Shown here piece after piece: positions 1 to 64,000 of a stretch of DNA of 64,000 nucleotides. How positions within the stretch are numbered: position 1 is the first letter of the stretch; each line of letters begins with the position of its first letter. A program made the translations under genes and the position numbers. Origin of the DNA: Eledone cirrhosa (lineage: Eukaryota); NCBI GenBank assembly GCA_964016885.1, contig OZ024741.1:79236001-79300000 (forward strand), read 5' to 3'. Under the pieces are notes generated by a model. That model ran no database searches. It was given only the letters and a program-made list of their open reading frames with translations, and was not told the origin of the DNA.

Positions 1-970
1 GTCTAACTCTGAAGTTCAGCAACACCAAGTCATGGTAATTCCATATATCTGCACCTAGGAAAGTTCTTGTTCTGCTCCTGCTGATTCCAAACCGAAACAG
101 TTCTTCACCATAATGTAGTCAATTTGGTGGTGTGTTCCAATGAGACAGTGCCAGGTCCAGCGGCGTTATACCTTGTACTCAGCAAGGCTTTTAGCAAGCA
201 CCATATCATAGTAACTAGCGAATTCAAGCAGGCGAGGTCCTCGCTCACTGGTTACAGCATTACTGGAGTGTCCACAAAATTCCCGCCAGTCTTTCATTGC
301 ACCCTTGCCAACCTTGATGATAAGTATATTTTTCTTATTAACCTTGTCGGTGATGTTCTATAGCTTTGTGTAGAATTCCTCGATCTGATCATCCTCATAG
401 CCCGTTGTTGGTGTGTAGGCCTGTACAAGTGTAACGTGGAATGGCGCTGCTCGAAGGCAGATGGTGATGAGCCTGCTGGATACTAGGCGGCACTCGAGTA
501 CAGCGTACTTGATGTTCTAGTTGACAAGAAAACCTACCCATGCGCAGGTTTATCGAGTTCACCACTGTAGTCGAATTCATGTCCTTCACGGTAAGGCGTT
601 GACCAAAATATTCCCATCTAACTTCACAGAGTCCCACGGTGTGTCAGTTGTATCTCTCCAGTTCGTGTGCGAGTTCTTGCAGTTTGCCATGTTGGACAAC
701 TGTTCTCACATTTAATATGGCAAATGTGATGTTCTTCATGCAGATATTTTTCGACGAGATTTCAGTTGCATATTTAATACTTCCGCCCTCATGTACGTCT
801 TCACGCAGGACTAAGATATCATCCTCGTTTTACGATTCCTGACTGATACGTACGCTGGGGTCTTCATAGGTCTGATGGCTATAGAACTCTGAGCAGTATT
901 CTGTCCATCTCTCGGGGATGTCTAATTCTTCCGTGAGGCACTTTCCTTGCTTGTCTTGGATGTTGCTGAT
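1..970 (-). mobile_element. Decayed RTE-clade LINE: APE endonuclease plus linker fragments, rearranged
   Basis: Minus-strand translation gives NVRTVVQHGKLQELAHELERY..VGLCEVRW, ERGPRLLEFA, RRWTWH...HQIDYIMV and IQDKQGKCLTEELDIPERWTEYCSEFY, typical of RTE ORFs. Many stops and frameshifts. Confidence 0.8.
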
Positions 971-1412
971 TCAGATTAGTGTATTTTTTCTCCATCTAAG
1001 ATGATATCCATATGTGACACTTAACTTTCAGATTTCAAAATTTCGTCTGTTACGTACAGAATGAAAAGAAACAGTAGGAAGAGATCCCTTATAGCCATAC
1101 ATAAAGAATTCAAAGTAACGTTATGGGGTTTTATTTAAATAAAACGAAAGATACGGAACGGCCAAAATACATCTGTTACAAGTTTTAAGAAAAACATGAT
1201 ACTGTAATACATATGATTATAATACCTTATTCATTTATTGGTGGTTGTGTATATAGCAATTCTGAATATCTTTACATAGAGATAATGTTGCCATTTTAAT
1301 ACCTCTATATAGAGGTATTGATGTTTAACTGTTTAACATATTTATTTAACTATATATCATTATATAGGGGCATTAACAATCATATAGGATGTCACATGCT
1401 ATACTTTGCATG

Positions 1413-1463
<51 letters not shown>

Positions 1464-1550
1464 GTGCGTGTGTCAGTGGGTGCATGTATGTATGTATGTA
1501 TGTATGTATGTATGTATGTATGTATGTATGTATGTATGTATGTATGTATG

Positions 1551-2186
1551 TTCTTCTGGTTTTATAATTTCACAAAGTTTTACCAATGGAGGGTGAGTCG
1601 GTTTCTAACAAAGACACAAAACTCTCTAATTGGAAATTACACAACATCAACTAGGTATATATGTATGTATGCATGTGTAGATATGGATGTTATTGTATGT
1701 GTGGATGTGTATGTTTTGAGTTGTATGTGTGGATGTGTATATGCCTTGCATCTGTACATGTGTATATGCAGTTATTAGATGCAAAATTTTGGTAATGTTT
1801 TGCATATGTTTACTGTTCCATTAATGGATTGTTCTTGTAATTTCCTAACTAGTTGTGTTCCTGTGATTTGTATTGAGGCAGTTACTAACATACTCCAGTG
1901 CCCCAATAATCACAGGCATAAATCTGAAGGTGTTATCCTCGATGTTAGTTCTGCAGAGTCTGCACTTGTTATCACATCTAGGTGTTTTGCCTGCATCCCT
2001 ATCTCTTTTGTGAACCAAGTTCAGTAGTTCAGTCCTACTTTGGTCCAAGCGGGTTGGTATATAACCCGTAGCTCCAATAATGATGGGTATGAAGCTAAAG
2101 GTGTATCTTGGATACTGGATTTGTAAACTCCTCATCAATGGTCCGTAGATGTCCTCCTTCTCCTGTATTTTTCTGACAACGTTTAC

Positions 2187-2190
<4 letters not shown>
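1551..2190 (-). mobile_element. Truncated and internally deleted 3' ends of R4/Dong-like LINEs
   Basis: 1551-1920 resembles the 3' end at 2750-3150. 1930-2015 resembles 3545-3620 (RCDNKCRLC). 2030-2190 encodes EKEDIYGPLMRSLQIQYPRYTFSFIPIIIGATG. Bounded by (TATG)n on both sides. Confidence 0.8.
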
Positions 2191-2217
<27 letters not shown>

Positions 2218-2242
2218 TGTATGTATGTATGTATGTATGTAT

Positions 2243-2645
2243 GATGACCCCTTAGCCTTTGTCAAGGCAGAATTCTAGGAGAAGGAAAACTCTGATATAA
2301 CACCTGCAACCCTGATGGTATCCAATGATGTTGACTTGTTCTTCTTTTTGGTAAATATCATCTTGGTTAAGAGAGTGGGACTGGCTTTGTGCAGTGCCTT
2401 TGCTCACTATAAAAGCTTCACAGCACAGGCATTGCTTTATATCTGGAGATCTCTCTGCACTTGTCATCACATGGTACCATGGGCCCTGCACTATGTGTCA
2501 ATAATGGTCACAAGTGTAGTCTTTGTACCAGAGTTTTCAAGTTGCTGGCTGGACTAAAAAGTCACATTCGTTCAGCGCATCGGTAGGGGTTCTCCTACAT
2601 GGATATAAAGTAGTGGCCGTACTCGAAAACGAGTTGGCAGCCACC
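2243..2645 (+). mobile_element. Truncated copy of the non-coding repeat at 6968-7567, inside (TATG)n
   Basis: Near-identical to 7169-7567 and flanked by TATG arrays. Strand is inferred from which end is missing. Confidence 0.7.
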
Positions 2646-2749
2646 ATGTATGTATGTATGTATGTATGTATGTATGTATGTATGTATGTATGTATGTATG
2701 TATGTATGATTGTATGTATGTATGTATGTATGTATGTATGTATGTATGT

Positions 2750-5700
2750 TCTTCTGGTTTTATAATTTCACAAATGTTTACCAATAGAGTGAGAGCCGGT
2801 TTCTTACATAGATACAAGACTCTCTCATTGGAATTTACACAACATCAACTAGGTAGATATGTATGTATGCATGCATGTGTAGATATGGATGTTATTGTAT
2901 GTGTGGATGTGTATGTTTTGAGTTGTATGTGTGGATGTGGATGTTTTTAGTTATATGTGTGCATGTATATATGGAGTTATTAGATGCAACATTTTTGGAA
3001 TGTTTTACATATTTTTACTGTTCCGTTAGTGGATTGTACTTGTAATTTCCTAACTAGTTGTGTTCTTTCTGTTTCTGTGAATCCCAGCTTCTCAAGATTT
3101 GTATTGAGGCAGTTACTAACATACCCCAGTGCCCCAATAATCACAGGAATAAATCTGAATGTATAATCAGGGTGGAGTATCTGCAGATTTCTCATCAGTT
3201 CTGCATAAATATTCTCCTTTTCGCTAATCTTTGATAATATATTGGCATCTGCTGGGCAGCTAATTTCCACTACTGTGCATGCCTTCTTTTCCCTGTCCCA
3301 TCTCATTATATCTGGTCTGTTATGCCTGCATTTTATTGGTGTTTTTACTGGAACATTCCTCCAGTACTCTTTCATATTATGTATATGTATGTCTTCCACA
3401 TTGCTGTAGCTTTTAATGTGTTTATTATCGGGGCTATCTTTTCTAGGGATTGCATTGTACAGTGTTTTGGCCACTACATCATGCCTCATAGGTAGTTCCG
3501 TGTTGGCATCTTTGTACAGCTGCTTATGACATGGGTGACATCTTCGATGTTAATTCTGCATAGTCTGCATTTGTTATCACATCTAGGTGTTTTTCCTGCA
3601 TCCTTATCTCTTTTGTGAATCAGGTATTTCGTGTTGATTTTCTGTTATTGGATTGCAAAAGCGTATCCTTCAAATTGGGAGCCAATATGGCGGTTGTTGG
3701 TCCAAGATAGACTACTTTCATTATCTATATTACTCTCACTCTGGAGCTTCCCGGCAACATATCGATGCATGATTTTTTGTGGATAAGCATGCAGTTTTTC
3801 ATCCATGGATTCACTGCGATACTGCTCAGCGACTTCCCTGGGTGTGAGATTTTGATTATCACACAGGGTATATCTTTCGAGGAGCTTCTTCCCAACTCTC
3901 ATGATCTTATCTGTTGATGCAGATAGACTTACTCGAGAGAAGGGCTCCTACACTTCGAGGTTCGTAGATGTTGTCGGAGGGATATGATACGACATTCAAA
4001 TGCTGTATGGAGTGATGTTAGGCCTCTGCCTCCCGGCTTACGTTTCAAGTAAAGGCGGTCTATGTCACTGTTGATGTGGAAGTTTCCGGTGTTGTTTAGT
4101 ATTTTTCGAGTTCTAACATCAATAATTGCTCGGATTTCGTCTATTGTCCAATTGAGTATTCCAAACGTTGGTGTTAGGATAGGCACAGCAAACACATTCT
4201 TTTGTTGTGCACAGAGAGTTCCGATGAACATATTTTTTATTAATCGGGTGTAGTATTCCTTGATTACGCGTTCCTTATTACAGATACAATTATAGGATAT
4301 ATTCTCATCTATCCCCAGGTATCTGTAGCAGTCCTCATCAGATATCGGTGAAACAGATAGGCCATTGATGACAATGTTGCTAGATTGGGTTGTTGTTTTT
4401 CCCCGCTTTACAGTCATATATGAACATTTATCTTGGCCAAATTCCATTCCCTCATCCTTTGAGAATGTTGTAACCAGTTCAAGATTTTTCTTCATCCTAT
4501 CTATGTACTTGGCATAGCATTTCAGATCATCCACAACGAAATTATGGGTTAGGTTCGTATTTCTGTCCTGTGAGCCAATGATGTATCCTTCACATTTCTT
4601 GTTGCAGAAAGGACAAGGGGTTTAATGACAAGATAAATAATATCACAGAGAGACTGTCTCCTTGAAATATACCCCTGTGATATTCTATTTTATCAGTCAA
4701 AATAGAGTACTCCTTCTCTCTCTTTAGGATTGTAGCCCAAGAAGAAGACAGCTTCTCTATGGCTCTGAGTATAATGTCTGGGACTTTAGCAAGTCGGATG
4801 GCCTCTATCATCCAAGAGTGGGGTACAGAATCGAAAGCTTTCCTGTAGTCCAGCCAGACTGTAGCCGTATTCCTCGTAAGCTGTCGCAACTCCGACATCG
4901 CAGTTTTGTTGATTAGGAGTTGTTCAGCACATCCCCAAACCCCTTTCTTTCCAGCTGCTTGTTCATCTGTGATGATGTTATTATTTTCACAGCGATGAGT
5001 TCAAATCCCACCGAGGTTAACTTTGTCTTTCATCCTTACGGAGTCGATAAAATAAAGCACCAGTAATGTACTGGGGTCGATTTAATCGACTTCCCCGCCC
5101 CCAAATTACTGGCCTTGTGCCTATATATGAAATCATTATTTTCACAGCGATATTGGAGGAATAGGTTCAGGCTGGCTGTATACATCTTATACACCAGGTT
5201 CTGGCATGAAATGGGTCGGTAGCTTTTTGCCAAGTGGGTGTCTTTGTTCTTGGGGGCCAGTAATGTTTCTGCTAATGTTAAACATTCCGGTATAAGTGTA
5301 TCTCCCTTAAGAACTTGTTGGTAGAGGTTGGTAAGATACATCCGATAGAATATCAGTTCTTTGAACCACTAGCCGACAATCAAGTCTCTTGCTGGTGTTT
5401 TCTTATCTTGGAGTTTTCCTATCACAGTCTCAAGGGTACCCTCACTTATTTCGTATGTTTTTGTTGTAGTGTAGGAGAAATAGTTCTTTTAGATTTCTTT
5501 TAGTCAAACTGCATCTTGGATGAAATTCTTCTTTTCATCCATATTTTTCTCCTAAAGGAATCTATGTTTTTCTGGGATGGGGCCTCAGTGACACTTATTA
5601 TTTTGCCCTTCATACCTCTATAGACTGATGTTTGGTTTCGTCTGAATCTTTTATTAAGCACTTTTCTTTCATCTACGTTCTTCAGGTATCGGCGTTTTTT

Positions 5701-6890
5701 GCTGACAACTCTCAATTCTTGTTTGAGGGTGATCAGCTTATATTGGAGAGTTCTGGTTCTACTGTTACCAAACATCGTCTCTATTTTATTTTTTTATTTT
5801 CCACTCTTTGTTGGTGAGGAGTGAAGTTTTTTTGTGTTTGTTTGCATGTAAGGAGCATTGTCACATATCCTATGGTTTTTCGTAGGTCAGCACTGTTTTC
5901 TTCTATATATGATGGTATTTTTGGTGGTGTTTTGTTCTTGTTAATATCTCTGCTATCACCAAGATAATGCTTCACTGTCGTTGCTAAGTCATATAAACTG
6001 GCGTTGAATTGCCAACATTTTGGGGTTTTTATCCGTTGTAAATATTCATCCCCTATTTCGTCAATGACACGTAATATTTCATTATTTGTTTTGTTTTTTT
6101 TATTAAATATTGTTGTTTTAATACGTTCATCAAGAGAAATGTTTATACATGAATTAATTTCTCTCTGGAGGATTTCGTTGAGGGAAATTTTCAATTGTTT
6201 CTAGTTTTGATTATTATCATTATCGATAGTATTTTCCACAACAGTCGAGGTAGAATTAGATGGTACACGTGGTGTCAAATTTCTTACAGGCACTGTTCGA
6301 CCTGGCTACTAGGAAGTCTAGTAGCATGGCGGCCTGTAGTACGTGTTGTTGATTCCGTGTTTGTTGTGGGGGACTTACAATTAATAGTATTTATCTTATA
6401 TTTACGTTCAACAAACGCCGCCTGTTGGCGTAATTGTTTCGCTGTGAAGTAATTTAGCTATGGGTGTATTTCGTCCCAGTGTAGCTTCATTCTGTTCATA
6501 TAGCCAATGAAGGGATTGTTTTTTGCCATTTTACAACAATTAAATAAATCATCATTAAGTTCGCAACTCCAAGAGAAATGCGATTTATAATTTTGGTTTC
6601 TTCTGTAGCTACAACTGAATAAATTTTGTTTACCATCTCCGTTGTTTTTCTTCGGTACTTCCTTAATGTTGTTGATGCTGTTGTGTTCAGCCATGCTGTT
6701 TGTAGCAAATCCTTGTAAAATGAATTATGTATTTAGTCTGATATCTCTACGAATTCGAATAAAACGTGTCTTCAGTGGATATAGTTAGAAGAATTATCAG
6801 TTATTCAACATGACTGGTAGTTGTGGCATTACTGTAGCATTACTGTCTCCCACACCAAAATATGCGACTGATCGCGTTGACTGTATGTCG
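2750..6890 (-). mobile_element. Near full-length decayed R4/Dong-clade non-LTR retrotransposon (RT + CCHC + REL endonuclease)
   Basis: ORF pieces include YRPISCQNLVYK, WLDYRKAFDSVPHSW, GIFQGDSLS, VVDDLK, DIDRLYLKRKPGGRGL, CRLC...H...C, RHDVVAK and HNRPDI...VVEISCP; stop at 2980. (TATG)n lies at both ends. Confidence 0.9.
4997..5130 (+). mobile_element. 5'-truncated tRNA/Nin-domain SINE inserted in the R4/Dong element
   Basis: SINE core ccgaggttaactttgtctttcatccttacg..tcgataaaataaag. Direct repeat ttattttcacagcgat on both sides (target-site duplication, TSD). Confidence 0.85.
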
Positions 6891-6967
6891 TATGTATGTA
6901 TGTATGTATGTATGTATGTATGTATGTATGTATGTATGTATGTATGTATGTATGTATGTGTGTATGT

Positions 6968-7567
6968 CAGGTCACCAGTTGGTGCTACTGGTAACATGTA
7001 TCCCAGTACAACCTGTCTCATGGTCGGGTCGTTGGCGACTAAACTGGCAACCCCACCAAGGTTTCTCGGTGAGGAGTTACTTTGGACATCCTGCAGGACT
7101 AAAAACAAAACCTGTCAAAGGGCAAAGGAGCTCTTAAGAGTCAATGGCCATCCAAAATCACCGGGAGAGATGACCCCTTAGCCTTTGTCAAGGCAGAATT
7201 CTAGGAGAAGGAAAACTCTGATATAACACCTGCAACTCTGATGGTATCCAATGATGTTGTCATGTTCTTCTTTTTGGTAAATATCATCTTGGTTAAGAGA
7301 GTGGGACTGGCTTTGTGCAGTGCCTTTGCTTACTATAAAAGCTTCACGGCACAGGCATTGCTTTATATCTGGAGATCTCTCTGCACTTGTCGTCACATGG
7401 TACCATGGGCCCTGCACTATGTGTCAATAATTGTCACAAGTGTAGTGTTTGTACCAGAGTTTTCAACTGGCTGGACTAAAAAGTCACACTCGTTCAGCGC
7501 ATCGGTAGGAGTTCTCCTACATGGATATAAAGTAGTGGCCGTACTCGAAAACGAGTTGGCAGCCACC
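6968..7567 (+). mobile_element. Non-coding ~600 bp SINE-like repeat flanked by (TATG)n; head resembles RTE 5' UTRs
   Basis: Second copy at 2243-2645. Contains ctaggagaaggaaaactctga, a motif I recall from RTE 5' regions. No credible ORF. Confidence 0.55.
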
Positions 7568-7609
7568 ATGTGTGTATGTATGTATGCATGCATGTATGTA
7601 TATGGTGTT

Positions 7610-8990
7610 CTTCTGCAGTGATTGGCACCGGTATTTTCAAGAGAGTTCTTACAAGACTTTTTCAGCATTGAAGACCGGTTATCCCTCGTTAGTTGGAGCA
7701 GTCAAAATTTACCCTCGTATTCTTGGGCATTGTGATGTCAACAGTGGAATTGGTCTCTTACAAGATGGATAAAGGTATTGCTTATCTGTATACTTATTCT
7801 TAATACGTGTTTTCTGCGGTGTTTCATCTTATTAAGTTGTTTGATTCTATCATGTTTAACGGTTTCTTTAAAACCACCGGTTGTCAGTGTTTTGCTGTAT
7901 ATATTCGTTATTCTATTGAATGAGTTTTTGTCACGAAAAGCTGAAATTATTTCGCTCAAGTTGTTGAGTAGATTTCTAAGAATATGTAGTGGTTTGGATT
8001 CTTGTGTATATATGATACTGAATGATTGTGTTGAAATATTTCATTAATAAGTTTGAATATTACATCTAAGAAATTGACAAGTTTGAGGTTACTTACAGTA
8101 ATCGTAAGGTTTAGATCAGGCATGTCAAACATGCGGCCCGCATGTGTCCCGTTACAAGCACACCTAGGTCCGCACAAATGTTTTTACAGCGTGTGCAACT
8201 TTTATCTTCGTAACATGAAATTTAAAAAAAATTAGTTGTAATGTGTGCAATTAGTTGTCGTGTGTGGCCCTCAGACAATACATATGTGACCCATGTAGCC
8301 CTCGGAGGACCCTCAGTTTGACATGCCTGCTTTAGATAATATGATTTACTGATTCTTCCTATTTCATTTTTTATGAGTTTATTCACAAAATTAAGTTTGT
8401 GATCTTTTACAGTTACATATAATTATGTAACGATGTTAAAACCCAAGTTTACAACTTGGGGTTTTTATTTATAGAATTTTGTATTATTGATGATGATTTT
8501 GTAGTTGTTAATGATATTGTTTGTCAGAAAATGATTGTAAGCATTGCAATACATTCCAGGTATATTTCTTGTTTTGTTACCTTAAAAAATATTTTGTTTG
8601 ATTTCTGAATGTTGTTTAAGTGGTTCAGAACATTTTGCTTAAAGTAGTTTATTGTTGATATTTTCACTATTTTGAAAATGTCCTTCTTGGAATGTTCGAA
8701 TAGTTAATTTAATCATTAGGTGAGCATATTTCTATATCATGGAACCAAATTAAGAAGCTTTTGGTGTCGCAGTATCATCTTCTTTGTCGACAAAGAATGC
8801 CTTTCAACACATTTTTTTACGAAGTTCTCTTTGCCATACACTAGATATTTATCAAGATTTTTGTGAGGACATGATCTATACTTTGATTGGAGATGTGTAT
8901 TGCATAAATGTTCATATTAAGTGGTTATATTTCAGGCGCAGAATAGGCTCCTCTCAAAAAGAAGCATGATAATATAAATAACTATGTGCC
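7610..8990 (-). mobile_element. Highly decayed Penelope-like RT fragment
   Basis: ITVSNLKLVNFLDVIFKL and SYIHKNPNH-like thumb motifs. Interrupted by a MITE. Confidence 0.6.
8117..8329. mobile_element. hAT-type MITE
   Basis: Terminal inverted repeats (TIRs) CAGGCATGTCAAAC / GTTTGACATGCCTG; 8-bp TSD gtttagat/ctttagat. Confidence 0.85.
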
Positions 8991-11859
8991 ATATTGCAGA
9001 GTACAATGTATATTTATCTATTAACTGGATATTCTTTGAATGCATTACTACGATTCGTTTTCAAGGAAATTTAATTAATGCTAATGACTTTTTCTCATTA
9101 AATTTTCAATTAATTTAAACTTATTTTAAGTTCAACACCTCAAGCACGACAGATTCCAATTAGCTTTGTGTTATTCATGCAGAAGGCACATTTGATATAT
9201 TTTCAAATCCCACTATTTTAATTTTCCTTGACAATATTTATTATTCACATAAAATACTACTTTTATTAATCGTTTTAAGTTCATGGCAGCCATACGACAC
9301 AATGCTGATCTGAGTAGGTCAACAACACCGAAATATGTCGGGAGTTGACATTATGAATGCTAAAGACAAAACCAATACATTCCGCTCTGCTCATTTCAAA
9401 TAATATTTTTTGGTTGATTGAAATTTCCGGAGGTTATCTCCCTTTTCCCTTCTGAGAATAAAATTTAATTAGCACTAAAACTTATTCTCATTAACGGTTA
9501 TAATTTCAATTATTTAAAAATTATTTGGGGCTGTTTCCTCAAGTGTGGCAACTGCATTTTCTATATAAAAAAAGAAAGAGTTTCACTGGTATTGAACTGT
9601 TGCCCCAATTCATGCTCATTTCGTTCTTTTCAAGAAAAACAGAGTAAAGTGTACATCTTGCTACACACTGTACTGCGAGCATCTACATGATCGGTAGATT
9701 TGCTAGGAATAGCGGTAAATTTCCTTATATCACATTATACAGTCATTAAAAAGACGTTGGATAATGTTTTTCTAAGGTCCGTATCCATAAGAAAAATACA
9801 AGATGGTCACGACTGAAATACCTTTGATCATACAATTACTTCGATCAGAGACGACAGGAAGCTAAGCAGCAACATAGATAGAAATGATAATTAACAGCAA
9901 TTCACAAAGTCCCTTTTTCTACTCTACACGCCAACCAATCATGGAGTTCGCGCAAAATTTATAGGACTTCCATTTCTCTTTTAACTCATGAAGAAAAAGT
10001 CTCAAGCTACAACAGGAAAATAGACATTCTAAAATCAACATCAAAACCATATTCAACCATTGTTTCATTTAAAATCTATTTTTTATCGTTTAATTGTGAA
10101 GGAAGTGAAGTATCCATGGCCATTTACATCACATCCGAGATTGGTGGGAAAAGAGAGAATACGGTATCCCCAAACCGCAGACCTTGTCCGAATGCTTAGA
10201 ACAAAGAGGACACGGCTAAAAATACCCATAGTGCCAGGTGGGATGTTAAGCACGGTGACAGGGTAGGTCTACCAACCAAGTAGGGCACAACGGAATTTGA
10301 ACGCAAAAGCCAGAACAAATACCTTAAGGTAGCTAGTTAGATGTTCTAACGATGCAGCCAGCCCATCGCCGTAGACTGGCATTTATTTATCGAATCCAAA
10401 GTGTTGGAAGGTAATGTTGACTTTGACAAGATTTAAATGAAGAATTTAAAAAGCCGGAGTAAGTCTCACGTTTTCTCACACTTCTGTCCTTGGTTTAGTT
10501 TGTCGACTAAGCTGGCCCAAACGCCAAAAATGACGTCTCAGGTGTTTATTTAATGATAGTCATATCATCTGATCGAAACGTCGAAAATATAACTAAATAA
10601 AATCATGACGACCATAAACGTTGAATAGATTTGAACTAAGTGTATTTATAGATATGTCACATTGTTGTTGGTGTTGTTGTTGTTATTGTTGTTGCTAATG
10701 GTGTTGGTGAAAGCGGTGGTGGCATTTAAAAATAAAAAATTATTTTTGAATGAAATATTTCATAAACACTGATTAATATTGGTTTCAAAATATTTATTTT
10801 TCGTTATCTATGGTACATTCGTTTTTTGGCCTAAGGGACCTTATTATTTTTCCTTTATTGTTTCAACAACAACGCATCTTCCCTATAAGAATGGTGGGGG
10901 AAAAAATAACAAGAAAACACTGAAAAACATATTTTAAAAAAATGACACGAAAGAAGAGGTGAAGGTGTTAGAAGATTGGATCGATAAAAGAGAGATACGC
11001 AAAGATAGGGGGGAGCGGAAGAGAGAAGGAAGGGTTCAATAAAGAGAAAATTAAAATTCATTTTAAACATGATAGCGGGAATGGAGGAGGAAAGACTTCT
11101 TTATGGTTCAAAGATATAAGAAACTACAACAGTTTCGAATCGTATTCTCGCCAATTCTTGTCAATTCTCGACAATTCTCACCAATTATCTTCAAAAAAAA
11201 GAATTAGGTATAAACAATTTTCACTACTTCTTTTCAGAGTGAGCTTTCTAATTAAAAAAAAATGCAATTATATCTACATTAAATTAACCTAAAATTACTA
11301 ATATACGTATTTTCTTAGCGTAAATGTTTATAATTTAATTAATTAAGTTGCCAAACGAATGCTTATAATAGAAATTACTCAGATTCTTTCAGCTATATTT
11401 TTCATACTGCATGATATAGCATTACTATATAAAGAATTTATTGCAGACAGAATCATCTGCTTAGTCATTTTCAAATGCGAAGACAATGATAAATAAAGGC
11501 AATCTCTTATGTTTCTATCTGTACAGAGGAAATAATGGAACGCATTTATATTTCATTCTTTTCACACTAATTCTAATTAAAAAAAACAAAAAACACTTTA
11601 GTTGCACCTGCATTAAACTCTCCATAAATTTTCTAATATATGCTGTGTTTTTTCCTGGATATTTGCTGTTGTCTTTTGTGTGAGGTTCACACATTCTCTA
11701 TACCTTTTGTTCACAGCTCTTTTAAAATCGAGTAATGAATAAATTGCCTCTCTGAAATAATGAATTCATTTCGTGTATAATTCAGTGTTGATCGGGCTAT
11801 TTCAGATAAATCGACTCACATTGCTTTCTTGCAAATACGACGTCAATAAATTCCTAATA

Positions 11860-12050
11860 TATAATTGTTTCTACTTTTGGCACAAGGCCAACAATTACCC
11901 AGTGCATTACTGGTACTTTATTTTATCGACCTCGTAAGGATGAAAGGCAAAGTTAACCTCGGCGGTATTTGAACTCAGAATGGCAAGGGCCGTAACTCTA
12001 TGCGTCAAAGCATGGCGTCCGACCTTCTACCGATACTGCCAATCCACAAT
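11860..12050 (-). mobile_element. tRNA-derived Nin-domain SINE (short subfamily)
   Basis: Reverse complement of tggattggcagtatcggtaga...gagttcaaat...gccttgtgccaaaagtagaaacaatt. Confidence 0.9.
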
Positions 12051-12229
12051 TCCTAATATATAATATATGTATGCATGCATATATATGAAGGGTAAAGAAC
12101 TACCAAGAGATTTGCACCTGGAAAGTTCCCCTCCGAGACTAAGTCCGAGCAAAAGTTTTTGTGAAAGACTAGCACTCGCCCAAGCATGCCAGTCTCCCCT
12201 CTCCGTGCTCTCATGCATACTTCTACATT

Positions 12230-12590
12230 GTTGGTGGGAAAATTAAGAAGTGTGTATATATATAGTTGTATGTAAGTTGGTGTCTGTGGAATAGTCTCCT
12301 CAATGAGAGTCTCGAGTGCGCCAGATGTATACTCAGCCTCTCCCTACAGTTGGATTGTCGGATGGGAGATGTCGTCGACTCATCAAAATGTGGCAGCTTT
12401 AGGTAGCATATGTTACTTCTAGGGGCACGTGTCCTCCTTATTCGTTTAAGTGTTGCTGCCGTGGAATTCCTTTCAATCGCCTCTATGGTGATCTCCCTGT
12501 CTTGGATGCGGCATGTCAATTTGTTTTTGTAACAGAGGAAGCTTTCGTCATCATATGCTCCTTGGTCCATATGTGCAGTTTCATGAGGAG
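12230..12590 (-). mobile_element. Penelope-like fragment (post-RT region)
   Basis: CYLKLPHFDES...LAHSRLSLRRLF resembles the PLE LPY motif region. Confidence 0.5.
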
Positions 12591-13045
12591 CAATAAATAT
12601 ACATATATATATATATATTTGTGTGGGGGGGGGGGTTCAATCGGGGGTAACCACAGTAAGTAAGGTACTCAGTACATTAGTTAGAGTATATATAAGATCT
12701 AATATACAAATGGCTTCTACAGGACTAGAGCTGTTGTTTCATTCGAAGGAAAGCCATTTATATATATATACATATTATATATATATATATATAAACGCAA
12801 TAAATGAAACGAAATTTCATTTCTCACTCTTAGTACGGCTGTTACTTAAATATAAGTATATATACGTACATACATATATGTATACAGACGTACAGTAGTA
12901 TGTATATGCACACATATATATATGTACGTATGGATTCACCGAACATTTATTATAATGCTCGGTGTGTTTGTAAACAAACATCCCGAATTAAGCCGTACAG
13001 TGTCTAGCAACCGTCGTTGCTCATTTATTCAACACTGACAAAGGA

Positions 13046-13088
13046 ACGCTGTACTAGTTTCAAGCTTATTAGCTATCGTCAGCAACGT
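13046..13088 (-). ncRNA. Type I hammerhead ribozyme motif
   Basis: Reverse complement of the motif at 13589-13631. Confidence 0.85.
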
Positions 13089-13588
13089 ATACCTTCCTGC
13101 CAGATGATTGAACGTCTGAAAGTATATACTTTCCTTATGCATATTAACGGCAGCAACCTAATTTGCATATCGAGTGAGTTAATCGGCCGGGCGCACCGAA
13201 AACGATAAACGGAATAAATGAAACGAAATTTCATTTATCACTCTTAGTACGGCTGTTACTTAAATATAAGTTTGTATACGTACATACATATATGTATACA
13301 GACGTACAGTAGTATGTATATATATATACATACATGCACACATATATATATGTACGTACGGATTCACCGAACATTTATTATAATCCTCGGTGTGTTTGTA
13401 CATACTTATATTTAAGTAACAGCCGTACTAAGAGTGAGAAATGAAATTTGGTTTCATTTTTTCCATTTATCGTTTTCGGTGCGCCCGGCCGATAAACTCA
13501 CTCGATATGCAAATCAGGCTGCTCAGCCGTTAATATGCATAAGGAAAGTATATACTTTCAGACGTTCAATCATCTGGCAGGAAGGTAT

Positions 13589-13631
13589 ACGTTGCTGACG
13601 ATAGCTAATAAGCTTGAAACTAGTACAGCGT
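13589..13631 (+). ncRNA. Type I hammerhead ribozyme motif (minimal, palindromic stem III)
   Basis: acgttg CTGACGA t-agct-aata-agct-t GAAA ctag TA cagcgt. Predicted cleavage after GUA at 13625. Confidence 0.88.
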
Positions 13632-13849
13632 TCCTTTGTCAGTGTTGAACAAATGAGCAACGACGGTTGCTAGACACTGTACGGCTTAATTCGGGATGAT
13701 TGTTTACAAACACACCGAGCATTATAATAAATGTTCGGTGAATCCATACGTACATATATATATGTGTGCATGTATGTATATATATATAGATACTACTGTA
13801 CGTCTGTATACATATATGTATGTACGTGTACATACTTATATTTATATAT

Positions 13850-13871
13850 ATATATATATATAAAAGCGAGG

Positions 13872-13953
<82 letters not shown>

Positions 13954-15849
13954 ACACCTTTGGACAGTTAAGGCTTTTACAATTCCCAACCGAATTTGAC
14001 CAAATTTTCTGTGCACGTTGCACCTATCGCTAAGATAGTCACATCACAAAAACCTTTCAAATCGACCCACGTTGAGCAATAAAAAACCGATAGCAAAATT
14101 ATTTTTTGTAAAGTGCAAATCCTTATGGGATTTTCCATGCAAATTAAAAGTTGCAATTACTTTTACATTTTTCGAGCTTTTTTTTACTAAATGTGAGGCA
14201 GACATTGCCTATGCCTATTAGCAGTTGCGTCCTCTGGAATCGCAGCAACTTTGCTCCCTGGTGGAAGGAAGGCACATTCAGTTTTTAAATTGCCCCTTGA
14301 TTTGGCAAAATTGGAAACTCCTACTTGTCATATCACCAAATACTCCGATAGGGCTCATCTGCTGCGAATGTGTCACCTTATTGTTTGGGATGAGTGTACA
14401 ATGGCGCACAAAGGTGCTCTTGAGGCACTAGACAGGTCTTTGCAAAATATACGGATTGCAGTGATGTTATGGGGGGTGTCACCCTTCTGCTATCAGGAGA
14501 CTTCAGACAGACTCTTCCTATAATGCCGAAAGGAACAAGAGCAGATGCGGTAAATGCATGTCTTAAGTCTTCACCATTGTGGCGACAAGTGACATCATTA
14601 AGACTAACTACCAACATGCGTGCAAGATTACATGGAGACCCTCTGTCATCAACATAGAAGATGGTAACCTACCCCGGATACAGATGGACACATAGCAATT
14701 GATCACATCTGCAATGTAGTTGAAACTGTCGATGATCTCAAGGCGAGTGTATTCCCGAACTTGCGTGATAACTATACGAATCTTGATTGGCTATGCGAAA
14801 GAGCCATTCTTGCACCCCAAAATATCACGGTTGGCTGTATTAATGATCAGCTTCTTCAGCTTCTTCCTGGATGTCCACGTATATATAAATCTATTGATAC
14901 TGTATGTGATCCACAGGATGCGGTCAATTATCCAGTTTAATTTCTAAATGTTTTAAATCCTCCCGGTTGACCTCCTAATACATTGGTTCTGAAAGAGGGA
15001 ACGCCAGTTATTTTGCTGAGAAATATCACTCCTCCAAAACTATGCAATGGTACACGCCTTGTAGTTAAAAAACTGTCTCCACTTAGTATTGACGCTACCA
15101 TTCTATCCGGATGTGGAAAAAGCGAGGATGTGATAATAACAAAAATTAGCCTGACTACATCAGGCATGGATACTCCCTTCTCCTTTCGCCGAACCCAATT
15201 TCCCCTTCGTGTTGCCTTTGCGATGTTCATAAACAAGTCGCAAGGAATTCACTTGGATGAAACTTGCTTTTCGCACGGACAATTCTACGTTGCCTGCTCA
15301 CGAGTTGGCAGTAGAGATAATCTCTGCGTTTGTTCCGAAAAGAAAAACAAAGAATATCGTCTATCCTGAAGTGGTTTAGTGTTAACAAAAACACTTATTA
15401 CAGCTCTGCCTTGACTTCACCTTACTCATTACAAAACATACCAATGTCATGTAGGATATTTTGGATTATAAGTTTAAAATTTAACCATACACAGCAAAGG
15501 ATGCTCTTAAAGAATACATTTTTACTTATTCTACCCTCATTGTTTATTTTTTGTTTGTATACAACTCTGCTTTCATTACAACTTTTCATTACAACTGCCT
15601 GTTTTTTTACAGATTTGCAACGTGTGTTGTCTTTAATCATTTGTATAACTATATCCTGTTCAGTGTTTCCCTTCATTATCAGCATAGTTTTATGTGTACA
15701 AAGATTGCACTAAATATTCGTTTGCATTCATTATTGAAGACTTCTGCTTATTTTGACAGGTTGGGGACAAATAATTTTCTTCTTTTACTTCCTAGCTGTA
15801 TATTCTTAGCATAATTTCAAACCCCGGGCAACGCCGGGTAAATCTGCTA

Positions 15850-15850
<1 letters not shown>
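13850..15850 (+). mobile_element. Non-autonomous Helitron with decayed Pif1-type helicase
   Basis: Helicase motifs LPGGRKAHSVFKLPL, LIVWDECTM, GGVTLLLSGDFRQTLP, LLRNITPPKLCNGTRL, QFPLRVAFAMFINKSQG and FSHGQFYVACSRV. 3' hairpin cccgg-gcaacg-ccggg followed by CTAG at 15847-15850. The 5' boundary is approximate. Confidence 0.92.
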
Positions 15851-15915
<65 letters not shown>

Positions 15916-16016
15916 ATGAATGTATGTATAGTATATTTGGCAATATACCGTAGGTCTGCCATATTCTTTGCATCTTTAATATATATATATTATATATCGA
16001 AATAAGATAAATATAT

Positions 16017-16520
16017 ATGGAGGCAGAGATTGATTACGCCCAACACATTACACCGATCAGTGAACAGTACATCGACATCACACTCCATGCCAGAAAGACG
16101 GTCCTGCTCTACGAAAATTTCACCTTCAGCATGGGAGTAACAAACTTGGCGAAGGTTACAAACCTGATACGCCTGTACATACTTCAGAAACTGATAGAAC
16201 TGTTCCTGCTCTCAGGAGGTTTATACCGAGACGACGGGCTCGTAGCCCCTCACCATATATAACCTCAGCAGTACGGACCGAGTACGCAAACATCTGATCT
16301 GATTCTTCCAGGAATTAGGATTCTAAATTACCATACAAACGTCCCTCACCTCTATCAATTTCTTGGACGTAACCCTAAACCTAGAGAAGCAACTGCACTA
16401 CTCCTTCCGGAACCCAAGTGAAACCATACATTAAATGAACCGGGAATCTTACCACCCGAAGGCAATCCCCCAAAATTTGGTTAAGAACATCTCTCTCCGC
16501 ATTTCACGCCCGTCTACCAT
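16017..16520 (+). mobile_element. Penelope-like RT fragment (GLYRDDGL type)
   Basis: FSMGVTNLAKVTNLIRLYIL, GGLYRDDGL, INFLDVTLNL. Confidence 0.8.
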
Positions 16521-16559
16521 ATTCTTTGCATCTTTAATTGTAGAATCAACATCATTTTC

Positions 16560-17915
16560 AAAACGTATTCCAATTCTACCTCGTTTTCTACTATGATTGA
16601 ATGTAACCTCTTCTTTCTTTCATGATTTGCAACCATTTTCAGCATCCAGTCATCTACATTTTTCCGCAACTAAACATAGTTTTAAGGTATTGTTCGCGTC
16701 CGATGGTTGATATTTTACATCACAGCTGAAGCTGAATCATTACTCTACCTCCGCTCTGTCTAGGGATATATAAGCGATCAACATCTGCTTTTAGGAGATG
16801 TAGTTTATTACAGATCAGAAGTTTCCTGATTTTGGTGTTCATTTTCGATTTCATTAATGTTCCAATTTATTGAAACTAGTGATGACAACTGAGACTGCAA
16901 GCACATTTATGGCAGATATTTTATTCTTGAGTTGAGCTCAGTTTTCAAGACAGCACATACTCTCCGGTAGCATTGCTTCATGATTCTCTCTTTCATGTTG
17001 GTGGGGTGAATTCCTTAGTCGTTATTGATCCCTAGGTTTTTACTTGTAGTTCCTTAACTATTGTATTCACATCTACTTCGATTGAGTTTGTGCTTGTCAT
17101 TCTGCTTTCCTTGAATGTTGCTTTGGCGTATTTTTCCAATCCAAACTCAATACTTTCATCATCGCTGAACACATTAACGGTCTTCAGCAATCCTTCCAAT
17201 TTACTGTCATCCATACAAAACAAATGATTTATGGTTTTGCTGTCTATTTTGTAGCCCTATTTTCTTTTGTTGACCACTAAAGACTGGTATGAGTGCAATG
17301 TAAAATATCAGAGGAGAAAACGAACCACGCTTAAAATACCAAAGTTAGTACTTATGCTGCTGGAATGTATAGTTCCATCTCTGTGTAACATAGACACATT
17401 TATATTCCATACAGACATGTTGTATTTCAGGAAGTTTAATATTACTGGGGAAATTTTCAGAACATCCAAAGTTTTCAAAACCCATGAGTGAGGAAGAGTC
17501 AAAATAATTATCATACCATAAATTTTAAAGTTGTCTCAGTCAAGATTGAGATGAGAATTTTGTATGATATGGGAGGCAAGTGTTAGGGCGATAATTTTGG
17601 GGAATATTTGTTTCTGTTGATTTTGGCAACAGACATGTTTATACCCTGTGCAAACTAATCAGGAGTTTTCTCAGAGTTGTGTATAATTTCGTTATAATAT
17701 CTTACCAACGTATCATGAGTAGCTGCTAGAGAAGGTAACCAGAAGTTTGGCATTTTATCAACGCCAGGGAATTTCCATTTGTTGGTTTTCTTTAGTGCCA
17801 ACTCCATTTCTTTCATAGTTGTGTCTTGCCAAGTCTAACTTTCGAAATTATTGTGTTTCTTCAGTGTTCTTTTATCCATTCTACATTTGCATTATGAGAC
17901 TTATATGTACTCCAT
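16560..17915 (-). mobile_element. Second, older R4/Dong-like RT remnant
   Basis: WKFPGVDKMPNFWL, LPHSWVLKTL, MDD.KL...VFSDD.SIEFGLEK.AKATFK, INKLEH motifs. Confidence 0.75.
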
Positions 17916-17929
17916 ACTGTTCTCCCAAA

Positions 17930-18150
17930 TAATTGTTTCTTATATAGGCACAAGGCTAGCAATTTTGGCGGAGGGGAAAGTCGATTAAATCGACCCCAGT
18001 GCGTGACTGGTACTTTATTTTATCGACCCCGTAAGGATGAAAGATAAAGTTAACCTCGGCGGGATTTGAACTCAGATTATAAAGGACCGTAACTCTATGC
18101 TGCAAAGCATGGCGTCCGGCCCTCTACCGACACTGCCAATCCACCGCCCT
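17930..18150 (-). mobile_element. Full-length tRNA/Nin SINE (long subfamily) with TSD
   Basis: Complete head to tail; tactgttctcc(c/a)aaataat duplicated on both sides. Confidence 0.9.
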
Positions 18151-18185
18151 ACTGTTCTCCAAAATAATAATAACAATAGTACTGG

Positions 18186-18361
18186 ATTCTGATTTAGGCA
18201 CAAAGCCAGCAGTTTTGAGGGAGGGGAACAGTTTTATTAAATCAATCCCCAGTGCGTGACTGGTACTTTATTTTATGGACCCCGTAAGGATGAAAGGCAA
18301 AACTAACTTCGTCGGGATTTGAATTCAAAACGTGAAGGGCCGTAACTCTATGTCATGAAGC
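18186..18361 (-). mobile_element. tRNA/Nin SINE, 5'-truncated
   Basis: Matches the SINE consensus seen in this window; fused to a Tx1 3' fragment. Confidence 0.85.
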
Positions 18362-18565
18362 AGGGCTTACATAAAGAAAAACATTCAGGAAGGTACAGAC
18401 AGAACAGGACGGGAAAAGTGTAGGTTTTTAGCTTGTAAAGAGTTCATATAACGAGATATAACATTCAAAGAGAAATCCCACAAAAAGGCACTTCACCCTG
18501 ACCACCAGGGTAAGTGCCCTCTCCCAGTTCTCCACCTCCAATCTATACTCACTTGGGCCATGCTT
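18362..18565 (-). mobile_element. 3' end fragment of the Tx1-type LINE family
   Basis: Reverse complement gcaagcatggccc...ggtggagaactgggagagggcacttaccctggt...tttatgtaagccc matches 49243-49517. Confidence 0.8.
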
Positions 18566-18700
18566 GCCGAGGTTAGCTTTGCCTTTCATCTTTACGGGGT
18601 CGATAAAATAAAGTACCAGTCACGCACTGGGTCAATTTAATCGACTCTCTTCTCATTCCCCCAAATTACTGGCTTTGAGCCTAAATCAGAAACCATTATT
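18565..18700 (+). mobile_element. tRNA/Nin SINE, 5'-truncated
   Basis: gccgaggttagctttgcctttcatc...cctaaatcagaaaccattatt. Confidence 0.85.
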
Positions 18701-19681
18701 GTTGTTTTTTTTGTTTGTTTGTTTTAGTTCATTCTATCATTATTATCATCATATATCTGTTTTCATTTTTTCTACGTCTTTTTTAAATTTACATTATATC
18801 TTTTTTTTATAATTTTAGATACAACAGAAATTTCGCAATGATAGGAATTATGCAACAACCTACTACTTTAGCTAATTATGCTAATTATGACAACTTCTTC
18901 AGCAATTTTCTTATCGCTTGTTCTATTTTTGCCATGCAATTTGATTTGTAGAAAGCTTCGATTTTAAAATTTTCCGAACCATTTTTTACTGCCTATAAAT
19001 CCAGATTGTAGTTGATTTGTTATGTCGATTTAAAAAAATATTTTTACTACTTTTTCTCGTGTAACAAAACTGTCTATAGACAATCTCATTGTGTGTTTTT
19101 CTTTTATTTAACATGGTGGAGTTTTCTATGATATTACTCCGTATGTGTGTTGTGTAATTTCAACATATTGGAGATCCTGTGATTATAATAGCTCTGAGGT
19201 TTCTTGTTCAAACAGTTGCTTTGTTTATATTCGACTGCTTCACAATTTTCCTCGAACCCTTTCCATTTGAAGATCATTTAATACTATAATTTTCATTTAG
19301 AAAATGAATCGAATTTCTTGTTCGTTTATATTATTCAGTCTCGATTTTTTTTTAAAACAAAATAATTTAAGAAAACAACACTAATGTATAGAGATTCAAT
19401 AACCATGAAATGTCTCGTTTAACAGATTATATATACAATAGAAGCTCACCTATATAATATTGGGTGCGATGACATTGATTATGAATATAAACAATATGGC
19501 TGAAACAAAGTACCTCAGCAGGGCATTTTGCATAGTGAATACAAATACGGCAGATGGGTGGCGTTTTTATTTTTGTTTGGATAAAACAATTAATAGAAGA
19601 CTTGCAATTCTCTATGTGGCAAATATGTGACCCTGAAGTATGTGTATTTTGTATAAAGAAGAATCTTCAGAGGTGTAAATA

Positions 19682-19835
19682 ATAATGGTTTCTAATTTAG
19701 GCACAAGGCCAGCAAGTTGGGGGAAGGGAAAGTCGATTATACTAACCCCAGTTCTTTATTAGTCTTTTAATTTTACGTCTCTGAAAGGGTGAAAAGCAAA
19801 GTTGACCTTGGTGGGATTTGAACACAGAACATAAG
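19682..19835 (-). mobile_element. Diverged tRNA/Nin SINE
   Basis: Matches the SINE consensus; agaggtgtaaataataat duplicated on both sides. Confidence 0.75.
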
Positions 19836-22727
19836 AGGTGTAAATAATAATAATAAACGCAGCAGAAAGAAATATATTAAAATATATTTAAAGTTTAGAA
19901 TTTAAACAAGAATACATATATTTAGATAAAAAATTTAAATGGAAATGTTTTAATGATGCAATAAAATAATATGTCCAAAAAGATGATTTTATTAATTTTT
20001 TTCAAAATGATTTTTTTTTTTCGCAGACTCAAATTTGCACTACATAATCGCCGTCCATCACCCATATCGCACCAATCACTACCCAATAAAATAACACGAC
20101 TGGCATTCTATATACTCGATGCAACAGACGAAACACTAAAATAACACTAGAAACAACAAAATAAGTCCCTCGAAGGAAATCCGCAAGCAAAGCCGATTTT
20201 GTATACTTATTAAAATTATTAAAATCAATACAAACAACGTGAGGAAATAAACAGAAAAAAAAGTTAGAAAACGAAAGGAATTACTTCTTAAACTGTTCTC
20301 ATATCAACATTAATTTTTAAAGATGCAAATGAAAAAGTGACGACAGCGAAAGAGACAAATGATACAGAATTAGGAAATAACATATAAAAATGTACAAAAA
20401 ATCAGAAGAGATTTTAGTTAAATCACAAAGCATACGTTGTTATGAGAAGCGATGAAATTTCTATGAACAAAACAGTTTGACTCAAACTCTACCAATAATA
20501 ATAAAATATAGAAAAAAGAAAAGAATTTTACAAAGAACTAAATAAAACCGTAGTAACTAACCATCAACAAAAATAAAATCAATTGTTGATGCTGGTGTTG
20601 TTTAGCTCTGGTTTGCTCTAATCGAAAACGGTTGTTCTTTTATGCCATGGACTAGATAACTTTCTTTTCTTCAGGCACATTGCACTAAAAGATCACATTA
20701 TTCAATGTGCTAGTCTTCAATTAGCGTGTAAGGGGCTGAATATTCCACCATCACATGTATCCTGAACAGATTCCTCAAGCAGAGTTAGTGTGTGACGAGG
20801 CGGACATTTGAAATACTGGCGCAGTCCATCTGACGGGCTTCTGCACACAAAGCTTGGTTCAGTCCGAGATGTCACACAGAGAGATCGAAACTGGGACAGT
20901 AATATTGCAATGTGAATTTCTTAAACATTCGGTTATGCTGTCCCCACAAAGTAAATCAACTCGAAAATAGCCAGAGACGATGAAGTTAAAAAATTGGCTA
21001 AATTAGCTAATATGTAGTCAGATTACTTTCCAAATTATTCTAAGATTGATAAGCCAACTCACGATACATGTTTGTGCAATTTCTACAAGTAATTATCAAC
21101 TACAATGTCGAAATTAATGTTTTCAAGTGTCAATTCTGAGTTTTGCAATTCTTTGTCTGGTTTATATTGTCAGTCGTAACGGCACCAAACTAGATCCTAA
21201 TCGAATGTCAACTTAAATAAATTTACCATCCCCTATTGACTTCGGTAGATTAAATTTCATGCTTGGTGCTATACACAGCTATTTCCAATTCATTACAAAT
21301 TTCGCTGCAGCAGCTAACTTTCCCTTCAAATTTGAATCTAAATCAAAGTTCATGGGAACTAGTATACGCGAGAACGTCGAGCTTTACTGAATTTCATTTT
21401 AAATGATATTGTTCTCTGAACATATTCACTACAAAAGAAATCTGCATTGATTATTAATGCTTCGCTTCTTAGACTTGGTTTAGTACTAGAACAAGATAGT
21501 CGTCCTGTTCTCCTGTAGATCTCGAGACGTCTGTTTAATGCAGAATAAACTTATTCACACACAGCTATTCGTTGGGCTATTAAACGTTTGCACAAGTACA
21601 TATTCAACGGACATTTCACTGCTGTGGCAGGTCATAAACTATTAATTCGTTTATAGTCCTGACAAATCCCTTTCAAAACATTCTAGTGTAATGGTTCAAC
21701 GTTGAAGTGTTGAAGTTCATGGCTATATTTATGGCGTTGAACATTATAAAGGTAAGAGTATACCACATGTCGATTTTTCCTTCTCGTTCTAACACGAAGC
21801 CTCCCGATTCAACGAACTATTGGCTGCTTATTTAATTTCTACTTGTTAGTAGAAGTGGGTTTAATACACGATACTCGATCTTATTTCGCAGACATCATTC
21901 GATGCTTCAGATGTGATTTGCAGAGGTTGTCGAAACATAAATTACCTAAATACTTCTCTATACATGACGGTTATCCCAGATGGTGTTCTATGTTACCATG
22001 ATAACACTATTGTCTCCAGACACTACAGAACAACGTTATCGGCATTGAAAAGATGAAGTTGTTAGTTTACTTATCTGTATCTGTCTGGTAGCCTGAGCTC
22101 AATGCTGATTAAAATTATTTCGCCTAAAATTATGCACTGTGTGCTCATAACAACCTCTTTTACTACTACTTCAACAGTCAACACTCCTCAGAGCTGGTTT
22201 GTCATATATCATCCTTATACAAGCACCCCGACTCACTCATCTCTCCTTCTCACCTTTATTGTCTCCAAATCTTCGCACTAACCAATACGCACCATCCAAT
22301 CCAAAAGGAGTGAACCTGCAACAATTTAAACAGAATATCAATGGTATCATTCTCTCTGGTATCGGAGAGGGTCAATGAAGACCATAGGCGCTGCCGCAGT
22401 CATACCAAATACCGAGTGGCTTTTCTTTTCTGGGTGCGGTCTAGGATGTTAGTATGATCAACAAAAGCATCGTCCCAGATGTGACAGAAATACTCCGTTG
22501 TGGCTTTCATCTAAGTTTTGTAGAGGTATAGTAATTGTTGGGAGCTGGAGTATTTTCTGACCACCAAAAGAAGTGCCAGTCTTTGAAATGGATACGTAGC
22601 TATGTAAAAGATGTGAGTTCGTCAGCTAGTCTTGTAGAACTTTTACTCTTTCCCCTTTTCTTTTTTCTTTTCACTACCTCGTGTAATATAGCATACAGCT
22701 TAGATTATCTTCCTACCTTTAACGCTC

Positions 22728-22828
<101 letters not shown>

Positions 22829-23162
22829 TGTATTTAAAATGTCACGCGCTGCGACCATTTTAAACGTTAACTGCAAATGATTGCTTTTCCTTGGAGGCTA
22901 CGAGAACCTTTTCCGCTTGTCTGCTAGGCTACCAAATTATATAAACTAGCAAAAATTCTAAAACCTTTATTGGTGCATTTTCTTGTTGAACCTTTGTCAG
23001 TAGCTGTCCTGCCATTCATAGATATATTTTTATATGCATGACACCACAAATTTATTAAATCTGATATCAAAATGATATTATATATTGTGACATTACCTAT
23101 TGAGACTAAAGCCAATTTTCTTGTATGATTTTAAATAACACCAACAGTGTCTATTATATATA

Positions 23163-23250
23163 TAGATGGGTATATTTTAAAGAGGTGTATGTATATGTGC
23201 CTTTTCTCAAAGGCACATATACATACACCTCTTTAAAATATACCCATCTA
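23163..23250. repeat. Perfect 42-bp-arm fold-back
   Basis: tagatgggtata...gtgccttt, loop tctc, then the exact reverse complement. Confidence 0.95.
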
Positions 23251-24191
23251 CCTTACTTTAAAGGGCATTATACACTCTATAATACTTGTTTACTCATTAC
23301 CCTCATTCTATCTTCACCTTGTAAAATCATAACATATACATTTGTTGTTTTGATGTTAGAATATTCATCCGCAATCATTATTATTTTTTCTCTCTATCAT
23401 AAATCTTTTTAATCTCAATTTCATCCTTAATTTATTATTATTTTTTTCTCCCCATCAACGAACTCATTATTAATACATATTAACTCTTTATTCGCATATA
23501 TTATCAATTCCTTCAATATACAAACTTTAACTTCACATTATTTTTCTCAAATCCTTCTACACACAAACCTTAATAATTTTTCTCTTCGTTAATTTTGAAA
23601 TTGCCACAATACATACATTTCTTTTTTTGACGTTAGAATATTCATCCACAATTATTATTTTTTTCTCTCTATCTTCATACATAAATTCCCTTCGTTAATT
23701 TTCAAATTCCTTTAATTTATACATTATCTTCCAACGGTTCCCAACCTCTCTATGTTAAAACAATATATCGTTTTCTCAGTTATAAAAATTATCTCTTTCT
23801 CTCTATCACCCATCTCTCCCTCTCCACCTTCACTCTCATCTCCTCCCCCTCTTTTTCATCCTTTCCACCCCCCTCCCTAAATAAAATATTTTTTCCTCAC
23901 ACATATCCTCCCTTAGTTAATTTTCAAAATGTTTAATTTATACATTATCTTCCAACGGTTTTCAACCTCTATGTAAAACAATATATCTCCTCTCAGTTAT
24001 AAAAACTATCTCTTTCTCTCTATCACCCATCTCTCCCTCTCATCTCCTTCCCTTTTCATCCTTCCCCCCCCCCTCTCTAAATAAAATATTTTTCCCAATA
24101 TCACACATCAATCTAAAACCACTTTTCATATGTTGATTTAAAACTGCACTATCCACAAGTGTTTTTTTAGACTTCATATCATGTTCTCCTG

Positions 24192-24258
24192 TTTTATCTG
24201 ATGAAAACACAAATATTATTGCATGATGATGTTTGTTTTTGAAATGCGCATAATAAAA
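24192..24258 (+). ncRNA. Type I hammerhead ribozyme motif at the end of a PLE-type 3' region
   Basis: ttttat CTGATGA ...acaaatatta/tgatgtttgt... GAAA tgcgca TA ataaaa. Homologue at 61199-61267. Confidence 0.8.
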
Positions 24259-24381
24259 TACATGGAACTCCTTTAACCATCTTTTGATCTTATATTATGC
24301 ATACTCCAGTCCTACAAACTGTAGAGTGCTTCTTATCCGATATCTGCATTGCTTTATTGTACTACAATAAAACTCACCTCC

Positions 24382-24439
<58 letters not shown>

Positions 24440-24489
24440 GGAAACATTTGAACAGGAACAAAACAGAGAGGCAGTACGAACAAAGGTTT

Positions 24490-25180
24490 ATTAATTTCAC
24501 GCTCTGGAGAGTGGGGTGGTGGTGGGTAACGACGTTTCGGACATAAGCCCTTCCTCAGGTGAGAAGTGTGTGGGAACAGAGTTCAAAGGGTGTGTAGGGG
24601 AGTGGTGGAGAGACATATAGCGAAAGGAAACGGTGCGAATGAAATTAAAAATAAAAATAAAAATAAAGCATGATCGAAATACAAGGAATGAAATAAAATT
24701 AAATATAAAAGCATGATCAAAATAAACTGAAATTAAAAAGGGGTAAAACAGGTGATGGAAGGGTGTGGGGTGTGTAGGGGTGGTGGCGGGTGGAGTGGGG
24801 AGAGGAGACGGGGTGTCCGAGCGGGGAGGGCTGAAGGTGGTGTGTGTGTGTAAGTGTACGTGTGTGTGTGTGTGTGTGTGTATATGAAAGTAAGGGTTGG
24901 GGGAAGAACGGGGTTGCATGTTCAGGAAGAGGTGTGTGTGTGTGTGGTGGGGGGTTGTAGGTCGGAGTGTCTGTGCGTGTGTGGATAGAGGGGTGGGGGG
25001 AGAGGAATCAGGAGGCTGAGGGTGTAAATATGTGGTGGAAAGCACGTGTGTGTGGGGTTTAAGCGTGTTGTGGGTGTAGGTGGCGTGTGGGAGAAAGAAA
25101 TGTTTTGGGTGTGTGTGTGGGTGAGTTATATAGATGATTCCGTAAGAGGATGGTTGAAATGTTGGTAAATTCCTATGATG
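24490..25180 (-). mobile_element. Solo pseudo-LTR related to the Neptune-like PLE at 55.7-60.3 kb
   Basis: Reverse complement resembles 59700-60270, including aagggcttatgtccgaaacg and agagcgtgaa...aataaacc. Confidence 0.8.
24527..24562 (-). ncRNA. Minimal hammerhead motif in pLTR
   Basis: tcac CTGAGGA a-gggc-ttat-gtcc GAAA cg TC gtta; stem I has one mismatch. Confidence 0.7.
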
Positions 25181-25225
<45 letters not shown>

Positions 25226-25229
25226 TTAA

Positions 25230-25265
<36 letters not shown>

Positions 25266-25274
25266 TTATATATA

Positions 25275-25309
<35 letters not shown>

Positions 25310-25311
<2 letters not shown>

Positions 25312-27230
25312 TTAAAGAAAGAAGAATAACATGGTTGGCTGTACAATAACGGCTTTATTTAAAGTACTGACAGTTGTTTCGTAGATATTTTTAACGGAAA
25401 CGCAAACTATTATAACATAGCTTTACATAAGGCTGGACATAAGGAGAAGCTGCAATACATACTAGATAGAGACAACAACAACAAACCTAATGACATCAAC
25501 ACTACCCGCTCATACAGAAATAACAAGCATAGGACTAAGCATAGAATTGGACAACGAGCACCAAAAATAACCGAACAGAACACATATTAGGACCCCAAAA
25601 ACTATAGAAGATCCAAAGAAAGAAAGTACCTATGGTTTAATCCAATATTCAACTCCTCTATAAAAACTAAACTACCCTCTACATTCTTTAAACTAATAGA
25701 TAAGCACTTCCCTACACTACACAAATACCATAAAATCTTCAATAGAAAAACTATAAAACTTTCATACTCTACTGCAGCCAACATAGAATCGCACATACGT
25801 AATATCAACCACAAAAATATCTCTAAAGAAATTAACCTACCAACGCGCACCATAGCACCAAATACAAAACACAAACACATAACAACATCACAACCACAAA
25901 CGCATCAGAACGCATCACAACAAAACATTAACAGGCCTAAATCACAACCAACCCACAACAACTTACAAAACCGCAACGACGAACCTGCACAAAATAAAAC
26001 CTCAAATTGTAATTGCCACCTACCAGATAAGTGCCCACTACGGAATAGATGGCTGGATTCGAGTATGGTATACCTGTTTACTGTGAGTTCAGGTAACTCT
26101 ACCTGGCACTACATAGGTTCCACAGCTGGGGAGTTTAAGAAAAGGTGGTACGTCCACAGACACTCCATGAAGAACTGTGCACTGGAGAACTCTACAACGC
26201 TCGCCAATAAAATCTGGCAGCTTAAGGACAAAATCCTAGAATATAAGATTAGTTGGTCGAAATTATCGGTTACAAAAGCCTACAGCACCGGTATGTCCCA
26301 CTGCGGGCTTTGTAATTTAGAACTACTACATATTTTGAGGTACGATAGGATGCTGCTTAACAGCAAAATAGAAAGATCTATTTCTGTAGGCAGAAAATAG
26401 CTACTAGATTTACGAACTTCAAACCACCATGATTTGAACCAGCAATTCCAAAATTAGTACTGAACCACCTAGATTTTTAACATATAGAATACTCACCATC
26501 GCACCGCTATTAGCTATCAAACTGCCAACTGGTCACTGGATCATAAATCTCTATACACTTCTTCCACTCTTTCTCCATCAACTCCATTAAGATGGAACAA
26601 TCAGCAAAACATTTACAACAAGCGTTTATCAAACGTCCCGTCATCCCTACCCATAAATATGATACATGTATACATCAATTAATCTCTAATTTATTGTCTT
26701 TTCTTTTATCGGACCCTCTACACGTATTTATCTACATCTCAAATCTGGTTTCTCGTGTTAGCACCAACGAATCCTTATCAGAACACTTACTAAAAAAATA
26801 ATAATATCTACTTGCACTCTCTCACTTATTTATTTCTTCATATTTTCAATTTCCTCATTTTCTTATTATTTTTTAATGTACCCTATCTTATATTTTACTT
26901 TTTACTTGTTACATCTGTAACTTTTCTATCTATTAACCATACATGTTTTATTATTGATGTTATTGTTTTAATTATGCGCTATTTTATTGTTGATGTTATT
27001 GTTTTGGTTTTACGCTATTTTTTCTATATAAGTCTTGCCTCGAGTGAATTACTTTCATATCTACATACTCTGATGTGTTGACCAGTGGTAAACAATGTAT
27101 TGGAGATCGATTGACGCAACCTCAAGTGATTAGCAAACTCTAGACACACCTGATCAACGAAACAATTGTCAGTACTTTAAATAAAGCCCTTATTGTACAG
27201 CCAGCCATGTTACTCTTCTTTCTTTAACTA
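25310..27230 (+). mobile_element. 5'-truncated Penelope-like element (GIY-YIG) with inverted terminal repeat
   Basis: YLWFNPIFNSSIKTKL...LIDKHFP...KIFNRKTIKLSYS, CNC...CPL, YIGSTAGEFKKRWYVHRHS, CGLCNLE. 25310-25382 is the inverse of 27157-27228. Confidence 0.9.
27066..27174 (+). ncRNA. Hammerhead-like motif with long stem II and A9U change
   Basis: tact CTGATGT gttgaccag...ctgatcaac GAAA caattg TC agta. Confidence 0.65.
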
Positions 27231-27391
27231 TTATTACTCCAAGTATAACCTGCATAGAAATTACCGCGATCTCGCTGCATAACTATGGAAACATCTTGTT
27301 GAGTCAAACAAAGCCGTGCGTTAAAACTATCCACGACGCAGAGTACTCATAACCTCTAACTGGATTACCTATAACGATAACTTGTTATCCC

Positions 27392-27549
<158 letters not shown>

Positions 27550-30311
27550 CTTCTGTCATGCTGTTCTCTTTTTATGTTGTTATAACTCTAATATTGTTTT
27601 ATTTTAACTGTTCTAATTCGTTCAAAGGCCTTATTTCGTGTTGAGTAAACAAATATTTTTATAAGCATAATTAAACGATGTACAGTAATAAGAAGTGTCT
27701 ATTCTTTCGGATATTCTTTATACATGCATAGTCGTTGGGGCGCCGTATTGACATACGGCGTTTCTTGGGCATTTTAAAACCTGGTGGAGCCCATTCTTCT
27801 CCAGGTCGAAATAAAGCAGATTTCTTCCAGAAAATGATGGAGAGTGAGGGAATTGAAGTGAGAAAGATCTATAGAAAAAGCATGAAAGGCAAAGTTAACC
27901 TCGGTGATATTTGAAGTCAGAGAGCAGAGAGCCAAAACGAATACCTCAAATCACTCTATCCGACGTTTTACCAATTCACCGCCTTATATTCTTTATATTA
28001 TCGGTGAAATACATATATTTATTTTATTCTGCGTCAAACACTTATAATGAAAATCACGAAAGCATTTAACAAATGAATTTTTTTCCTTAGACATGGTTTC
28101 CTTTCGTATTCGCTTTGGCCGGCAAACCATAAAACATTTCCAATTTGGTCCACCTTCAGAACGTTTGCCGGTCCCTGTACTAAAAGATGACACAGGCGCG
28201 CTCTCTCTCTCATACACACACACACACATACATACACACACAAGAGGGAACTCGCTTATTCGATAATAACAAACGATAAAAATTAAAAACTACAACGGTA
28301 GGGGAGGAGCAATGACTATAACTTTCGCTAACTATCCGAGATTGATATATTTAGTACAGTTAGATAAGATTCAGAATTTTAGCTTTTATGAATATATCTA
28401 GTGATCTTGATGTCGGCACACATTTTAACCGCTAAAATGTGATATTGAATTGTGTTTTACGAGTTTCTAGTTCTAGTTGATGTATATATGATCCCGTAAC
28501 TGATGAGGGAGTCGTAGGGGCGCCGTATACAGCATTTCTTGGGCATTTTAAAACCTGGCGGACCCCATCGCCTCTCCAGGTCTGAATATAACAGATGTCT
28601 TTCAGAGAAGGATAGAGAGTTAGTGAAAAATGGAAGTGCGAAAGAGATATAGAGGAAGAATCGACCCCAGTACTAGACTGGCACTTTTTTTTATCGACAT
28701 TGAAAGGATGAAAGGCAAAGTTGGCCTCGGTGGGATTTGAACTCAGGGAGAAAAAAGCCGAAAAGAATATCGTGCAGTATCCAATTCACCGTATAGTTGT
28801 ATTTGATACTTTTGTGAAAAACAAAACCAAAATACATTAAGATATCAGCCCTAACATCTAATTTGTCTGTCTTCATATTATGGTGTATCTAGTTACAGAA
28901 GAAACTCCATTGAAATAAGCATGTTTTTTTTCTTTTTTGTTCTTGTTGCCGTCGTTGTTACTTCATTATTGCTCTTGTTGTTAGTGGTTTGTTGTACTTA
29001 GTTCTTAATGTTCTTTTTCTTTCTTACATTCGTTTTTTTTTTCTATTCTTACTTTCGTCTTCCGATTTTTAAAAATGTTTTTCTTCTCTCTTTTTCTGGC
29101 TTCTTTTTTCTTTTGCATTCTTTCTTTATTTTTCATCTGTTTTCTTCTCGTGTGCTTTCCTGTTTTCTACATTTTCTACTTTCTATTTCTGTTTTCTTGT
29201 TTTAAATTTCCTCTCTGTTTTAGTCATGTCTTCTTTCCTTTTCTCCTTCACCGTCAGTGTTCTTTTCCTCTCTATATTTTCTATTTATCTATTTTATTAT
29301 GATTATATTTTATATCCCTGTTTTTATTTTTTGTTCAGTGTTCTTAATCTGTTTTTCCCTGTTTCAATCAATTTCTTTCATGTTCTGTCCTTTTTCTGTT
29401 TTCTTCTGTTTTATTCATCTTTTATTTCCTTTTTCTTTTTTTTCCGTATTTAAAAAAATTTTTTTTTTTACATTTTCTGAAGTCTTTTTCTGTTTCCCCT
29501 CGTTTTCTGTTTACTTCCATTATTTTCTTCTTGTGTGATATATCTTTCTTTTTTCTTCTGTTTTCATCAGTTCTATTCTTTTTCTTATATCTTTCTTGTT
29601 TTCTTCGTCGGCTATGTTCCATTTTCTGTTTTCTTCTCCACTTCTTCCACTTATCAGTTTCTAGTTATATTTTTATGCTATTTTCCCTTTACCAGTAACC
29701 AATACTCTGAATGATTAAAGGCAAAACCGTCATTGTTACAATTTCAAATTTTATCCCTCTAATATCCTCTAACTACTTCAATTTAATGAACTGTTCCTCA
29801 TTCTTATGAAATAATTTTATTTGTATCTCATCAAATAATCATATATTATAAAATATTATTCTGCTTGTCGCGATCAGTGTTCCAATATTACACTTTTCAT
29901 AACCTTTAAATGAGGAACGAAATCGAAAACAATCATGATTTCATTGATGTAAAGCCCCAAATGATAGGAGAGATACACAATGGATACTATCCTACTAGAA
30001 TTTCAATGGTACTTTATTTTCTTAAACCCGAAAGGATTAAAATGAAAATAAACCCAAACTTATACCATTAATAACGCATCAAAAATACCTTAAGCAATCT
30101 AAATCAAGGGAGTTATAAAGTGGGTCAGTTGTATGGATTTGCTATTTTGAAGGGGCATCAAGTTACATGTCTTTCAAACTCAAGCCAGAAATGAACTTTA
30201 TAAATATGTTCCAGTCACCCTGCGCACCTAAATGTAGCAACATAGCTGAAAAGTCGAATTCACTGTAACTTTTCTCTTCGGAAAATGAATTTTACAGTCT
30301 ACTTACACATA

Positions 30312-30530
30312 TTGATTTCTGATTTAGGCACATGGCCAACAATTTTAGGGGAGGGGAAAGTCGATTAAATCGACCCCAGGGCGTTACTGGTGCTTTATTT
30401 TATCAACCCCATCAGGAAGGAAGGCAAAGCTTACCACCACGGGATTCGAACTCAGACCGTAAAGGAACGTAACTCTATGCTGCAAGGCATGGTGTCCGAT
30501 ACTCTACTGATTCTGCCAATCTTCCGCCCT
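30312..30530 (-). mobile_element. Full-length tRNA/Nin SINE with TSD
   Basis: agtctacttacacat on both sides; complete head ggcggaagattggcag. Confidence 0.9.
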
Positions 30531-30634
30531 AGTCTACTTACACATTGACTGCTCATTCAGTTAACGTTTGAACGTTTTAAGTACAATTGCATTTTAAACA
30601 CACATACACATGCGCGCGCATACACACACACTCA

Positions 30635-30688
<54 letters not shown>

Positions 30689-30816
30689 AAAGTTTTATTT
30701 AAAATTGTTGGGTTACAACGAGTAAATATTTTATAACTGATATAAAAGCACTCAACAAGTTTTGGAGTATTTTACGATATTAAACAAATGGAAACTACAT
30801 TTATAAAACCATATTT

Positions 30817-30880
30817 ATTTCATTATATATATTTCAGGGATATCATATTAAAAATATGGTATGCCCTCTTCAGACAAAAT
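30817..30880 (-). ncRNA. Type I hammerhead motif
   Basis: Reverse complement of 32943-33006; same strand as the PLE ORF. Confidence 0.75.
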
Positions 30881-32942
30881 ACAATATATAAACAGTTTTA
30901 TAAATAAATTTGACATACCTTAAAACTTTACAACTTCCATTTAAAAAGTTGTTTTGGTAGTGAAAATGTTAAGGACAGTTAGAAAGAAAGACGAAGAGAG
31001 AAAAGAAAGAAAGTGTATAGTGCTAAGGACAGTTAGAGAGGAAGACGAAGAAAATGAAGAAATGTATGTAAAGAAAAAAACAACAGAGCGAGATAGAGAG
31101 AGAGAGATATGGGAGAGAGAAATATTGAGGAGGTGAAAAATGAATAACGTACAAATGAGAGATTTAGGAGGGAAGGGGGTACTGTAATTATTTATTTATT
31201 TATTTATTTATTTAGTTATAGTGTTAAGGATACGGAGAGAAATAAAAATAAAAATTAAAATAAATAAAGAGAGGTAGAAAGAGATATAGGTGGTGGGAGA
31301 AAAGAGGTAGATCGAGTAATATCTATTATACGAGGTGGGAGAGATAGGGGAGGGGTGAGATACAGGAGGTAGAGTTAAATCAGCCGATACATAAGTCCCG
31401 TCAAGGGAGGAGGAGAAGAGATATATTCAGAAATAAAGATGATAGATTTAAAATATTATGTTTCATCAGTCTATCAATTCATATGAATTAGGTATTATAA
31501 AGTAAATATCAATATTCATGAATGAGACACATATCAATAATGTGTGAAAAAATAATGACTATATGTTTAGTTTAAAAAATTCTTAGGTTTATAATCAAAA
31601 TCTGAGATAAAACTTCAAAAAATACTGGAATACATAAGTATATATGTATTTTCATGAAAAAAGAAAAAGAAAAAAGAGAAAGAAAAAGAGAAGGTTATCT
31701 CAAATTCAAGTTGACATTATAGACACACATGTGAGTTTACGTGATCAGCTCTGTAAATTTTTATTTCACATGAAAATCTTCATTGCGTTACAAAAGATTC
31801 TACCATACATATATGTACATACATATATATACATAAAATATACATTATTAATAATAATATTCTTGCCCTCCCTTACATGATTATCGTTCAAGCATAGAAT
31901 AGACGACAGATATCAATATATTAAAAACGCCAAGAATATCTCACTCCCCAGAGTATCTAGGGCCGTAAGAAAACACAGTGTGCCCCGCATATCAACCACA
32001 GAAATCAACCCTTCCAATTTATTTGACAATATATTGCCAAGTTCATTAGAAGCAATCAGAATCAAAAGCAAACAAAACCAAAATTATTCAACAAAACTTA
32101 TTTAGCAGAAATCATTCAAAAAAAAAAAAAAAAAAAAAATTAGGATACCCAGTTGTTCTACAGATGCTCTTATATTTATTATAGAAGCTTATCTAGCTTA
32201 AAAATTCATTCAATAGATTGGGAGCATCACCATTTTAAGGTAGTTTAATTACATCATTAATTATATACTCATGAAGAAGGTTTAAAAAATTGAAGGAATC
32301 GAAAGATTTATCGCCAAGTTTCATAAATAATTAAAAATCTTAGTAAATATACTACATTTTAAATTTATATTTATATTTAAAAGTTGAGTTCAATCTATGT
32401 CTGCAGCAACTGAATAAATTGGTCCGTAAATTAAGGGAATTTTTAGATTTTAGTATAAAGAATATCTCCTCCGCGCAGAGGTCACATGTCTCAGAAGAGG
32501 AATTAAAAGGAATCCCTCTTGAGACTATATTCCAAACCATCGAATATCCAACGTTATCATGTTTAAGTTGCCAGAGTAAGCCTGATAGTGATGTTGAAGA
32601 TTTTTTGTTTGGATCCGTGAAAGAATTCTTGTGATTATTATAGCGAAGTGATTATTATAGCGAAGTTTAAATTCTGTCGGGGTGGAACCAACATAATTAA
32701 AAGAATTTAAGTCAGTTTAAATTCTGTTGTTTTTTTCTATTGTTTTTTTCTTTACATACATTTCTTCATTTTCTTCGTCTTCCTCTCTAACTGTCCTTAG
32801 CACTATACACTTTCTTTCTTTTCTCTCTTCGTCTTTCTTTCTAACTGTCCTTAACATTTTCACTACCAAAACAACTTTTTAAATGGAAGTTGTAAAGTTT
32901 TAAGGTATGTCAAATTTATTTATAAAACTGTTTATATATTGT

Positions 32943-33006
32943 ATTTTGTCTGAAGAGGGCATACCATATTTTTAATATGATATCCCTGAAATATATATAA
33001 TGAAAT
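32943..33006 (+). ncRNA. Type I hammerhead motif (in inverted pLTR)
   Basis: attttgt CTGAAGA gggcataccatatt-ttt-aatatgatatccct GAAA tatata TA atgaaat. Confidence 0.75.
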
Positions 33007-33047
33007 AAATATGGTTTTATAAATGTAGTTTCCATTTGTTTAATATC

Positions 33048-33093
<46 letters not shown>

Positions 33094-33574
33094 TCACATG
33101 TCTACATATTAAAAATATGTATATTTATATACATATTGTCGTAATCTCGGTTTTCTTTATACATATATGTATATGTGTGAGTGTGTGTTCGACATAGCTG
33201 TATACATACATGTATGTATACAGTTATGTCGAAGCTAAATTCTAATTTTATTTTAAGTTGAGCTAACTTATACAGCTTTGCATGCAAATGAGGCTTGTCG
33301 GCTATTTACGCAGGCGAAAAAACTATATATTTTCACCTATCTCAAAGTCCGGCAGGAGGAAGAGGGAAGCATTGTCCTCACAAGAACCATTTAAGTTCAA
33401 AATGCATAGACAATTATCCCCCTTGCTTCCGCTGGATTTCGCTAGACGGTGCTGGGCGTCAGCCTTCTATACATAACCGAGGCTTTCAAATGTTTATTTG
33501 TTAAACATACCTCATATCTTTAGATATACGAAATTCACACACACACACACACGCACACACGCACGCACACACAC

Positions 33575-33731
<157 letters not shown>

Positions 33732-34499
33732 CGTATGCCTGTGTGTGTGTATATATCAGCGTGCATGTTCTGAACCTAAATATCTAGTAATAAGACCAGA
33801 AATTTTATGTTTGATCAAGAAACAGTGATACGAGAATGAGGACAAATATAAAGTAACACAAACCTCAGAATGGAAGAAAGTTTAGGGGAAAATATAATAG
33901 ATGCATTAGATTAATCTAAACTATAATAAAGTAAGAAGCGCGGCATTGCGTATGGTTTATAATTTTTTATCCCCTTAGTAAAATAAATTTGATTACTTTG
34001 AATAAATAATGAATGAATATTACATAATTTGTCTACTAAATTTCGTGGCTGTTCATTAAATATATTTTATTATTTATTTAAAGATTCACTTCTTTAAAAT
34101 TTTCAAATGTCAACACTTCCGGTGGCGATCGCTTAAATAAACATTCATATACTTCCGTCACTAATTTTCTCCTAATGCAGTTTATATATAATATCGTCTT
34201 TTTTTTAATGTATCATGGATTACATTACTGATTACATAAGACAGTGTAACACAGTCTTCGTTCAATTTCTGTGTATGTTGTTAATTACGATTTTATTTGA
34301 TGTATAATATCTACATACATATATACTTGCGTAAAATATCAATATACACACTACACATAGTAGCAGAAAACCACCCGAGGGGTGGTTTTTCTGCTAGTAT
34401 TTATAATAAAACATAATAGCAAAAATAGTGTTATAGCTATCAATACTCTTGCTGTCCAAGTAATTAGTAAAATGATGACTACATCACATAAAAGAAGGA

Positions 34500-34880
34500 T
34501 GAGTTCATAGGCAATTATTCACTAGCTGAACCTGAGTCTCCTTTCTCACACATGTACACAAGGTCCGAACACAGGGGAGCCGAACTCCCACGGTCATTTC
34601 TCTCTCCCTTTCCATCTCACACTATTATGAACAATTTGGGGCCTACGCTTAGGATGCCCCACGGTCCAGGCAGACAGAATAGAGAACTCGTTTCCCTGGA
34701 GGAGGGTGAGGGAGACGCGTTGGAAGAGCCATTCCAGCTCGCAAGGCTCACACTTGGAGGTAGCCAACTTTTCACCGATGGTGGTGAGTAGGGAGGTGGG
34801 CCTAAAGCAAAGGACACCAGAAGTCTCCACAGCTATTGACTCGACTACAAACCTGTCAGAGAGAGACCGATATTTGTAAT
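34500..34880 (-). mobile_element. 3' end of CRE-like non-LTR element (REL endonuclease C-terminus)
   Basis: KYRSLSDRFVVESIAVETSGV...IGEKLA...WLFQRVSLTLLQGNEFSIL. Confidence 0.75.
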
Positions 34881-37054
34881 AATTAGTTGTATTTATATTA
34901 TTCTCTACTAGAAAGTAAAGGAATAAGTAAAACTTGACATGATACACTGCTATAAGACATCTCTTAAGTTTAGTTGTTACAAGATGTGTATCTGTGTAAT
35001 AAACAATACGTATCACGGGAACCTTTTCTTTGAGTATGGCAACAAATGCTTGATAATGACAAACTAGTTTCATTTGACTGTTTTATTCGGATTTTGAAAA
35101 GCACTTACATTTCAGGCTAAAAGGTAGCATTTATTAACATATTACCTTTACCTTAAATAAAGCGAATAAGTGTGTTAACTTTCAGAATATCTTGTCAGGT
35201 GTTATAGAACGAGCATTCATTTTCAATTGCAGAATATATTTAGAAAATAGATGTCTCTAAAACATTTTTTCTAAGCAAAAGCTAATATTTTATCATTGAA
35301 TTCTACAATTTTTTAAAGAGCTAACAATAAAACTTAAATATGTTTCTAAAATGTTTAAATGAAAAAATAAATATATAAATACAATTTAGTTAAAAAGTAA
35401 ATCTCCGTATGAATCAGAACATTTTTATACGGGCTTCTCAATTCATTAGACAGTATTTTAGAAATATATTATTTAAAAGTAAATAGCTAACACTGATGAA
35501 CAACATTTTGCTTTTTATCTGCTGACCTAAGTTTGTGCCTGACTAATTTGGGGCCGCTGAGTTCAAAAATGACAATACATATTTTCTATCACGTCAAGGT
35601 TTTATCTATGAATTGGTCCATATTGGTAATAATTTATGTTGACATTTTATTTTTTCTATGTATTTTAACATACTTTTATCTATCTGGATACACCTAGATA
35701 TATAAATATATTACATCTAATAATAATTTTCCCTCTTTTCAGATTGATTTTTAAAAAATAACACAGGTGTTCAGTAGCATGGCTTCGTTGCGAAGAAAAT
35801 GTTTGCATATGTGGTAGTTTTACAGTACCAAGTCTGAGAACGAATTAAAATAAACCGATAATTATATGACCTCTGAAAGATCAGATTTAATTAAATCTAT
35901 AATTTATAATAAAATTAAAAGATAACTATCAAAAACATTTATTATTTAGTGCTTCATCCTCAACTTCTTGCGAAGAAATAGGGATTTAAACCATGCAGAG
36001 CCCATTGCACTTAAGCTTGTTCACAGCGATTTCATCGAGGGAACAATCGAACCTAGTAATGGAATTTTTTCGGTCCGGAAAAGATGACCCTGAAAAGATT
36101 TTAACTCAGAATGCTGGAACGAATAAAACACTGTATTCTATTCGCCACCTTAATTAATTAGTAATAAAATAAATAATCAAAGAATCCTTTTATTTGTGTT
36201 TTTCCAAAAAAAAAGAGTAAAAGTTAAATGTGTTTGGAAAATGTTTACTATAATAAATGAAAAATAAATATATAAATACAATTTAATTAAAAAGTAAATT
36301 AGTGTATTGGAATAAGTAAGCAAGTGATTGGAATATTTTTCAAAATTTGTAGATTTTTAATTTAATTCTTAAAGAATTTAGATATAATTTTCAACATTCT
36401 TTGCTCTTCCTCGTGATTTACCTTGTGACTATGAATTACTTATCAAAACCTCAGGTGTGTATGCATCCTTGCTTTGGAAGCTTATATTTATTCACATCAA
36501 AATATTAAATAATATTTATATAAAGGTTTTTTAATATAACATATTTTATCAATTGATAATCAATTGATTCTCAGCTTTAAAAAGTTATGGATGACTCAAA
36601 ATATAAAAAAGATCATTTAAAAATTTTTGATAGCAAAAAAAGATAACTATTACGTCTATCATTTTATATATGAAGTATGAATGCAATAGATTCAGTAGAT
36701 TTGATTAGAAAAAAATTATTACTCTAACATTTTTACACTTCACTGATATAAATTTGTATATACAATATAGTTTTGCTCTTAGAAAGAACTTACATAAACA
36801 TAAAGAAGAAAATATATTTTCAAACAAAAAGAATTCCAAATATTGAAAATAACAAAACAAAATAATAACAAAAACAAATTAGAATACATGCAAAAAATAT
36901 CAGCAAAAGTGTTAACCAATAAAAGCATGCTGTACTCCCAACATTTAAATTTTTTCTCCATTTGGAGCGATTTATTCTTATTCCTTGAATCAATAAAAAC
37001 TAATCATATGAGAAGAGAAATGTGTATCAACAATGGGTATTTTATTTCATTATT

Positions 37055-37167
37055 CAGATCCCGCCGAGGTTGACTTTGCCTTTCATCCTTACGGGGTCGA
37101 TAAAATAAAGTACCAGTAATGCACTGGGTAATTGCTGGCCTTGTGCCTAAAGTAGAAACAATTATTT
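37055..37167 (+). mobile_element. 5'-truncated tRNA/Nin SINE
   Basis: cccgccgaggttgactttgcc...gtagaaacaatt. Confidence 0.85.
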
Positions 37168-37499
37168 TATGTATACTTGGCTTTGTACCTAAATTAGAAA
37201 CCATTATTTTATATACTGTTTATTTTTAAAATGTTAGCTTTCAACTGCCAAAGTTCTATGAAATCCTATTCTGATCACCAAGAACAGTCCTATAGACTAT
37301 TTAAGAAACTCTTGCTTGTCATGCAATTATATCGGTTCTATTTAAAGATTATACGATGTTTAGATTTAAAAAGTATATATTTTAGTGTTTCCTCTTATTT
37401 TATCTGAAACAAAAGTGTGTCACGATACTCAACATATTGGAAAGCTCGGTACTGTAATATCTCTCAACTCATGACTTCTGTGTCACGATACTCAACATA

Positions 37500-38040
37500 T
37501 TGGGAAGCGCGGTATTGCAATATCTCTCAACTATTGACTTCGTCGGAATTTTGTTGAACTTTCTTTAGATTGGACACATTTTCTTGAGTGGCACACACCT
37601 TTCAAAGCCAGTCGAGTATCAGTTCATGATGCTGAGTGTTCAGGGCGACTAATCACCGGCAAAATGTTAAATGTGGGAAATATTCGTGCATTCATTCACG
37701 AGGACTGTCATTAAAGAATCTGTCAGCACTTTTACACGATTGGAATCAGTTGTGGAAAATATTCAGGGAAAACTGAACATGTATCACGCAGTTTCGACAA
37801 AGAAAAAAACTACGGTCGTTCCGTATCTTTGCTACTCACCTGACATTTCCCAAATGAAATTGCTGTTGAGGGGATGCTGCTTTATGACTGAATATAATTC
37901 AAACAGTATCACAGGCAGTATTAAAAGGCCTTTGGGAGGAAGACTCTTGTGATGCTTTTGATGCGTAGAAGATACGCTGGGGTTGCTGTGTACGTTCCCA
38001 AGGGAACTATTTCGAAATGCATGGTATCCGCTTATACATA
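37500..38040 (+). mobile_element. Decayed Tc1/mariner transposase remnant
   Basis: TVVPYLCYSPDIS..MKLLLRGCCF resembles the mariner PHPPYSPDLAP...KxxLRG.RF motif. Confidence 0.55.
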
Positions 38041-38830
38041 GAAATACAATATTTAGAGGAGTACATTTTACGGCATTGTTTGGCACCCTTCTGACAGCTA
38101 GTGTGTATATATGTAGATGTGTGTGTGTGCGTGTGTGTATCTGTGCGTCAGTGTATATGTGTATGCACTAATGACCATAGTATTACACCTAGAAAGTGTC
38201 CTTCTGAGACACAAGCCTCAGTAAGGTTTGTTTGTGGAAGACCAGCAGTCACCCATGCATGCCAGTTTCCCCTTTCCACGCCACTTACGTTGTCCAATGG
38301 AAATATATATATATATATATGCTAAAACCCGGGAAATGTCCTTCCTCGTTTTGAGAAAAGACATGTGACCTCACTGCCAAATTTACTACTACAGTCGAAT
38401 AGCTGTGTTGTCTCAAGACCCGATGAAAGTGGATACTTGGAACGAAAAACCTGTCGACGAAGGGATATCCCCGTTCCATCTAGGATACATTGATGACTTG
38501 CAAATACATTACGCAACTTGGAGTGTAACTTCCGTATTACCAGAAACCTATCGAAGATATTTATCGTTTAATATATATCGATCAGGTGCAGGTTCGTCTT
38601 TAACATGTCTGTATTTTTCATTGTTGTAGTATTAATGTGGCAACATGCTTCTGGGCGCATTATTCATTGTGTCACTATTACCTAACTTCTTGTGTTCACT
38701 CTGAGGAGAAATTTATTAATTACTCTATTATCGAGTGCTTTGTGACAGTCTTCAATGATCAATCGGATGCGAATCTGCTACATGCAGCTGCAACTTCGTT
38801 TATACTTATTATTATATATATATATATATA

Positions 38831-38875
<45 letters not shown>

Positions 38876-39565
38876 AGTCGGGTAAGATCGATACAATTCA
38901 AAATGTCTAAGAACTGTGACGTGGCAGTGGTCAAGTCAGAAAGAATGTGATTGGTTACTTACGGCGAGTGGGCTGGTTGCTAGAAAGCGCAGCCCAATAT
39001 TGCCCAAATTGCATCTCAACCTTATGGGAGATTATTAAATATAAAGATTTACATATACACAAACTAGACAAAGTCACAGATATATATGTTTTGGCAACCA
39101 TTCACGATGTGACTCAATGATGAATTAATAAATTAAATAATCAGAGCAATATACTATAAAGTATGTCCATAGAATCATTTGATAAGATATATACACCATT
39201 TCCTCTCCCAATTAGCATAATTAACCACACAAAAAAATCAATTAGACCAGGCTATAAGATTAAAAGGCACCTATGAAGAAATAGTAGATAAATAAACTAC
39301 AGCAATCTCTTCGCGACCAACCGCCATAGAATATTTACCCAACATTTCAACAGCACGTGGAAATCGATTAAATATACCGTCAACCATACGCAATTAGGTA
39401 TAAAATTAAAGTTAGAAGAAAAAAATACATATACACATACCAGGATCACGTTTCGCTTTCGGAAATATCCTATTAAGGATAAAATCTAGAGCTTCGAACT
39501 CGTCAGGAAACAAACTCATTTGGACAAAGGATTTTCTTAAGTGATCTCCACCAGAAACGAATTCA

Positions 39566-39608
<43 letters not shown>

Positions 39609-40576
39609 GCTACCACTCAATTTACGCCTACTATGATTTCATTCGAAAGTTATTGCTGGACATTAGCCTCTTAAGATGCCGCACAGTGGAATCGAACTAC
39701 AAACACGTGGTTGCATAGTGTATTTCATTAACTATATGATTAAGTTTTAGAATCTTTATTTATTTATGTTTTACTAGATATCATCATGACCATGATCATA
39801 ATTATCATCATCATCATCTTCATCATCATCAGGTATCATCTGTTCTCAACAGGTTAAAATCCACCGATCACCATCACGGATTTTGTTTTTAGTGCTGTTC
39901 TTATATATCCACTGTATTTCAACACAGTCCAATTCTTAGTATTGTCTATAAACATAATTTTGAGTTTTCTTCCTTCTCTTTTTTCAATTCTTTTTGCTTT
40001 CTATTAATAATCTGTAAACTATTTTTTCTAATTAAATGTTCAAACCTGAGGCAATTTCATTTATAAACATTTGTTGATGTGCTTTGAATGAGGCTGTTTG
40101 GGCACAATTGTTGTATGAGTAATATTGTAGCGGAATTGTTGCATTAGTAATGTTGTGGTGGTGATATTGTGGAAGTAATGATATGGATGTAACGCTGCGA
40201 AGGTTATATTAATGTTGGAAACCTACGATCAGAGACGCTACTGCTACCAACATGCAATAGAAAATTAAAATATAGAATTAATTTGTCTGAGACTATTATT
40301 GTTTCAAGTTCGATTTGTCGAAGTCATGCTAGATTCTTGAGATGTTAATTACTTAGTTAACTAGTATTCCCTATTCAGTAATTAACGGTGTGATTATCTA
40401 GATCTAAATTTAAATAGAATAATGGTGTCAAGATGAATTAGAAATATAATTTAGTACATGGTTAGACTTGAAAAAGAATAGATTCACTTATCACTATATT
40501 CTATTAATTAATCTTAGTATAAATTTCGGGCTTGTCTCTCTTACTTTTTTTTTAATCGAAATTAATGATTGAGATA

Positions 40577-41716
40577 ATAATTGTTTCTACCTTTAGCACC
40601 AGGCCAGCAATTTTGGGAGAGGGGAAGTCGATTAAATCGACACCAGTGCGTGACTGGTACTTCATTTTATCAACCCCGTAAGGCAAAGTTAACCTCGGCG
40701 GGAATTGAACTCAGACCATAAAGGGCCGTAACTCTTTGCTGCAAAGCATGGCGTCAGACCCTCTACCGATACTGCCAATAATAATTGTTTCTACTTTAGG
40801 CACAAGGCCAGCAAATACCCAGTGCATTACTGGTACTTTATTTTATCGACCCCGTAAGGATGAAAGGCAAAGTCAACCTCGGCGGAATTTGAACTCAGAT
40901 CGTAATGGGACGTAACTATGCTGGAAAGCATGGCGTCCGACCCTCTACCGATACTGCCAATAATAATGTTTACTCATCACTATGGATGTAATTTTCATTA
41001 ATTAAAAATTCTCGGCTTACTACATTAAGTGTGTTAGTGGATGTTTTACTATATTTTCCACGTAGCAGGCTTCTCTGCATATTTAACCTCAATTATTCCT
41101 TTAATTCTGACAACCGAGTTAATGAAAACGTAGAAAACTGGATTAGATATATTTAGGTTTTATTGTTGTTGCTTTTGTTCTTTAGCTTTAGGTCAGCTTT
41201 GTGTGCGCCTGGTGTCATTTCCTTATATAAGGCAGTAGGGTGCAATTTGCTTAAGATCCGGGTACCATTTCTAAAAGATCAGTCGACCGCATACAGACTC
41301 CATCATTGACGCATTATTATAAAGTCGGTGGTGGTGGATTGGCAGTATCAGTAGAGAGTCGGACGCCATGCTTTCCAGCATAGTTACGTCCCTTTACGAT
41401 CTGAGTTCAAATCTCGCCGAGGTTGACTTTGCCTTTTATCCTTACGGGGTCGATAAAATAAAGTACCAGTAATGCACTGGGTAATTGCTGGCTTTGTGCC
41501 TAAAGTAGAAACAATTATTATATAGTCGGTGGATTGGCAGTATCGGTAGAGAGTCGGGCACCATGCTTTGCAGCAAAGAGTTACGCCCTTTTATGGTCTG
41601 AATTCAAATCCTGCCGAGGTTAACTTTGCCCTTCATCCTTACGGGGTCGATAAAATAAAGCATCAGTAATGCACTGGGAAAATTGCTGGCCTTGTGCCAA
41701 AAGTAGAAACAATTGT
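40577..41716. mobile_element. Four tRNA/Nin SINEs: two minus (40577-40778, 40780-40962) and two plus (41328-41520, 41528-41716)
   Basis: Each matches the SINE consensus; arranged head-to-head. Confidence 0.92.
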
Positions 41717-42534
41717 TATATAGTCGAATATCATTTTTTACATTAAAACAAGGGACACATAGTTGACACCAATATATAACTAGTACACGTTTTGTCTATA
41801 GGAATTACTCCAGTATGTCTAATAGAATTTCAAGAAGTATCGTTGGATCAAAGCCAATATCTTGTGAGTGTAATTTGGTTAACGGATTCTTTGAGAAAAT
41901 CTGTGGTATATATATATATATCCATACCTGGTATGCGGTTCCTCTCCGCAGAAGGTAGCGTCACATGATTTACTATTGTATATAGCTTGCGTGTAAAGGT
42001 ATCATGTAAGTTTGTTTTCTATTGTATATAGCTTGCGTGTAAAGGTATCATGTAAGTTTGTTCTCTATAAAATTATTAACTGTTACAGTATATTATATTA
42101 CATTATACTACATTATATTATATTACCTTATATTATATTATATCAATAAATGTAAATCTGAGTTTATCGAATACTAATATTAATATTCGATTCGTTTGCA
42201 ATTATGCAAACAGCCTCTTAAGCCATGTCAGTAGAATGGCCCCGTCATTCTTGCCCTTGTATTGGCATTCAAATAGAATGGCAGACGCTAATGCTTCTGG
42301 GTGATTACCCTTCATCAGTACCGTATCCTGTTTACCTGCCAACTGCCAGAGCTAGTAAAAATATATGATATTTTCTGGAATATACTGTTACTGGTCGGCC
42401 TGATTTGCATATTAGTAGACTGCTTGATCACTCAGATCTGCATATTAGCAGACCCACTGATCAGCCAGATTTGCATATCTGCAGATAGGCCAAACTGATT
42501 AGCCTATCTGCTGATATGCATTCCAATATGACTT

Positions 42535-42979
42535 CTACGCGCCACCGATGTTGTTCAAGGGAAAGGCAAAGGCCAATACAGCTTGGCACCAGTGCCGTCG
42601 CAACTCATTTCTACAGCTGATTAAACTGGAGCAACGTGAAATAAAGTGTCTTGCTCAATGACACAACGCATGGTTTTGAAGTTAGGGTATTCGGCTCACA
42701 ATCGTAAGGTCATGAGTTCGATTCTCGGCCGCGCGTTGTGTCTTTGAGCAAGACACTTTATTTCACATTGTTCCAGTCAACTCAACTGGCAAAAATGAGT
42801 TGTACATGTAATTCGAAGGGCCTGCCTTGTCACATTCTGTGTCACGCTGAATCTTCCTGGGAACTACGTTATGGGTACGTGTGAAAGTGGAATGCTGAGC
42901 CACTTGCACGTTAATTTCAGGAGCAGGCTGTTCCGTTGATCGATCAACTGGAACACTCGTTCTACACGACTGAGTGTCA

Positions 42980-42980
<1 letters not shown>
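42535..42980. mobile_element. Second SINE group: minus copy 42535-42670 and plus copy 42672-42980
   Basis: tRNA-like head with gagttcgattc, plus shared core gtgtctttgagcaagacactttatttcac in both orientations. Possibly related pieces at 12110-12210 and 38185-38285. Confidence 0.75.
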
Positions 42981-43047
<67 letters not shown>

Positions 43048-43184
43048 TAAATTAGCGAGAATCGTATTTCAGCACAGGAATTAACGAAAATCAACATCCG
43101 ATATGTGTGGCAAGCGCTCGATGATTCATGCGAATCAGAGCTACAACATACGTTAAGGGCCAAACACACTGAGATGATGGTTAA

Positions 43185-43215
<31 letters not shown>

Positions 43216-43460
43216 TTTTAGTTTCAGAAGATACCGTTAAGGCTGAAAGCAGCGATTCCTTGATTAAACTTTAATCTATTATTTTAATAGATATTTGCTC
43301 TATGGTTTTATATATTTTTATATATATATTATCCTTGTCGAGCCCTCTTCGGATTTTAGTCTTCACATTTATTATTATTACTATATATATATATATACGG
43401 TTCTCATATATTTGATATATATTTATCCTTATCGAGCCCTCTTTGGATTTTAGTCTTCAA

Positions 43461-43491
<31 letters not shown>

Positions 43492-43965
43492 GAATGCTAT
43501 GGTTGACGGATGCTCGGCTCTGTAAGGTATTGTCAATTTTGAACGCTATAACAATTGTAAATTGTTTAAAACTTTAACCAAATTGTATACAAAAACACCC
43601 TCCTCCTCGTGAGAGGGTTCTTTCTGCCCGTTATTTGGCCCTTCGGGGTTAAATAACCGCTTATTGGGGTTTTGTGCCCAATATTTATTTTAAACAAAAA
43701 AAAAAACATGGCTACGAAAAAGAATTTTCATAGGTCACTCCCACTCATTCCGTCTTCTTCTTCCTCAATCGTCACTACAGCAGAGAGAAGATTGTCTCTC
43801 TCCCTCCCTTCTCTAAATGTGTCTCTCTCCCTCCCTTCTCTTTCGCAAGCGACGCCAGAAAAAAAAATCACGTGCAAAGCGTGCAAAATTTCTCCACGAC
43901 GACGACGACAACGACGAAACAGGTGTGCTGGAAATACGAAAACCCATTTCATTCGTCTGACGTCA

Positions 43966-45509
43966 TGAATAATAGCAGTAGCAGCCGTAATAACAGCAGC
44001 AGCAGCAACAGTAAAAAGGAAAACAACAGTAGCAGCCGCAACAGCATCAGCAGCAGCATAAACAACAACAGCATTAGCAGCAACAGCAACAACAACAGCA
44101 GCAGCAGCAACAACAACAACAACAACAACCACAGCAACAGCGGCGGCGGCAGTAGTCGTAGTACCTGCAGCAACAACAAAAGTAACAGCAGCTCTGACGA
44201 CAACAACAACAACAACAGCAGCAGCAAAGAAAAACCAATCTCGTTTGCAGGTATCGCAAAGATCCTGGAAACCATCCTCATAACAAATGAGGAATTACAG
44301 GAAGCGAAGAAGATGGTGACGAAAACCGGACACCGAGCAATATGCAAGGCAGCCGAAAAATGTTTCGAAACCCAACAGCACTGTACGGTCACGTACCGAA
44401 CAGTAAGCACAAAATCCCGTAGGGTTGAAAGAGCCACAGAGGCTCAAATACAGAAAGCCTTAGGGTCTGTGTGGCAGCGGAAAACGCATATCACTCGAGG
44501 CAAGAAATATGCCACCGTAGACGTGCTTTTTGCCACACCCCAGGAGGCAAAGGCTCAATCCTTAGTGACCCTAAAGAGCGAGGAAATGGTGTTGGTGCCC
44601 TCCTACTGCGGGCAAAAATTTGTGAGGGTCAAACTGACCCACGTCCCCCCCGGCTGGCCACGTCTGTCCTCGTCGGAATCGAGGACAAAACAACTGTACT
44701 GCAAGTACAGAAAAAAAGTAAGAGAAGATTGGGTCGGCACCTCCATTGAGATGTTAATCCAAACCAACCAGGAGTGCATCGAAGCTATCCCGGATGTGAT
44801 AGACTTCGATAACGGCACTCAACTGCCCATAAGTGTTGAGGGCAAAAGCCCGAAATGCTTTCGCTGTGGATCGAAGACTCACCTCAGGGCCTTCTGCAAC
44901 AAGAAGACCCTGAGAAAGGAGAAACCCCCCCTCCTTCCGAAACCGGCTCCACGGCTACCAGCAACAGGACAAGTGGCAACCAGGAACGATAGGTCCGTGG
45001 CACCCATACCCAAGCCACGGAAATCAAGAACAGCAGCAGCAGTGGAAGTATTAACAACAACAACAGTAATACCAAATGCAGCTGCAACAGAGACTCCACT
45101 GCAAACATCACCAACAACAACAAGTGAAAGAGTGGAGCTGGTACCCCTCCCAGACCTCACAGAATCAGACATGGAGTGTGAGGTGGGAGACGGATGGCAA
45201 AAGGTCGTAAGAAGGCACAAACGCAGAAGCAGCGCATCGTCGCCTTCGAAAACGGAGAAAAGAAATGAAAAAAGGGTAAAGGCTACTGCAAAGAGACTCA
45301 CAGCAGCAAGACCACCAACATCATCACCACCCACACTAGCACCACCATCACCACCGGCGACAACCCCACCGCCAACAACAACAACACCTTCAACACCACC
45401 ACCACAAGCACCAACATCGCAAACAAAACAACAAAACACACACACCCAGCAACAACGACAAGAAAATAGCAGAACCACACCCCCCAGAAAAACAAATGCA
45501 CGGCAATAA
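43966..45509 (+). CDS. LINE ORF1: gag-like protein with CCHC zinc knuckle
   Basis: Open frame with KCFRCGSKTHLRAFC, a low-complexity N/S N-terminus and a P/T-rich basic C-terminus. First ATG at 43966. Confidence 0.8.
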
Positions 45510-45872
45510 ATACACACAACAAGAAACTAATGACTTACATAGTTGAACACACATACATTTCGCAGTACGACTACATAATACCAGCACCAATCAAAACGCC
45601 AACGAACATAAGACTGGTAAGAATATCACAGAAACAATACACAAACATTAAAACGAAATTCCCCAACGCAGTTGGTGATTTCAGAGACCTAGGAGGGACT
45701 CTCAACTGGAGAGTATATTCGGACATACTCATAGAAGAGCCGACGACCAGCCGAAGGGACGATTCAACGGTCCCTTCACCAGACGATCAAGTGAAAAGGG
45801 ATGGAAAAACATCCTTCCTCTACGAAAAGTACGGTAAGTGGTCTTTCCCATCTTTTCCACTCTATTTTAAAC

Positions 45873-48800
45873 ATGACCTCACTCAGAATAGGCAGCATAA
45901 ATGCGCGTGGCTTGGGGTCGTCATGGAAGCAGGGTCACCTGCTCAACGACCTCAGGTCACTAAACATAGATGTAGTGGCCATCAGCGAGACCAGAATCTC
46001 CGAAGCACGGGTCTTAGCACCGATCTTCGGCGGCTACGATGTGTACGCATCTCCCAGCCGTCCTGGATCGGGGGGAGGAGTTGCTGTGCTTTTTCGGAGA
46101 GGTTTGGATCTCGCCATACGGGCCATCTTCCTGGACCCAGAGGGTAAGTTGGTGGTGCTGGACGTGACCAGCGGAGACGGGCAAGCTTTCAGGCTAGTGG
46201 TCGTCTATGCCCCGACAGGAGCAGGGCAGCCTGATTTCTTCCGGCGTCTGGAGACCTTTCTTGGAACGTCCCGATCTTTAGAGTTAGTGGGCGACTGGAA
46301 CGGGATCTTAGATGCACGCTGGGACTGTGTGGGATTAGCGGATAGGGGTGGAGGGTGCAAGAGCCTCACCGACCTGCTCAGGCGTTTGAACTGTCTGACA
46401 GGTACCGATTGGATTTCCCGAATGTGCCAATGTGGACTTGGACAAATCGCATAAGGTCATCCAGATCATATCTAGATAGAGTATTTTGTAGGGAAATAGA
46501 TAGCTCTAGCATAGGCTGTCCACAATTCAAGATAGTCAGCTACACGGACCACAAATTCGTGATCTGTGTGCTTGACTTAGATAGGCTTTATAGACGAGGA
46601 CCCGGCTACTGGAAGCTAAACGCGTACTTACCAGCGCGCAAGGCCTACAGAGACCGGATTAGCGAACTAGTTAAGCGGGCGTTGACGGGGGCCATCGTCA
46701 ACAACAAGTGGTGGTTTGTTCTGAAAAGTGCGATTAGAATAGAATCCATTAGGTTTAGTAAGGCTTTAGCAATAGAGAAAAATAGAGCAGAGGGAGAACT
46801 TGTTAGAAAATTTGACGAGGCGCTTAGTAAAGGCATCGCGACCGACTTGCTTGCAGCGAAATTGGCCCTTGACCAATTCTTCAATGCAAAGCACGAAGGC
46901 TGCGTTGTCAGAGCTAGGGTGCGTGCTCTCAGACATGAGGGGACGAAAGCCGTTCAATGGGCCCGAGTGGCGGACGCGCGTTGTGGCAACAAAGTCACGA
47001 TCCGGTCTTTCGTGGACCACGACGGGCGCATGCTACTCGATCCCGGGAAAATGTGTGAAGCTTTTCAGCGACACTTCGCGCAGCTGTTCGGGGGCAGCGG
47101 TGCTCCGGGTCGAGGGATGGACTTTAGTGTCTACCTCGACGAACTGCCGCGGCTCTCGGCCACTGAGGCGGAGTGTTGCGAAAAGCCGATAACAGCCGCT
47201 GAAGTACGGGAGGCAATGACTGGCTGCACAAGAGGTAAATCGCCTGGTTTGGATGGTCTGCCCTATTAAGTTTACGTACAGATGCCAGACTTGTTCCGAG
47301 GCCTCTTGGCGGACGTCTACTGCAACTGGCAACAGAACGGGAGAATTCCCAGCTCTGTGAGCCGAGGGGCGGTGGCACTGCTGAGAAAGGATCCGAACAA
47401 GGGGGATAACATAGATAATTTCAGGCCCATAACTCTGCTAAACACAGAGTTCAAGATTTTGGCCAAGGTGCTAGCAAAGAGGTTGGCGCTTGTCGTTGGT
47501 GGTCTGGTGGGAGAGGCGCAGACATGCGCCATTCCCGACAGATCCATCCCTGACAACCTCCACCTCATGCGATACATCGTAGAGAGGGTAGCTAGGGAAC
47601 CTGGCACGGGTGGGTCCTTGATCAATTTAGATCAGTCAAAAGCTTTCGATAGGGTCGAGCATCGTTACCTAGCTGCAGTCCTGAGGGCGGCTGGATTTGG
47701 GCCCGTCTTCAGAGGCTGGATCGCTACCATGCACAGCGACATCTGCTCTGTGGTGAGAGTGAACGGTCACCTTTCGGAACCGTTCAACATCATGCGCTCG
47801 GATCGCCAAGGATGTCCCCTCTCGTCCCTCTTGTACGTATTGACTCTCGAGCCATTACTGCACAAACTGGAGACGTTGAGGGGCGTCCCGCGCGAACTAA
47901 GATACGGAAGATCCGTGTCAGCATGTGTGGACGATGTCACCGTAGTGGTGTCGAACGCCAAACACATCGAGGCGATCGGCACTACACTAAGAGAATACGA
48001 AGCGGTGACAGGAGCAATGATCAACCAGGAAAAGTCAGTGGGCCTGCAGCTCGGCACCTGGAGAGGCAGATCCATGCCGTCCAACAGCGTCGTCGGACGC
48101 TGGACGGACGGACCGGTTAAATTGCTAGGGGTCTGGTTCGGTCCGGACCTCCAGACGGACGAAAACTGGGACGAGATTACGAGCAGGGTATCTTCTCTCA
48201 CCCAGAAATGGGCGGAGAGGAAGCTATCCCTGAAAGGTCGAGCGGTGGTGGCTAACGCGTACATCGCGTCTGTCATCTGCTACCGCCTGACCGTCGTACC
48301 TTGTCCTAAGCCCCGCTTGACTGCGCTGGAGCGGTTGCTCTTTCGCTTTTTGTGGAAGGGACGCGCTCCGATGGTCAGGCGGTTCATCAGCTGTCAACAC
48401 CCGCTACGTGGAGGGCTGGGCATGCCCTGGATGATGATGCGCAGACACGCGCTCAGGCTACGACATTTCCACCTCTTCCTCGACGGTGATCAGGTGTGGT
48501 CGCCGTTTGCTAGACACGTATTTCCTCAGCTCGTTTCCTTGACGGAGCTGCAGTCCTGGGTCAAGCGAAGACCGAGAGGGAGCGCCTGGAGACTGAAATG
48601 TCTTCAGGCGCTCACAGCCCTCGACCAATCGGGCAATGTGATCGGTGGAAACTCCACCTCGGCGTTCTATAGAGGATTAGTGGAGGGGAAGTGCGACGAC
48701 GTATTTGGAGAAACTCTAGGCGTCGACGAAAATCAACTAGCCAATCTCTTCGGAAGGACTTTCGGGCCGGGACCTATGGACAACTTCCAGAAATCTCTGA

Positions 48801-49291
48801 CCTGGCAGTGCTACTGAGGAGCCTTGCCAGTTCGGGATAAACTCTACAGGCATGGAGGTGCCGTCAGCCGGGCATGTCCGAGATGCGCGCAGGGCGACGA
48901 AACCGTCCTGCACGCACTCGTCCAGGTTCCGAAAATTGCTGACTTGTGGGTTTATGTCGAACACCTGCTGTCGCGTGTAGGATGGATCCGACTATCAGCT
49001 GAGTCCATCGTGAGGATTACCCCGCCCCCTTCCTTTAGCCGGGAAGGGCAGGCAGTTTTTATCTGTCTGGTGGCCATGGCGAAAGAGATAGTATGGTGGA
49101 CACGTTTGAAAGGGCTGAAGACGAGCACTTACCTCTTCGGTGATGCCCTGATTGACTTTTTCATATTTCATTTGAAAAGGAAAATCAGAGTAGAGAGGGA
49201 AGTGCTCTCTTCCCAGCATTTTGTTGAAAGATGGGTGAGAGAAGCAAGTATGGCCCGAGTGAATGAGCCTACTCTGAGTATGTGTCTGTAA
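45873..49291 (+). pseudogene. LINE ORF2: APE endonuclease + reverse transcriptase + C-terminal Zn finger, disrupted
   Basis: SINARGL, VAISET, VYAP, GDWN, SYLDRVF, YTDHK, KSPGLDG, FRPITLLN, DQSKAFDRV, RQGCPLS, CVDD (in place of YADD) and CPRC...ETVLH. Frameshift near 46385; stops at 47267 and 48815. Confidence 0.93.
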
Positions 49292-49571
49292 ATTAAAGGT
49301 GGAAAACTGGGAGAGGGCACTTGCCCTGGTTGTCAGGGTCACTGTGGCCTTTTAATGGGCTTTCTCCACAAATGTCCCTCGGAAGTCTCCTCCTATCGGG
49401 GAATTTTTCATTGTTATTTTTATTACATCCTCCGTTTTTTTTACACGCAGAAATGCCCTTTTGTACCGTCCTGTATTGTCCTGTACTGTCCTTAATTTCT
49501 ACTTTATGTAAACCCTTGTGGTTAATAAAGAAAGCTGGGTAATTGCTGGCCTTGTGCCTAAAGTAGAAACA

Positions 49572-49762
<191 letters not shown>

Positions 49763-50505
49763 GTGTACAGAATGTTATATTGATAAAGTATAATTGCTTA
49801 TAATTTGAATCTAGCGTTTTCGTTTTCACGAAACTTGTTACGACATTTACTTGTATTGAATCTGAATATAAACAAATTGGCTTTTAGTTACTTGGCAAAG
49901 AAGCCATATATTTGATGAAATTTATAAATGATTCAAATATTAAAACCTGATAAGTTATTACAAGGTTATGTAATTTTAATAGTATCTATGTAAGTAAGCT
50001 ACCACGAGTATTTGAGAACAACTTATAGTATGTTAGAATAGAAAAATGAGAAAACCATTAACACAATACAAAGACAGAAGATATCAATTTACAGGAAGTG
50101 CGTGGAAAATAAATGTAATAAATTAATAAATAACTATGATATTACAGAGTATCAAAAAACGAGTAATTTGTAGTAAATATGAAAGAAATAGAAAAGGGTT
50201 ACTAACTAAGTTAAAAAGGGATACATTAATCCTTGAATCTATATTCAAGTAATGAGTTTATTGAAGTAAAAAGTGGAGCTTAGTGTTAAAAGGTGGAATG
50301 TAAAGTAATGTTATGTTTTTCTGGGATATTATTACGAAGTAGGAGACTAATATGAATTTTAAAAAAGGCACTAACAATTATGTGCAATGTATTATTACAC
50401 ATCACTATTCGTGTAGTAACGAACGTTATGACAAAGTTTACTATGTGATTGAAAAAAAAAAAAGAAAAAGAAAACAATATAATAAGATGCAAAAGTCATC
50501 TAAAC

Positions 50506-50964
50506 CAGCGGTCGCCAACCAGTGGTCCGAGAGAAAATTCTGGTGGTTCGCAGAAAAATTTGGACATTATTTGCAATTTTTATGTTTTATTAATAATTGT
50601 TTCTACTTTTGGCACAAGGCCAGCAATTACCCAGTGCATTACTGGTACTTTATTTTATCGACCCCGTAAGGATGAAAGGCAAAGTTAACCTCGGTGTTTT
50701 CGGTTAAAATATATTTTATAACACCCCTAAAAAATGTTTCTCCTCAATAAAGAACTAACATCCATGAAAGGATTTTACACATATGTATCATCTATCGACA
50801 ATATGACACACGTACGCTTCAGTATTGTTTAATAAAATGGAAGTTCTCTGATCATTATTTTACAAATGTATTTATCTTTTTTTTTTAAATTCATATTAAT
50901 GGACCGCGGGATTTAAAATCATTAATTTAGTGGCCCGTGAAGTCCGAAAGGTTGGCGACCGCTG
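50506..50964. mobile_element. hAT-type MITE with nested SINE fragment (50592-50695, minus)
   Basis: TIR CAGCGGTCGCCAACC / GGTTGGCGACCGCTG; perfect 8-bp TSD atctaaac. Confidence 0.92.
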
Positions 50965-51204
50965 ATCTAAACTACATCGATTTTTAGAAGGAAATGTGAA
51001 TGTGTTCGATATATTACCTATTTGGAAACGCAATAAAGAGTTTCAAAGAATTTTAGAGTTTTGAAATTTCTATTTCTACAAAATGAAACGAATTCAAGAT
51101 GTCGGTTACAAAATAAAATGTCATATGATCTTTAGCTGTAAGGCTAGAAAGGCCATTAAATATGAGTATATATCTTTACGAAAGACTAAAAAGTTTCAGT
51201 TAAA

Positions 51205-51405
51205 ATAATGATTTCTGATTTAGGCACAAGGCTAACAATTTTAGGAGATTAAATCGACCCCAGTGCATTACTGGTGCTTTATTTTATCGACCCCTTAAGG
51301 ATGAAAGGCAAAGCTAACTTCGGTGGGATTTGAACTCAGAACGTAAAGGGCCGTAACTATATGCCGTGAAGCTTATTGTGCGACGCTTTATCGATACTAC
51401 TAATG
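51205..51405 (-). mobile_element. tRNA/Nin SINE
   Basis: Matches the SINE consensus; aagtttca(g/a)ttaaaataat duplicated on both sides. Confidence 0.85.
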
Positions 51406-52042
51406 CAAGTTTCAATTAAAATAATAAAAGACGTGTTGGTTGATTTTTAAGGACCAATTGTAACTAAAAAGAGAGATATTGGTCTTTCTATACGGGTATC
51501 TAAACGTGTGTGCAGATAAGATCTTTTATTTTTAATTAATTGTTAAACTTAAATATGAAATCGAGGTAAAGTTAATGTGGATGTTAGCACAAAAGACTAA
51601 TTATTTGAATTTATAATTTATGGGTGTTGTTAGAACAATAGTTTGGAAGGTTTTTGATGGGTGGAGGTCAAACTGGGTTTTCTAATTAAACAGATTAGAA
51701 TTAGAGGTTGTAAGAACTTGTACCTGATGTTGGAAGAGGTTTCTTTTTATTTGTTTTTTATTTTATTAAGGAAAATTATGATATTTGTGATGTAGATAAA
51801 AATATATCAAGAATTATTTAGCTCATGTTAGAACTATTTTAGAATTTCGATTCCATCTTTTATTTGCTTATATATACCTTTGGTTTACCTCTTCTCTAAC
51901 TTTTTCCTTAAAAGTATTTATTATCCTTCCAACCAATATTCCATAAACACACATAGAGCTCACTGTGAAAATATTGGGCATTTATATACTCTCATATATA
52001 ACTCTCTACATACAAATTCAGTTATATATCGTCGTACCCTTG

Positions 52043-52135
<93 letters not shown>

Positions 52136-52266
52136 AAATAATCATGATATGATTCCAGTTTCTCGGAGGACTAACAACACACCCAGGAGCTGGACATATC
52201 GATGAATTGACGGAGTGGAACACATTTCAACACCATGTTTACCTGTTTTTTCTACATTAATTCGTA

Positions 52267-52319
52267 CTGCCCGATGAGGTCACAGCCAATAATGGCTGTC
52301 ACTGAAATATATATAGCAG
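52267..52319 (+). ncRNA. Type I hammerhead motif, U4C variant
   Basis: ctgc CCGATGA ggtc-acagcca-ataa-tggctgt-cact GAAA tatata TA gcag. Confidence 0.72.
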
Positions 52320-52465
52320 AGAATTTATAATAAACGAAGCCAAATTTAACATGTTTGACTTACTTATTTTACATTCGTCCGGAGTAAACAAACCAACGTG
52401 CGTACTTCATCAAGTGCTCCAACCTGTATACTGAGGTGTCGGTAAACAAACAAAACATATTCAAA

Positions 52466-52528
<63 letters not shown>

Positions 52529-52664
52529 TTGGTGCTCCGAAATAGCGATATATATATATGAATGTATATATATAGTGTATTTTGCAGTACAGTATGCTTA
52601 ATTAAAAGCATTTCGAAGACCTTACGCTATTGTTTTAGAGTAGTGACAGTCTCACTTACTTTAA

Positions 52665-52757
52665 TTTTCAGCAAACAGGGGAGATAAAGCTGACAGAGCT
52701 CTGTTTCGCACTTTTTGGTGCTTATCAAAGCTAAGTACTCCGCCTGTTTGCTGAAAA
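52665..52757 (-). ncRNA. Extended type I hammerhead with U3-A8 core
   Basis: Minus strand: ttttcagcaaacaggcggag..agct TTGATAA gcac-caaaaa-gtgc GAAA cagagctctg TC agct..ctcccctgtttgctgaaaa. Confidence 0.8.
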
Positions 52758-53485
52758 TCATGAAGGTTTAATTCTTATAGAATTCTAGTAATAATCAGGA
52801 ACTGATTATACAGAGCGGTTGCCGGTCAAGCAGAAATTGAAAATTAGAATTGCTGCTCTGAAATAGCGATATATATATGAAATAGCGATATATATATATG
52901 AAATAGCAATATATATATGAATGTATATATATATGAAATATATATATAAATATGAAATAGCGATATATATATGAATGTATATATATATATATATATATGA
53001 ATGTATATCTATGAATGTATATATACATTCATATATATATCGCTATTTCAGAGCACCAATTCTAATTTTCAATTTTCGAATCCTTAAGTTAATTAGAAAT
53101 AGTCAATTAATCAAATTTATATATCCCGGCGCATCCGGATGACCGTTAAATTTCAAATCCTTATGTTAGTTATAAATAGTGAATTAATCTAATGGCATAA
53201 GATTTCTGACTATAAAATTTATAAGGATTTATATTATAGTATAATATCATATTTAAAGTGTTACCCGAAGGTAATCCAAATAAATTATATTAAAAAATAA
53301 TCATTATATAATTTAGAAAATAATTACAATTATAAAGTTAATTAGAATGCCCTTAAGTATCCAAAAGCCATATAAATGTACTTAAAAAGGATATTAATTA
53401 AACTAGATATACGTTTTTGTCTAAACTTATACAAGGAGTATATTGTTTAAAGTTTAAGACGATATTAGTCAGTTATATATAATAT

Positions 53486-53665
53486 AATTGTTTCTACTTT
53501 AGGCACAAGGCCAGCAATTACCCAGTGCATTACTGGTACTTTATTTTATCGACCCTGTAAGGATGAAAGGCAAAGTCAACCTCGGCGGGATTTGAACTCA
53601 GATCGTAAAGGGACGTAACTATGCTGGAAAGCATGGCGTCCGACCCTCTACCGATACACTGCCCT
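53486..53665 (-). mobile_element. tRNA/Nin SINE (short, young subfamily)
   Basis: Near-identical to 40780-40962. Confidence 0.9.
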
Positions 53666-53957
53666 TCTAATATTATATTAAAAAATAATATTAAAAAATA
53701 ATCTTTATATAATTTAGAAAATAATTACAATTATAAAGTTAAAATTAGAATGCTCTTAAGTATCCAAAAGACATATAAATGTACTTAAAAAGGATATTAT
53801 TAAACTAGATATACCCATTTGTCTAAATTTATACAAAGAGTATACTGTTTAAAGTTTAAGACGATATTAGTCAGTTATATATAATATAATAAATATAATT
53901 ATTTGCAATTTTCAACTGACAGTTGAAAATTGCAAACTTGACTGTGACCACTGAATA

Positions 53958-53996
53958 TGAACCTGAAGATTGCGAAAGCATGAAAGTACTTGTTCA
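53958..53996 (+). ncRNA. Minimal type I hammerhead motif
   Basis: tgaac CTGAAGA t-tgc-gaaa-gca-t GAAA gtac TT gttca. Confidence 0.78.
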
Positions 53997-54064
53997 ATTA
54001 ACATTTAACATTTAATATTCTATCATACTATTTCATTATAATATCATTTTAAAGGATTGTGAAG

Positions 54065-54252
54065 GGCGGTAGATTGGCAGTATCGGTAGAGTTGTCGGAC
54101 GCCATGCTTTCCAGCATAGTTACGTCCCTTTACGATCTGAGTTCAAATCCCGCCGAGGTTGACTTTGCCTTTCATCCTTACGGGTCGATAAAATAAAGTA
54201 CCAGTAATGCACTGGGTAATTGCTGGCCTTGTGCCTAAAGTTGAAACAATTA
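54065..54252 (+). mobile_element. tRNA/Nin SINE, full length
   Basis: ggcggtagattggcag...gaaacaatt; tttaaaggattgt duplicated on both sides. Confidence 0.9.
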
Positions 54253-54308
54253 TAATTTTAAAGGATTGTAAATAAAACGAGTAAATCAGACAAAGTTGGA
54301 ATTCCTTT

Positions 54309-54339
<31 letters not shown>

Positions 54340-54776
54340 TTAATATAGAAAAGCTTCTCCAGGACTAGAACTGTTTCATTCGTGAGATATCATGAGGAAG
54401 CTGACTGTCCAAGTAAATATGGTGGTATTTATATCTTTTCTGGTAGTAGGAGAGGGTGGAGATTGGGATGGGTGATTGGTTGATGGGTTTAAAGAAAACG
54501 GAATTCTTTAAAAGCTAATTCTTTAAAGCTATAATTTATATTTAGAGTGACAAAGGCAGAAAGAATACTATAAACAAGTTCAGATTGGTGTACCACTCCC
54601 TATTTTTAAGTTTCTCCTAAGCTACACATACATATATAAAAAAAACACATATGTACACATATATACACATACATATATATATGTATATAAATATATACAC
54701 ATATATCTCTCCATATACATACATACATATACAAATATACAGGCATGCATGCATATATACACACATACATACATAA

Positions 54777-54858
<82 letters not shown>

Positions 54859-54946
54859 GTAGGTCTCGGGTTGAGTCGGGGATAACCACAGTAAGTAAGG
54901 TACTCAATACATGGCAGAGTAAATTTTTTTTTATTTTATAGAAGGA

Positions 54947-54995
54947 GCTTCTACAGGACTAGTACTGTTTCATTCAGATGAAATCTTCAGGAAGC
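54947..54995 (-). ncRNA. Type I hammerhead motif
   Basis: Reverse complement of 55002-55050. Confidence 0.85.
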
Positions 54996-55001
54996 ACGTG
55001 T

Positions 55002-55050
55002 GCTTCCTGAAGATTTCATCTGAATGAAACAGTACTAGTCCTGTAGAAGC
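55002..55050 (+). ncRNA. Type I hammerhead motif
   Basis: gcttc CTGAAGA t-ttc-atct-gaa-t GAAA cag-tactagtc-ctg TA gaagc. Confidence 0.85.
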
Positions 55051-55107
55051 TCCTTCTATAAAATAAAAAAAAATTTACTCTGCCATGTATTGAGTACCTT
55101 ACTTACA

Positions 55108-55156
55108 GCTTCCTGAAGATTTCATCTGAATGAAACAGTACTAGTCCTGTAGAAGC
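55108..55156 (+). ncRNA. Type I hammerhead motif (tandem copy, +106 nt)
   Basis: Identical to 55002-55050. Confidence 0.85.
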
Positions 55157-55288
55157 TCCTTCTATAAAATATATATATATATACATATATAAATATACAT
55201 ATACACACATACACACATATATGTATACATACATATACATACATATATATACACACACATATATATATATATACTCACACACACACAT

Positions 55289-55700
55289 ACCGAGATGATG
55301 GCCTTTTCGTCTTGCACAAGGTTAACCCCAGAACCACTGATGGGTTTCGGAGAAACTTAAGTTCGTTCTTCCGTAATCTACTATTTAGAATAACCATAGA
55401 ATCTAATATAATTAGGGCCAACGTTTTAGATGTCACTCTTGACTTAGATACATTCCTTCTACCCGTACCCCAAACCTAATGAGTCCCTCAGATATATAAA
55501 TGTTAATTCTAACCACCCCCAAAACATTTAAAAGCGTCTCACACAGAATCTCCGGCCTCTCGGTCAATGAAAATATCTTTGGCGCCTCTACCTCTTACTA
55601 CAACGACGCCCTCGCCCGCAGCCGATTCAAAGAAAAGATCACCTATCTAGAAACCACGCCAAGATTACCTAGGAGAAATAGGCATAGGCAGATTAGTTGG
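55289..55700 (+). mobile_element. Penelope-like RT fragment (YRDDGL type)
   Basis: YRDDGLF, NVLDVTLDL, YINVNSNHP, RISGLS...YYNDAL...RRNRHRQISWF. Confidence 0.85.
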
Positions 55701-58700
55701 TTCGCACCACGCCACCCACATCCACACCACATATAAACACAAACACACACGTGCGTACACACTCAACCTCCGGAATCCAGAACATGGAACCTCGTCCTTC
55801 TTCTCACATACACACACACACACTCACGTACATCTACACACATACACAAACACCACCTTCAGCTTTCCCCGCTTCGACACCCCGCCTCCCTCGCCCAACT
55901 CCACCCGCCACCATCCTTACACGCCTCACACTCTTCCACCACTTGCTCATCTTATTATTAATTCCTATGTTTATTTTTACGTTTACTTTTATTTTTATTT
56001 TTATTTGTTCTCCTTCCCCCTTTTTTCTAAATGTATTTCCACACACTCTCGGAACTCTCTTCCTAACTTATTTATCCTGAAGAAGGGCTTATACTCGACG
56101 CCCCCCCCCCCTCTCAAGACGGTGAACCTAATAAACCTTTATTTGTCTGCCTCTCTGTTTTGTTCCCGTCTAAATTTGCACTATACAATACACGCTTACA
56201 CGGCTTCCAAACCACCTTGGAATACCACCTTTACTACCGGCTCAACCCCGATTTAATCCGCCGAGACCATCCTCTGAACTTTCCCCATACTCCTCCACAA
56301 CCTTTTCTTTGCTTGTTATTTTTTCTATTTCCCCTTTTTTTCCTATTCTTTGCATTATTTATTGATTTATTTACTGTAATTTTTTTCTGCTTTTGAATTT
56401 TTTGTTTATGTTTTTTCCATGATATCCTGTGTTCATCTCTGATTACGATTTTTTTGTTTGTTTGTCCCTGCTTTCCTGTGCATACTTTCCCCTCACGATA
56501 TTTTTTTTGTTTTTTTCGTTTTTTTTGTTTTTTTCCCTCCCCCGTCTCTGTCTACCCTTTCGCCCTTACCCCTTCGTTCCACCTGCCCCCCGCATCACAC
56601 CCTTCCCTTCGCCTCCCCCCCCGCTTTACTCCACGCCCACCATGCCCAGCCTCAGATCCTTTCTCCACCAACTCCACACCCGCCTCAAACTTTTCCTCTC
56701 CCCCCTCCTCCCACCCTGCTATCTCCCTTCGGCCCTCCAACTCTCCTACCTTCTCTTCGCCAAAACCCGGCACTCCAGCCACATCCATTTCCTCAGCCGC
56801 TGCCTCCACCTCCACCTCATCCCCCTTGGCTTCCGACTACACTTCCACACCTCCCCCTCCGCTTCCACCTCCACCCAACGTATCCTCACCTGATCCTCGC
56901 GCCTCCTAATGCGCAACTCCATCCGCTCCTCCCTCTCCACCATCCTCAGCCTTGACCACAAACTCACCCCCACCCTCCTCCACCTTAACTCCGCATGCCA
57001 TCCCCTCCTCGCCCACTCCAACTTCATCTTCATCCAAAATCTCAACCACGACTACCTCTCCTTCCTCACCTCCACCAAAGCCCCTAAGCTACACTCACTC
57101 CTCCCCACCACCACCTTCCACCACCCCCGCCCATCTACGTGACCCCCACACACCCATCACACTCCTCCCCACCACCCTCCACCCCACACTCCCCCTCCCC
57201 CTCCCACACCCCTACCTCGTCTCACCCTTCCCCACCCACACCCCTACCTCGTCTCACCCTCCACCTCACCCCACTACACCCTCCATTCCCCTTCCCACCC
57301 CCTCACCGCACCCACCCCACCCACTTGTTGTCACCATATCCCCTGACCCCCCCTCTCCGCACCTGAGCGCTCACTCCTCAGTAGAGGCCTTCGCTTCATA
57401 CCACACACTCCGCACAGCGACGAGTTCCGCACCCGAACGGAGGTCGAACGATTCGTGCGACGCACGAAACTACAGGCACATTTCCATCTAACACCACCGA
57501 CTCCGAACGCCCCAGACCCGTTTCTCGCCCTGGGCCGACGAGCATTGTCTTGGACGCCGGCCCCAGGACAATTTAGCACCCTGCTCATGTTCGTTGATGC
57601 CTGCCGTAGCGCAGTAAATCGCTTCGACTTCCGCCACCGTTCCAAACGGAATAACATCTCACGGGGCGAACTCCTCGCTCTCCGCTCCCTCCGTAGCCAG
57701 GATGACATCGTCATCAAACCGGCGGACAAGGGAGGCGCTGTGGTGGTGTGGCGCGCTGACCTCTACACGGCTGAAGCCCTCAGGCAGCTCCGTAACCCCC
57801 TCTTCTACCGCCCTCTACCCTCTGACCCCACACCCCCCTATCAACAACAAGTTTCCTCCACCATCAAACACCTTGTCTCCTCCTCCCTTCACCCTCCCAC
57901 AGCTTCCCACCTCATCATCCGCACCCCCGCACCCCTACTATCTACTTCCTCCCCAAATTCCACAAACCTGACAACCCCGGCCGCCCCATCGTCTCTGCTT
58001 GCAACTGCCCCACCCAACTCATCTCCGCCTTTCTTGACTCCATCCTCGCCCCCTCGTCACCCCCTCCCCTCTCACATCTCCGACACCAACAACGCCCTTC
58101 GCCTGTTCGACTCCTTCACTTTCCCACCCGGCCCACATCCCCTCCTCTTTACCCTAGATATCCAGTCCCTCTAAACTGTCATCGCCCACGCCGACAGCCT
58201 ACGTGCCCTCCGGCACTACCTCGACCCTCGTCCACACCGCCCTCACTCGCGCTCGTGCTGTCCACCGACCACCGCCCTCACCCCACGCCACCGCACACCC
58301 ACCCATCGTCTCCCCTTCCCCATCACCTACCACCCTCCACCCTACCCCTCCACCGCACCATCCTCCGCCTCTTCCGACGCCTCCAGTCCGACCCCTCCAC
58401 TTCCTCCATCTTCCCATCCCCACCACTCCCCTCCTTCAAACGCGCATGCAATCTCCTCACCCTCCTCGTCCACAACTTCCTACCCCCCCAATCCACGCTC
58501 TTCTTCCCCCCTCGGTTCACTTCCCTGCTCCACGCCTCGTTGCCACACCTTTCCCCACATCACCAGCACCACCACCTTCCATGGTCCCAACGGCCACTCT
58601 CTCTCTGTCCGGCACGCCTTCCGCTGCACCTTCTCCAACCTAGTCTATGGACTTCGCTGCACGGAGTGTAGCGCAACCTACGTCGGACAGACTGGACGTC

Positions 58701-60312
58701 GCCTGGCGGACCGGTTTACCGAACACCTCCGGGATATTCGCCTCGACGGGAGTTCTCCGATCACCACTTCGCCCACCACCTCACAGTCTGTGGCCGACTC
58801 CAATGCATGGAACACCCGCCACCCGCCTCACGGTCGAACAACGCACCTTCTTCATCCTCCAGACCCACACATCACCCGGCCTGAACTCCCCACTCCTATT
58901 CCTTTAGCCTTCGACCGCCCACCCTTCCCCCCGAATTCCCCACTAACACCTCTAACACACTTCCTCTTTTCAGCGCCCCACCCCCTTTTCCCACCCCCAA
59001 CTAACAATACTAACATCCCCACCCTCCCCCTAACCGCACACACCCAGCACTCACACTACCTACACACCCTACTACCACCACTAACCCTCACCCACACATC
59101 CACTCCGACCACCCCACAACTAACATCACTAACCCCCCCTACCCCACGCACACGAACACACACCATCACACACACACACACACATAGACACACCTATGTA
59201 CACCACCCACTTCACACTCCCAACCACCACTAACGCCCACTTACACACCCACTTTCCACCCTTTCTCCACCACACGGAATACTAGCACCCACTAACACCC
59301 CCTTTACCAAACACACACTCATCCAAACACACACACACACCAGTACACCACACTCCCTCCTCCGACCGCAACACCTCTTCTCTCCCGCTCTCTCTCCCTC
59401 GCTCTCTCTTCCTCTCCCCACACACATCCCACTAACACCTCTACTAATATACACCCCGTCTCCCCACTTTACCACCCTCCCCCTCCACCCTTCACACAGA
59501 CCCATCCTCTCCCCTGTCCACCGCACCTCCGCACACACAGACACACACACAGTCCACACCACACTGACCTTACTCCACCTGTCATCCAGCTCTGCTGCTA
59601 TCTCCTCCTCCTCTACTTCTATCTCTTCACCTTGCCTTGACCCTCTGACCACTTCCTGTTGCGCGCTCACCCCACTTCCCTCCGCTTCCGACCACCACCA
59701 ACATTGGATTCCACACCACCGACACTTTTCCAGCCATCCACTCCATACCATGGCAAATATCCAGCACTCTTCTCACACTCGATGGAACAACCTCAGGAAC
59801 TTACCCACGGACATACACTCACATTTTTTTTCGCACCACGCCACCCACATCCACACCACATATAAACACATACACACACGTGCGTACACACTCAACCTCC
59901 GGAATCCAGAACATGGAACCTCGTCCTTCTTCTTACATACACACACACACTCACGTACATCTACACACATACACAAAGACCATCTTCAGCCTTCCCCGCT
60001 TCGACCCCCCGCCTCCCTCGCCCAACTCCACCCGCCACCACCCTTACACGCCTCACACTCTTCCACCACTTGCTCATCTTATTGTTAATTCCTGTTTATT
60101 TTTACGTTTATTTTTATTTTTATTTGTTCTCCTTCCCCCTTTTTTCTAAATGTACTTCCACACACCCTCAGAACTCTCTTTCTAACCTATTTATCCTGAA
60201 GAAGGGCTTATGCCCGAAACGCCCCCCCCCCCCCCCTCACTCTCAAGAGCGTGAACCTAATAAACCTTTATTTGTCTGCCTCTCTGTTTTGTTCCCGTCT
60301 AAATTCGCACTA
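55700..60312 (+). mobile_element. Neptune-like Penelope element with direct pLTRs (55700-56182, 59830-60312); ORF frameshifted and RT core deleted
   Basis: LLSRGLRFIP, IVIKPADKGGAVVVW, YFLPKFHKPDNPGRPIVSAC and LFTLDIQSL, then a jump to GIY-YIG LVYGLRCTECSATYVGQTGRRLADRFTEH. Degenerate hammerheads at ~56077 and ~60196. Confidence 0.88.
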
Positions 60313-60335
60313 TATATACATACATATATATATAC

Positions 60336-60369
<34 letters not shown>

Positions 60370-60374
60370 ATTAT

Positions 60375-60447
<73 letters not shown>

Positions 60448-60452
60448 ATATA

Positions 60453-60487
<35 letters not shown>

Positions 60488-60500
60488 TACATACATATAC

Positions 60501-60544
<44 letters not shown>

Positions 60545-60683
60545 ATATATGAATAGAATTAGAATTCAGCATCAGGCATAGCTGTTTCCAGATATGTAAA
60601 GAAATTTCGTATTTCTAAAGAAACAAGGTATGTTTACAGGTAAACATTTAGGAAGCCATAGCTATGCAAAAGCAAGGGGGACA

Positions 60684-60727
60684 ATCGTCGATGCATTTCG
60701 GACTTAACTGGTCCTCATCAGGACGAT
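60684..60727 (-). ncRNA. Canonical-core minimal type I hammerhead
   Basis: Minus strand: atcgtc CTGATGA ggac-cagttaa-gtcc GAAA tgca TC gacgat. Confidence 0.92.
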
Positions 60728-61052
60728 CCCTCCCACACTTGCGACTGCTAGACTTGAAAACAGTCTAGAATATATTGTTTTCTCGTCTGTTTAAATGAGG
60801 TGATTAATCTCATTTGCCTATGAAGCTGCATAAGTTGGCTCAACTTATGATAGAATAGAATTAGGATTTAGCTTCAGGCATAGCTGTATATATATATATA
60901 TATATATAAACGCTAACAAACGAGAAACAGACTGTCGATCACTCTCCCTTGTTTTTGCCGAGAATAAGTAAGTGACATAGTCACTACTTTAAAACTCATA
61001 GCGAATGGTTTTCAAAATAGTTTTAATTAAACATACAGTATATTGCCAAATA

Positions 61053-61108
<56 letters not shown>

Positions 61109-61159
61109 CGTAAAGAATGTAATATGTGTATGTATGTATAGTGTATATATATATATATA

Positions 61160-62700
61160 TAAGAAGAAATTAAAAGATGGTTAAAAAAGTTCCATATATT
61201 TTATTATGCACATTTCAAAAACAAAAATATCATCATTGGACGATAATTGCGTTCTCATTAGATAAAATAAGGTAACATTATATGATGCCTAAAAAACACT
61301 TGTGAACAAGGAAGTGTACAGTCAACATATGATAAATAAATATAAAAGGATATAGAAGATTGGAAAAAAAAAGGAAGGAAGAGGAAAAAAGAAGGAGAAG
61401 GTAACGGAGGAAAAATTTAAGAAGGAAGGAGGAGAGAGAAAGAGAAAGGAGAGAGAGAGAGAGACATTTAAACTGGAAACGTTGTCAAAACTGAAAAACA
61501 GATGTGAATAACGGCTGGAAAAAAAAAAATATATATATACGGTTACTAAATAAATAAATTAAAAAATTGATGAGGTTTATGATTGATGATATTTATGATT
61601 ACAGATATAGAAACTAGGTATATTATTTATTTAGGGCTTATATACTAAAAGATTTATTACGAGGTGTGAAAATGTATTATTAAAATAAAATAAAATAAGA
61701 TAAAATGAAGTAAAATAAAATTAAATGATTATAATCGTAGAAGACGATATAATGTCCTAGTTTGTTTAAATAGAATGTAATTGAAAAATATTTCTGTGAA
61801 AAAGTATATATGTGTAGAAGGAAATATATAAGGGTAGACCGATAATGTCAAAAATTAAAAGTTTACTATTAAAAATTACAGATAAATTACAGATAAATTT
61901 AAAGATTATATATAAAAAAATTTATTATAGATTATATATAAAGGAATTATATATGTAGGAAAACTATTTAAATAATTAAATATTAAATTAATCCAACAAG
62001 TAAATAAAGGAAAATGTTATAATTATTTAAGCGTAGAAAAAAGAAAAACGTATAACGTCATAATTTGTTTACATAATCAACGAATGTTTATACTGACTAA
62101 ATTGATGTGATAAATGGGGAAAGAGAGCGGCTTAAAAAATATAATAATGAGAAAAAATAATATAAAGAAACATTAAATATGAACTATCTAAATAATTGTT
62201 TTGTATAACCAAGTAGATAAAGAAATTTTCTAGAGTGATATAAAAAGTAGAGGACCAAACAACGTCTTAGTCTGTTTAAGAACTTTGTAGAATGTACTGA
62301 AATATGCGAGAAAAAAGGTATTTGTGTAAAACAATATATATGTGTGAGAACATTTTTAATCTTAATCATGGAATAAGATATAGGGTATTAGCTGTATACT
62401 TTGTGCAATGACCTAAGAGATTCATGGATGCAGAGAGAAAATAAATCGTTGCGTCTATTTATTATAGAGTTGAAATTCGTGATAATGGTAAATTTTTCAG
62501 CTAGACATAAATTACAAGCCCTATATATGGAAGCGTTAGAATATGGAGAAGCATTGCATATTTTACGCCAAGAGATTTTGTAATTAATGTTTTTGTCTTT
62601 TAAGGACCAGATGAGATCTGAGACATATATTACATTGTTTACGTTATTTGGTTTGACTAATAGTTAGCTGGGTTTTGGATCCAGTCATTCTGATCAACAG
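61160..62700 (-). mobile_element. 3' part of a Penelope-like element (GIY-YIG tail + long 3' region)
   Basis: Minus-strand remnants include LIWSLK and CKICNASPYSNASI.RACNLCLAEKFTIITNFN...NRRNDLFSLC. Ends with a hammerhead-like motif homologous to 24192. Confidence 0.75.
61199..61267 (-). ncRNA. Degenerate hammerhead (G5A)
   Basis: ttttat CTAATGA ... GAAA tgtgca TA ataaaa. Confidence 0.6.
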
Positions 62701-63243
62701 ATCGTGGTGTATTAAGCAAAGAAAGCATTCAACGTCATGCTATATATGTTCCATCATAGATAGAACATATATAACACCTTTTATTGTTGCATAACTCTTA
62801 TTTCTGCAAACCGCCATAGCAATAACAATGCCAGTTTGATTGCCTCCGTATAATTGATTCTTTGTTTTTGTTCTTATTTTTTCTGTGCCTCAGTAAAAAT
62901 TGCTTAACTAGATCTATTATGTTCATACAGCTGATGACGTCGCCGGCTGTGTTGTCGCCTGGTCTAATGGCGTAATTAATTGGCCACAGAAATACGTATG
63001 ATACAACAATAAAAGAACTTATTGGAATCCGGCCATCACATGATATGCATTGATATGAATTCGTTCCTCTCAGAGTCAAAAGCATTAACACATTTTTCCT
63101 CTCTTTTTATTCTGTACTTGTTTCTAAAAAGTCAACCACCATCCGTTGGTATGCAGCTATTACGCAATTTACATTTACACCTGAAGATGTCACCGCGTTC
63201 TTACGCAATTCAACATTTTTGGCCTCCTGTCGTTTCACTTTAT

Positions 63244-63371
<128 letters not shown>

Positions 63372-63511
63372 CGTGTATATGTGTGTGTGCGTGTATGTGT
63401 GTGTGTGCTATTACGCAATTTACATTTACACCTGAAGATGTCACCAGGTTCTTACGCAATTCAGCATATTTGGCCTCCTGTCATTTCACTTTATTATATA
63501 TATATAAAATA

Positions 63512-63622
<111 letters not shown>

Positions 63623-63669
63623 ATATATATATATTATATATATATAATAAAGTGAAATGATATTAGATA

Positions 63670-63782
63670 TAATAATTGTTTCTACTTTTTGGCACAAGGC
63701 CATCAAATACCCAGTACATTACTGGTACTTTATTTTATCGACCCTGTAAGGAAAGAAAGGCAAAATTAACCTCGGCGGGATA
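63670..63782 (-). mobile_element. tRNA/Nin SINE, 5'-truncated
   Basis: Matches the SINE consensus. Confidence 0.85.
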
Positions 63783-63789
63783 TAATAAT

Positions 63790-64000
63790 ACCCATGAAAT
63801 GCCATTAGATTTAATAATACCCATGAAAAAACATCCCAGAAAAATCCTTTTTTAGACCAAGGCTACAGGTCCTACGGCACCCGGTGGCACAAACCGATTT
63901 TGAAAAACCGAAAATAATCAACCTTTCAAATACAAACCTCTCAGCCCAACAAGTTAAAATTCTGTCTAAAGGACTGAAATTCACACCAACACCACAATAC
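63790..64000 (+). mobile_element. Penelope-like ORF, N-terminal region; runs off the window
   Basis: KIINLSNTNLSAQQVKILSKGLKFTPTPQ motif. Confidence 0.8.

What the first reader, a model, noticed from the sequence alone, without database searches (positions are those of the whole stretch)
54860..55170. Triple-hammerhead cassette: perfect palindrome plus 106-nt tandem unit
Seen: three identical hammerheads, one minus and two plus. Predicted cuts after 55045 and 55151 would release a 106-nt RNA. Decayed relatives at 54346-54405 and 12630-12755 show a dispersed family. Inference: a very recent insertion of a very small self-processing unit. The tandem arrangement would also allow dimeric hammerheads through the actagt loop palindrome.
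Basis: partly seen in the sequence, partly recalled or inferred. Interest (0 to 1): 0.75.

Follow-up and report, generated by a model that had tools for sequence, protein, structure and literature searches.

The report
Penelope retrotransposon stub with template jump
The three hammerhead motifs are three short copies of the front end of a young, abundant Penelope-like jumping gene, inserted back to back in a TA repeat; the 106-base repeat is likely a by-product of the copying enzyme jumping between RNA templates, not a self-propagating mini-RNA.

Summary
In detail: three identical type I hammerhead motifs, a perfect 107-bp palindrome and a 106-nt period. The cassette is not an independent element. 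Its 138-nt unit is the 5' end of a ~4.25-kb Hydra-clade Penelope-like element (telomerase-like RT plus GIY-YIG nuclease), with 1,923 exact hammerhead cores in this genome. Head-to-head pairs in (TA)n, with one long-tailed and one short arm, are the family's normal insertion form (38 of 39 short pairs sampled), so an artefact is unlikely. The tandem junction recurs at 9 loci, always at the tail boundary, but with different linkers, periods of 105-112 nt and never more than two direct units; this fits repeated template jumps, not a replicating circle. Almost all copies run through the predicted cut site, and no promoter lies upstream here, so release of a 106-nt RNA is unsupported. The direct-plus-inverted layout with a tail is published. 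The scan already found head-to-head stubs and cap run-off on other DNA; the fixed-site jump is what this locus adds.

The parts
54784..54857 (.). (TA)n target, left flank
   Evidence: sequence; (TA)n flanks nearly all family ends
54858..54890 (-). 33-nt 'tail', unit positions 107-139, ending at the major 3' end (site A, ...CCTACG)
   Evidence: unpaired part outside the palindrome; 47 of 97 sampled cores end at this site; in full-length copies the sequence continues into the 5' UTR and ORF
54891..54995 (-). Arm A, unit positions 2-106 of the element's 5' end, with hammerhead motif 54995-54947
   Evidence: 134 and 135 of about 138 positions match the 5' ends of full-length copies L105 and L106 (alignment)
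54996..55001 (.). Head-to-head joint ACGTGT, not present in the element (untemplated bases, inferred)
   Evidence: junction parse, row L001
55002..55106 (+). Middle segment, unit positions 2-106 with hammerhead motif 55002-55050; ends at site C, the tail boundary
   Evidence: site C is the donor side of all 9 tandem junctions and a minor end against (TA)n
55107..55170 (+). Arm B, unit positions 1-64 with hammerhead motif 55107-55157; ends at the short 3' end (site B, TTCTATAAAA) in (TA)n
   Evidence: 48 of 97 sampled cores scored as ending at site B
55171..55286 (.). TA/CA microsatellite, right flank
   Evidence: sequence
54337..54403 (-). Decayed short arm of an older sister subfamily (core mutated to CTCATGA)
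   Evidence: 80-82% identity
12633..12752 (-). Decayed tail-bearing arm of an older sister subfamily, core lost
   Evidence: 75% identity, shares the site C motif

Best explanation
The cassette is one ORF-less insertion made of three short copies of the 5' end of a Hydra-clade Penelope-like element, likely produced by two reverse transcripts primed on opposite strands of a nicked (TA)n target, one of which likely jumped templates once. Shown: the unit is the element's 5' end; family arms end at three fixed sites (B about 56-75, C 106-107, A 139); most arms start at position 1-3; A and B arms pair head to head. Inferred: (1) the element's capped RNA starts at AGCTTC, 29 nt below a TATA-like box supplied by the preceding unit; (2) the GIY-YIG nuclease nicks both strands of (TA)n; (3) RT starts internally at site A on one strand and site B on the other and runs off the cap; (4) here the B-primed cDNA re-engaged at site C and copied positions 106 to 2 again, giving the 106-nt period; (5) the two cDNA ends were joined head to head. 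The hammerheads are passengers, copied from mostly uncut RNA.
For: Full-length copies L105 and L106 show unit, 5' UTR, ORF, 3' UTR, unit, period 4251 and 4266 bp. A 711-aa part of the ORF models at pLDDT 93.6, with telomerase RT as top match (Z 14.2) and I-TevI GIY-YIG on residues 573-678 (Z 9.6, rmsd 2.5, 89 aligned); Hydra motifs present. 1,923 exact cores. 38 of 39 short pairs are A+B; A reaches further 5' in 19, B in 14, equal in 5. In long insertions B can exceed A by 0.6-2.2 kb (L113, L126, L132, L145) or the reverse (L107, L143, L146, L148), which simple fold-back of one cDNA cannot give. Extra G before AGCTTC in 46 of 64 non-palindromic starts, versus 16 A and 2 T. TATAAA at -29. All 9 tandem junctions in positions 102-130 use site C with linkers from none to GGGGG; none at 132-158, none elsewhere in 82-112, one at the cut site. 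Two-site internal initiation, nicking and extension of both strands and use of uncut RNA are reported in vitro for the PAc element (PMC11167929).
Against: The mechanism is read from genomic junctions only; no RNA start, cap or RT product was observed. Some extra Gs can come from 1-2-nt microhomology with the opposite arm, and C was excluded by the pattern. Both window arms carry the same non-element GT, which a fold-back would also explain. Shared rare variants in both arms of 3 of 72 pairs fit one source element but also fold-back. Junction counts are lower bounds (exact anchors), positions about 76-81 were not searched, and 9 events is a small set. Public reads could not confirm this locus. 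PMC3846280 interprets such palindromes as self-priming on an antisense template.
Confidence: 0.75

Rival explanations
1. A minimal non-LTR retrozyme: the two plus-strand hammerheads cut out a 106-nt RNA that circularises and is re-inserted by rolling-circle reverse transcription.
For: Two intact direct hammerheads 106 nt apart; dimer-like minimum-energy fold of 55000-55170; the same exact junction at a second locus, L073; a preprint links animal retrozymes to PLE pseudo-LTRs (10.64898/2026.07.22.740005).
Against: [quoted passage not shown]
Confidence: 0.08
2. Same retroelement origin, but the palindrome arises by fold-back (self-priming) of a single cDNA or antisense template rather than by two primed cDNAs.
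For: Perfect arms with the same added GT here; recurrent hairpin-compatible joints such as GGAAGCTC-CTGAAG; proposed in PMC3846280.
Against: B arms often reach further 5' than A arms, by up to 2.2 kb; B ends show TAAAA stutter typical of a priming site; extra G at starts points to a sense, capped template.
Confidence: 0.12
3. Assembly or library artefact (fold-back chimeric read).
For: Arms are 100% identical; no public read or contig spans the locus.
Against: The mirror stops exactly at element site C and includes no flank; 6 other loci share the three-part layout with their own linkers; arms differ in 31 of 72 other pairs.
Confidence: 0.05

Closest known systems
Hydra-clade EN+ Penelope-like elements (Craig et al. 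2021, PMC8557442; passages, section 11, supplement passages)
   Same: Single ORF, RT then C-terminal GIY-YIG; RW(R/K), DKT, CxCX5C, CxxC, CxH motifs; hammerhead; (TA)n targets; partial tandems with adjacent inverted copy and 30-40-bp tail.
   Different: Not Hydra-1_Obim (different protein and hammerhead, compared by eye); unit 4.25 kb, above the usual <3 kb, owing to a microsatellite-rich 3' UTR; this insertion has no ORF.
Pen2a_Av layout in Adineta vaga (PMC3846280; passages)
   Same: Two direct pseudo-LTRs, one adjacent inverted pseudo-LTR and a 31-bp tail.
   Different: There an ORF lies between the direct repeats; here they abut, joined at the tail boundary.
Poseidon PAc of Anolis (Frangieh et al. 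2024, PMC11167929; first two of four parts read)
   Same: Internal RT starts downstream of the hammerhead define the tail; AT-rich target; uncut RNA is the main template.
   Different: Here three end sites, with a strict long/short pairing between arms; template jumping was not described in the parts read.
Metazoan non-LTR retrozymes (PMC7229834, passages; 10.64898/2026.07.22.740005, first of five parts)
   Same: Short direct repeat with a type I hammerhead in each unit; U.U at the base of helix II as in the weak axolotl HHR_Amex2.
   Different: 106 nt versus about 170-400 nt; 1.6 units, no multimers; variable junctions; sequence is a contiguous piece of an autonomous element.

Membership tests
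EN+ Penelope-like element | Telomerase-like RT in the parent element | tested here: met
   YRDD at 335; top matches TERT 3du5 and 6zdp Z 14.2, tied with other RTs
EN+ Penelope-like element | C-terminal GIY-YIG endonuclease | tested here: met
   I-TevI 1ln0 Z 9.6 on 573-678; weak Pfam GIY-YIG in 2 of 11 homologues, none in the query itself
EN+ Penelope-like element | Partial tandem forming pseudo-LTRs with hammerhead | tested here: met
   L105, L106
EN+ Penelope-like element | Adjacent inverted copy and one-sided 30-40-bp tail | tested here: met
   33-nt tail; 38 of 39 pairs
Hydra clade | RWK-like, DKT, CxCX5C, CxxC and CxH motifs; (TA)n target | tested here: met
   RWR 26, DKT 104, CNCPDKTTC 556, CDLC 656, CMH 684 against the definition
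Hydra clade | Placement in the clade by RT phylogeny | not tested
   no tree built; resemblance to the paper's alignment rows seen by eye
Type I hammerhead ribozyme | CUGANGA/GAAA/UH core with three helices | tested here: met
   helix I covaries in a sister subfamily (AGATTC/GAATCT) while loop II varies
Type I hammerhead ribozyme | G10.1-C11.1 pair and Rfam match | tested here: not met
   U.U at helix II base; no Rfam hammerhead hit
Type I hammerhead ribozyme | Self-cleavage | not testable with these tools
   genomic footprint inconclusive: 21 loci start at cut+1, 11 explained by helix I microhomology, versus 6 at a control position
Non-LTR retrozyme | Tandem arrays of a constant unit, dimers to multimers | tested here: not met
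   periods 105-112, at most two direct units, 9 loci; no TRF array
Non-LTR retrozyme | Two consecutive complete hammerheads | tested here: met
   window, L067 and L070: 3 of 9 loci
Non-LTR retrozyme | Abundant linear and circular monomer RNA | not testable with these tools
   only contigs and RAD-seq DNA reads were available

The most novel reading that the evidence does not exclude
Penelope-like RT performs a site-specific strand transfer: after running off the cap it re-engages at the tail boundary, so it manufactures ORF-less tandem hammerhead units de novo. These nine loci would be retrozymes caught at birth, and the 106-nt dimer would be the smallest such unit, able to cut through the ACUAGU dimer fold.
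Probability: 0.22. Interest if true: 0.65.

Novelty: new member of a known kind. Interest (0 to 1): 0.36.

Why it matters
How Penelope-like elements make their tandem and inverted insertions is stated as open in PMC8557442 and PMC11167929. This young family gives a readable record: a sense, likely capped template, three fixed start sites, two independent arms, and a recurrent jump to the tail boundary. These are direct predictions for an in vitro assay and suggest a route from pseudo-LTRs to retrozyme-like repeats. The locus itself is an ordinary transposon remnant.

Tried and rejected
Rfam: no hammerhead; only generic hairpin hits below gathering score. Pfam found nothing for the ORF itself; PDB sequence search nothing useful. 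Single-sequence model of the nuclease domain failed, pLDDT 36, and was not used. Public runs: contigs and RAD-seq reads pile up from the whole family and none spans the locus; runs guessed to be RNA from other organisms hold related pieces but cannot show ends or strand. Cleavage footprint: excess of arms starting at cut+1 (23 of 28 matches) shrinks to 10 loci versus 6 at the control once microhomology cases and one duplicated locus are removed; not claimed. Splicing as the cause of the tandem junction was considered (site C is the complement of a GTAAGT donor) and rejected because linkers vary and the GTAAGT side is kept. The tail-variant count returned nothing because of a pattern slip. Literature searches for twin priming, template switch with cap and head-to-head, template jump and octopus hammerheads listed no paper describing a fixed-site jump; subscription papers and bioRxiv supplements were not searchable.

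Full report
Observation. A descriptor scan finds three identical type I hammerhead motifs at 54995-54947 (-), 55002-55050 (+) and 55107-55157 (+), with predicted cuts after 55045 and 55151. The arms 54891-54997 and 55000-55106 are fully complementary. The motif has helix I of 5-6 bp, a 3-bp helix II with U.U at its base, a 4-bp helix III with an 8-nt loop holding ACUAGU, and a GUA triplet. Rfam does not detect it, but helix I covaries in a sister subfamily. I number the unit from the A of AGCTTC (55107 = 1).

The family. The 138-nt minus-strand arm has at least 40 copies at about 98-99% identity (40 of 504 candidates scored) and the 44-nt core occurs exactly 1,923 times in the 3.0-Gb genome. 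Copies that extend upstream lead through a microsatellite-rich 3' UTR into an ORF. L105 and L106 show the whole order: unit, 5' UTR, ATG at position 184, ORF, 3' UTR, unit again, then (TA)n; period 4251 and 4266 bp. The window arm differs from their 5' ends at 4 and 3 places. An open 754-codon frame in L107 has 412 homologues; 711 aa of it modelled with 118 of them reach pLDDT 93.6, match telomerase RT first and I-TevI GIY-YIG at residues 573-678. It carries the motifs that Craig et al. list for the Hydra clade; no tree was built. The host is probably an octopus, from a recalled SINE and earlier scan notes; I did not test this.

The palindrome is the normal insertion form. I examined 97 of the first 100 listed cores on contig C1 (the last three were left out). 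47 end at the tail end CCTACG (site A, 139), 2 at a mutated tail, 48 were scored at TTC(TATAAAA) (site B), almost always into (TA)n. 35 run on exactly into the 3' UTR (about 40 counting mutated flanks); the others start at or within a few bases of position 1. Of 48 short head-to-head rows I dropped 9 (sister subfamilies or spurious pairings); of 39, 38 are A+B and 37 have an arm starting at position 0-3; A reaches further 5' in 19, B in 14, equal in 5. In long insertions either arm can be the longer by kilobases. Arms differ in 31 of 72 pairs and share a rare variant in 3. A library fold-back would mirror flank and give identical arms, so an artefact is unlikely, though public reads cannot test this locus.

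RNA start. TATAAA lies at -29 in the preceding unit. Among the first 100 of 765 non-native starts, 36 are AGCT overlaps of two arms; the other 64 have G 46, A 16, T 2. An added G is what RT copying a cap is known to leave (my knowledge); some Gs may be microhomology. These arms run through the cut site, so their template was uncut. Arms starting at cut+1 are rare: 23 of 28 matches, 21 loci, 11 explained by helix I microhomology, against 6 of 30 at a control position; this is inconclusive for cleavage. PMC11167929 (two of four parts read) reports the same preference for unprocessed RNA, two internal starts defining the tail, and action on both target strands.

The 106-nt repeat. The exact junction occurs twice. 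Allowing a linker gives 9 loci, all with the donor at position 106-107 and linkers from none to GGGGG. No junction was found from 132-158, none other than site C from 82-112, and one from 45-75, at the cut site; 76-81 was not searched and exact anchors make all counts lower bounds. Seven of 9 have the window's layout (tailed inverted arm, middle piece ending at C, short arm). Periods are 105-112 nt in the 8 loci with two cut sites, 3 of 9 keep two intact direct motifs, 2 of 9 have three full motifs with intact direct cores, and none has more than two direct units. Site C is also a minor end against AT-rich DNA (15 matches, about ten true ends, mostly sister subfamilies), and A minus C is the 33-nt tail. 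Independent jumps from the cap end to site C explain all this; a replicating circle would give one junction and multimers.

Would a 106-nt RNA be released? Neither plus-strand copy has the TATA-like box at -29. Metazoan PLE hammerheads cut poorly in vitro even as dimers (PMC4209133, two of four parts read). Release is possible but unsupported.

Comparison and novelty. Partial tandem, adjacent inverted copy and 30-40-bp tail are the published PLE layout (PMC8557442 passages; PMC3846280 passages); opposed hammerheads 100-700 bp apart were noted in PMC4209133. It works like, and by motifs belongs to, Hydra-clade PLEs; it fails the array test for retrozymes (PMC7229834 passages). Earlier scan notes already describe head-to-head stubs, the long/short rule and cap run-off on other DNA; my reading was noted, before those look-ups. 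The addition here is the recurrent fixed-site jump, which my searches did not find in print, and which could bear on the proposed PLE origin of retrozymes (preprint, first of five parts; its supplements were not seen). Verdict: real, a new member of a known kind, interest 0.36.

Noticed in passing
L182-L184 (G000:C24:27247700-27248150): About six short copies of the 17-nt stretch ending at site C alternate with (TA)n next to a sister-subfamily arm: looks like repeated, telomerase-like short extensions from site C.
   Followed up: no
L185 (G000:C21:17716901): A tandem junction whose donor side is exactly the predicted hammerhead cut site, followed by G and the unit start (46-nt period); one case only.
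   Followed up: partly
L194, L206-L208, L209: Head-to-head pairs in which both arms start at or next to the predicted cut site; possible copies of cleaved RNA.
   Followed up: partly
window 54891-54903 (+) / 55094-55106: Site C lies at the edge of GTAAGTAAGGTAC on the antisense strand, a splice-donor-like motif conserved across sister subfamilies; the likeness to U1 is recalled.
   Followed up: no
window 24190-24260, 30816-30881, 32942-33007: Other AU-rich type I hammerhead motifs with palindromic helix III; the last two are identical and head to head 2 kb apart.
   Followed up: no
window 25591-26400, 55290-55690, 57347-59233: Remnants of other Penelope-like families (nuclease-like ORF; a CTGATGG-core hammerhead-like motif near 55337-55372; an RT fragment with DKG) seen by eye; no Pfam hits.
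   Followed up: partly
window 53554-53644 and 54094-54184: Two 99%-complementary inverted copies of a SINE-like repeat, 449 nt apart; recalled as an octopus SINE, not tested.
   Followed up: no
window 43734-49291 and 1845-6200: Broken LINE-like ORFs.
   Followed up: no
L105, minus strand, just after the 3' tail: A 389-aa ORF piece of a different Hydra-like family sits in the (TA)n right after the element.
   Followed up: no
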